Source: Botryllus schlosseri (taxonomy: Eukaryota). Taken from it: a DNA stretch of 64,000 nt. Below, piece after piece: positions 1 through 64,000 of this stretch; position 1 is the first letter of the stretch, and each line of letters starts with the position of its first letter. The stretch spans positions 5,580,001 through 5,644,000 of the forward strand of contig CM119386.1 of NCBI GenBank assembly GCA_051294905.1. Reading direction: 5' to 3'. Both the position numbers and the translations under genes were made by a program. Below the pieces are notes generated by a model. That model worked only from the letters and a program-made list of their open reading frames with translations. It did not search any database and was not told the origin of the DNA.

Positions 1-1199
1 CGTGTGGCCAGAGTTAAATTGCTCCAACTAAACCGGCAAATGTTTTATCTTCAGCTGCCTATATAGTGCAGTATATGCATTTAATGATGGCATCCAGTGA
101 GATATCCGACTTCGCAAGCTCGTCAGAGAGAAAATTCGAGATTAAGATGGTGACGCGCAGTTTGTGAATTGAGATGTCCGACGATGGATTCCAGTCATTA
201 GGGTCCAAAACAAACGCAACTCATGGGCGCCATACAGCGACTCCGGCGCCTTGAAGCCTATTTCGGGGGCACCAAGCTTGAAGTAGGTCTAAAAACTGTG
301 TTCTACACTTCGCAAATATCTTGCAAAACTATGTTTGGCAGCATTCATTCGTGGTTAAGAGTGCAAGATCAAGTGTCAGATTGATCCGTAATTTCCATGA
401 CGCTTCCTGCTACCAACGCCTTACCAATTCTGAATAAAAACAAATGACTGAAGCGAATAGAACTGACGAGACTTTGCGCGAAGATTTCATTGTAATTTCG
501 TCTTTGGGGATTCTCAATTGCATGTCAAAAATAGTCTCTTTCTAAGACGCTGTGGTACGCCGAGATCTTGAATGTTGACTGGCGGTTGGGATTCAACAAT
601 CGGTTGAGAACGCACGGCTTTAAATTCACGGCCACGGTCACCACCATTTCCCCATGCTTTTCGATGCTTCAAACGCTATCTACCTACAGCGCACGTGGTC
701 TGCTACCTTCGAGCGTTGTGCAATTGTGCATCCGCTAACGTCAGTCGTACCCATTCAACCACCATCGATTCCTGGTACACAGCACTATATCTAAAGAAGC
801 CTTGGTTTACCTTGCCTGTACGCCAGACGCTAACCTACGCGCACGCTTCTCGATACGGTACTCGACCTGCCGGCGATTATGTTCGGAATATAAAAAGTTA
901 TTTACCTTTACTGCGTTAACCTGTTTCTTACCGTGTACACACGGTACGGGCGGGCCGCGCTTTTAGTCGCATAAATTTACGATTCGGAGCGCCATTTCGG
1001 TCACTTATTAATTTACTTGCCGACCGTGTTTGACTATTTGCTAAAGGCGGGACGAAGCTCGTCAATCCTCTCTTAGAAAATGGTCTGACGCAAAAATAAT
1101 TGTACCGCGTCGAAGTGTGGCCTCTCTACATTCTGCACAGCGGCGAGACAAAGATAGCAATAAGCGAGGGCTACAGACTCTCCGCGACAATTGACGGAA

Positions 1200-2250
1200 G
1201 GAAGATGGTCTTCTTGCTTTGAACGGGCTCTGCGCCACGAGACTTTCCATCCAATAATAAGATGCGGCCAATCTGTCCTATGCTGATGTTGTTCAAAATG
1301 TAACAACTGAACTATCCAGAATCACAGACACAAAGATTGAAAACGGCTGTAAGGGTGAGAGATCAAGACGTAAGAGTTATCGCCTGAATCCGCAGCCACC
1401 AAATACAGAGCTCACCGCGACAGAAAACGACACCTCAATTTCCGTATCCAACTCTATGGCGGGACCCCAGCCCGCCGGCAGTCTTTTCGAAATTGTCACA
1501 TTTCTGGATTAAAACCTGGAAACTGGACACTAGTCGGTAGCACGATTGATGATTCCGGTCCGAATATCCATCACTACTAACAATAAATCGCCGCACTATC
1601 AGGAAAGAAAATACAGTTCGGAACGTTCAGCTTTCACTACCGAAAGAAACTGACCACTCTGTTCTTATATCAAACTAGAGATATTTGTTAGAGCGTATCT
1701 CCATTCTCCACTCTCGAGCTATATTCCGTATCTATTATGCTGGAGTGCACGCACCTAATGTAAAACAACCCCATTAGAACGTCACAGCGCAAGTTCATTT
1801 ACTCGATCAACATAAGCGGCGGATTGGTCCATCTGCGCACCATCCGCTTTCTGTACACTCTGCCGTACAAAGTCGCTCGGCATTGAAGCCCCGAACATCT
1901 CCATCGCGATATCGAAACTGATTTTTGCTTCAATAATTGCCGGTAACGACGTTACCATTTCGAATATATCGATTTCGCGCACAGAGACGGGTAAGCATAT
2001 GCGGATACTAACAGCACAATACGTTACAAACGAGAAAACGAAACTGTCAATTCAGGCACAAAGCGACTGCTAAATAATGGCACAATCCCTTCCACAGCTG
2101 CTGGGCTCGGAACCGACTGACACGGAATGATGACAATCCCCGCCTGGCAGCGACACGACTCGATGATTTACAGCCCGTAGAATAGATAACACATAGTCTT
2201 TAAGAGCAAGTACTGGAACTCCGACATCGAAAAGTAAATCCACGACTACA
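1200..2250 (+). mobile_element. Possible highly decayed non-LTR retrotransposon (ORF1 / APE endonuclease) fragment in ERCC8 intron 7
   Basis: Interrupted frames give LSYADVV, CHISGLKP and IAIS...NDVTISNISISRT, loosely like CR1/L2 ORF1 and endonuclease; many stops. Confidence 0.3.
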
Positions 2251-2323
2251 TACGTAGCACGCACATACAATTGTGCTAATGTAAGGCACCCCTGCCAATA
2301 CGAATATCCAGTACAGTTCTTAC

Positions 2324-5300
2324 CTCCCAGAAACCAGCTGATAATCGCAACGGGGCGACCAACGAACACAGAGTACGCCATTCCTGTGACCTGAAAATGC
2401 ATTCCAACGTCAATATAGCACAACAGTTAACATCAAATGCGGTATATACATCAGAACAGCAGGCAGAGCGTAGCCAGGCCGCGAAAGGCGCATAAACCTT
2501 CAATTTTCGACATGCAGACTGTGACATCAATTCACCAGCGATGAAAAATTTTCGCTTTCCCAAAAAGTTCTTTTAATGACCCTACGAAATTATTGTCCTC
2601 ACCACGCCTTCAACCAGACTTGGACAACTAGATAATTCTAGTTGTCTAATTTCACTAAATTAGAGAGAAATCCCAGTAATCTAATTCTAATCTAATTTGG
2701 AAAACCTGAAAATTTTCTAGTTGTCCAAGTACATGCTTGGACAACTAGATAATTCCAGTTGTCTAATTTCACTAAATTAGATCGAAATGCCAGTAATCTA
2801 ATTCTAGTATAATTTGGAAAAGCTGAAAATTTTCTAGTTGTCCAAGTCTGCCTTCAACAGAAAACGATTTTGTAACGGTGACGATCTTAGAAAACTTGAA
2901 ACAATTAAGAATAAAATTCAACTCATCAAGTCAGCACAGGAAACTTCGCTCCATATACGCACCTGCATCTACGCTTTCCAAACCAGATCAAGGAAGAACT
3001 ATTTTCAAGCAGTATATTGGCAACCAAGTATTCGTGGCGCAGTTCTATACGAGCCATTTCATAACTACTGTCCCTACATTCTCAACTCTGTGTCTTTGCG
3101 GTCAATCAGGCACCCAGGAACAAAAGGGCATCAAAGTGAAGTCCGTCGGATTCTCTTATAAAAGCTGTAAGCTGTAAGTAGTACATCCAAACGAGACTGT
3201 AGCTAGCAAAGCCTCAACGAGACGCATTCTTTAATTTACGATGGCTTGCCATGTTTCCAGAGCGACAATAAACACCATCAAAGCTCTGACATCTACAGCG
3301 TTGAGAATAGCCTCGTAAAATTGTAGTTTACGAGCAGCATAACCGCATTCGTCCACTGTGATTACTTTCAAATATCGCGGTGGTCACGATTATTAGAGGG
3401 CCGTGGTGTTGGTGTCTGCCTAAGGCGTTGCGAGGGTGGTATGGTGTGGACATGAGATAAAAAGTTGCGAGATAACGGGAGATGGATAAGAGCGGAACGG
3501 CAAGTTCATACCTACTGTTAATCGAATATCACAGTCCCTAAGCAATGTGCGGGATTCAGATTTTTGAACGTGGAAATATTTTTATAAGCTTGCGCAAGAC
3601 ACACCTCCTACCGCAATTCATCAATCACTTTTCACTATTAATAGAGAACTCTTCAAAGTTACATACTATCGCCATGTCACCTATCTGTGGATATATTTGC
3701 CACCATGTTTGCGCGTGCATAATTTTCGTACGCGCGATCCCATAACATTCATAAGAACATATATAATCATGATGATCGGTAAGCTCACGTGTGTAAGTGT
3801 GTAAGTACTAAGTAGCCTAATATATAATATGTGCCTACCATTTACATACGCAAAACGATACGGAAATGAAAGCAGACGTTGTTTCACGATACACGGTGTG
3901 ATTTAGCTAATGACAACACTTGAAAGAATTACTCGAGACGCAGAAAACCAGCTCGCTACACCCAAAGCGTACGTGAATTATCACGACTCTCTCTCTCTCT
4001 CTCGAATTTAGCGACAATTACGTAATTTGCATCGTAACTAGGCAACACCACCTCCAGCATGTCGCCGATCTGCTTGTAGTAGCGAAATTAAAAGTGATAT
4101 GATTTAGTATAACCTTTACAACTTCATAGTACGGAACAGGTTTCGTTTTTACAAATTTCAGGTAAGCAAGAGGGTTGCAAATAGATTATCGATGAACACG
4201 ACATGTAAACGGCGAAATTACATTACTATATACCGTACCACCCGTTAATTCAGTCTACAATTTAATAAAAATTAATTGCATTACACACCCCGTAAATATC
4301 GGTATCAGACTGAAATTTCAAATATTTCTATCGAAGAGAATGTATTGAAGTCAAGCAATTGCACTACGCAAGGTGCAACAACACTGAAATAATCATATCA
4401 CTGATTGGAAAGTGCTTTAAAAAAGAACTTGAACAATCTAAAGCATTTTAGATCAGTGAAATGCCGAACGAATCCATATTACAATTCTGTCAATTAACAA
4501 TAGTAGTACGTATGCATATGCAGGTCAACCGTCCTTGTATGTATTGTATATAAATATAAATCTCATTAACATATACAACTATGAGAGATACTATGAGTGG
4601 TTTGGATAAGGAGGTGAATGTACAATGTCATCATGAGCAGTTGCCAACTATAGTTTCCACAATGCATGATACGTCCAGGCTTCAGCCGGGCCGGAAAAAT
4701 CGAAGCTTGGTACAAACACGTAGCCCTAAAATCCAGGGTTGTAATGACTCGACTCGAGTCACGATTTTCTGATGACTCGAGTCATTTTCTCAAAATACAG
4801 AAATGACTCGACTCGAGTCAATCAGTGTATTGACTCGACTTGGACTCGAGTCATTGCGCATGACTCGAACCAAGTCATTGACTCGAGATTCAGACGGCCA
4901 AGGCCGACATTTCATTGTAATTCCGAAGCCAACAACTATTGGCATTTCGTCTGTTGATACTACGGGTGCTGGAAAATGCGACCAGAAATTGCTAAAAGTG
5001 AGGAAAATTGGTATACTATAAATGCGAACTATTCGATATCACCAAACACAGTTATAAAAAGTGGGTTTACCAAGACTTTAACTGAAAACTGAGCTGTCAA
5101 CACAATGACTTGGACTCGGACTTGACTCGGTGGTGAATTGCAAATGACTCGACTTGACCCGAGTCAAAACTATAAAAGTGAGATTGACTTGTGACTCGGA
5201 GCCTTGTGACTTGGTTACAACCCTGCGTAAAATCAAACCCTACCTCTCATGATGTGACTGTTTGCCCCAGTTCTCATATCAGCCAAATACACCTTGTTGT

Positions 5301-7976
5301 CGCCAGTCGCAACTGCGAGACAAAACATGTAATGAATCGATAGCAAAAGTAACATCGACATATCCATACCCCCTATGAGGTTGTGTGATGCAGCAACGGT
5401 GGACATGGCGTGCATGTTGACTGTGTTGCTGAAGCTAAAGGTTTCGGCTGGCTGCAAAATAAATGTGTGCAATCTGTAACAATACAATCTACGGTTACAC
5501 TGTCACAGTTCTTCATAAGGTCATGATTTTGCAGCATCACAGAAGCTTGTTTGCAATGTCCTGTCTTGGTAGCATTAAAGTGAAAATACATTTGGTTTCA
5601 TCCTGATTGATTTCACAAATACGGCAGCTGGAATTTTGTTATCATGGGATATGGAACTTCTACGAAATGTTTGAAAGTGTTCATTTTGAATGTGAAACCA
5701 AAACTGAATCTCCGACAATACAGAACACCCAACTAACCACCAAGACCAAAGAACAAACTTCTATACTACATACAACTACCAGAGCACATGCTGATTTGTG
5801 TACAACTTTTGAAGTACCACCTATAACCAGGAACAATGAGTACAACTTACCCTCATCGAATTGGTGTCCCATATTTTAACGGATTTATCAGCTGAACTCG
5901 TAGTGAATATTGCGTTATCATGTTGATACCACTGGACACATGAAATGCTGAATTTGTGAGCAAATCTGCTATGCTGTGGCCTGCGGAATATATTCGCCAT
6001 CCATCAATTCAGTACCGTAAGCAAACGAGTGGGTAATAAGCATTCCAATTAAACCACACGTATACAGAGGTTTGAATCACGGTCCCATACAAGAGTTTCA
6101 TATCAGAGCACGATGTTATTAGCATACCTAATAACCAAGTTCATCCTTATGCATGTAGAAAGGACAACTATAAATTTAAACACTGTCACTGTCAGGAATA
6201 CATTACTATAGACTAGTAAACTAGTTCAAGCGTGTAATGTAAAATTTTCACGTCATATACCCACAACTGGCAATATTTATAGCTAAGTGAGGTTCCTAGA
6301 AGTCTAAGAGATCAGAAGAATGTCAGATACACCAAGCTGATTTGGTCTGACTTACAAATGGGGAATAAAATGAAGGAATAACATTCTATCACAGTCCGGC
6401 TGATTTTGAAAATTCACTACGGCAGTGAAAATACAGGCCTCATGACCAGTATAATCAATTGTCTACCTGCCAACTGCTGCAATTTTTTTTATCTTGTAAT
6501 GCAGCTTTGCAGAGCAATTCCAGGTGTCATATATTGCAACTAATTTGTCCGAGGAACCACTGAGCAAACTGTGAAATGTAAAAGAAATTTGTAAATGTTC
6601 GGTATACAACTTCATGACAAATTTTGAAGTTTTTTGAATGGGTCACTACTGAGCATTCTGCTACAGAGCAGATGACTTATAACATAGTAACAGACAGCGG
6701 GTATGACACAGTTAACACAATCAAAGTGGATGTACGATGTTTGGGGTCTCCAATATTGATCAACAACCAAGACCTACACTTTGATATTAGCATAGTAAGA
6801 ATGCCACCTACTCAAGACAATATATGAACAACCAGTATTGTACGAAGAAAGAAATAAACAATGAAGTAGTTAGCTTGACTTAACGTGGTAGCAAGATTGC
6901 AAGAAATGCCAAACAAAAAACTGGAAAAAAAGAAAAAGTCAATGTGAGTACATCCATTGGATGAACAAAATCTACTCACTATCTCCCTTCTTGTGGATCA
7001 AGATGTAACGAATTGATACCACTGCTGTGAATGTTTTCGACTTCACAATTGGTGGATAGCTGGAAGCTGAAATGATGAGACAATAAATCTGTATTCCATA
7101 AAACTAGTCGAATTCTCAATGTTGGGACATACAGTAATATTTGTAATCTGGAATTTGCCAGCGAACAGTGTTGCAATTATACCTTGACATGGTCTTTCAA
7201 ATTCACGAAAGAAGTAAGTGACAGTTTTCTTCTGAAAAGGACCTGATTTATACTTGTTTAAATTTGCGAATGGGAGCACTAGCATCTCTGTGACTCAGGC
7301 ATTTTGATATATTTTAATGTAGGCCTACCATATTATTTCTGTTTGGAGAATTTAGGCCCAAAACAACGAGCTATATACCATGATACCCTGTATAGAATCG
7401 GTGCCGTGCTCCCACTATGTTTTATTTTTCATTAAATTACTTCAACTTGGAAAATCATCGCTGCTCACCTGACATATCAAGCAAAAAGGCCAGCGATTCC
7501 AGACAGGCATGATACCATACTTGAAGCCATAACATACCTATTATTTAATTACTTGGATGTGAAATTTAATATTAAAGAGAAAAAGATATATTGAAGTCGA
7601 CTACATGAATGACAACTTACATGGTGAATATAATCGGACGAGTTTCACTGAATATAGACTTTCATCCAAGGGCATTAAGCCCCATAACCCAGGTTGGAAT
7701 CCCGGTACGTTTAGCGCAATATCTTTGGTGTGCCAAGGCGGTTCTCCGCGTCACACCTGTGTGCAGTCAGTAGAATCTTTGGTGTGCACGAGACACCGAT
7801 TCCATATTGGCCCATAACCGTCAATATTTGTTGGCGTATCAGTTTTCTATTTAAAATGAAAAAATGCAGGCCTCTGATACTTACTCATATACTCGCTGAC
7901 TCTCCTCGGCAGTCCTGAAGATACTGGGACGGCATTCTCCGATTTCACGAGCAAACAGAATAGAAATCCTTGACAT
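2324..7976 (-). CDS. ERCC8: DNA excision repair protein ERCC-8 (Cockayne syndrome A, WD40), 5' part; gene continues left of exon 7
   Basis: Exons 7885-7976, 6980-7066, 6467-6568, 5851-5980, 5370-5451, 5244-5312, 2324-2390, all GT-AG and phase-consistent. They splice to MSRISILFAREIGECRPSIFRTAEESQRVYDFQLSTNCEVENIHSSGINSLHLDPQEGRYLLSGSSDKLVAIYD...HKFSISCVQWYQHDNAIFTTSSADKSVKIWDTN...VATGDNKVYLADMRTGANSHIMRGHRNGVLCVRWSPRCDYQLVSGS, matching recalled ERCC8 motifs. Exon 8 was not found in 1-2323. Confidence 0.93.
2615..2850. mobile_element. Tandem dimer of a ~113-bp MITE
   Basis: Units 2618-2730 and 2735-2847, each bounded by (A)CTTGGACAACTAGA ... TCTAGTTGTCCAAGT and highly similar to each other. 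Outer ends CAGACTTGG / CCAAGTCTG. Confidence 0.75.
3987..4003. repeat. (CT)n microsatellite
   Basis: Direct reading. Confidence 0.9.
4734..5225. mobile_element. hAT-type MITE with GACTCGA repeats (ERCC8 intron 6)
   Basis: TIRs CAGGGTTGTAA / TTACAACCCTG; flanks CCTAAAATC / CGTAAAATC. Related copies at 12988-13509 and 55163-55381. Confidence 0.8.
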
Positions 7977-8489
7977 GCCACCACGCAACTAGATTTCAAT
8001 CCATAACGCCATGAACAAAAATCGATTTCCCATTTTCACAATTCATCGCGCTCACAGGACTTCGCGCCTCACATGGTTTGCAAAAGAACGCTAAGTTTGA
8101 GCTCTGTAATTAAATCGTTACCCAAGCGTATAGGTGATATAACCACTGAGCTATATAACATGTATTTCTGTCATTTATCCGCCGAAGACTTGTACAATGT
8201 ACAACATGTACATGTGCATATACACAATAAACCACACACATTGTAATGTAATGAACATATGGTAAAATTTCGAAACGACCAATTACGATCTCTCAGTCAA
8301 ACTTCAACGTCGCCTAATCGCAAGTGTAACGCAATTTTTAGACGTATTTGTAGCACTTTTCATTCGTTTTTCATCGGATCTTTCTCTGAGCATCTTTACA
8401 GCGACGCTGTGAAAACAACTGCGACGTAGTTAGGGGAGTAGGAGCGCAAATAAGCCTCCGACACTTCGAAACGTGACAGCAGGACAGGA

Positions 8490-8556
8490 CTCAGTGGACT
8501 CGACCTGTGGTTTCTCGTGTCGATGGCGCTGGATCTATCAACTACGCCAATGCCAA
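8490..8556 (-). repeat. Possible degenerate Pol III (tRNA/SINE-like) head upstream of ERCC8
   Basis: TGGCGTAGTTG (8549-8539) and GGTCGAGTCC (8505-8496) at tRNA-like spacing; no cloverleaf. Confidence 0.3.
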
Positions 8557-8789
8557 TATATCTGAAAACAAAGCATGTAAATTTCACATTCTCACGAGCT
8601 GGAATCGAAAAGATGTTTTTTTTGCTATAATGATATTTCATTTTCAATTATATTGATGAAGCATTAATCATAGCCTAGCTTCACTCAATACTTCTAAGAG
8701 CAGATTAGTTTCTTGGTTTATTGTTGTTACTTTAATTCAAGGCTCAAACTAAGAAAGCCGCCAAATCATTAGGTATTCGCTAGTCGGCC

Positions 8790-9217
8790 CAGAGATGAGC
8801 GGATTTGAAATTTCTATGTCCTAATCCAATCCATATCCGAACCTTCAAATCCAAATCCAAATCCTAATCCATAACTTTTTCATATTCAAGTCCACGTCCA
8901 ATCCTAATCCGATTCAAACTGGAAATTCAGAAAAAAAAACTAATTTATGCAATGGAGGGATTCGAAAATTTTCTTTCACAACCAACGATTCACTTGATTT
9001 AAGATAACCTAGTAACCATAAGTACATTAATAACTGATCTGAATAAAGTTTGTCGCCATTCGCCACACGACATTTCAATCTCCCTGAAAATAGGTAAATC
9101 CAATCCAAATCCTAATCCGTTCAGAAAAAAATGTCTAATCCAAATCCAATCCAAATCCGACAAAATTTCACAAATCCTGTTTTTTCAAAACCTAATCCTA
9201 ATCCATGCTCATCTCTG
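8790..9217. mobile_element. hAT-type MITE with AATCC repeats
   Basis: TIRs CAGAGATGAGC / GCTCATCTCTG; CTAGTCGG at 8780-8787 and 9218-9225 (two extra C on the left). Other copies: 58723-58982 and an end fragment at ~25330-25384. Confidence 0.8.
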
Positions 9218-9232
9218 CTAGTCGGTGACTAC

Positions 9233-10288
9233 CAGAGATGCCACTCCTGGGTTTTTCCACCCAGATCTGGGTTTTTCGAGCATCACCTGGGTTTCTGGGT
9301 TTTTGTGCTTGAAATCTGGGTTTTTTTCAACATCAGGTTTGTCAGGTCAATTTTACGGCGCAAAATTGATTATTAGCTTAGTAAGATCTTATGATGTCGA
9401 CGGATTCTACTGTGATTGAAACGGCAGAGTCTAAAGATACCCATTTACTATTAAAATGAGAGGTCTTGGCGTGATGAGAGAGCTTAATTGAATACTGACT
9501 ACTAGGTCGCAGAAAGTCATTTTCACAAGGCAACTCTGGAGCATTTGTTTTGCAATTCAAAACGATTTAGGACTTGAATGCTAGCGCTGCAACAAATTCG
9601 TTGTGTGTCAGTAAATAGTATGTAACTGCTGTAAAGTTGCAATTAATGCACATGGAAAGGCCAAATGTTGATCTAACTAATCTACCATGTTGACATCAGA
9701 GTATATTCACTTTCAACAGGGACACTCAAAGAGAGAGTTTGCATGGGCACCCGGGCAAGTTATTCAGAGGGAGAGGGGTTTGTCAAATTCAAATGTACCC
9801 TTAATTTCATGATCTGGCAGTTTCTTTTTCGACTAAACATCCCAGATAAAAGTGCTTGTCCCAGGTTTAATGAATCGAAAGCTATTTTTAATATATCTGG
9901 TCAGCTCACAGTCACTGGAACTACCCTAAAATCATCCTCATCATAGATGGGGGTTAGCAATGTGACAAACATTACGAATATATAATAAACCACGTATTGA
10001 CCTACCCCCCTTACCGAATGCCCGTAGCAATGTGTCGAGAGGAAAGCATCATATTTCGATGGATTTGCTCATTTAACAGCAAAATGTATAGTATGACAAT
10101 GAACAGTTGGGATTTCAATATCAAGGGCTAAAACTTCTTCCGTGTCCGTATAACTGTCATTGATGACTCTCAGTCACTGTTTTACAGCTATATCATATAA
10201 ATTTGAGTGAAATACAGGATCTGGGTTTTTCTGGGTTTTTTCAACGTCCAAATCTGGGTTTTTCCAAAATATCTCAGTGGCATCTCTG
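9233..10288. mobile_element. Non-autonomous hAT element with CTGGGTTTTT subterminal repeats
   Basis: TIRs CAGAGATGCCAC / GTGGCATCTCTG; perfect TSD GTGACTAC (9225-9232, 10289-10296). The minus-strand ORF 9378-9560 (NCKTN..LPCE..LRPS..AKT) may be a transposase C-terminal remnant (tentative). Confidence 0.88.
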
Positions 10289-10416
10289 GTGACTACTCGT
10301 TAGCTCGCACTTTCGCAACACCACGGCAGTTCGCCGCGTTGTTCCGGCAATTCTGGTACTGGTCTTGTCTTGTGACTGCGGTATCACCGCAGCACAGCCG
10401 TGGGGAGCAAGACAAT

Positions 10417-11541
10417 ATGTCCGCCGATAGCGTGAATCTACCAACTAGAGATGAAAAAGCAACCGCCGAAGAAGAAGAAGCTTTTCATTTTGCCAGGGTT
10501 GTCAATTCTTTTCTTGCTTATAAAAAGGATGCACTGAAACAAGTAGCGGTTTGTGAAAAAAGATTCAAAGACCTCACTCAAAGACACCAAAACCACCTTC
10601 CTAATCATCTTGAAATCCTCGAACGGAAGAGAACATCCATTGAATTCAATAACGTCATTTGTCAAATGATTGTCCGTACGTGTGGGAATGCCTTTCAAAA
10701 CAAAGAATTTGAAACAATCCAAAAAGGTACGCCAGCTACGAAACCAAGGCCTATGGATCTCGATAAAGTGCGAACAACCCTAAAACAGATAGTTCGTGAT
10801 TGGAGTCCTGAGGGGAAGCACGAGAGAGAAACTTGCTACAAGCCTATAATTGATGAGATCCTTAGTAGAATGCCCCCGTCAAAGAATGCCAAGAAGATGT
10901 CCGTACTTGTTCCTGGGTGTGGTCTTGGACGCTTAGCATGGGAGATTGCACGCCTCGGTTATCGCTGTGAAGGGAATGAATTCAGTTTCTTCATGTTATT
11001 CACTTCTGACTTCGTTCTCAACAGGACGGCTAATCCGTCAAATGGAGACTTCCATCGGTTTCAAATGTATCCGTGGGTGACCCAAAAATGCAACGTAAAA
11101 TCATGGGAATCTGTATTAGCTCCCGTGAAATTCCCTGATGTCAATCCGGCAGGCCTGCCTCCTGATTCTGAATTCTCAATGGCTGCGGGTGACTTCGTTG
11201 AATGCTACGAGACCCCATGTTCTTGGAATTGTGTTGCCACTTGTTATTTCATCGATACGGCTCACAATATCATAAGTTACATTGAACGGATATTCGATAT
11301 ATTAACACCTGGTGGTTTGTGGGTGAATTTCGGCCCTTTACTCTATCACTTTTCTGACATGCCTGATGAACCGTCTGTTGAGTTTTCGTATGAAGAAATA
11401 CTTGGGATTGCTAAAAATATTGGGTTTGAGATCGTCAAAGATGTTAGGGACTTGCCAAGCACGTACATAGGAAATTCTGCTAGTATGCTGCAATACACTT
11501 ACCAATGTGCATTGTTGGTCGCAGTAAAGCCTGTTGTGTGA
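10417..11541 (+). CDS. CARNMT1: Carnosine N-methyltransferase (N2227-like SAM-dependent methyltransferase), 374 aa, single exon
   Basis: Uninterrupted ORF with family motifs DKVRTTLKQIVRDWS, VLVPGCGLGRLAWEIA, GNEFSFFML, SMAAGDF, TCYFIDTAHN and GGLWVNFGPLLYH. ATG 10417 (MSADSV) is preferred over the track's 10207 start, which lies in a transposon end. Confidence 0.92.
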   Translation: MSADSVNLPTRDEKATAEEEEAFHFARVVNSFLAYKKDALKQVAVCEKRFKDLTQRHQNHLPNHLEILERKRTSIEFNNVICQMIVRTCGNAFQNKEFETIQKGTPATKPRPMDLDKVRTTLKQIVRDWSPEGKHERETCYKPIIDEILSRMPPSKNAKKMSVLVPGCGLGRLAWEIARLGYRCEGNEFSFFMLFTSDFVLNRTANPSNGDFHRFQMYPWVTQKCNVKSWESVLAPVKFPDVNPAGLPPDSEFSMAAGDFVECYETPCSWNCVATCYFIDTAHNIISYIERIFDILTPGGLWVNFGPLLYHFSDMPDEPSVEFSYEEILGIAKNIGFEIVKDVRDLPSTYIGNSASMLQYTYQCALLVAVKPVV

Positions 11542-11933
11542 AAATGACACACAATTTGCTGTGGGACAGAGCAAAAATTCATTTTTTCGAAACCAATATT
11601 AATTCCAAGCCACGTCCATGCCATGTAAAATCTTGAATCATTTTTCAGGGAATCCATTGTTTATTACATCTGAATCATTAGCATGAAGCATTTGTTTTTC
11701 TTTTCTGATTGATTGTACCATGTACAACGTTCAATTGTTCATTCAATGTTTATGTTAAGTAAGCCACCGACTGTGCTGTATAAATAGGTTTTCTTGATTA
11801 AAATCTGTCATCACTAATTTGACGACGTCATAGATTAGTGGCATTTGGAAATATGCGATCCGTTTTCTCCTTTGCAGTGGTGTTTCAGAGCTAAGTACTA
11901 AAGTCGTGCTGTTCGCTGAAACTAGTTTGCAAG

Positions 11934-14900
11934 ATGAGACAGATGGTGAGATGAGGATATTGATTCTTTGCGGCATTGCGTGAATTTATTTTCTGTTTTG
12001 TGTTATTCAGCTGGATTTGGCCGGAAAAGTTGGCATCATAACAGGTGGGTGAAATTTATGTTTTCGATTGTATTCATTTTTAAAAATTATTGGTGATCAG
12101 TTTCAACGTACTTCGACTTTCTTGGAATACCAACTGCCGGTCAAAGTAGCCATTGCAATACTAAAGTGGAAGCCATGCTGACAATTTTTACTTTGATACT
12201 AATAGTAGAAATATTTGGGCTGGAAGGCTGCTTCAAGCAGAAGTAAAGATTGGAAGCCATGGGAATTATTGGAATAGGTCGCTTGAAGAAACCAGCTGCG
12301 GACAAACCGTCGTAGACCTTGTTAGTCAATCGCTGGTGACTGATTTCAAAAAGAACATGAAACTAACATAGGATATATTGTATTATCGTTACTTGCCAGG
12401 TTGAAACAGTTTCAGCCGTAAAATCGATACAAGTTTGTTTGAACACTACTTTCTAGTGGACAAAATCAGAAATGTGAAAAGTAAATAGTTTAGCTTTGAA
12501 AAACTTGTACAAGTAGAAGTAGTCTAGTAACATAATAGCTCAAGTAGACCCAATGCATCCGAGTAGATTCTAGATGTAGAAGTATTTTAATAATGACCAC
12601 GTCTGGCAATAGCTTACTCGAGTTCAGTTCCGTTTATTAAAAATTTTCATCAGTTCAAAACACCACAAGACCGCAAAGTAGGCTATTTCCCTCTTGCTTT
12701 GCCATGTTCTGGTTTTGTTTCATTGCTTATGGACAAATAAAGGTCTGCCAAACCACTTCTTGAAGCTTCTCAAGTAGGAGTAGTTGTACCATTCCAACTT
12801 CTTGTTTGCTGCTTGATGTGTCGCTGGCCTCCTTTCGAAGTCATCGCTTGAAGATGAATATATATTGACATTATTACTTACAGTTCAGTATGCTACCATC
12901 AGTGAATAGTGACTAGTCTGACAACCATTGCCACACAGCTGAATACAATCCCTTATTTCACAGTAGGCCTACGGTATAACCGTTTAGCAAGGTTGTAATG
13001 ACACGAATAATGACTCGACTCGCGAGTTTTTGGTGACTAACTCGAGTCATTTTTTCAAATGTGTAAAATGACTCGAGTCAATTTGTGTATCGACTCGACC
13101 TGTACTCGAGTCATTGTGACTTGAGACTAGGACAGCCAAGACAGACCTAGATCATTGTAACTTCGAAGAATAGTAAAGTCACCACGTATTGGTATTCCGT
13201 CTATCAGTCCTTATACTTGCAAATTGTGGCAAAAACTGTTAGGACTGAGGTAAATTACGATATTATATATGCGAGCCATTCCATACCATTCGAGCACAGT
13301 TTAAAAAAGTGGATTCTACCGGATTGAACTCGAAACTGACCAGTGAACACAATGACTTGGTCTTGAACACACACTCAAGTCAAAACACTATGACTTGGAC
13401 TCGACTCTCTACTCACTGACTTGGACTCAGACTTGACTCGGTGGTGAATTGAAAATGACTCGACTTGACTATAAAAGTGAGATTGACTTGTGACTTGGTT
13501 ACAACCCTGCTGTTCAGTAACAAATGCTTCGCAAGTTCTGTTCACCCGTCATAATACTCGAATCCATTAGTTAGGTGTTCTGTGTAATAGGCTATCACTC
13601 TTTGACTACCCCTGAGGTGGCGTACATCGCCATTCTTCATTGATATATTCTTTACTTCTTGTGCTACTGTTTCGAATCTTTATTTTAGGTGCTAGCTCAG
13701 GAATCGGCCGGGCTGCAAGCGTGCTCTTTTCAAAGCTGGGATGCGATTTATCTCTTATTGGGAGAAATGAGAAAAATCTGAGAGCGACTCGGGAAGAATG
13801 CGAGAAAAACGGCGTAAAAGTCAGTCTCTATATCAAGAATTACTACTAAAACCATTTTAATGTTAGTGTCACTTTGTCGGTAATATAACATGTCGTTTTC
13901 GTGGAGCATTTTCATTACGGTACGCTCATCTATGGGCATTCCCCGAGTAGTTGCGTGTTTACCACAATGTTTAAATAATTAACATAGCTACGTTGAAGGA
14001 TTTTCCATTTCATTGGTGTGCGAGACGCTATTTCTCAGCTAATCCACTCCGTTCTTCTTACCAAAGCACATTTAGCGCTAAATATCTTCTTGCACTGTGC
14101 ATTGAATTGTATTTTATGGTATTCAATTTTGCACAGCAATACAAGAGAGACAATCCATTTTAATTGATGAGCTGATAGGACTCTGTTTGAGAAGAATGAT
14201 GGCTGAGGGGTTTGCCAAGATATATAAAAGAGAGTTATTTATGAAAATGTATATAAAAATGAGGCAAGCCCAGTAACTTACAGCAACAAGAATATTTGTA
14301 GTATTCACAAACTCCATGCTACTTCAAAATTTCTGACACTTACTACCAGAGGTGGTCAAAGTAGTCAAGAAAGCTACTCAAGTAGTAGAAGTAGAAGTAC
14401 TTCTTCCATAAGCAACCTGAAACTACTTGAAGTAGAAGTAGAATTGACTGACTTTAAATCTACTCAAGTATGTAAGTAGTTGTGAAAACGATCGTAATTC
14501 GTTCGCATTGATTGCCAAAAGCTGCAAATTGAGCTATGCAAAAGGCAGAGAGCTTTATTCATATTAAATAGTATATTCATATTGAAATGAACCCGAATAT
14601 TTTCGGCTGACACTCGTCAGGGGTAATCGTCAGCAACTAGTAGAGAATTGGAAAGAACATTGTATATCAACAATCGTATCACAAAATATGACGTCACCAG
14701 CATGAAATTTCGAATGAGAGAGCGTTCAATGTACTATTTTTAGGTGATACACGAACTCCTTTTGTTGACAGAGTTTTGGTTGGTGTATTTTGATAAAAGT
14801 TGATTCCAAGGCACACAAATGGAATTGTGAACGGCCTCGACCTACGATTCGGAATCGGTCGTCTCGATAATTATTCGCACAAATCGGATTATCCAACAGA

Positions 14901-17900
14901 TGTTTGCCGATGGCAGAATTAATGGCTTTTGATCGATCAGCATCAATCTTGAGTGGATGAGTTAAGGGTGAGCTTTTCACATCGCGTGACGCACGTGTTC
15001 TGATAAATCTGGGGACATGTTGGTTTATGCGGTCCTGCAGACGTCTTGACGTTCTTCCCACGTAGCCACAATCACAGTGGCACCTATATTCGTACACTAC
15101 ATTACTTTGTTGAAGTGCAGGAAGCACGTCTTTGCGTGTTGAAGGGAGCAGTTGTGTTGTTGTAAAAATCACATTGGTTTTGACTGTATCGTAACATTTA
15201 CCGACAGCAGAAATCAATTGTTTTTCAAAGCGGGTGGAAATGGGGCCAATCCAAGGTAGATGGATATAAACATCTTTTATTGTTCGTGCGGTGGGCTCTG
15301 TTCGTTTTTCTGCGTTGAATTGCGTTAATTTCCTCTCCATGCCGCGGCTGATGACGTGTTCAGGGTAACCGTTATCAAGTAAGATTTTTCGGTTACCCTG
15401 AACACGTCATCAGCCGCGGCATGGAGAGGAAATTAACGCAATTCAACGCAGAAAAACGAACAGAGCCCACCGCACGAACAATAAAAGATGTTTATATCCA
15501 TCTACCTTGGATTGGCCCCATTTCCACCCGCTTTGAAAAACAATTGATTTCTGCTGTCGGTAAATGTTACGATACAGTCAAAACCAATGTGATTTTTACA
15601 ACAACACAACTGCTCCCTTCAACACGCAAAGACGTGCTTCCTGCACTTCAACAAAGTAATGTAGTGTACGAATATAGGTGCCACTGTGATTGTGGCTACG
15701 TGGGAAGAACGTCAAGACGTCTGCAGGACCGCATAAACCAACATGTCCCCAGATTTATCAGAACACGTGCGTCACGCGATGTGAAAAGCTCACCCTTAAC
15801 TCATCCACTCAAGATTGATGCTGATCGATCAAAAGCCATTAATTCTGCCATCGGCAAACATCTGTTGGATAATCCGATTTGTGCGAATAATTATCGAGAC
15901 GACCGATTCCGAATCGTAGGTCGAGGCCGTTCACAATTCCATTTGTGTGCCTTGGAATCAACTTTTATCAAAATACACCAACCAAAACTCTGTCAACAAA
16001 AGGAGTTCGTGTATCACCTAAAAATAGTACATTGAACGCTCTCTCATTCGAAATTTCATGCTGGTGACGTCATATTTTGTGATACGATTGTTGATATACA
16101 ATGTTCTTTCCAATTCTCTACTAGTTGCTGACGATTACCCCTGACGAGTGTCAGCCGAAAATATTCGGGTTCATTTCAATATGAATATACTATTTAATTG
16201 TATATTGAAGTTCTGTACCTCCAAGAAGCTCTTTATTCATATTGATGCATACCAGGACGTGTCCAATTTTCGACAGCATAAACTTTCGTCCGCATGATGG
16301 AATGAAAATGATAGTATTGATATGGAAATGCGATACTAATCCTATGTTTTAGAAAATATCATGATATGGCACCTTCCCCATATTATAAGGCCTGTAGTTT
16401 AGTAAAAGTGTGGAGAAGTTGTATCGGATACGGTGTACACATTTTGCGCGATTGGTAAACGTCAATAAAAAAATGTGGTGTATCGTAAAACTGCCATATT
16501 GTGTAGCTTTATTTCCGGAAATTAAAGGCTTTACTACACTTTCTTTTATACTTAAATATGTCTGTTCTCAAGACAAACGAACTGATACTATGTATAACTC
16601 AAAGTGTAATACTAGGAATTGAAAGTGAAATATATATACTACCTCAAACAGCGGAAAATGTAATTAATGTCTTTAGCCCAGAGAGTTTCAAAGGTTGTAT
16701 ACTGAAACTGGTCTAAAGCTAAAAAAAGTCAGAGCCCACTGTTCCAGATAAGGACACGCCATGGACTGCTAGACTACGATATGATATGATAAGTAAATTT
16801 TAGATTGCGAAACATCAGTTTCAAACGTTATGATGGGCCATATATCTGGGATGAAATATTTCATATGGGTGACAAAGCGGTGTGAACGGAACCACGCAGA
16901 TTGGTCACTCTATATCCGCTGTGCGCAAAGTGCGACGAAAATTATGGGCTTTACTCAACTTTTCTGAACATTAAAGGTTGATACCCCGTGAAAACAGCCC
17001 CAAAATTCCTCAGGCTACCTCCCGATTCGAGGATTAAACTACTTCTACTTGACAAACTGAAAATGGCGAAAAGTAAGTAAGTAGTTCACAAAATATTATG
17101 AAGTAGAAGTAGCAACAACTAGTTCTACTCGAGTAAGTACCAGAAGTAGAGGAAAACTACTTGAGTACTTCATAAAAGTAGAAGTACTTCGTTACTGACC
17201 ACCTCTGCTTACTACCCACCATTTCATACATCGACATCAAGTAGTACAGGCATATTGTCTTAAACTTGTAATTGAGTAAAGTTTACGGCATCTCCGCTAT
17301 TTCAACTTGAATACCACCGACGACTACCTTCTGACCAAGTGACCACTTTTGGGTATCAACATGGTCCGAACACTGATGATCTGTCACAATTTGTCAAGTA
17401 TATTTTCCGTGTTACTTTTAAGGTAATCACTATACCAGCGGATGTAACTTCTCAGCAGGATGTTAAAAGAGTGGCGGAAGAATCTCAAAGCTATTTCAAA
17501 AAACTAGATGTGTTGGTCAACAATGCTGGAATTATTAAGAGTGGCACAATCGAAAATACGACGACTGAAGACTTTGAATCATTGATGGCTATAAATTTGA
17601 TGTATGTAAGATTGTTTGGTTGTAAATCGGCGTATTATTATAGTCTGCAGTAATGTTATTTATCTGATGTTTGTCTGCTTTGAAGGTCAGTGTTTCACTT
17701 GACGCAGTCTTGCTTGCCTCTGTTGATTGAGTCAAAGGGGTCTGTAGTCAATGTCTCAAGTGTCAATGGGATTCGATCGGTAAGTTGCGAAGTTCAGTAA
17801 TTGGGTTGAGCATTTTCAGTTATTCTTGTCCAGTTTCCAGGTGCACTGGCCTACAATGTGTCTAAAGCAGCCCTGGATCAATTAACAAGATGTAGTGCCC

Positions 17901-20900
17901 TAGGTAATTATTGTGCTGTAGCCTACACTCCCTTTGAGTTACTAGTGGATATACTTTCGTAGCTGCCCACAGGGTTTCTTACAGACATGGGGTAATCGCG
18001 ATTAGTAATCGTAATCGATTACGACGATTACAGCATTTTCAAGTAATCGTAATCGCAATCGATTACATTCGAAAAAATCCCGAAGTAATCGTAATCGACT
18101 ACTTCCCATATTTAATCGATTTTTTTGTGAAAGAACGATTACTTTTTATTGGTACAAGGACTGTGACATATACTGAACACTCGTGAACAAGGAATACGCA
18201 TTGTACCAGTTATTGAGAGCACAAGCGTCGGATTTTCTAATGCCACTGCTCATTATTACGTCAGAGGTTGCCTATTAACTCTGCTCGTCTTTGCGTGAGA
18301 AGTGTCCACACATAGTAAATAGATATTCGGTGTACATTAGTGTGATATATATCTGGTATATATCTGGTTATCAATACATTTCAGACACCACTACCTCGCA
18401 ACAGGATAATTAATCACCTCTCTGCCTAAGCAACTTTTGTATTGAATTTTGGTTCTGCTTAGTTAAACTATAGAATGTTCTAGGTCTAATTCTATAGTTA
18501 AATGCAGTTTCAGTTTTGCTGCTTGGCGAGAAGTGGGCCTATATGGCACGAACCTACACCAGACAAAGGCTTGAAATTTTGTACTCGTCAAATAAAACAT
18601 TACAGTTTCCACAACGGCGCATTAAAATCAACAGCTGCTGATATATATCATAACTGGGCCGTTGGTTTGCCGTTTACGTAATGGCAGCCTGCATTACATT
18701 ATCTGCATCAAGTTGAAGGCAGAATTTTATGTTCACTTTCTCTTATTCTCATATTATTCTACTCAAAACGGGCGCCAATCACTATTTCACAATTCTTTAC
18801 TGAACATTTGGACCTGTCGCCATAGCCATCGGCTTATATATACTAGGCTTACCATATTTTGGAAATCTAAAAAGAGGACACTTTTTCAGAAATTTGAGAC
18901 TTGCAAAACCGGAGAAGAATTCTCAAAAACCGGTGAATTTTTCCCACTTTGTGATCGGTTGACTAAAAAAAAAAGTCATCTTTTCCGCCCGGAGCTAAAA
19001 TAACCGTTTTTCACTCCGAAATACCCGCCGGTGCGTCAGTTCTGTGCTAATTTACGGCATATCACTCGTAATTTGTTCTAAATCTTACCTAAATTTTCAA
19101 AAAAGAGGACAAAATCTCAAAAAAGAGGACAAAAGGACGTCCTCCGAGGACACTTTCAAAAAAGTCAAAAAAGAGGACAAATCCTCTTAAAAGAGGACGT
19201 ATGGTAACCCTAATATATACCATGTTAGCGTGGGTTGTAACTAGAATCAGGATCAAAATCGCAAAAGTTTCCCCCACCCAAACATTGGTCTTGTGCCCCC
19301 ATAGAGTAGTCAATTTTGAAGTTGAAGATTTAATTTATTCAATAATATTGGTAATTGCATTATATTGCATTTTTATTCCTATCTCAGCGCCCGATGGCCA
19401 GATTAACCTGAAGAGCAGGGGGCGCGTAATTCATAATTATAACATCTGGTATCTTGCAATAATTACTTTATTGTATGCTGTTAATTCGTGACCTCCGGTC
19501 TGTTATAGAGCCAAAAGATATTGATTGAAGTGGCCCAAATATAGCAGACTAAAAGAAAAACTTGCATGAGACACACTCACGAATTGTCATATCTAATGCT
19601 TTGTGGATGCCCGGGTGGCCTTTACATCGTGGGCTCAGATTGAAAGGAATGGACTGTTAGTCACGCCCACCCAGCGCGGCTATTGACGATGGACACATAC
19701 CCTAAGTTTCCGCCAATGTCTTTCTTTAGTAGCACACTTCGTGGATTCTCATGTTGGCCGAAACTGCATATGTCTTTTGATGTGTCGAAGAGCGGTATTG
19801 AATGATGGCACCTAAATGCCTATTACTATGAATGATACATGCTTTATTTCTTGGGGGGAGACGTATGCATTTCGAAATCAATCTATCTAGAGACATTTAA
19901 ATCGCAAAGCTCAAAGAGAATTTCCAAGTTAATGAAATCTCTCAAAAATACTCTGTAATTTATGGTGGTTTACGAAATACTTTTGAGTAGCCAATCCTCC
20001 AACCACGCTCCCCACCCTATTGGGGTGTTTGGGGTGCGGCAGTTATGGACCTGGCAAGAATGCAAAACGTTGTGAGCGATAAACCGTCCTCTATGAAAAG
20101 GGCAATGGGTACATTATGACGTAACAAGGAAATGTCCCATCTTTTGTAAAGACACTTGTTATATCATTAGGCCTATTCAACGCAATCCATGTATTGTCTT
20201 CCAATATAACTACTACGATGCAAAATAAATGTAATCGTGAGTAATCGTGATTACTTTCGCAATGTAATCGTAATCGTAATCGACTACTTCCTGATTTTGC
20301 TGTAATCGTAATCGTAATCGCGTGATTCTGAAGTAATCGTAATCACAATCGATTACATTCATGAAGTAATCACCCCATGTCTGGTTTCTTACCTAGTCAT
20401 GATACCAGAGTACAAGGTAGCAACTTTGAAACGTAAGAAAAATGCTTGAAGAAAAGGTACAAACGATAAATCTGATAATAATGACTCTACAAAGAAGTGA
20501 AAGTGGCTACAGGTGTTGCTTCGTAAATCAAGAGCGCAATTTAATGTTGCTGCTTGGCCACATTTTAATATGGATGGACACCCCTCTAAAATACTCATGA
20601 GTCATAGAAATAGGCATTTCTGTGCCGGTCATTACCGCGCCACGACATGCCATTGCCCAGACATGTAGCGTTTCTTCCGCCATGCGACTCCACAGAGTGT
20701 AATGCCAAAATCATATGCGGCGAGCTTAATAAAAGCACAGCTTGTTTTTGGTTTCCGTTGTGTAATTCCTCCCTATTGATGATTTATAGAACTTTCGACG
20801 AAGGGCGTTCGTGTCAACTGTGTCAAGTGAGTATGTCGCCTTATCGTGCTGCCCGTTCATACCAGTCTCTTTTGTAGTCCAGGAGTTACGGTCACTGAAT

Positions 20901-21158
20901 TGCATAAAAGAGGCGGCATGGACGAAACGGCGTATAAAGCGGTAACGTAGAGTCGGCTGTGTGTGGATGAGTCGAATTCATTAGAAATTTATTATTCAGT
21001 TTCTGGAGAGATGCCAGACAACGCACGCACTCGGGAGGCCGGGAAAGGCCGATGAAGTGGCGTGGGCGATCGCATATCTAGCCTCCGACGCGTCGTCCTT
21101 CGTTACTGGGCATAGTTTACCTGTCGACGGTGGTCGCCATGCTATGTGCCCGCGGTGA
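11934..21158 (+). CDS. Classical short-chain dehydrogenase/reductase (3-oxoacyl-ACP reductase FabG-like), 259 aa, 9 exons
   Basis: Exons 11934-11945, 12011-12044, 13689-13819, 17423-17601, 17686-17779, 17834-17903, 20790-20826, 20878-20941, 21000-21158 (780 nt, phases consistent). Motifs: TGASSGIG (Rossmann), [20 protein letters not shown] (YxxxK), GVRVNCVNPG, C-terminal [13 protein letters not shown]. The first 12-nt exon is the least certain. Confidence 0.92.
12988..13509. mobile_element. hAT-type MITE, GACTCGA family (SDR intron 2)
   Basis: Ends CAAGGTTGTAA / TTACAACCCTG; flanks CCGTTTAG / CTGTTCAG (6/8); collinear with 4734-5225. Confidence 0.8.
14563..16230. mobile_element. Penelope-like retroelement 3' fragment (GIY-YIG endonuclease) duplicated as a head-to-head palindrome
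   Basis: Arms 14563-15371 and 15390-16198 are reverse complements and give identical 204-aa ORFs (14726-15340 minus, 15421-16035 plus). Motifs: [39 protein letters not shown] 13-bp direct repeat CTTTATTCATATT lies at 14553-14565 and 16231-16243. Confidence 0.9.
16137..16170 (+). ncRNA. Candidate minimal type-I hammerhead ribozyme in the Penelope 3' UTR (mirror copy 14591-14624, minus strand)
   Basis: ACCC-CTGACGA-GTGTCAGCC-GAAA-ATAT-TC-GGGT: core CUGANGA and GAAA, palindromic loop III, UC cleavage triplet and 4-bp helix I. Helix II is weak. Confidence 0.45.
17982..20383. mobile_element. Non-autonomous hAT element with GTAATC repeats (SDR intron 6)
   Basis: TIRs CAGACATGGGGT / ACCCCATGTCTG; perfect TSD GTTTCTTA (17974-17981, 20384-20391). 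Confidence 0.9.
18844..19212. mobile_element. hAT MITE (TAGG(C/G)TTACCATA TIR, AAAAGAGGAC repeats), nested in 17982-20383
   Basis: TIRs TAGGCTTACCATA / TATGGTAACCCTA; perfect TSD ATATATAC. Confidence 0.9.
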
Positions 21159-21912
21159 TTTCGCGGGTGCCAGCTCTGTTATCCTAACTCTGTATCATGA
21201 TTTGCCTCGTGGCGTATATTCGAATGTACCTCGGTGTGATTTTCATTAATCCTCTGCTGTATTTGTGTGCGATACAGCAGGGTGGGGGTTACCCAGCTTC
21301 TTCAAAATGTGCGGGCTTAGGCGACTGACCGATTAATCATGTGCGGTACTGGTAGTCGGTGAAATTATGATTGCATTTGCTTTGTTATCATGTGGATGGT
21401 TGTTTTCATATATGCCGGAGAGGTATCGATCACTCCCAACTCCAATTATTGTCGTGGAAACGGCGTGAGTTTAGCAGGAAGGTAGCATACAGAACTTTTA
21501 AAAACAGTTGGCGCCAAGGTTCAGCGCTGGAAACGGCCAGTGTTCGAACTGGGTTTACCTATCTCATACCATAGCCTACGTCCTCTTCAGTAAATCGAAA
21601 ATGTCGTCTGAGAACCCCAAATGTTAGCTTTGACAGCTCGGCGACACGGAAACAAATGCAAGAAATGACGCGAAGTCTGGAAGTTTGAGCGTGTATTTCT
21701 GGAGTCGAATTGGAAAAATGACCCTTTTTTATTCAACGCAACAGTATTTCCTGTAAATTTACTGGTGGCTCGTCCGATATTTTGAATTGCGTGGTAAAAA
21801 GTGCGTTCTTTTCTGGATATCAAACTATGGTAACCCTAACGTACAATGTGATGCAATGAACAGAGAGGGCGTTGAAACTGTGGGTGTATGATCTTGAGAC
21901 CACTCTGCAATC

Positions 21913-22052
21913 TGCATGCCTCCTCTTAACATCGCCTTGGCCCAGGCGGGTGTCTGATCTTAAGAGTACTCCTAGTCGTTTCGGCATCTTCCTATCATTC
22001 ATTGTATTGCAGTCTTGTGATGTTTTGAAGTGATGAAATTTTATGAATAAAC
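21913..22052 (+). repeat. Isolated copy of the L2-like 3' UTR tail
   Basis: Aligns by eye with 53657-53795 (TGCATGCCTCCTCTT.ACATCGCC...GAATAAA). Confidence 0.7.
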
Positions 22053-22248
22053 TTCAACTTGAACGGCCAACAAGTACCGTCAATTAAGTGTTATTCGTCA
22101 ATATTCGCCCAATACATCATCATCGTTGGTTTATTAGCAATTTTATCAGTTCAATACACCACAATAAATGCGATACAATGAATAGACAGGAAGATGTCGA
22201 AGCGAATTGGATTTGTCTATGGAATCAGACACCCACCTTGGCCTAGGC

Positions 22249-24859
22249 CAGTGCTTTTCAACCTGTGTGACGGTTCGCACCTGTGCGAATGAAAAAATTT
22301 GCAGTGCGAATGACGAGCGTGGTGCGAACGGTGCGAATGAAAATCCCGGATGAGTGCGAACGACGAAGGTGGTGCGAACGGTGCGAATGAAAATCCCGTA
22401 TGAGTGCGAATGAAAATCGTGAATAATAATAGTCAATTTTTCTGGCATGGAATAATTCAAATATACCTTATACGAAATTCAACGGCAGTGTAACATTTGT
22501 TGTTGCGACGCAATTGTAAAAACTTGTTTAAGTTACGACGCACCACTAGTCGTAGCTCTCACAAGCCGTAATGAATTAATATTTTCGCACTATAATTATG
22601 GCGTAGCCGAAAGCTTGGTTTGGAAGCTGGTGTAGTGGCGGACTTGCGTCGAAATGCCAATCTCCATAACAATGAAAAATTCGAGGCTGATTGTGGGTGT
22701 TCCAGAACCACGTGCAGATTCAGCTTTCGATTGATATCCGTTTTACCAAATTTAATGCTCGGTAAGCCGGTCAAAAATGACCGTCAAATTGCCTGTAGCC
22801 AAATGGAAATTGTGACGTGAATCGATTTCACTGAGCCGTGAGATTTGCTTGTGTCGACACCATATAGGACACTATGATTAAAGTATGGACTGCAAAAGAT
22901 ATAACTTGGATCGACAGGGTGCCAGAGCTAACTGTTAATATTTATGTAATATTAGTTGAATTTATTGCAAAAATCCTCCGATAGTTGATACAAATCTAAG
23001 GTCACGGTGTTGGGTACTGGAGCGAATAAGCTTTATCATGAGAATTCATTATAATATTTGCCCGACTGTTTTTTCTGGAAAACATGGTCGAAGACCGTTG
23101 GGATGAACTACTGTAGTTACTAGGGATGTGCAACGAGCGAGTTCACGTCTATGAGACTCATTCATTTCGAGGTCAACCCTTTCTGCGTCGGGTCACATGA
23201 AGACGGAAAGTTTTGGTCAACAAACGGCTGATAGAATGCGGTGCCAAAACATGAGCGTCACTAAAACCTTGGCCAAAAATGACCGATACTGGATGGTCAA
23301 TTCATCCGATATGAATATGCTCCGTTGTCAGCGCGGAATAGTCCCGTTCTTGCTAACTGAGTGTAGACAGTAGTACAAACTGCGACACGAAAAGGAATTT
23401 AATACACCCGAATTTGAAATCGCGTGCGTCAGACATATTCAGTAGAGCTGTGTTGGATAGAATTGTTGTGTGCGCGTTCTGTATGTCATGTATGTCCGTC
23501 ACATCATAGCATACTATTGTAATATTAAAAATGAATTCCTTTTTATGGGTGAGGCTCGGGTCGCGAAATGACACAAAAACTCAGATTTTGGTGGTAGTCT
23601 AAATAACTGCTTAAACGTTATTAAACTGTCATGAATTCTCAAGTTAGATTGAGCTAAAGAGCAGAACACACAGTATGGTGAGTTTATTAGCTCTTACCAC
23701 ATACTCGCGAGACAGAAAATGTGAAATCGAAAAGAAAGTTGGAGTAACGGATCATACGGTAGCGGGCGCTATTGTGCCTACTCTTCTTGATCTATGGGAC
23801 CTTATATTCCCAGACATAAGGCAAAAGCCCCAACACAAACAGGTATATATATATCGGCTTTTCAATTAGATAAAATAAAAATGAAAAGGGCAAAAGAAAA
23901 CAGGAAACAAAAAAACATCGAGATAATCAGTTTTAGGCTCGTATTAAGCGTCTCCAACGTAGGCGGTCGTGGGCGTCTGCAAGCGACAGCCAGCGTTGCG
24001 CTAGGTCAGTCTCCATTGTCGAGCGCCATGTTTTCCGATTCCAGCCACCTCTGCGCCATGGCTTCGTGGGAATGTGATTGATGATGGCGGCGGCTGGTTG
24101 CTCGTCTTGATGCCGCACTAGATGGCCGATTAGGCGGAAGCGTCGTTCAGCTGCCAGTAGACGGCATGGGACCGTTCCTGTGAGTTCTCGCAATGCATTC
24201 GTGGATATATGCTCCGGATGGTGAATGCCGAGTGCATAGCGGAGGAGTGCGTCGTAGTTAGCGTTGAGCGTCTTAGCCAGCTTCTCTGTCAGCGTGAGTG
24301 CCTCTATTCCGTAGAGAAGAACCTGCTCGACAGTGGCACGGAAGATACGGGTCTTGAGCTGGGTTGAGGCACTTGAATGGAAGAGGCTATGTAGCCGTCT
24401 TGCCGCGCCCCAGGCCTTTTCTCGCCTCGCCTTGAGCGCTTTTCCAGAGTCGGCGACGTCAATACCGAGGGTGAGTTATTCGCACTTCCGAAACGCTGTA
24501 GCCTCCTAGACCTTTTTGTCAGCTCTCAAAATCGATTTTGTCCAGCAAGCATTTTCACTCTTGAAAAATACGCTGTATGTTGGATAGGAGTGCAGAGCAG
24601 ACTTCAAGACCTGGTCATCCAAGCACTAGTAGAATGGACTTAGTGAAATAGTTGAAATCAAAACGAGCGAAAATAGTAGCCTATTTAATAAGGCACTTAA
24701 TAGCTTAAGATAGATAGTAGCCAATTTGTTGCACATCTGAGCAAATAAATGTTTTATTTTCATCTTCCTTTTGTATAACAATATTCGGTTAGTTTGTGCG
24801 CATGAAATTTATTTTACAAAAAAAGTGCGAATGAAGCTCAAAAAGGTTGAAAAGCACTG
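22249..24859. mobile_element. Non-autonomous hAT (Charlie/Buster-like) element with GTGCGAA repeats
   Basis: TIRs CAGTGCTTTTCAACC / GGTTGAAAAGCACTG; perfect palindromic TSD GCCTAGGC. Possible hATC remnant (QQAFSLLK..SRL) near 24530-24650. Confidence 0.88.
23933..24475 (-). mobile_element. 5'-truncated RTE-clade non-LTR retrotransposon (C-terminal ORF region), nested in the hAT element
   Basis: Open frame 24475-23933: LGIDVADSGKALKARREKAWGAARRL...KTRIFRATVEQVLLYGIEALTLT...RRFRLIGHLVRH...RRGG..RKTW...DRLRWRR. No TSD identified; the 3' UTR extends left by an uncertain distance. Confidence 0.8.
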
Positions 24860-25469
24860 GCCTAGGCGATATAAAGGGGAGGCATGCACAATGCACATAC
24901 ATACACACAATGCGATATAGAAGACACACAACTTAGGAATGATCAGATAGGAGGATGCCGAATTCTGGACAAATTTACTGTCAAATGGGAGTGATATACC
25001 GTGAATCAGTACTGAAGTAAAGCTCCGGCCGGTATTTCGGGAGCTGCATGAGCCGGAAAATGACCTTTTTTTAGTCAACCGACCACGAAGTGAGAAAAAT
25101 TTACCATTTTCTCAAGATTTTTCTCCGGAATTCTGGGTTTGAAAATTTTGAAAAGTGACCTCTTTTCCCGATTCCAAAATATCGTAACCCTAAATTTATG
25201 TCTTGTGGCGAATGGCGACAAAGTTTTTCGATCTACCAAAGTTACTTCATATACTTTGGCACTCATTACGCGTTTTATCTCATTAAAAGAATTATAGGAT
25301 GTAGGCTTTCTAAGAGGAATTTTAAGCTTATATTGGATTTGGATTGGATTAGGACATAGAAACTACAAATCAGCTCATCTCTGCTGTATGCAGAAGTGGT
25401 GGAATATAGGTTCTGAATTGGGCCATCTCAATCAATCAACAGATTTTATTTTCATCTCCCCAAGACGCA

Positions 25470-25750
25470 CGCCACACACAATATATATAATGCGATATAC
25501 AAGACACACAGTGCGGTGTAAATAACATGTCCACCTCAACCTAGTGCTCGCGATGTCCCCGTATTCTTCGACGGTCCTTTTATAGAAGCTATCTCTTGCT
25601 CTTTTCCTTTCTTTTTCCTGGGCCTTTTTTTAGCCGTAATAACAACGACACGGGGGACGAGGAGCCCAGAATAACCTCCGAGGCCGGGAATCCAACCTAG
25701 GCAGCCTGCTTGGATGTCCCCGACGCTCACCACTACGCTATATCTCGCTT
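25470..25750 (-). mobile_element. tRNA-derived SINE, family B
   Basis: A-box TAGCGTAGTGG, B-box-like GGTTGGATTCCC; body similar to 48790-49132. Confidence 0.6.
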
Positions 25751-26189
25751 ATCGTGAGCTCTGGTGATTGCTTGGGTCTGCAACAGATTTCTTCACAGGC
25801 CGGATGAAATCGTCTGCCGGGCCGTATCCGGTCCGCCGGCCGTGTGTTTGACAACCGTGCTATACCGTTTGGTCGGTGCGGTTATCTGTTTATGTGTTGT
25901 AAGCAGGTTCGACAAAACATCATTTCAGCCCCCTTCCGCCCAAAACGCACTGATCTTGACCCATCGTAGGGTAATCGATGACACGTCTTGGGGGATTACT
26001 ACATGCATCTGGTTGTTACATTTTGTAAATTAATTATGTCAAAAATATTGGTTCCCATATATTACTGTAAATTGCAGTAGCAGGTTTACACATCCGGTGG
26101 TTTCCCACCTTTTATGGTAACGCCCTTATTTCCAATTTGAAAATGTTCTGTGGTCCAGCTCAAAAATCGATAAGCTGATTAGTGATTAC

Positions 26190-27070
26190 TAGGCCAAATT
26201 TTGTGTTTGCACTATAGTCGCGAGAAAGTTCCATTTAATTTTACCAAAAGTTGCGGTAAAAAGTTGCATTTATATTTTTTGTTGAATTATTAGGGTATGA
26301 GATACTCGAAAGGTACCGTTGTACAACCTGGTTCCTGCAGAGCTGTCAAATTTGTTGATTTATTGCCATTTAACGCACGGTTTCACTCAACCGCCAAAAA
26401 TTCCATATTTTTCCGGCACATAGCAAAAAAATTACGCAATGTGGGAATATAATTTCCCCAAAAAAGCATAGCGATACCCCCCCCTTAAAACAAGTCAAAA
26501 AACACACCCTAAACCTCTTATAGTTCTGTAAACTTGACCTAAGGCATTACAGAAAACCTCACTCTCGGTGACTTTAACAAAAGCAATAGCCTGAAAAAGG
26601 TGACTCAGTGAAACTGTAATTTTTGGCGTCTCGCTTGCATGCTCCTGAAATGAAAAATGATCTCAAATTTAAACGACAGAATTACTAAAGCGATTTATGT
26701 TCAAATTGTTTGGACACGGTGGTTCTTGTCAGGGGTAGTTGAACTTCTTGCTTGCAAGCCATTGTACCATAGATAACAGTGAGATGCAGCTAACCCATCA
26801 TAAAGCTCTTTGTCTTGCATATCAAAGAGATTAGAATCATACTAGAAATAGTTTCTAGCTTTTGTTAAAATCACTCCCTTACATTTATAGCAATATTTGA
26901 TAAAAGTTGCCGTAAAAATTGGCATGAAAAATAGAGCAAAGTTGCAAAAAGTTGCACCCTAAAATCCCTCCAAATAGCTTAGAACATCCTATAGTCAATA
27001 GATTCTGAGTATGTAGGAAGTTGTCGAAAGCTGTAAAAAAAAGTTGCAAAAGTTACAAAAACTTGCCCTT
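26190..27070. mobile_element. hAT-type MITE with AAAAGTTGC repeats
   Basis: Ends TAGGCCAAATTTT / AAAACTTGCCCTT; perfect TSD GTGATTAC (26182-26189, 27071-27078). Confidence 0.8.
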
Positions 27071-28210
27071 GTGATTACTAAAGAGGTCAGCTTGCCCAGT
27101 CTTACTCACGGCCTATTTTGGAAGCTGATAGCGTTCAACATCTTTGCGATTCCCTGAATGAAAGCATCCAATCGGCCTTAACCAACTATAGAAATATACC
27201 GTTATCTTATAATTTAGATTACAATTAGACTTATTTCCGTATATGACGGTCATTTTTATGTATGTTTGCGAGGGCGGTGCATGGCCCTGGTTCCCATATT
27301 AAAATCAATATACGTTGCATTAAATCGCGGCCAGCGCGAAGAAAAATTTCAAATAGCTTAAATCTGCTTAAACATAATCTTATTCCTGTTGATTTACGAA
27401 AAAAATTTGAGCCTACTTCAAGCCTTCAAATTCCGAGCATTTATGCATAATTTAGAATTTCCTACCGGATGCAGTTTGAACAGTGTAATTCCGGACATGG
27501 CCGGGAAAATCCGGACGTATGGCAACCCTAGCTAGATTCATTCATTGAGCAGACACCGTGTTTATGATACGGATCCGTTGTTGCGTAGAACCAACATATC
27601 ACGCCACAATGTTCAAGTTTACAATTTGTAAGGAAGAGGCGAAGGTGTCTTTCGCCCACTGGTGACGCCTATGCCGGCATCCTCTCGATAGGGGACTTGA
27701 ATGTTAACATCGAAATGTCGAGAATAGTTGTAGTGGTGTACAATTATAGATTTTAGCTGTGGCGGATTAGTTATCCATAGTAAGGGTCAGCGGTGAAGTT
27801 ATAGAATCATAGCCGGTTGAGTCAGTACCGTCGGTATTACACTGCTCGAGTAGTCAGTGAATACCGGATTTCATTACTGACCAATGGTCAATGAACTCGA
27901 GTGAAAGAATATCACTGCGCGAGCACAGTAACGATCTCGTAGCTAATGGGCCTATACCCTAAGTAGGCTACGCCTACTTACGCCAACGTACGAGCAATTA
28001 GCAACTAGTTGCGGGAATTGCAACTATGTTTTTTGGTTATCTATGAGAACTTTCCTCGTTCTACCTGGAATGATTGACAGGATACCTAGTTATTCATAGT
28101 TGGTTTATCTCTCTTAGAAGTTTCACTTTCGACTAAATATATTTCTCCTGTCAGCGCCATCTTGTGGGGCAAGGTTATGAGAGCATATGCAAAACATTTT
28201 CGGCCGTTTG

Positions 28211-28250
28211 ACTATAGATAACTAACATACGTAGGTTAGTTATCTATAGT
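28211..28250. repeat. 40-bp palindrome (1 mismatch); partial second copy at 47475-47509
   Basis: ACTATAGATAACTAACATAC|GTAGGTTAGTTATCTATAGT. Confidence 0.85.
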
Positions 28251-31200
28251 TTGACCGTCTCTATATTATATAGGCCTATCATTGACTTGCGGAGCCTTGT
28301 TGTTTAGCCTGTGCGTTTGGTCGAATGGAAAAATATTTTGCAGATGATCAGTTGCATTTCCTCTACTCTCTTTCACTCAAAGTTTTGACAACTTCAGTAG
28401 AACATCTGCTGGTGAAACTATCTCGTATGCCAGGCTTAGACGTAGATTTAATCATGAAATCAGAATTCTGTTGACGTGGAGTAGCTTGGTCGCTTTGTTC
28501 CCGTTTACAAATAATGACATAATTGAAGGAGAATGACGCTAACCAATTTGTGACTTGAAACGGCTCATTTGAGATTCGATTGCAAATCATACCCGGTGTA
28601 ACATGCAAAAAACTTTATTTGAAACTGTAGGATGTGTTGACCATTCGTGATCTGTTATTGCTCAGAAAGTAGGCAGCAATGCCCGCGGTCAGTATAGGGT
28701 CTTCTTTCACCAATTTAGTCGACATGGTTCTTGTCTTGGTAGATGAATAGTTACATAACATCGAGATTGCGTTTGTATCAAAGTATCTCCAGTTCGCCAC
28801 TGCTCATCATCTGCAAAGCACAAGTCAATCAAACGGTCATAAGGCTATAGTTCGAGTTAGTCTACACTCCACCGTTTTTTTTTTATACCGGGTAGGCATA
28901 AACATGATCAATTGATCATCTTTTTATTTTCTTTTGGCTGTCCGCCAACATATTTATTGCTTAAATAATTTCAAAACATATAATTTATATTTATATTTGT
29001 CACGCGCACTCGCATTCATACGCATGAAATATGCAAACACGATGCACACACTCTCACATACACATTCTGATTTCGCCACGTTCTTTTGCTTTTCATCTTG
29101 GGTACGCATGGATAATTGTGAAACTAAGGCAATTGCTTTACTGCAGCTAGAATCCTTCGATATTACGGTGATCTCAATCGGTTGGCAGTGTCCTACGTCG
29201 TATTAAATTACACATGCAATCTCTTGGGAGCTGAACGAGGTCGATATCTACGACGTTATGCTGAGACAACGCGCCGATTCATTGCGTTGTAGGACTTGTG
29301 CACTGTACTCGATTAAGAAAACATTTACAGTACCGTCAGTGCCTGTTATTTCTACCGTAATATGAATCGCCGCGGGACATATTCCTGACTTATCACCCCG
29401 GCCAAGTTGCACTCTGACAAATTGTCTGAAATAAGTAGGATTGCGATTCGCGAAGAAGGCGACCGTGCTCGAGAAAACCCACTTTCATAAGGTATTATAG
29501 ATATTAATACGAGAAGTATACTGCCAATCCAACTACATGCAGCTGCAGGCTGATCCGCTATCCTACGAAATTTCCAAGTCAAAAGTCATCATATTGCAGA
29601 ATTGTTTTGTCGCGAGGGACCCATTTTGCCAAATTGCCAAATTTTAGGGGTTGCTACATGTTGGAGTTGTAGACAAGTTACGCACGAGTATTCATGGTTT
29701 CTCAGAAAAAACTATCTTGCTATAATTAGAAAAAATGTGCACACTGAGTGTACCCGTCACTTTTATCGACCGCTTCGTGACTTCTTGCCTTCTACACACC
29801 GTGCATTTGTTTTCCCTATTGTATAGCGCATCGTAGGTCAGCGCGAGGCCTCTGTGTGGAAGTCAGGCGAAGTTAAGGAAGGAGCTGTGCATTTCATTAT
29901 AATGCAACCAGATCGACATTATAGAGAATCCAGAATGTGATGTAGCCCGGAGGTTGGTTATCGTGACGTATGTCTACAATACGGAACAATAATAAGCTCA
30001 CACGTGTTTCTGATGAAAATTCAGCGAGAATATAATAGTGAAACAAAGTGTGTATAAGATATACAAAACCGGGTTCATTTGCCTAGCATCTAAAGAATGC
30101 CAAGAAATAGCCCGAGGTAATAAAAGAATGTTCGAATTTTATCGAGACGTCAAAGGAAATACATAACTGGTCGATGCGACCACTACGATGTCAGACGTCT
30201 TCCGTTAAATTCAAGGTATTCTGCAGTGATTGGATAGAAAATATATTAATTTACTTTACTCCGAGGTCGACTGCACGCGGTGAAAGAGTTCTTTAGATGT
30301 TATGTAGCTATGTAGACATGTTCTTATCCAGTCGAGGAAAATGCTGAACTTGAGCCTCTGGTAATTGGAGTTTTTGTCAAGCTCCGTTTGGTTTTACCAG
30401 CGATCTATTGAATTAGGAGCGATTTGCTTGTTTGAATACATCTATTCTATGGGCAAATTTTCTCCGCTATGTCTTTCTGGGATCGGTTCTCGCCTCACTG
30501 CTTCTGAAACAGCTCACGTGAGCAGTGCTCCTGCTGGCCATAGGAATCCTATTGCATTTGTTTTATGTTCTCGGAATGAGTTAGTGCTATTTCCGTCTCG
30601 CGCGTAATCGTGAAACTATACCGCTTGTTTTCTAGTGTGTACCACTTTTCCTTGTCGTATTAGGCAGTACTTTCTTGAAATAACAGCGCATCTCGGGTGA
30701 TTCTGGAGAATCAAAGACAGGAAAGGTTGCATTGGGTTCATTTAATCTGGATACATCGTCAATATAGAATGAATGATATTTCACTATACATAAATTTTCC
30801 TCGTATACTTACAATAGGGAATAATTGCTCGATATACTATACGTGACAAGAAGTTTTGACTCTTTTGTGGTCAATTTATAAACCATATATAATCAATCAT
30901 CATATGCATATAGATTTGATGACGATGTCGTATATGCTAAGATTGATCTGCCAATATGTCATACGAGTTCTAAAGAAATTGCAAATACAAGGTGTCGGAT
31001 TAATGTCCAAACCGGAAGCTGATGCGTAGACAAATACGCACACCATTACAATAAATTACTGGTTGTATGAGGTATTAAAATAGTCTATTAGCTCGAGATA
31101 ATCACTACCTCTACACGTAGGAACTCGCTGGCGATATAGGCCTACACGCAGCCATGATTCGGTATTCCTCGAACTAATGTAACTAACATCCAACGTATTC

Positions 31201-33804
31201 GTAAATGAACAAATCCTATTTGTTTATTGTCGAAAATATACAGCATACATATACCATACGATACGACCGAAAACAGCCTGCTTTGGAATAGCTGTTGTTT
31301 GTGTCGAATGTGACGTGCAAATACATTGGATGCAGTAGCGTAACCTGCGTATCGTCACGGCGGCATTTTGCTTCGCTCAACTGTGCGTTTGATGGGTGCA
31401 TTGCATACTCCGGAGAGTGCGCAACTGCGCATTCACAATTGCACGCTAAATTCAACTCGTTTTTAGATGCCGCGTGAATTTATTTACTGAATTTGTAGTG
31501 TCTTAGAGTGGCTAAGTTGATTGGTCGATGCTAGTGAGTCAGCTTCCCACGTGAATTCATATGTAGGTGTGAAAACGCTTTTGTATCAATTTCTCAGACT
31601 TTGCCGCTGCTGTACCGCAGTTGTTGATTATTCCGAGTATGAAAAATGGTATCCAGTAGCCTAAAAAGGCATTTTTATTGTAAAGCGGATGATTTCAAAT
31701 GAATTAGCGATTGATTTGTACGTTACCATGAACAGAAGCGCGGCAATAATTAAGTTACTGCTAAGAACGAAATCAAGCAGTTTCATTCAAGTATTCCCGT
31801 TTATGGAAACTGCCGTATGTGGTCTATCTGTTCTAGTGGTTTTCACTGAAATCTGATATTCAGCTCAAATAAGTGGTACTTTATTCTGCGTAGGTGTCCC
31901 TGTAATGAACTGAACAGTGTGCGATTTGACTTGGCCTCGCCAGAGAGTGGATATAGGGTTCCGTTGGAAATAGAGACTCATAGTGTGGATGTTTCTTCAT
32001 GGAAAGCCGATTTCGCTAATCTGTGGGGAATGAGGAAAAATCCTTCGCTGGTGATTTCATCGGTCTTTGTTAAACCACCCGCGTATAATGTCAGCGCAGG
32101 AAAACATAATGTTGCAGTTGGCGCATACAGAGTGTTGTCAGAAGTGTGGACTGTGGAGTCGTGAATGAGAGCTAATTTCTCGATAACTGCTGTGCCAAGT
32201 CGGCGGTTTCATTTGCTTTATCCAATATCGCGATAGTTTGCTACGTATCATAAGTATAACATAGAGAGCTGTAAAATATCGCTGAATTCCGACTATAAGT
32301 CAGGAAACGTGCTGCATGATAATAGTAACAAGCAATAAGGATTCATTTTATGAAAGATCTTGAACTTCCGGAATGTTTTGGCACTTCTCACCATTGTGCA
32401 ATTGTTCATAATTACGAATTGTCGCGTTTAGCAGTTAACAACGTAGCATTAGTACGTTAGTATACTCGTCTAGACTTGGAGGGTTGCGGTTCACACCGCA
32501 CAAAAGCGCGAATGCATTGGATTGAGTACTGCGATTTATATCGGCTTGGTAAGAAGGGCTAATGCTGTATTATTGATAAGTCGCGAATAACGTTAATGTG
32601 AGTTACATATGAACACTCGATTGGCACCATTGCGAGAATGTTTAGTCGGGGACTACGATATCGTAGGCCCCGGTTTAGCATTTGTATGCTAAACATTGGT
32701 AATCCGAGTTGCCAGGCTTGTATAAACTACCGATCTAGTTTGGTGACCGTCAACTAACTACTGATTTTTATTAGTTCTATTTCTAGTTCTAGTGGCGAAT
32801 TTTGATAAGTAAGTCGTTTTATTTCTACTTCTAATTGCTGACTTTGGAAAGTGAGCAGATTTAGTTCTAGTTCTAGTATAATTTAGTATCACAACTACAA
32901 AACATGTGTCGTCGTTTGGCGTGAATCGCACTATACCGGTTTTCTGTTATGTGATGTTCTTGCATGCAGCCATTGCTGACGCAGAGTTATCACTGCTAAT
33001 AGTGGTATAGCCAGGCGTGAGGTATGGAGCTGAAACCCCTTTCATTTCAGACTCGAGACCCCGTCATTTTGAAATAGCTATTCTATCTGCAACACTTCTT
33101 AGCTCATATACAATTCAGTAATTCGTATTATCGGCTACTAATTAGTTGAGGATTTTGAAAGGTCATTAGCTCTAGCTTCTAGATGCCAGATATGCAATGC
33201 ACCAGGATTGTTTTTGAGAACATTTTGGCCCGTACTTGTCGAGTAGCAATTGATGCCGAACAAAGCATGATGGGTTGTGATTGCGTGTTGGTGTGGAAAA
33301 TACGTCATGGGGTAGCCTTGTAGCTGCTTGGAGTTAGAGCAACATCTACATGCGTGAAAACACTGCGACCATACCATTCTGTTAGCGATAGAACGTGACA
33401 GAGAAATTGCTGGCGCAAGGTGTCTTGCGACAAAGGGGAAGTCGTCACAGATCATTTCACCGATAGATGAGGGTACCAACTAATGATATCTAAACTTGAG
33501 ACACCGATATCTAATCCGGATAGAGACAAACGCTAGCTCGAAACAGAAAACATATTTACGAACAGAAAAGTATTTGTTATTGTCTTAAGGAAGAAAGGAG
33601 TGCCGGGATTCTAAAAGTTCATTTGTCTCAACCTTCTTAGTAGTAACCACTCGCGAAGTGTAGGCTGATAGGATAGTCAAATACATAATGACATCTCTTC
33701 CGTTGTATAATCTGATGAATATTCTGTATTCTTGTTTTAGTTGCGGTGCATTGAAAAATAGCAATCATACAATTGTACTGCCTGGGAATAGAAACCCTCG
33801 GTCA

Positions 33805-36800
33805 ATGATGTTTTCAAAATCGAAGAAACAAAAGTCTCAAAATGCTGTCCCGGAGCCCAAATTACGTGGCATGCCCGCGCTGAAGCAAATGAGATCCTCG
33901 AAAAGGGAGGAATTCCTGTCGAAAAAGTCCAAAAATGCCATGCCAACCCTTTCCGGTAAGTACGTACTATAATTTACGTTGCTTTTTGTATGTAATTACC
34001 CTACAATATTGATGTGAAATGGGACATTTGAATGTTAGGTCGATTTTGAGCAACGCTATAATTTGAATTTTTAAACCACCGGACTCGTCTTGTAGTTCTG
34101 TAATTCCACCTCTGATTGCTGCGTTTAGTCTTTTTCCAACGTGCTAATGCGTCTCGCACTTTACTGAAAGGCTTTCATTTATTGAGCTAAGATGAGGTAC
34201 ATAATACCCAAGCTCATCTTAGTATGAGGCTGGTGTAAGAAGTGCCGGAGCCAAATCGCATTGTTTAGTTCGGCGGACAGTCTTTTCGTCTTTGAAGATC
34301 AAAAAATGAACAACCACATATAATAGATGACCACTCGAAAAGCAGAATTCTATGACACTTACTTTTACGTGACTGGTCTCGCGAAATTAGCGAATTTAAA
34401 GGGATATTAATAATTACGAATAGAAAGTGTCCAATAAACGCTCAATCATGGAAATCGAATGTATCCGATTGAAGAAGTTTTTAATGATTTAGATTGCTTG
34501 TCAGACATCAAACTATGTTTACGGGGTAGCTTTCAATGTACTGAGATACCCCCAATCCCGTTAAATGACATCCAAATTACGGAGAAATAGCGAACGGTTG
34601 TCAGTGTATATTATTTTGCTGGGTCCGAAATGCGGGCGTATAGCTGTGATTTGGCGAGTTTATAACGTGTGCTAATGCAAAATTGTCGAGCGCAAGCGCG
34701 TTCTATGAAATAACAACTAGAACTCCTCCAAATAAAACTCATCCGAACTCTGTCGCGCTAAGTACAAATCCAACAGTCCGAGAAATTCAAAATTGGAGTT
34801 TACAGCTCCTGTGAGATGTGACGACTATTTGACATGATATCGATGCGTGAGACTATAATCCAAAATAGAAAAGAGCTCTGATTAACTCTTTGCAGTGCAT
34901 TCTTTCACGATATCTTCATATACATATACACGTATTTATGCGCTTACGATTTCCGTACACCGGATTTTCTGTTGATGGCGCAAACAGCACACATCGGAAT
35001 AAAGTAGGTGTTATCGTTAATATGAGAATTCTATTGGGACTCATACCTCATGAAGCATATCAGTCTCCCGAATTCGCATGTATGGATTTGTAGACCTATG
35101 CAGACTGTTGTGTAAGCGGCACATTCGATTTTGCCCATACAGGAACCATTGACGATGGAAGGGAAGGGGTCGAATGTATAATAGAGTACGAAATCCAAGA
35201 TTATGTAACGTTTTTCTTGTCCAAAGTCAAGCCAATCAATATATTCCGCCAATAAGCTATTGCTTCACTCGCCTATTCTATTAATGCAAAGTGAGCGTGG
35301 TAGTAAACTATACGTAGCGAAACCAGACAAGATATTTTAGGGTTGTTCGTGTGGTCGATACTCACTGTAGCGAAACATCCTATCAGGTTTTATGGACGTA
35401 CCAGCGGCGTATCGCATGCGCAGAAATACTAATGCCCAAAGGGATATACCTGTCTATACGCCGTTAAGGATTTGAATCTTTAATATACAATATACTCCGG
35501 GCAACGATATGTTTTATCACAATTGACTTCAGTAGAATACTAACATTAAGGTTGGTTGATGTATCTGCAAAACTGTAACTGACTTTTTGCTCCAAGTCTT
35601 GGTAGTCCCAATTCCCCGGAAATTAGTAATAAAATCCCCATGACTATGGTAACGAAATATTCTTCAGATTATGAATATCACAAACGAAACTGTTAGAATC
35701 ACAGTATAAGGGTGCGATTGCCGCTTGCGTCTAGAACAGGCTTGTTCTTTGAATTCCTGGCAATCCCCCTTTCCTGGAAAATCGAATCATGTGCCGTGTA
35801 AGGTAAGCAGTCTGGCAAGAGGGATTTATGAATGCTACGCTGCAAATATCGCTATCATCAACAAAGAGCAGACCTCTATTTAGATTTTAGAACGAAGAAG
35901 GATTTGCAGGCTGCTATTGTTGGTCGCAACAAAGACACCAGCCTTGTCTAAGCGTTGACACGCTTCTATTGTGACGCCATGACATTGAATCCTCGCAATA
36001 TTCAAATTTAAATTAGAAAGAAGCCTGAGGCAAGATCGACTATATCCCTTGTGTATGGGACAATGAACAAAACTACCCTACAACCGTAATCATGAGATTT
36101 ATACGGTGTACTGCGCAATATAAATGCTGTTCATGCCGCATTGACCACTCGAAGTCACAGCGATTGTATTTCGATAGAATTCAGATAATACTGTTCCAAC
36201 TGGTCCCTATGGGTCTTCATTAGTGACATACATAGGCACAAAGCACACACTAGAGACCTAGGCCATGCTACACCCTTTAAATGTACACGAGAAATTGTTT
36301 TGGTGACCCGAATCCTCAAATGAAGAAGTGAATATACTAGGGATGGTGTGAACCTCTGAAAGGTTCAGGTTCGTGTGAACGCGAACCTTTTTGAAAGGTT
36401 CTGTGTGAACACGAACGTGAACGTCATGACGTCACGTGACGTCATATTTGTAATTCCAACCCTATATTTCAGTGAAGTGATATATTAATGTACAATAAGA
36501 TATTCAGTGACGACTTGGGCCTCATTATGCCACAATGCTGAAGTACATACTGACTTTTTAATGGTCGCCAAATACATCAACTGGAGCAATCAAATGATGT
36601 AATTATCCCATAAAATCAATGTCTTCCTTCGCTTTGCCAACAATTTCGACGAAGACTTCAAGAATATAAGCTTACGCCGCAAACGGTCTATAGATCAAAC
36701 CGTAATATGTATTCGGCGTCTTAGTACTGCTACATTGATATTGAATAGAATGTAAAAAGGGTTTCTATACTTGCTATACCTATATCATCCCATTAACAAG

Positions 36801-39800
36801 TTAAACAGGAGTGTCCAACACCCCAATCACACCGATTTTTTTTTATGTGATACAATACACATATCAAATCAAGATGGTATCCGTATACGCCTGCTAGATT
36901 TTTTACATTTGACAACGATGTATTCTGATATGAATTTCATTGATTGGTTGAATAAGCATCATTCGCTGACTATACCTACATGTAGTGTGTTTCGCTCTGG
37001 ATATTGTGTGATTGCGGGTCAAGCTCACAGCAGAGAGTCAGTAAATATTTAAAAACGGAAAACTAGATGTTTCGAGCAAACGTTTGTAACAAATCAACTA
37101 AAATTTTTGAGATTGTCAATGTTGCATGCTCGTTTAGTGTTGATTTTTTATGCTGTCAGTGCCATGTATAGAGTGGCCCGCAGTTGAAATGCAATGAATT
37201 TTAACCAATAACGTGGAAAATTGCAATATATGAAAAAGGCTCACAGTGCAGAACCTACCAAGGTTCGTTTGTGAACGTGAACCTCTAAATTTCTGAGGTT
37301 CACACACAGAACGCGAACGTGAACCTCGCGTTCACACCATCCCTAGAATATACCAATTCATCATGAGAATATAAATTATTTGGTCTATAATCCAGATTCG
37401 GTATTACAGTTATATCGTCCTCAAAGCCATATGGAGAAAAAAAATGATGGATGTGTGAAATAATGTTGCTGTACTAGACTTCCGGTATTTTCTTTATACA
37501 AGCTCCGACAATTCTCCGCCAAGATCATTTGTAATTATCAATTGGTTTGACTTGTATAATGTATATCACAACCGGCATCGTTTGATTCTTTATCATATAA
37601 CTTATGGGCGACGTTATGTTTTATCAGTATACTTGTCGTCGTGACTTACCATTCATAAGTCGGTCTCATGCGGAATTAACGCATCCCAGATGATTTACTT
37701 TGCTTTGCACATGTTCAAGTCAATTTTACGTTACTATGTTCTTCGTTCACAGATTTAAGACAACATTCCGAACAGGAGAAGCGAGATAAAGAAGCCAAGA
37801 GACAATTGATCGAGGAGATGGACATCAAGTTCAAAGTAGATTTGGTAGGAAACGGAGGCTAGCGGTTATTCACTGCTTTAGTCGTGGTGTGCTGAATCTG
37901 ACGCCATTCTACATTCCATGCAATTAGTATTTAAGTGGTACGCGGAAGGTACACATTTTATAGAAAAAAATCTTTTCAAATTTGATTTTACGTACGTCTG
38001 CGTTGCGAGTTCAATTGTCTCATTCCATTTCACTACAGCGGCGTTACAGTCGTAGTCTCATATGGACTAAAGACATTATTTTAAAAGTATTAACTGACAC
38101 ATTTAATGTACGAAATGTCGGACATGCTTGAAGCTTGACTATTGCTTGACTAGCTGGTTGAAAGTTTCGAGGACAGATTCTATTCAACTCAAAGTGTTTT
38201 TCAGTTCAATGAATATATAGGCTTATGGAAGTAAGTTTTCGGCCATTATGTTATTACGATTGCAAGTAATAAATTCCCCTCAATACATTCTTGCGTATAG
38301 TCGGACTTTGCCCGATTCCTCGTTTGTTGATGACTACTATCAGGGGAATCGTAAACGAAGTTACGCTTGAGATGCATGCATGTATAACAACGTAACGCGC
38401 TTACACTTTCGCTTTAGATTATCACCCCAAACAGCAGGAAATCCCCAACAACAACCACGCCATCTAGTGCTAACCATATACCACCGCTTGCGAAGGTACA
38501 ATATGCGGACAAAAGTAGTTTGGGCCCCGATATCCACATATACGAAGATGTGACACCACCGCTATCCAAAAGAACCACGTCCAAAAGTCAACTTACTAAT
38601 AGCGGTAAGAGTGTGCAAAATATATCGTTGTAACTACGGGGTAGCTTGTACAAGTACACGTACATTTAGCATGAGATTCTCTTCATACAATGATTTCATG
38701 GGTGCTGTGCCACTATGACATTACATGATAACACTTTATTACAGTGATGCCTCATCTACTGAGTGTGAATACCAAGTAGTTTTGAATTGATTAGAAACCG
38801 TGTGACGCAGAAGTAGAAGCAGTGTAAAACATAGCGTCTTGAGTAAGCTGGGAAAGTTGGCAGAACTTACTTTAGTAGCCCACTCTAAAAAGTAAAAGAT
38901 GTTATTATTGGCCACATCTCTATATGTGTTGGTTGGTGATCAACATTTCATCTGTATTGATATTGTATGTGAAGGAGCATTACGAATTTTAAAATAGTGT
39001 TGGATTCTATATAATTGATACATTTGTGTGTATACCTTTACTACCTGAGCCCGGAAATCGAGGTTACAGAAATCCCATTTAAAATGAATATATTTGTGAT
39101 AAAAATAGTCCATTAGCTCGCTTTCTGTGGTGTCGTGTCGACTATTTGTTACAACCACTCCTCACGTCATTTCTGGCAGTAAATCTCATAATCCTCACCA
39201 AACCGCAAAAGATCGATTCCAACGTATCGACTATGATTCGAAATTCACAAACTTTGACGTTGACGTGATCGTTACGTCACCTTGAAAACCAGAACATTGT
39301 CGTTAGAAAGTGGCATGGTACGTACTCGACAACTATTAGTGGACTATTCAACTACTCTGAATTTGGAAACTTTGATGCCGCCGTAATTGTGACGTCATTT
39401 TCGAATCATTGAACCTTCGAAACACCATCGCAGCAATTGACATTTATCAGACGCAACATTGGTGTGATATACTAAACAGTACATCCTTCATTTCATCGAT
39501 CAGCGTCACCTCCCTCAGACTCGCCGTGGAGATTCTCAAAGGGGGATTCCGGCTACAAGTCCCAGAGCGACAGTTCTAACAGCAGGGAGAACGAAAATGT
39601 AAAAAAATCAAAGAAGAAAAGCGATCAAGTACGCTCGAAAGGTGCCAGAGGACTACATGTTATAAAACAGTCTCGGAAGGTAGGTATCTAATTTCATAGC
39701 CCGCAAATTCGCACCTGATTTTGCATCGGACATAGAGAGAGTGCGAGAAACAGAAAAGAGATTAGCATGTCCTTGCGTGTTTTTCGAGTTGCGTCATAGT

Positions 39801-42800
39801 TAGTTATGTCCACTAGGAAGTATTAAGCAGTAGGCAGGGCCGTATCAGCACTTCGTCAGCCCCCCCAAAAACGTTGGCCTTGGCCCCCCATAGGGTGATA
39901 AACATAACTTCTGGGGGGGCTTCGCCCCCAGACCCCCCTTCGGCTATCCGCTTTTTGACGCTATTTGGCATGAGCATTGGGTGTCCATTTTGTGGGTCAG
40001 CTTTTCCCGCCTAGACGCGCGAAGCGCGAAAAATTTCAGTAAATCATGATTGAATCGGCCAATATGATCGGGAATTACATATATACTGCTATCAATTTTG
40101 ATCCTCTCTCTACTCACGTAATCATAGATTTACCGGTAGAGCTGAGCGAGGTCTGTTTTAAAACGTAGGACCGCCCAATAATAATTAGACATCTACGGGC
40201 GTACCCGTTGGCACGAACGAAACAGCACTTCGTCAGCCCGCCCCCCCACAAAAATTGGGTTTTGGGTTCTCATAGGGTGATAAACATCACAGTGTTCGCT
40301 TTTGCCACGAAATTAGCTGCACTGTTTAGTGAGCCAGCTCGAAGCGCGAAAATTTTCGATAATTCATTATATAATCGGTCAATAAGATCGGGAATTGCAT
40401 AAATATTGCTATCAATATCTTGTCCTCTCTGCTCACGTTATCAGATTTACCGGAAACTGTAGGGCCCGTAAATAATAATTAAACATCTTCGGGCGGGCGG
40501 ACCCGTTGGTATGACTTCGTTACATGATTTTATTTCGTGACCTCCTATCTGCTATATCAAAAATATAGAATCGCTCAAACGTACTAAACTAAAAGACGCA
40601 CACGATTTCAAATTGCTATTTCTTCACTGGCATATATTTTTCCTGCTGGATGGTATTTGTCTTATGAGGTTCAGATTGCCAAAGCAGGAACATATGGCGC
40701 CAGTCATTTAGGCGCCTATGGACAATTAAACCTATTATTTTGTATATATAACGAAGTTTTCGGTCTGCGTAAGGGCAGTCCGTTTCGGCCAAGCTTTTCG
40801 CGCTGCCGATCGTTCTGGCACACTTCTTGGAGTCGCATGGAATAAGCTCTAAATCGTTATATATATTGGTGCGTAGTGGCGTGTAAATGGCCAACGCCGA
40901 TATGTCAATTTCTATAAATCTTGCGTGTTTTTTCTTGGGGGAAGAGTATACCAAATAATCAAGACATTTGGCAACTTTAAATCGCGCGCAGCGCGAAAAA
41001 TTTTGGAAAAAATTGCATAAATTTTCAAAAAATACTCTATAATTTATGCTAATTCACGAAATAATTTGGGGCCCCCTTCGAGCTCGGCCCCCCCCAATTG
41101 GGGGGTTTGGGGTGCGGCAGTTACGGTGCTGGCAGTAGGTTATCATGAATTGTAATTGTGATGGACAGGGAATAATCCTCGTGGAAATTTAGGTTGGAGG
41201 AGAATTCCCACCAGTGAAGTGACGTTACAAGTGTGATGTAAGCGTGTAACGTAACAAATTAATTTGACGAAGGCATATCCAAAACAAATATGCGAGACGG
41301 GCAAGAGGGTCTTTTCTCTCTTTGGGCTATACTGGGGGGATGTTAAGATACGGGTTCCCAAGTCGAAAGGAAAATGTAACGGTTACTTCCGTCTACTACC
41401 TATATCTCTTTCGAATCTCACGGTTTAATAGACTGCTATACAATGACGTGTAAAACGCCGGAGTCGGGCGTGTATAGTGCCCATTCATTGCATGTTGTGA
41501 CGCTTACACTTAAGAAATACATGCGAAATTATTAACAGGTCATATTGTCGACTGTTTCTATTTGGTAAAACATGGCATGTTTGTTTGTTTGTTTTGGGGG
41601 TATTCATGGTGTTTGTCGACTACTATGGTCATTTACACCAGGCCGATATTCTTCTTATTTTCCGTAACTGCCGACTTATAGCACGGCCCACCTCTAGGCT
41701 TTTGTAAGACACCGCTGACGCGGATGAGGTGGCGAGGAGGAGCCTAGGTAAACCTCCAACACTTAGGTATCGAAATTCGGAAGTCGACCTCGGTCGGACT
41801 CGAACCCGCACCCATTGGTGTTGCAGCCGCGGATTATACCACTGCGCTATCTCGCCACTTCAAACATGGCATGTATTTCAATTTCTACTTCGATTGGTGT
41901 CAAGGTACAAGTGAACGTAACAACTAATCATTGACTGAGTGACTTCTGGACCAATAAAACCTCTCTTATTTGTTATCAGGCAAGTCGAGAGAATGTGAGT
42001 CAAAGTATGAGAGCTCTCACACCGAAAGAAAGAGAAAGCATTCAGTTCTTAGAAGAAATCATCAAAACCGCGGATGGATATGACAGGTATTCACGTGAAT
42101 ATTTCACCAGAGTTGGTGGTCCAAGTATTGCTATTAAAATAGAAGTAAGTGGAAGTAGACGTAACTATAAGTAATGTCGTAAATTACTACGCAATTCCAA
42201 GAAGAATTTCCAATATGCACCAGAAGTATATTATTTCAAGTAGAAGTAAGAATGAAAGATCTAGAAAATACTCAAGTAAGGGTTTATAAAACTAGATTTG
42301 CAATAGGCGTCGCATACTTTTAGAAGTAGCCCAGGCTAAGTTAGACGTGGAAATTTGCATATTGGTAATTTTCGAAATACATATCCAATTGCTGTGTTAC
42401 AGGGGCTACGTCGCCCGGTCGTTGTAAAAATGATACAAACATTTGAAATAACTACTTCCTACTTTACAAAACCAAAATGTAATAATTACGTAGTTTTTCT
42501 TTGGAAACATCGAAGTAGAAGTATAAGTACTCTGAAAACATATCCACATGAGCAAGTATTGCCAGCAGGAAAAAATCCTTGCGTATACCGCGAAAAACTA
42601 CGAATACTTAATCGTTAACCTACTGATCACATCTGAATTTTGTTACTATTTTCATACCACGAGCAGTATATATTGCAGCTCATGTAGAAGGCAGATAGCA
42701 GACAATAAATATAATCTGCATACCACTATACTAAGGTTACCATACGTCCTCTTTTAAGAGGATTTGTCCTCTTTTTTGACTTTTTTGAAAGTGTCCTCGG

Positions 42801-44651
42801 AGGACGCCGTTTTGTCCTCTTTTTTGAGATTTTGTCCTCTTTTTTGAAAATTTAGGTCACATTTAGAGCAAAATGCGAGTGATATGCCTATAATTAGCAC
42901 AGAAGTGACGCTCCGGCGAGCATTTCGGAGTGAAAAACGGCGATTTGAGCTCCTAGCGAAAAGTTGACCTTTTTTTTGTAGTCATCCACCTACCAATGTG
43001 GAGAGAAAAACGGTATTTTGAGCTCTGAGCGGAAAGTTGACCTTTTTTTAAGTCAACCGATGACAAAGTCAGAAAAATTCACCGATTTTTGAGAATTCTT
43101 CTCCGGTTTTGCAAGTCTCAAATTTCTGAATAAGTGTCCTCTTTTTAGATTTCCAAAATATGGTAAGCCTACACTATACTTAACATGCTCATATTTCTAT
43201 CCAGCCCGGACGATGTATTCAACAGTGATTCCGAATGCGAAGAATACACTGACGATTCAGGACGCCGGTCCTGCAAAACCATCGACGAGGATGGCGACGA
43301 AGCAATCGATTACGGATACGCTTCGGTGAACGATATTTCAAGAAGGTTTAGTATAGAGAGCGCGGAGAGCGTTGGCAGCATCATTGATCTTGTGGGTAAC
43401 TTATCGACGTCGTCAGCATCCTCCTCCACACCACCAATATACGCTGTCGTCGACAAGACAAGGAACAACGCTAATACATCACAACATGAAGCAAGAATAG
43501 CTAACGCCAGGCATGGAAATGTTTTCGCACCTACTGACCACGGAAATGAGATATTTGATAGCAAGGACGCTATTCATCCCGAGGACGCTATAACACAGTT
43601 AGATGAAGTTATCAATTCGTTCTGTCTTTCGTCAGACGAGGAGAATATATACGAAGACGTATATCAAGATAGCAGCGTAACATCCAACGGTTACGAGAGA
43701 AATATACTTCTCGAGACAGATGCATCCGAGCACTGGAAAACTGCCGGTGGATTTTCTGAGTCTATAGTCGGCTCAGACGTAAAGGAGAGGATGAAAAAAG
43801 AGAAAAAGAAACGCAGCGACGCGGGAAAAGAGAAGGAGAGAAAAGAGAGGAAGAAAAGGGCAAAGGAAGAAAGAAAAGCGAATCACAGAAAAGAGCAAGT
43901 CGGCGAGAAAACCAGCCTTCGCGAAGAAGATATAGCTCGTCATGTCGACGCGATCACCGCGCTGACACGGGACATGATATTGACCGCCCAGCAAGAGCCT
44001 GTCTACGCCCAAGTAGACAAGTCCCGCAAAACTAAAAAAGACATCAACGAAAACATCGAACGTTCAATCGGGACTATCGAGCCTCCAACGCAATTCAGCA
44101 ATGAAATCGATTCTAGACAGAATGGACAATTTCTTGATCCACATAAATTGAAACAAAACCAAATATTGTTCAATTCCACACCCAGCGCATGCGACTCTCC
44201 CTCGTGTCGAAATGTAACGACATCAAACCGCCAACAAAATTTGCTTGGCGCACCTCAATCGCATCAAAATGATGACCGCAATAAATCCTTCACAGACAAC
44301 AATAACTATGAAAGTATAGTCACTCCTTACTACAAATGTAAAACAGAAGAGGAACATCTCAAACGGATGGCAAATGCAGCTAGCGGCATCGCAACTGTTA
44401 ACGATACGGATGAAATTGGCGACTCCAATAATTACAGACAACAAAACGATGCTCGTAGTTCCCGCACGAAAAGGCCGTTGTCATGGAATATATCCACGGC
44501 TGACCCGTCCCCGCAATCAACTGTTACATCGAAGCCCTATTCATCTTTTCGTATAGACAGAACCGACGGTACGAACCATGACCGTGCGTCCGGTGTGAAT
44601 CGCAAACCTTTTGTTCTTACTGCCATGAAAAAGCCCATGCAATTATGTTGA
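33805..44651 (+). CDS. Uncharacterised, probably intrinsically disordered ~711-aa protein with multiple tyrosine (SH2-ligand-like) motifs
   Basis: Exons 33805-33955, 37753-37835 (or -37844), 38418-38604, 39519-39679, 41980-42086, 43205-44651. GT-AG with matching phases 1,0,1,0,2 gives one open frame of 2136 nt. The last exon is the 488-aa track ORF. The true 5' end is uncertain (acceptor at 33741; possible upstream exon 30097-30116). Confidence 0.72.
36338..37345. mobile_element. hAT-type element with GTGAAC repeats (intron 1 of the Tyr-motif gene)
   Basis: TIRs TAGGGATGGTGTGAAC / GTTCACACCATCCCTA; perfect TSD GAATATAC. Confidence 0.9.
39835..41131. mobile_element. hAT-type element, CAGGGCCGTA family, internally duplicated
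   Basis: Ends CAGGGCCGTA / TTACGGTGCTG; perfect TSD GCAGTAGG; collinear with 55950-57170. A right-end fragment lies at ~20010-20055. Confidence 0.85.
41676..41858 (-). mobile_element. tRNA-derived SINE, family A
   Basis: A-box TAGCGCAGTGG, B-box GGTTCGAGTCC; head and body shared with 55450-55622. Confidence 0.75.
42732..43171. mobile_element. hAT MITE, same family as 18844-19212, reverse orientation
   Basis: TIRs TAAGGTTACCATA / TATGGTAAGCCTA; perfect TSD CACTATAC; ends 33 nt upstream of the acceptor at 43205. Confidence 0.9.
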
Positions 44652-45858
44652 GATATCTTTTGCAACGCTTGCCAAGTATACAGATCCCAATCGCCTTTTC
44701 GAAACAGTGTGGGTGAGAGCGGGATAGTATCACGGCCAAGGGCGATTTGGCGTGGCCCGCAAAACGCCTCGGTATATTTATGGATCAGGTTTTTCTAGAT
44801 TCAGACACTGAACGGGTTGATAAAATTATGATAACTGATGACAGCCATGAAGAAACTTCAAGAAAATAGAAATTTCGAGTCCTGCCGGATCGGGTGCTTT
44901 GAGAAAAACGCGAGCTCGGAACCAATTCTGGTTTTGAAACATATACCCAAATTACGTCATGTTAGAATAAAAAAAAATTGAACCTGTGCATCTCCACTTT
45001 CCGCCGATAGCCTTGTCGCACCCTCAAAATTTGCAACGTCGTACGCATGACGATGTCATGAGCGTGATAGCCAGAGCGTGATAACAGCCACCCTGCGCCA
45101 TTTAATTCTTTTGTCCGTTGCAATCGCAGGAAATATATACGGTAGTGTCAAATTTCTGGATAGTGCGAATCTTCTAACTGTATATAACAGGTGCTCCGAC
45201 TGATATATCATTTTTATTTATTTTCTCCTCGTGCTCACACATAGTATATCTTCGTCACGTAACTGCGGCGGACCGTCTACTTTTTCCTTACCTGTTTCAG
45301 TAAATTCAAATATATTGAAATGAATGCAATACATGGCGTGGTAAATTTTGCGTATACAGAACGATGTTAGTTACTGCGGCGATAGATTCGATTTCGATTA
45401 GATTCGGTTGATACTGCTGCAGCGCACAGTTCTTATCACGCAACAAATAGCGAAGGGGGCGATGACGCGTTAAAACGGCTATATTGGAGTCAAGTCGTCG
45501 GAATGACCTTTTTTTAGTCAACCCACGGAAATTTAGTTGCAAAAGTGTAAAATTCGACAACGAGCCGAAAAGTTGACCTTTTTTTTAGTCAACCCGCCGA
45601 TGATTACAGATTGTATACCGATTTTTCGGTTCGCAAAATCTGGGGGGCGATGATCGGCGTTGAGCTTGAAAAGGGGGCGATGAGTCGAAAAAGGTCACCG
45701 GTCTAGAGTAAAACATGAAATCAGGTGCTTATTGATATCGTACCACCAAACTTCGTGCGATCTGTAATTGCTGAATTGAACTTGGGAGTGCTTGTGACAA
45801 CGGCATTAACGAAACCTGCCGTCTTAAAGGGTTACCTATATATGAACGCTTCTACAGC

Positions 45859-46286
45859 TACGGTTGTATTTAAAACAAAAATAAATTTAAAACAAACATT
45901 TTTAAAACTGTTTTTTTTTTGTTTTTTGTTTGTTTTTCTTTTTAAGCCATGTCGTCACTAATATTCAATTGTGACGTCATAGTGGATTGACAATTAAATA
46001 TATAGGGTAAATAGCTCCTTTGACGAAATATCTGTATACTATTATTGTTGAACCGACTATTTTGAGAGTTCCAACCATCCCATATTGGTATAAGTCGGCT
46101 ATATCGGGTGGTACTTGTCCGTAGGCTCATACAACATGTTTTTGGAAATGGTATTTACACAATTATGGCATAATTTTACAACTTGAAAAAACACATTTTT
46201 TTTATAAGGCCTTTGTTTAAAACACTGTTTAAAACATGTTTAAAAAAAAGTGTTTTAAAACACCGTTTATTTTAAATGCAACCCTA
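45859..46286. mobile_element. hAT-type MITE with A/T-tract subtermini
   Basis: Ends TACGGTTGTATTTAAAA / TTTTAAATGCAACCCTA; flanks TCTACAGC / TTTACAGC. A second copy begins at 63750. Confidence 0.78.
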
Positions 46287-46502
46287 TTTACAGCAGTTAT
46301 TCGGTGCGAAGATGGAACGCGAATAAGACTGAAAATTAAGTTTTCGACTGTTCCCTCAGAAGTTTCATATAGATAGATCATGTGAAAGCAACAGCGGGCA
46401 TTAACAATCACACCTGAAGATAATGGGGTGATGTGTCCGAGTCAACAGTCAGAGCTGTCGCAATTCATAAAGATCAGCAGCGCTGAGAATGTTCGTCTAA
46501 CT

Positions 46503-47376
46503 CAGGGGTGGCCAACTTGCGGCCGCAGAAGGAAATTTGTGCGGCTGTGGTCGCGTATTTCAATTAGTATGTGTTGGCGGCCGTCGACATGAAAATTGTA
46601 TTTACGAATTGACACCGAGATTTTTTGGAGATTTTGATCAACCTTGAAAATTGCTTCGCGCTGCGCGTGATTCAACGCGACTTCATTTTTCAAATGTAGT
46701 AGCGCTCTTTGCAACATGACCACCACAGTACAGATGTGAACAGCAACGAAAAATGATGCGCCCCATATAGAAATACCGACTTGGAATCGTGTCCTCCTCA
46801 CGAAAGAAATTTGTTTCTGTGGTGTGTTTGGGTGATTTCGATATCTTTCCAATATAAAGTAATCCTGATGGGGGGTCAAGACATAACAAAGTGACTTATT
46901 ACAATTGGTACACCCGTTGATAGCCTACATCAACATTTATAACTTGCCGTAAATTTTCGAAAACACACCCTCCATCAACTTTGCCGGGGAATCTGATCAC
47001 ATTGGCTGAGAAAGAATAAATGATTGATAGTAGGCCTAATATGTGAAACTACGAATATTGATGAAACTACGAATATTGATGAAAAAAATCATTCGTGCAT
47101 CTGAAAAGTTTTCGCGCATCGCGCGACCATGTCGCAATTAAGAATCTATTCATAACATAACCACTCGCGATTGCGGTGCATAGCCAATAGTAAGCCGATA
47201 TGAATGAATAGGTTATAGTCTGGAGCTCAATGAAAATGGACATGGACAGTTTAAATTGGGTATTTGACTCCCAGTTTGTTCATTACAAACTGTGTCCTGG
47301 AATGCGGCCGTAGGCAACATGTCCACTCGAAATGCGGCCGTGAATAGCAAAAAGGTTCACCAAATGACCACCCCTG
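46503..47376. mobile_element. hAT (Charlie-like) non-autonomous element
   Basis: Ends CAGGGGTGG / CCACCCCTG; perfect TSD GTCTAACT. Confidence 0.85.
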
Positions 47377-48491
47377 GTCTAACTAAACCCAATATATGCG
47401 CCGCATAACAGAATCATTGTCTAATCAAATAAAGCTCCCGCTTGATGGCGGACTTTAGGTAATTGCAGAGACAGACTATAGATAGATACGTAGGTTAGTT
47501 ATCTATAGACAAACCGACTGCCGATACTTCACCCGGGCAATTTCAACTAATCCTCGACTCGTTTTGGTTCTACTTGGGCTCATGAATTCGAATTATTGCG
47601 CAATAATAATATGCAGTCAATTAAGAGACGTAAATATTTTTGCCAGCGAAGCATAGCAGAAAATTAGTATTAGTCCTATGGTATTGAACTGAACATTAAG
47701 TATGAATATTATGTTAAAATATAATTGTCATTTATGATCGGCATAAGCAGCGTTAGGCTTACACGTACGTACAAAGACATAAGTGTTTGTTCCGAAATAG
47801 TGTGTAAATCGAGATGGCAGATTAAACCATACGTCGTATATTTTGAGGGATTTACTGTAGATATAGGCTCAACTCAGCACAACGTGCTGCATGTCTAGAA
47901 AAATTGCCAGCATTCGATATAAATTGAAATGGACAATGTCAGCAGCATCAGAATTCGACTAAAATTATGAGTCAAGCAAATTACATTTGTGCGATATGAA
48001 CGTCAGGCTGCTTACCTTTGGCATTCATTCTTTTCATTGTCTAGAAGAGGTCTATCCATCGGATATATTTTCAAGTCGACAAGTTTCAAGTTCAGGTTTC
48101 AAGGTCACTTAAACTAGGGCATTTTTGGTGTTTATTAGATAGCTTTCGTTTCGATTTTCACAGCCGATGCGAATGACAGTATTGACCTAATGCAGTATGA
48201 GCAGACCCAAAGTGTTTGATGTGGGAATCGTTTTCACTTGCACTGGTTTACTCAACGCCGGAGGGCATAGATAGATGTGATATGAGCAATGGTACACGTA
48301 ATTGTTGGTTATTGTCAATATCCACGATCTGTCCCTACCTTCGAGTCACGATTCTTTTTAACAGCATGAATATTAAGGGAAATTAGTATGTGGCGCTTTT
48401 CACCTTAACAGTCCGGTGAACAGCCAGGGTAGAAATAGGCTACTGCAAATCTGTTGACTATAAACAGGTATAGCATTGCTGGTTAGGGCGA

Positions 48492-48510
48492 AGAGAGAGA
48501 GAGAGAGAGA
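48492..48510. repeat. (AG)n microsatellite
   Basis: Direct reading. Confidence 0.9.
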
Positions 48511-48789
48511 TATGATATTCTTTCTCGCCTGCACCATCGAGATGCTTTGGCGACGGAGTTGCGATACGGCCCCATGAGGTCATCTAGTCTGCGCCCCCGT
48601 TTTTTTATTTCTCCTCCATGCTATCCGTGAATCCGAAGTAATCCAGTAGCGATAGGAGCTCCGGCCTCAAAGACTTACGCGTTGTGAATTTCACATTTAG
48701 TTTCGGACAAAAATCAGTCGGAACCGATTGAGAATTAGGTAATAATTATATTTATCGTTGGGTTATATTTTTCCATCTGAACAAGTCAC

Positions 48790-49132
48790 ACACAATGTAC
48801 GATGCGATAAGACACAATGCGATGTCACGAACAGATAGGAGGATGTCGAACGACACGCAACAGTAGCGATCACTCTAACATTCACCTCGGCCTACTAGAG
48901 TGCCCGATGTCACAGTCATTTCGATGTTGATCTTTGTTTGAAGCCGCGGCCCTTTCTACTAATTCTTTCCATTCCTTGTGAGTGCTTTCTTTCGTCGGGT
49001 CTTTTACTGGGCTTTTTTGTCGCCGTAAAACGGCAACGGCGGGGGAAGAGGAGCTCAGATAAACCTTCGACGGGAAACGAACGCGGTTCGTCCTTGGTGG
49101 GCGCTTATCGTAACTACTACACTATCTCCCCG
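48790..49132 (-). mobile_element. tRNA-derived SINE, family B
   Basis: A-box-like TAGTGTAGTAG, B-box-like CGTTCGTTTCC; 3' part TTCGACATCCTCCTATC..TCGCATT resembles the L2-like tail. Confidence 0.6.
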
Positions 49133-49565
49133 CTAGGTATTGAGGACTTGTGAGGAGGAATTCCTCTACGGTTATTTTTCTTTACTTATATTTCCCGAAA
49201 TAGCTCTGATATCACATCACAGCATCATCTTTACGCTTCTCATAGTGCTTGAATTCCAAGGGAGAAGGGGCTTATGGAGAATGTGCGATACGACGTATAC
49301 ATCACTGTTTTTTAACAGGAAAGAGCCTTCGGTCAGTACCTCGAACCTCGAAAGTTTGCTTGAAATTTTGTATAATATATTGATACGGTTGCATTCAGAA
49401 CAAGAGGTGTTTTAATACACTTTGTTTAACACAGAGTTTTTAACAAATGCAATTTCAAAAAAGGTTTATTTTTGCAAAGGTGCAATAATTATGTGGTAGC
49501 CTAATTGTGTGAATACTTTCGGATAATATGTAGCAAGAATAACCTTTGGACGACTTGCACTAGAT

Positions 49566-50114
49566 CTGTGGTTCTCAACCTTTTAGTCTTCGCGGACCAC
49601 TTTTGGCCGTCAGAGACCCCCGCGGACACCCTTGAGTTTTCGTAAAAATTTAAATCAATCAATTATCGTGCAACTGTGATATCACTTGCGTAAAATTTAA
49701 CTGTAGGATAGTAATAATAATAAATATCCTACTATGTAAACGCATTTGAATTGTGTGTGCTAACAGTCTACTGAGACAAACATATTGCTCTTTAGAGGCG
49801 TTTTGTTGGCGTTCGTGGAAAAATGAAAAGTTGGAGAAGGTCAAAAAAGGTGACTTCGAAATGTTTGTAGTTGAAGTTGTCAGTCTCCGCACATTAGTGA
49901 ACCGCACTTGTTTGAAATAAAAATTCTTGGAATTTTTTTCGTCATCTGTCCCAGTGCAGGGATTGAAACCTCGACCTGAAATCCATTTTCGTCTGTGATG
50001 TACATAACCACTATGCCAGAATACACGATAATTGAGCTAATTTTGGACGAAAACTTGAAGGGTCCGTGACGGCCCAAAAGGACCCCGCGAAGGAAAAAAG
50101 GTTGCGAACCACTT
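49566..50114. mobile_element. Older Charlie-like MITE
   Basis: Ends CTGTGGTTCTCAACC / GGTTGCGAACCACTT; TSD degenerate. Confidence 0.6.
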
Positions 50115-53100
50115 CTATAGGCACTTGGTAGGATAGCACTCAGAAATCGCAAGACTAATTATATTCAATCTATAATTAATGCTGATGGGAAGAATATGGT
50201 GAAATTATCGATGAAATCGGGGGACTCAAACTCGTACCAAAGGAAATCGACGTTTATCAATACCCTGCGACTCTTGAGTCATGTATCGTATGGTGTCTTC
50301 AGTCACCTCACGAGGGGGCCACTTTGCAAATACCTTCGTTGCGCAGGATGACCTATTCATGGATAACAGTGTGCGATATGGTCGAGTGAAACTACTTTTT
50401 CAATACCAGAACCACGTTCTAGCATTCGATGAAGTGCACTCACGCCAACCACTGTATTGTAATCCCAGTTGTTCGTCCGTAGTAAATTACGGCTAAACTA
50501 AAAAAGACATATTTTATACAAGGTACATGCTTTAAACATGTATGTGCTAATTTTATTTTTGCTTCAAATGTAACCTTAGTGCTGTCCCATGGCTCTGTTG
50601 GACAACATTTGTGGGCAAAATGTCAGACTGGGCCGAATATCAAAATCAGCATGCTGAATGCTGATATATTGAGTTCAGATTTGTGGTATAGCGGTATTTC
50701 GATCATAACGCATATGTTTACGGAGACGGCAATAAATATGAAATGTTGCGAATGCTAACATTTTCCAAATACCACATGCAAGGGATCAGAATAATATAAA
50801 TGAGGACCCATCCGATTACTTATCACTAGAATGCAGTCCTCCTATACGAGGCACAGTGGCGAAACCGTGGGTTCGGAGCTGCTCTTAATCTGTTGTGCAT
50901 TCTAGAACCAATGCTACTAGAATTGTCAGCCATCCAGAAAAATAAGCGGCGATTCTGCATTCTGTATCGAAAAAAACTCACATGAAAAATAAAATCAACG
51001 ATTATCAAAAATCACTACCTCCATGGAGGTTCGCCTCATAATATCAGATTATAAGAATTATTTGCGCGACTATAACGGTATTATAAATGAAAGCAGTCAC
51101 GAAACAGCCTTGTTAAAATTCTGACGCCATAGTGCGATATAGGTGCGTGACCCGCGGTAAAGTTGTATAGCACGCCAAAGCTCACGCCTCCTGGAAATTG
51201 GCTTGAAATAGGCCGCAACTAGGTCTCGACCGCAGTATGGTCTCGACGGACCATATCTAATAATTAACATTGGTATGCTCGGGATCTTATATCTCTCTAA
51301 AAAGTGAAAAGGCTTTTCGCCTATCACAACTTTTTGTAAAATTGCGCTCCAGAGCGCAAGTCGGTCCCAAGAGGTTGTCATTCTGACTACGGTCTATAAG
51401 CTACTATAGGACAATATAGCTGGAAGCAGAGTCATATTGTAAGCATAAAATGTTGAGAACATGACTTGCGCCTACCTAAAAACACAGGCCTTCAAGAGAG
51501 ACTATACCATAAATTGAACGGAAGTTGTATGTATCTTACTCGACAAATAATACTAACAAGATTACGCATATCCGTCATTCAGCGACCGTGAAATCCACAT
51601 TTGGATTAGGTTTGAAAACTGTAGAGAAAGTTTGACAAATATATTTTTTGCGGTCCGTCGAATGTGAAAAGTGCGTTGACGCGGATCACTATTAGGAATG
51701 CTTAAAATAGTTTCTCATTTACCGAGGTCTTGCTGCCGAATCGGTGAATCTAAACGTTATCTGCAATAACTCTCACCAATACCATTATAAGGTCCCCTTG
51801 TGCAAAATAAGCCTTTGAATAGCGAAACGCGTGACGAGCATAATAGTCATTGCGACTCTATGGGCCGTCTAAAGAGAATTCAACTATATATTTTGGATAC
51901 TAATTCCACGTAAAAAGTCGATATTCGACCTTCTCATTACGACGTAGAGCGCCTGGTAACTGAATTTTGATGGTGATTTTATCAACATCTAGAATGAAAT
52001 GGATGATTGTTTTATACGACCGTGTTTGTAATCACAAGTTCTGCCCAGCGTCACAAATGATCGTTAGGGATTGAGTGTGGGACATATCCGCTTAAGAGAA
52101 GGTAAATATAACGTTGTAACACATCATCAAATTTTTATCGTAGTGTGGGAAAGAATGCCATTGGAGTTTTCGGAATATGCTGGATTGCTGGTACATATAG
52201 GCCATACCGAGAAAGGTCATCAAGCGTGCGACCTGCGCATGACACGGCTGACACGCCAAATATTTTCGATACGGTCGACATCTAGTTTCCTACAATGAGT
52301 TAAAGCTGATCTGTAGATAATAGATTACCGTTTGCAGTGCCAAGAAAATTTTAGAATCAAATAAACTTGAATCAATGTTGCGCACACTAACCCTGACGCG
52401 CATATAGATGAACGCGTTTGTAGGCCTGTAGCCTACTTCGTCGGTCGGTCACTGCATCAGGTAAAGTGAAAAAAAGTGGCACACGACGTCTACGCGTGTA
52501 ATACAGCCTGTATGAGGCATATATTCACGTATACGAAAATGTATTGTATAGTGCTTCGAAAAGGGTTTGGATTAGTGCATTCAGAAGGTTTTGTAGAAAT
52601 TGAAGGTGTATTCCTGGGTGATGAATGACGCGTTCAACGAGTGCCATAGGACATATGCATTGACTCAGCATTATGCAGATGGATATATAATAATTATATT
52701 ATATGTGTATGTTGGTCGGGGTTTGAATTACAATTTTTTGATGCATAGGGAAACGCGTGAAAGATATATCGCAATTAGCTTGCATTTGGCGTGGATTTAA
52801 ATGAGGATGCCAAATGTAAGGCTTATACTCGGCAACAGATGTTCAAATTCAGGTGACTGGTTATATAAGTTTAATCACATCAAAATGTTTAGCAAATATT
52901 TCGAATGCCACTGCAAGATGGCTTAGGCATCCGTTAAGATAATTTTTTACACGGATCAATGCAGTACTAAAATATCTACAGCAATAACGGCATATAAATT
53001 AACTTATCAACTGGAATTTACCGCCAGATAGCTCAGAGAAATATCATAGTATTTCATATCTTATAATACTGGCGTTAGGAGCGAGTGATATCTAAGAGGG

Positions 53101-53310
53101 CATGAGTATCACTCACGTCACCCTCGAGTGCTTGAGTTTGTAGAAACTTCGAATAGAATATCATGATTTCCTTGCGAAGCTATTCATATCCGATGTTTGG
53201 GCTTAATCCATTCGTGTCGCGACCACGTCACTTCACGTAACGAATTAGCAATTTGTGGAGCTGAAATAGTTCTTTCATCGACCATCGTGACTACAAATAA
53301 TGACAGATAA

Positions 53311-53815
53311 GTCGGTCAATTTGATCATAAAAATGATATCCAATCCATCCATCTTCTGGTAAAGTACAACACACGCGCGTCCACGTCGTCCAAATATCAT
53401 ATGATCGACCGAAAAGATCATCGCTCCATCAAATATGCCGGACCTGATGTGTGGAACAGTATCCCGCCGGCCATCCGACAGTCGACGAGCATGTCCACAT
53501 TCAAGTCGAAATACAAGCAATTACTACTAAATAAATACAGTCCATCCTCAAGATTACCGGACCACGACTGACCTATCGATCTCGCTTCCCATGACATGCC
53601 GCCCTATTTCTTGTCGCATTATTTTTCTATACTATCTTCTTTACTTTCATTCAGTGTGCATGCCTCCTCTTTACATCGCCTAGGCCAAGGTGGGTGTCAG
53701 ATTCCATAGACTACTCCTTGTCGCTTCGACATCTTCCTGTCTTTTCATTGTATCGCATTTTTGTGGTGTATTGAACTGATAAAATTGCTAATAAACCAAT
53801 GATGATGATGATGAA
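53311..53815 (+). mobile_element. 5'-truncated L2/Crack-like LINE 3' end
   Basis: Frame YNTRAS...SIKYAGPDVWNSIPPAIRQSTSMSTFKSKYKQLLL, stop at 53569-53571, 3' UTR ending AATAAA then (GAT)n. Confidence 0.78.
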
Positions 53816-54148
53816 GTATTATAAAGGCTGAATTACGCTACCCGCGAATGCTGAATTGGTTTGGTATTGTCATCCTCAACCCATAGGCCCATAATGACAC
53901 ACATTGAGATCAGGACATGATGAGGCATTCGAGTGCAAACGTAAGGTCCGGTTAGTTGAACTTCCCCGCTGCGAATTGACAACGTCCTATAGTTGAGAAA
54001 CGATTGAACGTTCTGAAATGATTCACAACGGAATTTCAAAAATTATTTATATTATATTAGCATGACAATTCCGTTATTATGCCTTACAGATTTTCTTGCA
54101 TATTGAAGTATAAAATACATTTACTGTATATATACATATCACTTTGAA

Positions 54149-57100
54149 ATGCACTTTATGTGGACCATGATTGATGTTTGCGGGATAGCATTGGCAATCA
54201 TCTTCTCAGCCGACGCGATCGAGTCTAGAAAACGTACTTCAGGTAAGATTTAGTTATTTGGTTGAAGATTCTGATTGTTCCTGTTCGTTTCACATATTGC
54301 CATAAGTATTGAGTAGAAACTGACATGTCTCGCGGGAAATAATCGTTATCCTATTTTATCCTGTATACAAGTTTAACTCCTCCGTTTCATCCCGCACCTA
54401 CCGCCTACAAGACCTACATACACAATTTGTTCCTGCCGAGGGCTCGCCTTTGTGAGTATCCATTCCTCATTTGTATGCACAGAGAATGAATAAGTCGTAA
54501 CAGGAAAGTATAGGCAGTGTATACATCTGGACAAAGCTGAAATTCCGCCGACAATCCTGTAATATAATGGCTCCATTTCACAGTCAGGCGATTCTTGAGC
54601 TCGGTGGATAACCAGACTGTAATCAAACTTTTAAATAAACAGGAAAACTTCCCACCCGTTTTGATTTAGATAACTCTAGCGCGGAAGAAGCTGATTTTGT
54701 ATGCGCAGATGGTGAAACCCGAATTTCCAATTATAAATTGTGTAACAATATTGATGACTGCAAGGATTCATTTGCAATTGACGAATGCATCTGCCCGGAC
54801 GTTAGCGATTCAATAAGGTGATTTGCTCGATAAAAAATAGCATGATATTAATATATTATGACTGTGCGAATTGGATATTAGTCGAGAATTTGCACTTTAT
54901 AGTGCTTTGGAAGTCCTGTTATTTTTGCTTTGAACAGGGTTATTCACGAACACTGTGATCATCACTCGTCGCTATGGGATCTAGCACAATGATTCGAGTA
55001 GCCCCATGGCCATGGTAGCCCATACTAGGATCAGATCGATAGTTAATGATTTGAGTCGAATAGCGAGAGTAAATTTTGTGTCAAACTTTCCATGACTGCC
55101 GTATTACTGATTCGTGAGTACTTTATCACATTGCGACAACTTCTTGCTACCACTTAAATATACCGGGTTGTAACTTGTAATGACTCGAGTCTCAATCTTC
55201 CGATGACTCAACCTGGGTCACTTTGTGATTAATTCGACTTGCACTCGAATCATTACACATGACTCTACCGAGTCATGGCTTGATTCAAGTCTCGTTGTAT
55301 CACGACCGATACTTGATAAATAGACTCCGAGACAGTCTTGACTTGTGACTCGGAACCTATAGTGACTTGATTACAACCCCCAAAATACGACCACCCGACG
55401 CAATACGACTATAGATGATAAAAGTAAAGTAAAGAAATGTCATATATATGTGGCGAGATAGCGTAGTGGTATAATCCACAGCTGCAACACCAATGGGTTG
55501 TGGGTTCGGGTCCGACCGAGGTCGACTCCAAAATTCCTATACCTAGTGTTGGAGGTTTATCTAGGCGCCTTATCCGTATAAGCGGGTGTCCTATAAAATC
55601 CAAGAAGTGGGCCGTGTTTATAATATGCATCGGTCCTATTGCAGGACATCGTGCGAAAAGTGGATGATCGTACAATACATATTCCCGGGCGCGACTACCA
55701 AATCACTCGCGACAGACGAAAGTCAAATCATTTTACAATGCATCATGGAAGAAAGTCTCGTCAATTGCTCAAGTCATCGAGCGGAAATACAATGCGATAC
55801 GCCAGGCCTGTGCGTGACTGCGGCATCTTTTTGTGATGGTCAGCAATGCTGTCCCGATGGAGCAGATGAAAGACATGTAGGTATGATATGTTCGAGTGCA
55901 AGTGGTCCGAATGGAACTACTGTTTCTAAATATTTTCATATGTTACAGCCAGGGCCGTAACAGCACTTCATCAGCCCCCCCAAAAAACGTTGGTCCTGGG
56001 CCCCCCATAGGGTGATAAACCGGACTTTTGGGGGGCTTCGCCCCCCAGACCCCCCTAAGGCTATACGCTGTTTACCGCTACATTTCATTTACATTGGGTG
56101 TCCGTTTAGTGAATCAGCTTTTCCGGCCTTAACGCGCGAAGCGCGAGAAAATTCCAATATTCATGACTGAATCGGTCAATATTATCGGGAATTGCATATA
56201 TATTGCTATCAATTTTTATCCTCTCCCTGCTCACGTAATCAGATTTACCGGTAGAGCTGAGTGAGGTGTGTTTGGAAAGGTAGGACCCCTCGATGATAAT
56301 TAAACATCTCCGGGTGTATTGTATACCCGTTAGGCAGGAACGAAACATCTACATTATAGATGTACTGTTTAATGAGCCAGCGCTAAGCGCACAAATTTTC
56401 GATAATTCATGATAAAATCGAACAATAAGATCGGAAATTGCATGTATATTGCTATCAATTTGTTGTCCTCTCTGCTCACGTAATCAGATTTTGTCTTGGA
56501 AAATGTAGAGCCCGTAAATACTAATTAAACATCTTCGGGCGGGCAGACCCGTTGGTATGACTTCGTTACATGATGTTATTTCGTGACCTCCTGTCTGCTA
56601 TGTCAAAAATAAAGAATCGCCCAAACGTACTAAACTAAAAGATCACACGATTTCAAATTGGTATTTCTTCACTGGCATATAATTTTTCCCTGCGGGGTGG
56701 TATTTGTCTTGTGAGGTTCAGATTGCCAAGACAGGAACATTTAGGCGCCTATTGACAATTAAACCTACATGTATTTTGTATATAAAACGAAGTTTTCGGT
56801 CAGCAGAAGGGCGGTCCTTTTCGGCCCAGGTTTTCTCGCTGCCTATCGTTCTGGCACACTTCTTGCAGTCGCATGTTACATATGGCCTAAGACTTTATAT
56901 GTCTTGGTGCGTCGTGGCGAGGTAATGGCCAACGCCGATATGCCCATTTCTATAAATCATGCGTATTTTTTCTTGTGGAAAGAGTACCCAATATTCAAGA
57001 TACTTGGCAACTTGAAATCGCGCGAAGCGCGGAAAATTTTTGAAAAAGTTGCATAAATTTTCAAAAAATACTCTATAATTTATGCTAATTCACGAATTAA

Positions 57101-60100
57101 TTTTGGGCCCCCTTCGAGCTCGGGCCCCCCCCCCAATTGGGGGGTTTGGGGTGCGGCAGTTACGGCCCTGGTTACAGCACAAGTAGTCGAGATTTTCCGC
57201 GTATATAGAAGATATCGATAGAAGTTTTGATATGTATATAGGCTTGGAATTAAAAGCGAATAGGATCGAATCGAAGGTGGAAATCTCGTTTATGTCCGCC
57301 ACCATGATTTCCGGTGCCGTTTCCAACAAAATTTTCATCCCAAGCTCAACATTTGGCTACGTTTCATTTCTGCTACATATAACACTATTGATAGACCGCT
57401 CATATGGACTAAAAACGGCATGACCGCAAAAAACTTGGGCTTCTTTTTCAAACCTGCATAACTAATATGTTAGGAAATTGGTCAGATCAAAACCCGCATT
57501 GCCACCCCCCCCCCGAGATGCAAGAGTGCATATTATAGCAATAGAGAAAGGTTATTAACCAGAGAAATTACTAAATTTCTAATGTGCCGTTTTCATTATT
57601 GTAACTTGAGGATACTTCGTCTTCACAACCAAAATTGTATTCTCTGCTATAATACTACATGGTTAATCAATTCATTTCTCCACGAGACACATTGCTGAGA
57701 TCTGAAAATTCGAAACAACATACAAGATACAAGATTGTCGGGTCTATGAGATAATAGGCCTACTCATCGGAAGTCGTTGCTATCAAAGGATTCGGACTGA
57801 AATGTCGCATCAAAGGAGGGAAGAGCTTCGATAAGTGTTTGTTGCCACAAAGTCACGAACACGACACTGAGGATCAGTGCGAAGATGGAGCAGAGAATTG
57901 TAGAGTTTTGGACTCGACCGGAGAATGGACTGGACGAATAAAACCACATTGTTTTCAGTGTATGAATAAAGAGCACGTAGGTCCCAAAACATTAATATTG
58001 CAGAAAGAAGATTGTTATCAAATCATCCTTGTGGTGCAGGTGATATTATCGGATCAAGTCTGTGATGGTGTCTTGGATTGTTCGGATTTCTCGGATGAGT
58101 GCCTTTGCAGCTCGGTGAAAACACCAGAAGTATGTCGGCTTATGTACGAGAAGGATTTCCTGGCGGAGGAGGAATGCACCAACGGCACTGGTATATGTCT
58201 ATAATGTGACACCTTCGCTAAATTTATCGTTTTTGAATTTATTTACTGTAGGCATTTTGTCACACTTCATAAATTATTGATCGACAAGTCTCGACCATGC
58301 AAAAATTCGACACCATTCTGGTTTTAGGATGCCGACCGAAAATTATAGAGGCTGTAGACCAGATATTTTCGCAGTACACTAGAGATAATGTTAGGTTATG
58401 TTCGCATACCCACCCCAGGTATCCGCGAGGCAATGCGTGATATTTTATATTTATAATAAGATCGATTTGCAGGTGATATCAGCTGCGGTAACGGGAACTG
58501 TATATCGAGGTCTCTCGTATGCGACACGTCATTAGATTGTTCCAGTGGAATCGATGAGCTACACTGCTATTCCAAGAAGGTTTGTGTATTGCTTATACGA
58601 ATTAAAGTCGTTATAAATGTACATCAACTCTAATAAAATAGAAACTAACTATACCTGATCCGAGTACGTACCATAAAACCAGTCTTGCAATGTATACTTG
58701 CATTTTTAATTCACCACAGCATCCGAGATGAGCATGGATTCGGACTTGAAAAACAGGACTTGAGCCGGATGCGGATACCAGTTGGATTTACGTTGTTTGC
58801 TGCTGGATTTGGAATAAAGATCGTTAACTATACTATTCGTTCATGCGAATTTTTGAAGAAATATAAATTATATACCGGATCTATACCTGGATTTGGGCAT
58901 GGTTCGAAAAAATCGATATAGATTTCAATCTAAAATCCGGAACAGGATTTGGATTTGAATACATTATATTCGATCGTCTCTGCAAAGCATACATCAATAA
59001 CTGGAGGTTTCATTCTATGAATACCCTGATTTCTTAATTGCATTTGATGAATTTATTCTGGTTTTACACAGCTTGGTGTCGCGGAAATAGTATTTCATAA
59101 CGGAGGATAATATTCACATAAGAGGTATCCCGAACTTCAGACTGAATCATTATCAAATAATGAATTGACTCTTGGTTCACGTGAGAAAATAGGCACTGCA
59201 GTCTACAGCTACGCCATTCAGTGTTTCTTAACCTTCACGATCGTACCCCTTGAGCTTTCATGAAATGTGCTCGTATAAATTGTTTGTAGTTATAGGAACA
59301 TGCGTACATAAGCTACATGCATGCATTGCGATATGCTAATCTAGTCTTTAATCGAGATTCCGCAACTCTGTTTTGCAGTATCGCGACTACTTCGGCCTAT
59401 TCAACCAGTTGAACACCACGATTTGCATCAAAGGAATTTACCCAAACAAAACCCTCATGTCACGGGCTGTGATGTGTGATGGCATACCCGAATGTCAATT
59501 CTACGAAGACGAATGCGTAGCGGAATGTTCGGAGTTTGTCAATTCTACTCTAGCCGAGTATTGTGGAGAAACTAGCAAATGCGTTCCCGGATATCTTGTC
59601 TGCAATGGCGTGAGAGACAGTCAGAAGCTGCCTCAATGCAACTACACGTATGTTCCTTATGAAGAGGAAGATTGTGAGCGTCGGTTTTATTGCGATGCTA
59701 GAAGCGCCACGATGATCAGCATCGACCGTCGTTTGGTAAGTATAGGGCTAAAATCCAGTTATAATCAGCTTCTGAGAGTTTTGAGTCAGCAATGTTCTGT
59801 TTTTACATAACCTAACTCGCCTCCCAAATTCGCATTCTTGAACTTGGGCTGAGAACCACGCGTTCTGGAAATTGGTGTGCTGAGGCCGGAGGTATATACT
59901 TTCCGGAGTATACTCGAGCAGGTTTTGTCGACTTACGCTACTTACTCCAGTGGTTAAGTAGGCTATTTAGACTAATTCCACTTCTACTTAACAGTTTCAG
60001 CTTCTATGTTTCAGAATACTTATTTATTCACTTACTTGGTAATGACTATTTCTACCTGTACTTGAATAGTAATTCATCTACTTCTACTTTGAGTACCAAC

Positions 60101-63066
60101 AAATAACGACGACTACTTTGATTACCTCTGGTTTATGCTGTGAATGAAGGACACTTACACCTCTTTCCCAAATTACCGTATTGGGCATTGTGATGCCATA
60201 GGTTTCGGCTGCGTCATAATGGATGCGCTGCAGCAGTAAATAGGCTCTGTGAAGCGATATGTTGCGGTCTCTGGGTTGATCTGTATCAGAATTCAGAATT
60301 GTAGCTTAACCTTCTATCGTAGGTTAGAGCTGTATGAATACTTAACTTCTAGAATTCCTGTTGGCTGTCTTCGAGTCAGATATTCTCAATGCAATACAAG
60401 TTATTCAACGTTATGCAAGTAGTTTGAGCGTATGATTCTCTTAATATTGCACGCGTGGTGTAAGACTTTATATTAGGCTTACCATATTTTGGAAATCAAA
60501 AAAGAGGACACTTTTTCTGAAATTTGCAACTTGCAAAACCGGAGTGAAATTCTCAAAAACCGGTTAATTTTGCCCACTTTGTGATCGGTTGACTAAAAAA
60601 AAAGGTCATCTTTTCGCTCAGAGCTAAAATCACCGTTTTTCACTCCGAAATACCCCCCGGAGCTTCACTTCTGTGCTAATATGCGGCATATCACTCGCAA
60701 TTTACTCTAAATCTGCCTAAATTTTCAAAAAAGACGACAAAATCTCAAAAAAGAGGACAAAAGGCCGTCCTCCGAGGACACTTTCAAAAAAGTCAAAAAA
60801 GAGGACAAATCCTCTTAAAAGAGGACGTATGGTAAGCCTACCTTATATACGCCAAGTAATTTACGACAGGAAGTAATACATTTATGATTGCACGATCATG
60901 ATCACGATATAACTGCAGCGCGCAACGTTATGTCAGTTTTGATGATATTTGGCCCTCCTTCATTAATTTCATATTGGCCATGCTTTTGTGTGCATGGACT
61001 TATTTGATTAACGAATTGATCTATATGCGATCGTACGTCTTCCGAGTCGCAGGAATCATTCGGGGGCGCTGCGCTCTATATATGATGAGGTCTCAAATTT
61101 GATTTGGAACATTTTGGAAGCAGACATTATTCTCGGAATACCACCGTATTCGAATTGCACAGCTAAAAGGTTTTCACGAAATGTACCACTACGTTCTACC
61201 TATATCTGTGATATCAACTATCGAGGTCACTCGTCATCAAGGAGGAGCCTACAGTATAGATCAGTGGTTCCCAACGTGGGCGATTTTGAAAAACAAGGGA
61301 CCGAAAATACCAATGGGGGGACTGGGGGGGGGGGGGGGCAATAGGGAGGGAAAATGTTAGAACGTCCAGTGAGATATATTTAATTAATACGGCCAAAAAT
61401 GCACGTGAAGACGGCTTATTCTGCATATGACACGAAAAAAGGTTAACTCAACGAATAGAAAAAATTACGTTTTTCAGTCAATTCACTAGCGATCAGAGTT
61501 AGGTAAATAAATTTTCCCGGTTATATGTCCACTTTTTCGGATCCGTAAATGTGTGGGGGGGAGGAGAAAATTGGTATCGAGCTAGATAAGGGGGTGATGA
61601 GTCGAAAAAGGTTGGGGACAACTGGTATAGATAAACCTCCAACCCTTCAGGTGTGTGACGGCGTAGTTGACTGCGATGACGGATCTGATGAGTCCAAAGA
61701 CAAGTGCGGTGGCGACAACCGATTCTACTGCGCGACTAATCGTACAGCTGCCGCGATGCAGAGTGGTCGCACTACGTTCGTGTCTCGTAACAAAGTTTTT
61801 GACGGTGCATTCGACTGTGACGATGGCTCAGATGAGTGTTCCTTCACTGCTCTCAGTTCGGAATCCGAAATGATTCGTTCGGTATGGCTTCGAACTGTTC
61901 TGTGGATCAGCGCTGTTGTTGCTGTGTTGGGGAATCTTTCTGTCGTCGTTTTTTCGTTTGCTAAAATGCGACACCGGAAAGAGGCTTGTCGCAATAAGTC
62001 TGCCGCATTTATTTGTCATCACATTTTTGTGTTTAGCCTGTCGCTAGCAGATTTGCTAATGGGAGTCTATCTTGCAAGCTTATCCATCCAATCCAGCGTA
62101 TTTTCGGGATCGTACTGCCTTGAAGACAAAAAATGGAGATTGGGAAACACATGTGTGGCGTTGGGGGTAATAGCCCTTATATCGAGCGAAGTTTCGGTGT
62201 ACAATATTGTGCTTATGGCGATATTAAGATACATTACCATTAAAGATCCCTTTTTCTCAAGGTTTTCAGAATCACTTGTTATGAAAACTCGGATTTGTGT
62301 TGTAATTGGGTGGTTAGTATCAATCATTATTTCCGTAGCGCCAATATATCCATTCGCTAGCTATTTCCAGTCGCAAGCCTTCGTACGGAGTCCGCTCTTC
62401 TCGGAGTATGAAGTAAAGCCTAATGAATTAACTCAGTTAAAACAAAGAATCGACACTGCTCACCATAGAGGTTACACATCAAATGTATCATATCTGAATA
62501 TCTTGTCACATGTAATTTCAACTGATGAAGATATTCAATGGGTGCATGTGTATGGAACAGTGAGTGTGTGTCTCCCGGGATTGTTCAGGACTAGAAACGA
62601 ACAAGGATGGGAATATTCTCTTGTACTTATCCTCTTAAATTCCATGTCTTTTATCATCATGTCGACGTTTTATGTGTTTTTGGTAAGAGCCACTAGACAA
62701 TCTCGTCAGTCGATCAACAGCGACACGCCCACGCCCAATGATATCGAATACAAATTGATGAGACGTGTTACCTTCATACTTATTACGGACTTTCTATGTT
62801 GGATTCCGATTTGCATTTTGTTTTTCTTGTGTCTTTTCGGATCCATTGTTGACTCTGCTACATTAGTCACATGTGGCGTAGTGTTGTTGCCGATAAACAG
62901 TGCACTGAACCCAATCATATACTCTGGACTACCTGACATGCTTTCCGATTTGTTCAGGTCGCTCTTTCGGTCTGGCAAATCTACTCAGCCAGCATCTGTC
63001 TCGTCAATACCATTGACTACCCCAGCGAAAATTAGCCCTCCAGGTACAGAATCCCCCGACTCATAG
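54149..63066 (+). CDS. LDLa-repeat rhodopsin-class GPCR (GRL101/RXFP-like 7TM, no LRRs), ~905 aa, 8 exons
   Basis: Exons 54149/54158-54242 (signal peptide-like), 54643-54817, 55645-55880, 57789-57976, 58040-58190, 58473-58579, 59379-59735, 61651-63066, phases consistent. About 9 LDLa-like modules (e.g. [27 protein letters not shown]), then a 7TM with [41 protein letters not shown] and [12 protein letters not shown]. Confidence 0.88.
55163..55381. mobile_element. Short degenerate GACTCGA-family MITE (GPCR intron 2)
   Basis: Ends CCGGGTTGTAA / TTACAACCCCC with internal GACTC repeats; no clear TSD. Confidence 0.65.
55450..55622 (+). mobile_element. tRNA-derived SINE, family A (GPCR intron 2)
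   Basis: A-box TAGCGTAGTGG, B-box GGTTCGGGTCC; ends ~22 nt before the acceptor at 55645. Confidence 0.75.
55950..57170. mobile_element. hAT-type element, CAGGGCCGTA family (GPCR intron 3)
   Basis: TIRs CAGGGCCGTAA / TTACGGCCCTG; perfect TSD GTTACAGC. Confidence 0.9.
58723..58982. mobile_element. AATCC-family hAT MITE, reverse copy (GPCR intron 6)
   Basis: Ends CCGAGATGAGC / TCGTCTCTG; flanks CACAGCAT / CAAAGCAT (7/8). Confidence 0.72.
60474..60840. mobile_element. hAT MITE, same family as 18844-19212 (GPCR intron 7)
   Basis: TIRs TAGGCTTACCATA / TATGGTAAGCCTA; flanks CTTTATAT / CCTTATAT (7/8). Further partial copies at ~25020-25192 and ~21550-21838. Confidence 0.88.
61262..61624. mobile_element. 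Charlie-like hAT MITE (GPCR intron 7)
   Basis: Ends CAGTGGTTCCCAAC / GTTGGGGACAACTG; perfect TSD GTATAGAT; 26 nt upstream of the last-exon acceptor. Confidence 0.88.
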
Positions 63067-63749
63067 CGATACCTGTCGAATTGATGCAGTCGATACAATG
63101 TAGGTCAGACATCGTAAGTCTAATATGCCAAATTATTGCATGGGATATTGCGGCATAGCATACTGATGTCCTCCAAGTTCCGATTACAACATTGAGGATA
63201 GCTTACCCGTGTCGCCTTCTATCCGAAAGCATTACTTAATAACAGGAAATACAATTTCTAGCGTTGCCAATCTCACCACCCTCTCAATTTCGAAGCGAAA
63301 CATTATTTTCATTGCAGTTTCAAATTTTCATTGAGTTGTCACTGTACTGATAACTCATACGATTTAAAACTAGAGATTCACAGGGAGGAGGAGTCAACTA
63401 TGGTATTCTAATGCATTTGACTTGGACTATATTGTGTAACAATAGTAATACTGTGAATTCGCCTGATAAAAAAGACATTTGTGAATCGTTTCGATTTCGA
63501 GTACAAATATACCCGCATCCCATGAGATTAGTTTCGTGCAAATATATTGATATTCATTAAATGAAGGTGGTGATATTGTTTGGCAATTTAGTTCAGAGTT
63601 GAGGAATGAAAGGAACCCCGACTGCATCATGAACAAATTGATTCGCGCCAGTCGTATCTATATCAAGGTAAATAGATGAGCCCGAGCTATCGGCGTGCCG
63701 TAACAAGAGTAGGCGAGGTCAAGGTAATCGCTATAGTATTCTCCATACA

Positions 63750-63920
63750 TAGGGTTGCATTTAAATCAAAAATCAATTTAAAACAAATGTGCTTGAAACA
63801 AGGCCCCGTTGTTTAAAACATGTTTTCATTTATTTTCATTTTGAGCCATGACGTCACGAATATTCAATTGACATTGACAATTGAAAATATAGGGTAAATG
63901 TAGCTCCTTTGACGAATTAG
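63750..63920. mobile_element. Partial copy of the 45859-46286 MITE family
   Basis: TAGGGTTGCATTTAAA left end; shared internal blocks GCCATG.CGTCAC.AATATTCAATT and ATAGGGTAAAT..AGCTCCTTTGACGAA. Confidence 0.7.
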
Positions 63921-64000
63921 ACTTTCAACCCCTGTTATATACGGACCAAAAATATTGTTAGCCAGGACTACATCGTCATGCAGCATGTTTTGCGGTCGGC

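What the first reader, a model, noticed from the sequence alone, without database searches (positions are those of the whole stretch)
14553..16243. Penelope-like element fixed as an 809-bp-arm fold-back palindrome whose loop is element sequence
Seen: the arms are reverse complements with identical ORF translations. The 18-nt loop (15372-15389) is not filler: read on the minus strand it continues the ORF as K-I-L-L-D-N into GYP. The minus copy is therefore 18 nt longer at its 5' end, while the plus copy is ~32 nt longer at its 3' end. A 13-bp direct repeat flanks the whole insert. Established: Penelope-like elements often form inverted, 5'-truncated structures. Inference: a truncated cDNA folded back, primed on itself and was integrated in one recent event, leaving an unusually clean record of the mechanism.
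Basis: partly seen in the sequence, partly recalled or inferred. Interest (0 to 1): 0.72.

Follow-up and report, generated by a model that had tools for sequence, protein, structure and literature searches.

The report
Head-to-head Penelope retrotransposon insertion pair
This is a real, very young insertion of a Penelope-like jumping gene that went in as two mirror-image truncated copies in one event, which is the usual insertion style of these elements and recurs at many other places in this genome.

Summary
Two 809-nt arms (14563-15371, 15390-16198) are 100% complementary around an 18-nt loop, and a 13-bp direct repeat flanks the insert. The loop is element sequence: 33 of 33 arms at 24 other loci carry its reverse complement just upstream of the arm start. 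The 13-mer is a true target duplication, because 24 of 26 uninterrupted paralogues of the host repeat carry it once.

The element belongs to a very young 2,692-bp Penelope-like family (RT plus C-terminal GIY-YIG). Head-to-head pairs with a roughly 35-nt "tail" on exactly one arm are its norm, with 19 distinct pairs among about 32 PLE loci fetched. That architecture is already published.

The simple fold-back reading fails. Each arm holds element sequence the other lacks: 32-35 nt of tail on the plus arm and 18-21 nt on the minus arm. The tail-less arm also ends at the family's canonical second terminus.

The best reading is one event in which both target strands primed reverse transcription at two adjacent start sites on one template, and the cDNAs joined at a 3-nt CCG/CGG overlap. 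Truncation points coincide far more than chance across the family (6 of 19 within 25 nt, 0.9 expected). Long-read support and fixation were not tested. The scan flagged a similar palindrome elsewhere in this genome.

The parts
14553..14565 (.). Left copy of the 13-bp target-site duplication (CTTTATTCATATT). Its last 3 nt also match the end of the minus arm.
   Evidence: D6; 24 of 26 uninterrupted paralogues of the host repeat carry this 13-mer once between the same flanks.
14563..15392 (-). Tail-less, 5'-truncated element copy (unit positions 1863-2692). It ends at the family's canonical tail-less terminus ...CTATTTAAT.
   Evidence: 830-nt match, 99.5% to the natural reference unit; tail-less arms at other loci end at the same base.
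15372..15389 (-). The 'loop': 18 nt of element sequence belonging to the minus copy only.
   Evidence: its reverse complement precedes the arm start in 33 of 33 arms at other loci.
15390..15392 (.). Head-to-head junction overlap (CGG on plus, CCG on minus), assignable to either arm.
   Evidence: overlapping matches; the junction 31-mer is unique in the assembly.
15390..16198 (+). Tailed, 5'-truncated element copy (unit positions 1884-2692).
16199..16233 (+). 'Tail': unit positions 1-35, the first bases after the tail-less terminus, lying inside the start of the element ORF. Its last 3 nt (CTT) overlap the target duplication.
   Evidence: same 35 nt in 26 of 30 main copies; in tandem arrays it runs on into the next unit..
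16231..16243 (.). Right copy of the 13-bp target-site duplication.
   Evidence: one 103-nt contig of run X1 (16212-16314, no differences, depth about 8.5, like the unique flanks) crosses the tail/duplication/flank junction.
14726..15340 (-). 204-aa ORF from an internal Met, covering the C-terminal endonuclease region (minus arm).
   Evidence: GIY-YIG match below Pfam's cut-off (E=0.023). GIY-YIG-type residues are visible by eye.
15421..16035 (+). Identical 204-aa ORF in the plus arm.
16137..16170 (+). Invariant 34-nt hammerhead-like box (ACCC, CUGACGA, GAAA, palindromic AAUAUU, UUC/GGGU). A mirror copy lies at 14591-14624 on the minus strand.
   Evidence: exact match in every element arm of all element loci fetched. 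Rfam does not score it. The reading as a minimal hammerhead is by eye and from earlier scan notes.
14347..14552 (.). Left part of the high-copy host repeat into which the element inserted.
   Evidence: 3,055 first-look candidates, best copies 82-94% identical; very high contig depth.
16244..17207 (.). Right part of the same host repeat. The outer limit is approximate, set by the 12-nt inverted match 14347-14358 / 17196-17207.
   Evidence: (I10).

Best explanation
A single retrotransposition event of a young Penelope-like element produced both arms. The element's endonuclease cut both strands of the target 13 bp apart, inside a copy of a high-copy host repeat in an intron-like gap between two short-chain dehydrogenase coding pieces. 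Each exposed 3' end primed reverse transcription of the element RNA. The top-strand end (...CATATT) started at the proximal site (unit position 2692) and gave the tail-less minus arm. The bottom-strand end started about 35 nt further 3' on the RNA, at the distal site (unit position 35), and gave the plus arm with its tail. Both cDNAs copied the same template over the same 3' region and stopped within 21 nt of each other. They were joined head to head through a 3-nt CCG/CGG overlap, most simply by the later cDNA jumping onto, or annealing with, the 3' end of the earlier one, after which each served as template for the other. Shown: the termini, the tail on one side only, the target duplication, arm identity, the junction overlap, and the excess of coinciding truncation points across the family. 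Inferred: use of one RNA molecule, the order of synthesis, and the way the ends were joined.
For: Architecture and identity. Target duplication validated on 24 of 26 paralogous empty sites. In every pair with both outer ends visible, exactly one arm has a tail and the other ends at unit 2692 (L027 alone ends 13 nt short, at unit 2679). The tail/arm boundary is seamless in all tailed copies, and in tandem arrays the tail simply runs on into the next unit. Arms within pairs differ at 10 of 13,500 sites against 0.52% between loci, and WIN's arms share a rare variant. Truncation points lie within 25 nt in 6 of 19 pairs (0.9 expected, P about 1e-4) and within 60 nt in 9 of 19 (1.9 expected). All breakpoints differ and the WIN junction is unique. 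Pairs with widely separated truncation points also have tail-less arms ending exactly at 2692, which a self-copy would not give. Published in vitro work on an anole element shows cleavage and extension of both strands, two adjacent internal start sites with the tail between them, and a preferred ATT cleavage motif (PMC11167929). Here the top strand is cut after ...ATT. A one-sided tail plus an inverted truncated copy is described as typical of these elements (PMC8557442, PMC3846280).
Against: No read-level proof of the central junction was obtained. One search gave only short repeat-swamped contigs, some of them probably from the assembly's own sample. Whether the two cDNAs used one RNA molecule or two transcripts of one source copy cannot be told. 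Two RNA-templated cDNAs do not by themselves explain why truncation points coincide, so an added assumption is needed, such as a trailing enzyme on the same RNA or a shared RNA 5' end. Near-palindromes show slightly fewer arm-to-arm differences than wide pairs (1 of 7,652 against 6 of 5,563, P=0.047), which leans weakly toward one arm being a DNA copy of the other. The sample is 19 pairs, biased toward copies that best match the 3' 844 nt.
Confidence: 0.55

Rival explanations
1. Amended fold-back. The top-strand-primed, tail-less cDNA snapped back on itself at the CCG/CGG overlap and copied itself to make the plus arm. A very short second cDNA primed from the bottom strand at the distal site supplied only the 35-nt tail, and the self-copy joined onto it.
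For: It explains directly why truncation points coincide. It explains why the loop lies on the tail-less arm in the three filler-free near-palindromes with both ends visible (WIN, L003, L009). It fits the 2-3 nt overlaps and the slightly lower arm-to-arm difference in near-palindromes. Self-priming has been proposed for these elements (PMC3846280).
Against: The self-copy would have to stop exactly at the boundary between cDNA and primer DNA and join the tail without a scar. The template strand runs on into the target duplication, yet no inverted copy of it is seen. Tailed copies without an inverted partner (L011, L018, L024, L029, L030) and wide pairs show that distal-site cDNAs normally run long through the proximal site.
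Confidence: 0.2
2. Pure single-cDNA fold-back. One truncated cDNA folded back, primed on itself and was integrated, with no second priming event.
For: Perfect arm identity, a short loop and a 3-nt inverted overlap at the turn.
Against: Each arm holds element sequence the other lacks: the tail 16199-16233 on the plus arm and 15372-15389 on the minus arm. In neither strand does the antisense arm carry both. The tail-less terminus is the canonical one shared by other loci.
Confidence: 0.04
3. Both strands primed on two unrelated RNA molecules, and the near-equal truncation at this locus is coincidence.
For: Both-strand extension is documented in vitro (PMC11167929). A single locus could coincide by chance, at roughly 1-2%.
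Against: Coincidence is strongly enriched across the family. The arms share a variant carried by only 3 of 29 other arms, and within-pair divergence is seven-fold below between-locus divergence.
Confidence: 0.08
4. Assembly artefact: a collapsed or chimeric palindrome that does not exist in the genome.
For: Perfect palindromes of high-copy repeats are hard to assemble, and the central junction was not confirmed with reads.
Against: Both outer junctions have canonical element termini. The target duplication is validated on paralogues. A single-copy-depth contig crosses the right junction. The same architecture occurs at 18 other places on many contigs, each with its own breakpoints.
Confidence: 0.04
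5. A DNA-level origin: two independent insertions, or an inverted duplication or repair-generated palindrome formed from an ordinary truncated copy after insertion.
For: None specific. Later homogenisation of the arms cannot be excluded.
Against: One duplication flanks the whole unit and no arm has its own. A DNA-level fold-back would copy the tail or flanking DNA and would not end at the canonical tail-less terminus.
Confidence: 0.03

Closest known systems
Canonical endonuclease-containing Penelope-like element insertions (for example Pen2a_Av of Adineta vaga and Penelope of Drosophila virilis), as described in PMC3846280 and PMC8557442
   Same: Single ORF with RT followed by a GIY-YIG region. 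Partial tandems. An adjacent inverted 5'-truncated copy. A 30-40 bp tail on one end only, lying inside the first codons of the ORF. A short target duplication. Small overlaps or palindromes at the inverted junction.
   Different: Here both copies are truncated at nearly the same point, so no RT-coding part remains and the insert is an almost perfect 1.64-kb palindrome. No hammerhead scorable by Rfam is found, only a minimal hammerhead-like box.
PAc (Poseidon of Anolis carolinensis) in vitro reaction, PMC11167929
   Same: Both target strands are cut and extended. Reverse transcription starts at two adjacent internal sites just inside the ORF, with the tail between them. There is an ATT-type cleavage site. 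The order hammerhead, ORF start, start sites along the RNA is the same.
   Different: In PAc the start sites lie 111-118 nt into the ORF and show no homology to the cleaved DNA. Here they lie about 18 and 53 nt in, and both primers share 3 nt with the RNA at this locus. The paper does not address how the two cDNAs are joined or how truncation points relate.
L1 twin priming (Ostertag and Kazazian 2001, as summarised in PMC10760644)
   Same: A second priming event at the target site, with the two cDNAs joined by microhomology within one insertion flanked by one target duplication.
   Different: In L1 the second primer anneals internally, so the two segments are different parts of the RNA (a 5' inversion). 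Here both cDNAs start at the element's 3' region and duplicate the same sequence, giving a palindrome.
Hairpin (snap-back) self-priming by reverse transcriptases, known from classical cDNA synthesis (own knowledge) and proposed for these elements in PMC3846280
   Same: A short loop and a 2-3 nt overlap at the turn. Arms are identical.
   Different: It cannot supply the tail or explain the canonical tail-less terminus.

Membership tests
Endonuclease-containing Penelope-like elements (C-terminal GIY-YIG type) | Reverse transcriptase domain in the single ORF | tested here: met
   A natural full-length ORF of the family (L031:5665-8205, 847 aa) matches RVT_1 at E=7.7e-9, above Pfam's cut-off. The nearest Atlas clusters are animal RVT_1 / HTH_animal / DUF8422 proteins, some with GIY-YIG. 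The window's own arms lack the RT part.
Endonuclease-containing Penelope-like elements (C-terminal GIY-YIG type) | GIY-YIG endonuclease at the C-terminus | tested here: inconclusive
   Pfam GIY-YIG E=0.023, 15.4 bits, below the 22.6 cut-off. No solved-structure relative was found by sequence. GIY-YIG-type residues (VVYEY...GYVGRT...R...H...E) are visible by eye in the translation. One Atlas neighbour cluster carries GIY-YIG in 27% of its members. The fold was not predicted.
Endonuclease-containing Penelope-like elements (C-terminal GIY-YIG type) | Partial or full tandem arrangement (pseudo-LTRs) | tested here: met
   Head-to-tail arrays with a 2,692-bp period are seen at one place on contig C16 (L013, L014, L031), and a two-unit head-to-tail junction in L010 on contig C2.
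Endonuclease-containing Penelope-like elements (C-terminal GIY-YIG type) | 30-40 bp tail, usually on one end only | tested here: met
   A tail of 32-44 nt is present in 26 of 30 main copies. It sits on exactly one arm in every pair with both ends visible, this locus included.
Endonuclease-containing Penelope-like elements (C-terminal GIY-YIG type) | Adjacent inverted 5'-truncated copy, the whole unit flanked by a short target duplication | tested here: met
   19 distinct head-to-head pairs were found. Duplications of about 11-15 bp can be read. The 13-bp duplication here was validated on paralogous empty sites.
Endonuclease-containing Penelope-like elements (C-terminal GIY-YIG type) | Hammerhead ribozyme motif near the unit boundary (typical of canonical clades, not strictly defining) | tested here: inconclusive
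   No Rfam hammerhead hit in the arms, the unit boundary or the whole unit. An invariant 34-nt box with hammerhead core elements is present in every arm. Earlier scan notes read it as a minimal hammerhead with an unusual helix II. Cleavage was not tested.
L1-type twin-priming inversion | The inverted segment is a different, more 5' part of the same RNA (inversion, not duplication) | tested here: not met
   Both arms cover the same unit positions, 1884-2692.

The most novel reading that the evidence does not exclude
The family's head-to-head pairs may be an in vivo record that both target strands prime on one and the same RNA at the two adjacent start sites. On this reading the two cDNAs are physically coupled: a trailing enzyme behind a leading one, or a jump onto the first cDNA's 3' end. 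That would give two classes of product, near-palindromes with the loop on the tail-less arm and wide pairs with a short tail-less arm. It would link the in vitro two-site, two-strand initiation of these elements to the long-unexplained inverted and one-sided-tail architecture, and give a testable model for the joining step.
Probability: 0.4. Interest if true: 0.55.

Novelty: new member of a known kind. Interest (0 to 1): 0.33.

Why it matters
As a single locus it is ordinary: a typical Penelope-like insertion structure in a genome full of them. Its value lies in the family. That family is abundant, nearly undiverged, and rich in clean junctions, intact target duplications and paralogous empty sites. 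Those features make it a good natural data set for the still unresolved integration mechanism of Penelope-like elements, in particular how the two cDNAs made from the two target strands are joined. A perfect 809-bp hairpin transcribed within a host gene could also feed double-stranded RNA into small-RNA silencing of the family. That is an inference and was not tested.

Tried and rejected
1. The Rfam scan of 13000-18000 gave only a MIR6426 'hit' on both strands. This is the palindrome centre scoring as a generic hairpin, so it was rejected.
2. Rfam hammerhead models found nothing in the arms, the unit boundary or the whole unit.
3. Read laying returned only short contigs swamped by repeat copies. 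It could not test the central junction or an empty allele. The many 'skips about 1685' joints carry 7-14 other letters and come from paralogous copies of the host repeat, not from an empty allele of this locus.
5. A sequence search of solved structures with the endonuclease region gave only a spurious ribosomal protein match.
6. Propagation from a palindromic master copy was rejected, because the junction 31-mer is unique in the assembly and all pairs have different breakpoints.
7. Comparing arm-to-arm differences between near-palindromes and wide pairs gave only a borderline result (P=0.047). It does not decide between a self-copy and two RNA copies.
8. The large protein searches and structure prediction were not used, because the family assignment was not in doubt.
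9. No consensus of the element was built. A natural genomic unit (L031:5683-8374) served as the coordinate reference.
Full report
**What is there**

Positions 14563-15371 and 15390-16198 are 809-nt arms that are 100% complementary, separated by 18 nt. The 13-mer CTTTATTCATATT stands at 14553-14565 and again at 16231-16243. Each arm carries the same 204-aa ORF. That ORF has a sub-threshold Pfam GIY-YIG match (E=0.023), and GIY-YIG-type residues are visible by eye. The frame through the loop is open on both strands, so translation alone could not show which reading is element sequence.

**The family**

The window is G000:C16:5580001-5644000 of a 495-Mb assembly. A search with the plus arm found 3,312 first-look candidates, and all 40 scored ones on other stretches were 98-100% identical. 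I used a natural tandem unit (L031:5683-8374, 2,692 bp, period confirmed) as the coordinate reference and built no consensus. Unit position 1 is the first base after the arm end, and position 2692 is the arm end (...TTTAAT).

The unit's ORF starts 18 nt before the arm end and encodes 847 aa. It matches RVT_1 above Pfam's cut-off, and its nearest Atlas clusters are animal RT/HTH_animal/DUF8422 proteins, some carrying GIY-YIG. This locus is the only copy of the family in the window.

**The loop**

In 33 of 33 arms at 24 other loci, the 18 nt upstream of CGGTTACCC are AAAAATCTTACTTGATAA, the reverse complement of the loop.

The element has CCG immediately before those 18 nt. CCG is the reverse complement of the first three bases (CGG) of the plus arm. 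The junction therefore carries a 3-nt overlap, and the minus arm covers unit 1863-2692 against 1884-2692 for the plus arm.

**The tail**

Beyond the arm end the plus copy continues for 35 nt (16199-16233). The same 35 nt follow the arm end in 26 of 30 main copies. In tandem arrays they simply continue into the next unit. This is the 'tail' described for Penelope-like elements (PMC8557442, PMC3846280). The minus arm lacks it and ends at ...TTTAAT, exactly as the inverted arms of at least 11 other loci do.

**The target duplication**

The flanks belong to a high-copy repeat, with 3,055 and 3,685 first-look candidates for the two sides. I compared 26 uninterrupted paralogues against the left and right flanks, each taken with its own 13-mer. 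In 24 of them the two flanks overlap by exactly those 13 nt: CTT[G/T]ATTCATATT followed by GATGCATACC. The 13-mer is therefore pre-existing target sequence that was duplicated on insertion.

Three bases at each end of the duplication also match the element termini (ATT at the proximal end, CTT at the distal end). That amounts to 3 nt of primer-template complementarity on each side.

**Is the structure unusual for the family?**

No. About 32 distinct element loci were fetched, and 19 of them are head-to-head pairs.
- Every pair with both outer ends visible has a tail on exactly one arm, and the other arm ends at unit 2692. One pair (L027) ends 13 nt short of that, at unit 2679.
- The junction shows 1-9 nt of overlap in 14 pairs, is blunt in 1, and has 12-24 nt of filler in 4.
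- Breakpoints all differ (unit 576 to 2573).
- The junction 31-mer of this locus occurs once in the assembly.

These are therefore independent events and not copies of a palindromic master. The scan's first stage also flagged another 1.6-kb Penelope palindrome elsewhere in this genome (s1-249658), which I did not examine.

**One event, one template**

Arms within pairs differ at 10 of 13,500 shared positions (0.07%), against 0.52% between loci. Thirteen of the 19 pairs show no difference at all. The two arms here are identical and share a C at 15909 (unit 2403) that only 3 of 29 other arms carry.

**Why the simple fold-back fails**

A single cDNA that folds back and copies itself yields a strand of the form antisense arm, loop (antisense), sense arm. 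In that strand the sense arm can hold nothing that the antisense arm lacks.
- On the plus strand the antisense arm (left) has the loop but not the tail, yet the sense arm (right) ends with the tail.
- On the minus strand the antisense arm has the tail, but the loop reads in sense orientation.

Neither strand fits. A self-copy would also run on into the covalently attached primer DNA, and no inverted copy of the duplication is present. Finally, the tail-less terminus is a fixed family-wide position. That marks an initiation site and not a termination point.

**What fits**

Published in vitro work on an anole element shows that the protein cuts and extends both target strands. It starts reverse transcription at two adjacent internal sites just inside the ORF. 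The tail is the stretch between those two sites, and ATT is the preferred cleavage motif (PMC11167929).

The top-strand primer here ends in ...ATT. The two arm termini lie about 18 and 53 nt into the ORF, 35 nt apart. The RNA around them is moderately structured (z=-2.4). The best reading is therefore priming from both strands at the two start sites in one event.

**Coupling of the two arms**

Truncation points of paired arms lie within 25 nt in 6 of 19 pairs, where 0.9 are expected from 20,000 random re-pairings (P about 1e-4). They lie within 60 nt in 9 of 19, where 1.9 are expected. Synthesis of the two arms is therefore coupled.

Among the three filler-free near-palindromes with both ends visible (this locus, L003, L009), the loop lies on the tail-less arm each time. 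In pairs with widely separated truncation points, the arm without a visible tail is the shorter one in 9 of 10.

I favour two RNA-templated cDNAs on one template, with the later one joining the 3' end of the earlier one through the short overlap. This keeps the tail/arm boundary seamless by construction and uses the same steps that the wide pairs demand.

An amended fold-back remains possible: snap-back of the tail-less cDNA, plus a 35-nt cDNA from the other strand. It explains the coupling directly. It is weakly favoured by the lower arm-to-arm difference in near-palindromes (1 of 7,652 against 6 of 5,563, P=0.047). It needs a scarless stop at the cDNA/primer boundary, however.

**Not settled**

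- Read support for the central junction is missing. One search returned only short contigs swamped by repeat copies. One contig at single-copy depth crosses the right junction, but it may come from the assembly's own sample.
- Whether the insertion is fixed or polymorphic was not tested.
- The hammerhead status is open. Rfam finds none. An invariant 34-nt box with hammerhead core elements sits in every arm, and earlier scan notes read it as a minimal hammerhead with an unusual second helix.

**Context**

Coding pieces matching adh_short lie on the plus strand at 13640-13849 and 17339-17653. The insert probably sits in an intron, inside a copy of the host repeat. If so, the host pre-mRNA would contain an 809-bp perfect hairpin.

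**Verdict**

It is wrong in its simple self-priming form and overstated about rarity. The structure is a known kind of Penelope-like insertion. The family-level statistics are a modest new lead on how such pairs form.

Noticed in passing
window 14347-14552 and 16244-17207; loci L036-L064: The element sits inside a copy of a repeat of roughly 1.2 kb with thousands of first-look candidates (82-94% identical) and a 12-nt inverted match near its ends (CAGAGGTGGTCA / TGACCACCTCTG). It looks like a non-autonomous DNA-transposon-like family and was not classified.
   Followed up: partly
L003 (G000:C15:21791076-21794919): Another head-to-head pair of the same element family inserted into another copy of the same host repeat. 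Its target duplication (ATAGCTCAATTT[G/A]CA, reverse complement of TGCAAATTGAGCTAT) lies only about 15-30 nt from the equivalent of this locus's site. This hints at a preferred target within that repeat.
   Followed up: no
window 16137-16170 (+) and 14591-14624 (-); L031:5621-5654: An invariant 34-nt box with hammerhead core elements and a duplicated CUGACGA box just upstream. Rfam models do not score it. It lies about 30 nt upstream of the proximal start site and 14 nt upstream of the ORF start codon.
   Followed up: partly
L031 (G000:C16:20947000-20956999), positions 1366-4156: Next to a tandem array of at least three units, the inverted arm is itself split by about 1.4 kb of unrelated sequence with a 10-bp duplication of unit positions 2225-2234. 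Unusually, this arm carries a tail at its outer end.
   Followed up: no
L006 (G000:C1:7710152-7713995): A head-to-head pair inserted into an older copy of the same element family (nested insertion; flanks match unit positions 2568-2609 and 2593-2692).
   Followed up: no
one search runs X5-X15: Runs labelled marine, seawater and hot-spring metagenomes and three other organisms hold about 0.28-0.32 of the sampled words of window:13900-16900, roughly the share made up by the element arms. Either DNA of this organism is present in those samples or near-identical element copies occur in other species.
   Followed up: no
window 15314-15447: Rfam reports MIR6426 on both strands at E=8e-11, below its gathering score. 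This is the centre of the palindrome scoring as a generic long hairpin and not a microRNA gene.
   Followed up: yes
family-wide: Head-to-head pairs fall into two groups: near-palindromes (truncation points 8-60 nt apart) and wide pairs (123-1,456 nt apart). In 9 of 10 wide pairs the arm without a visible tail is the shorter one.
   Followed up: partly
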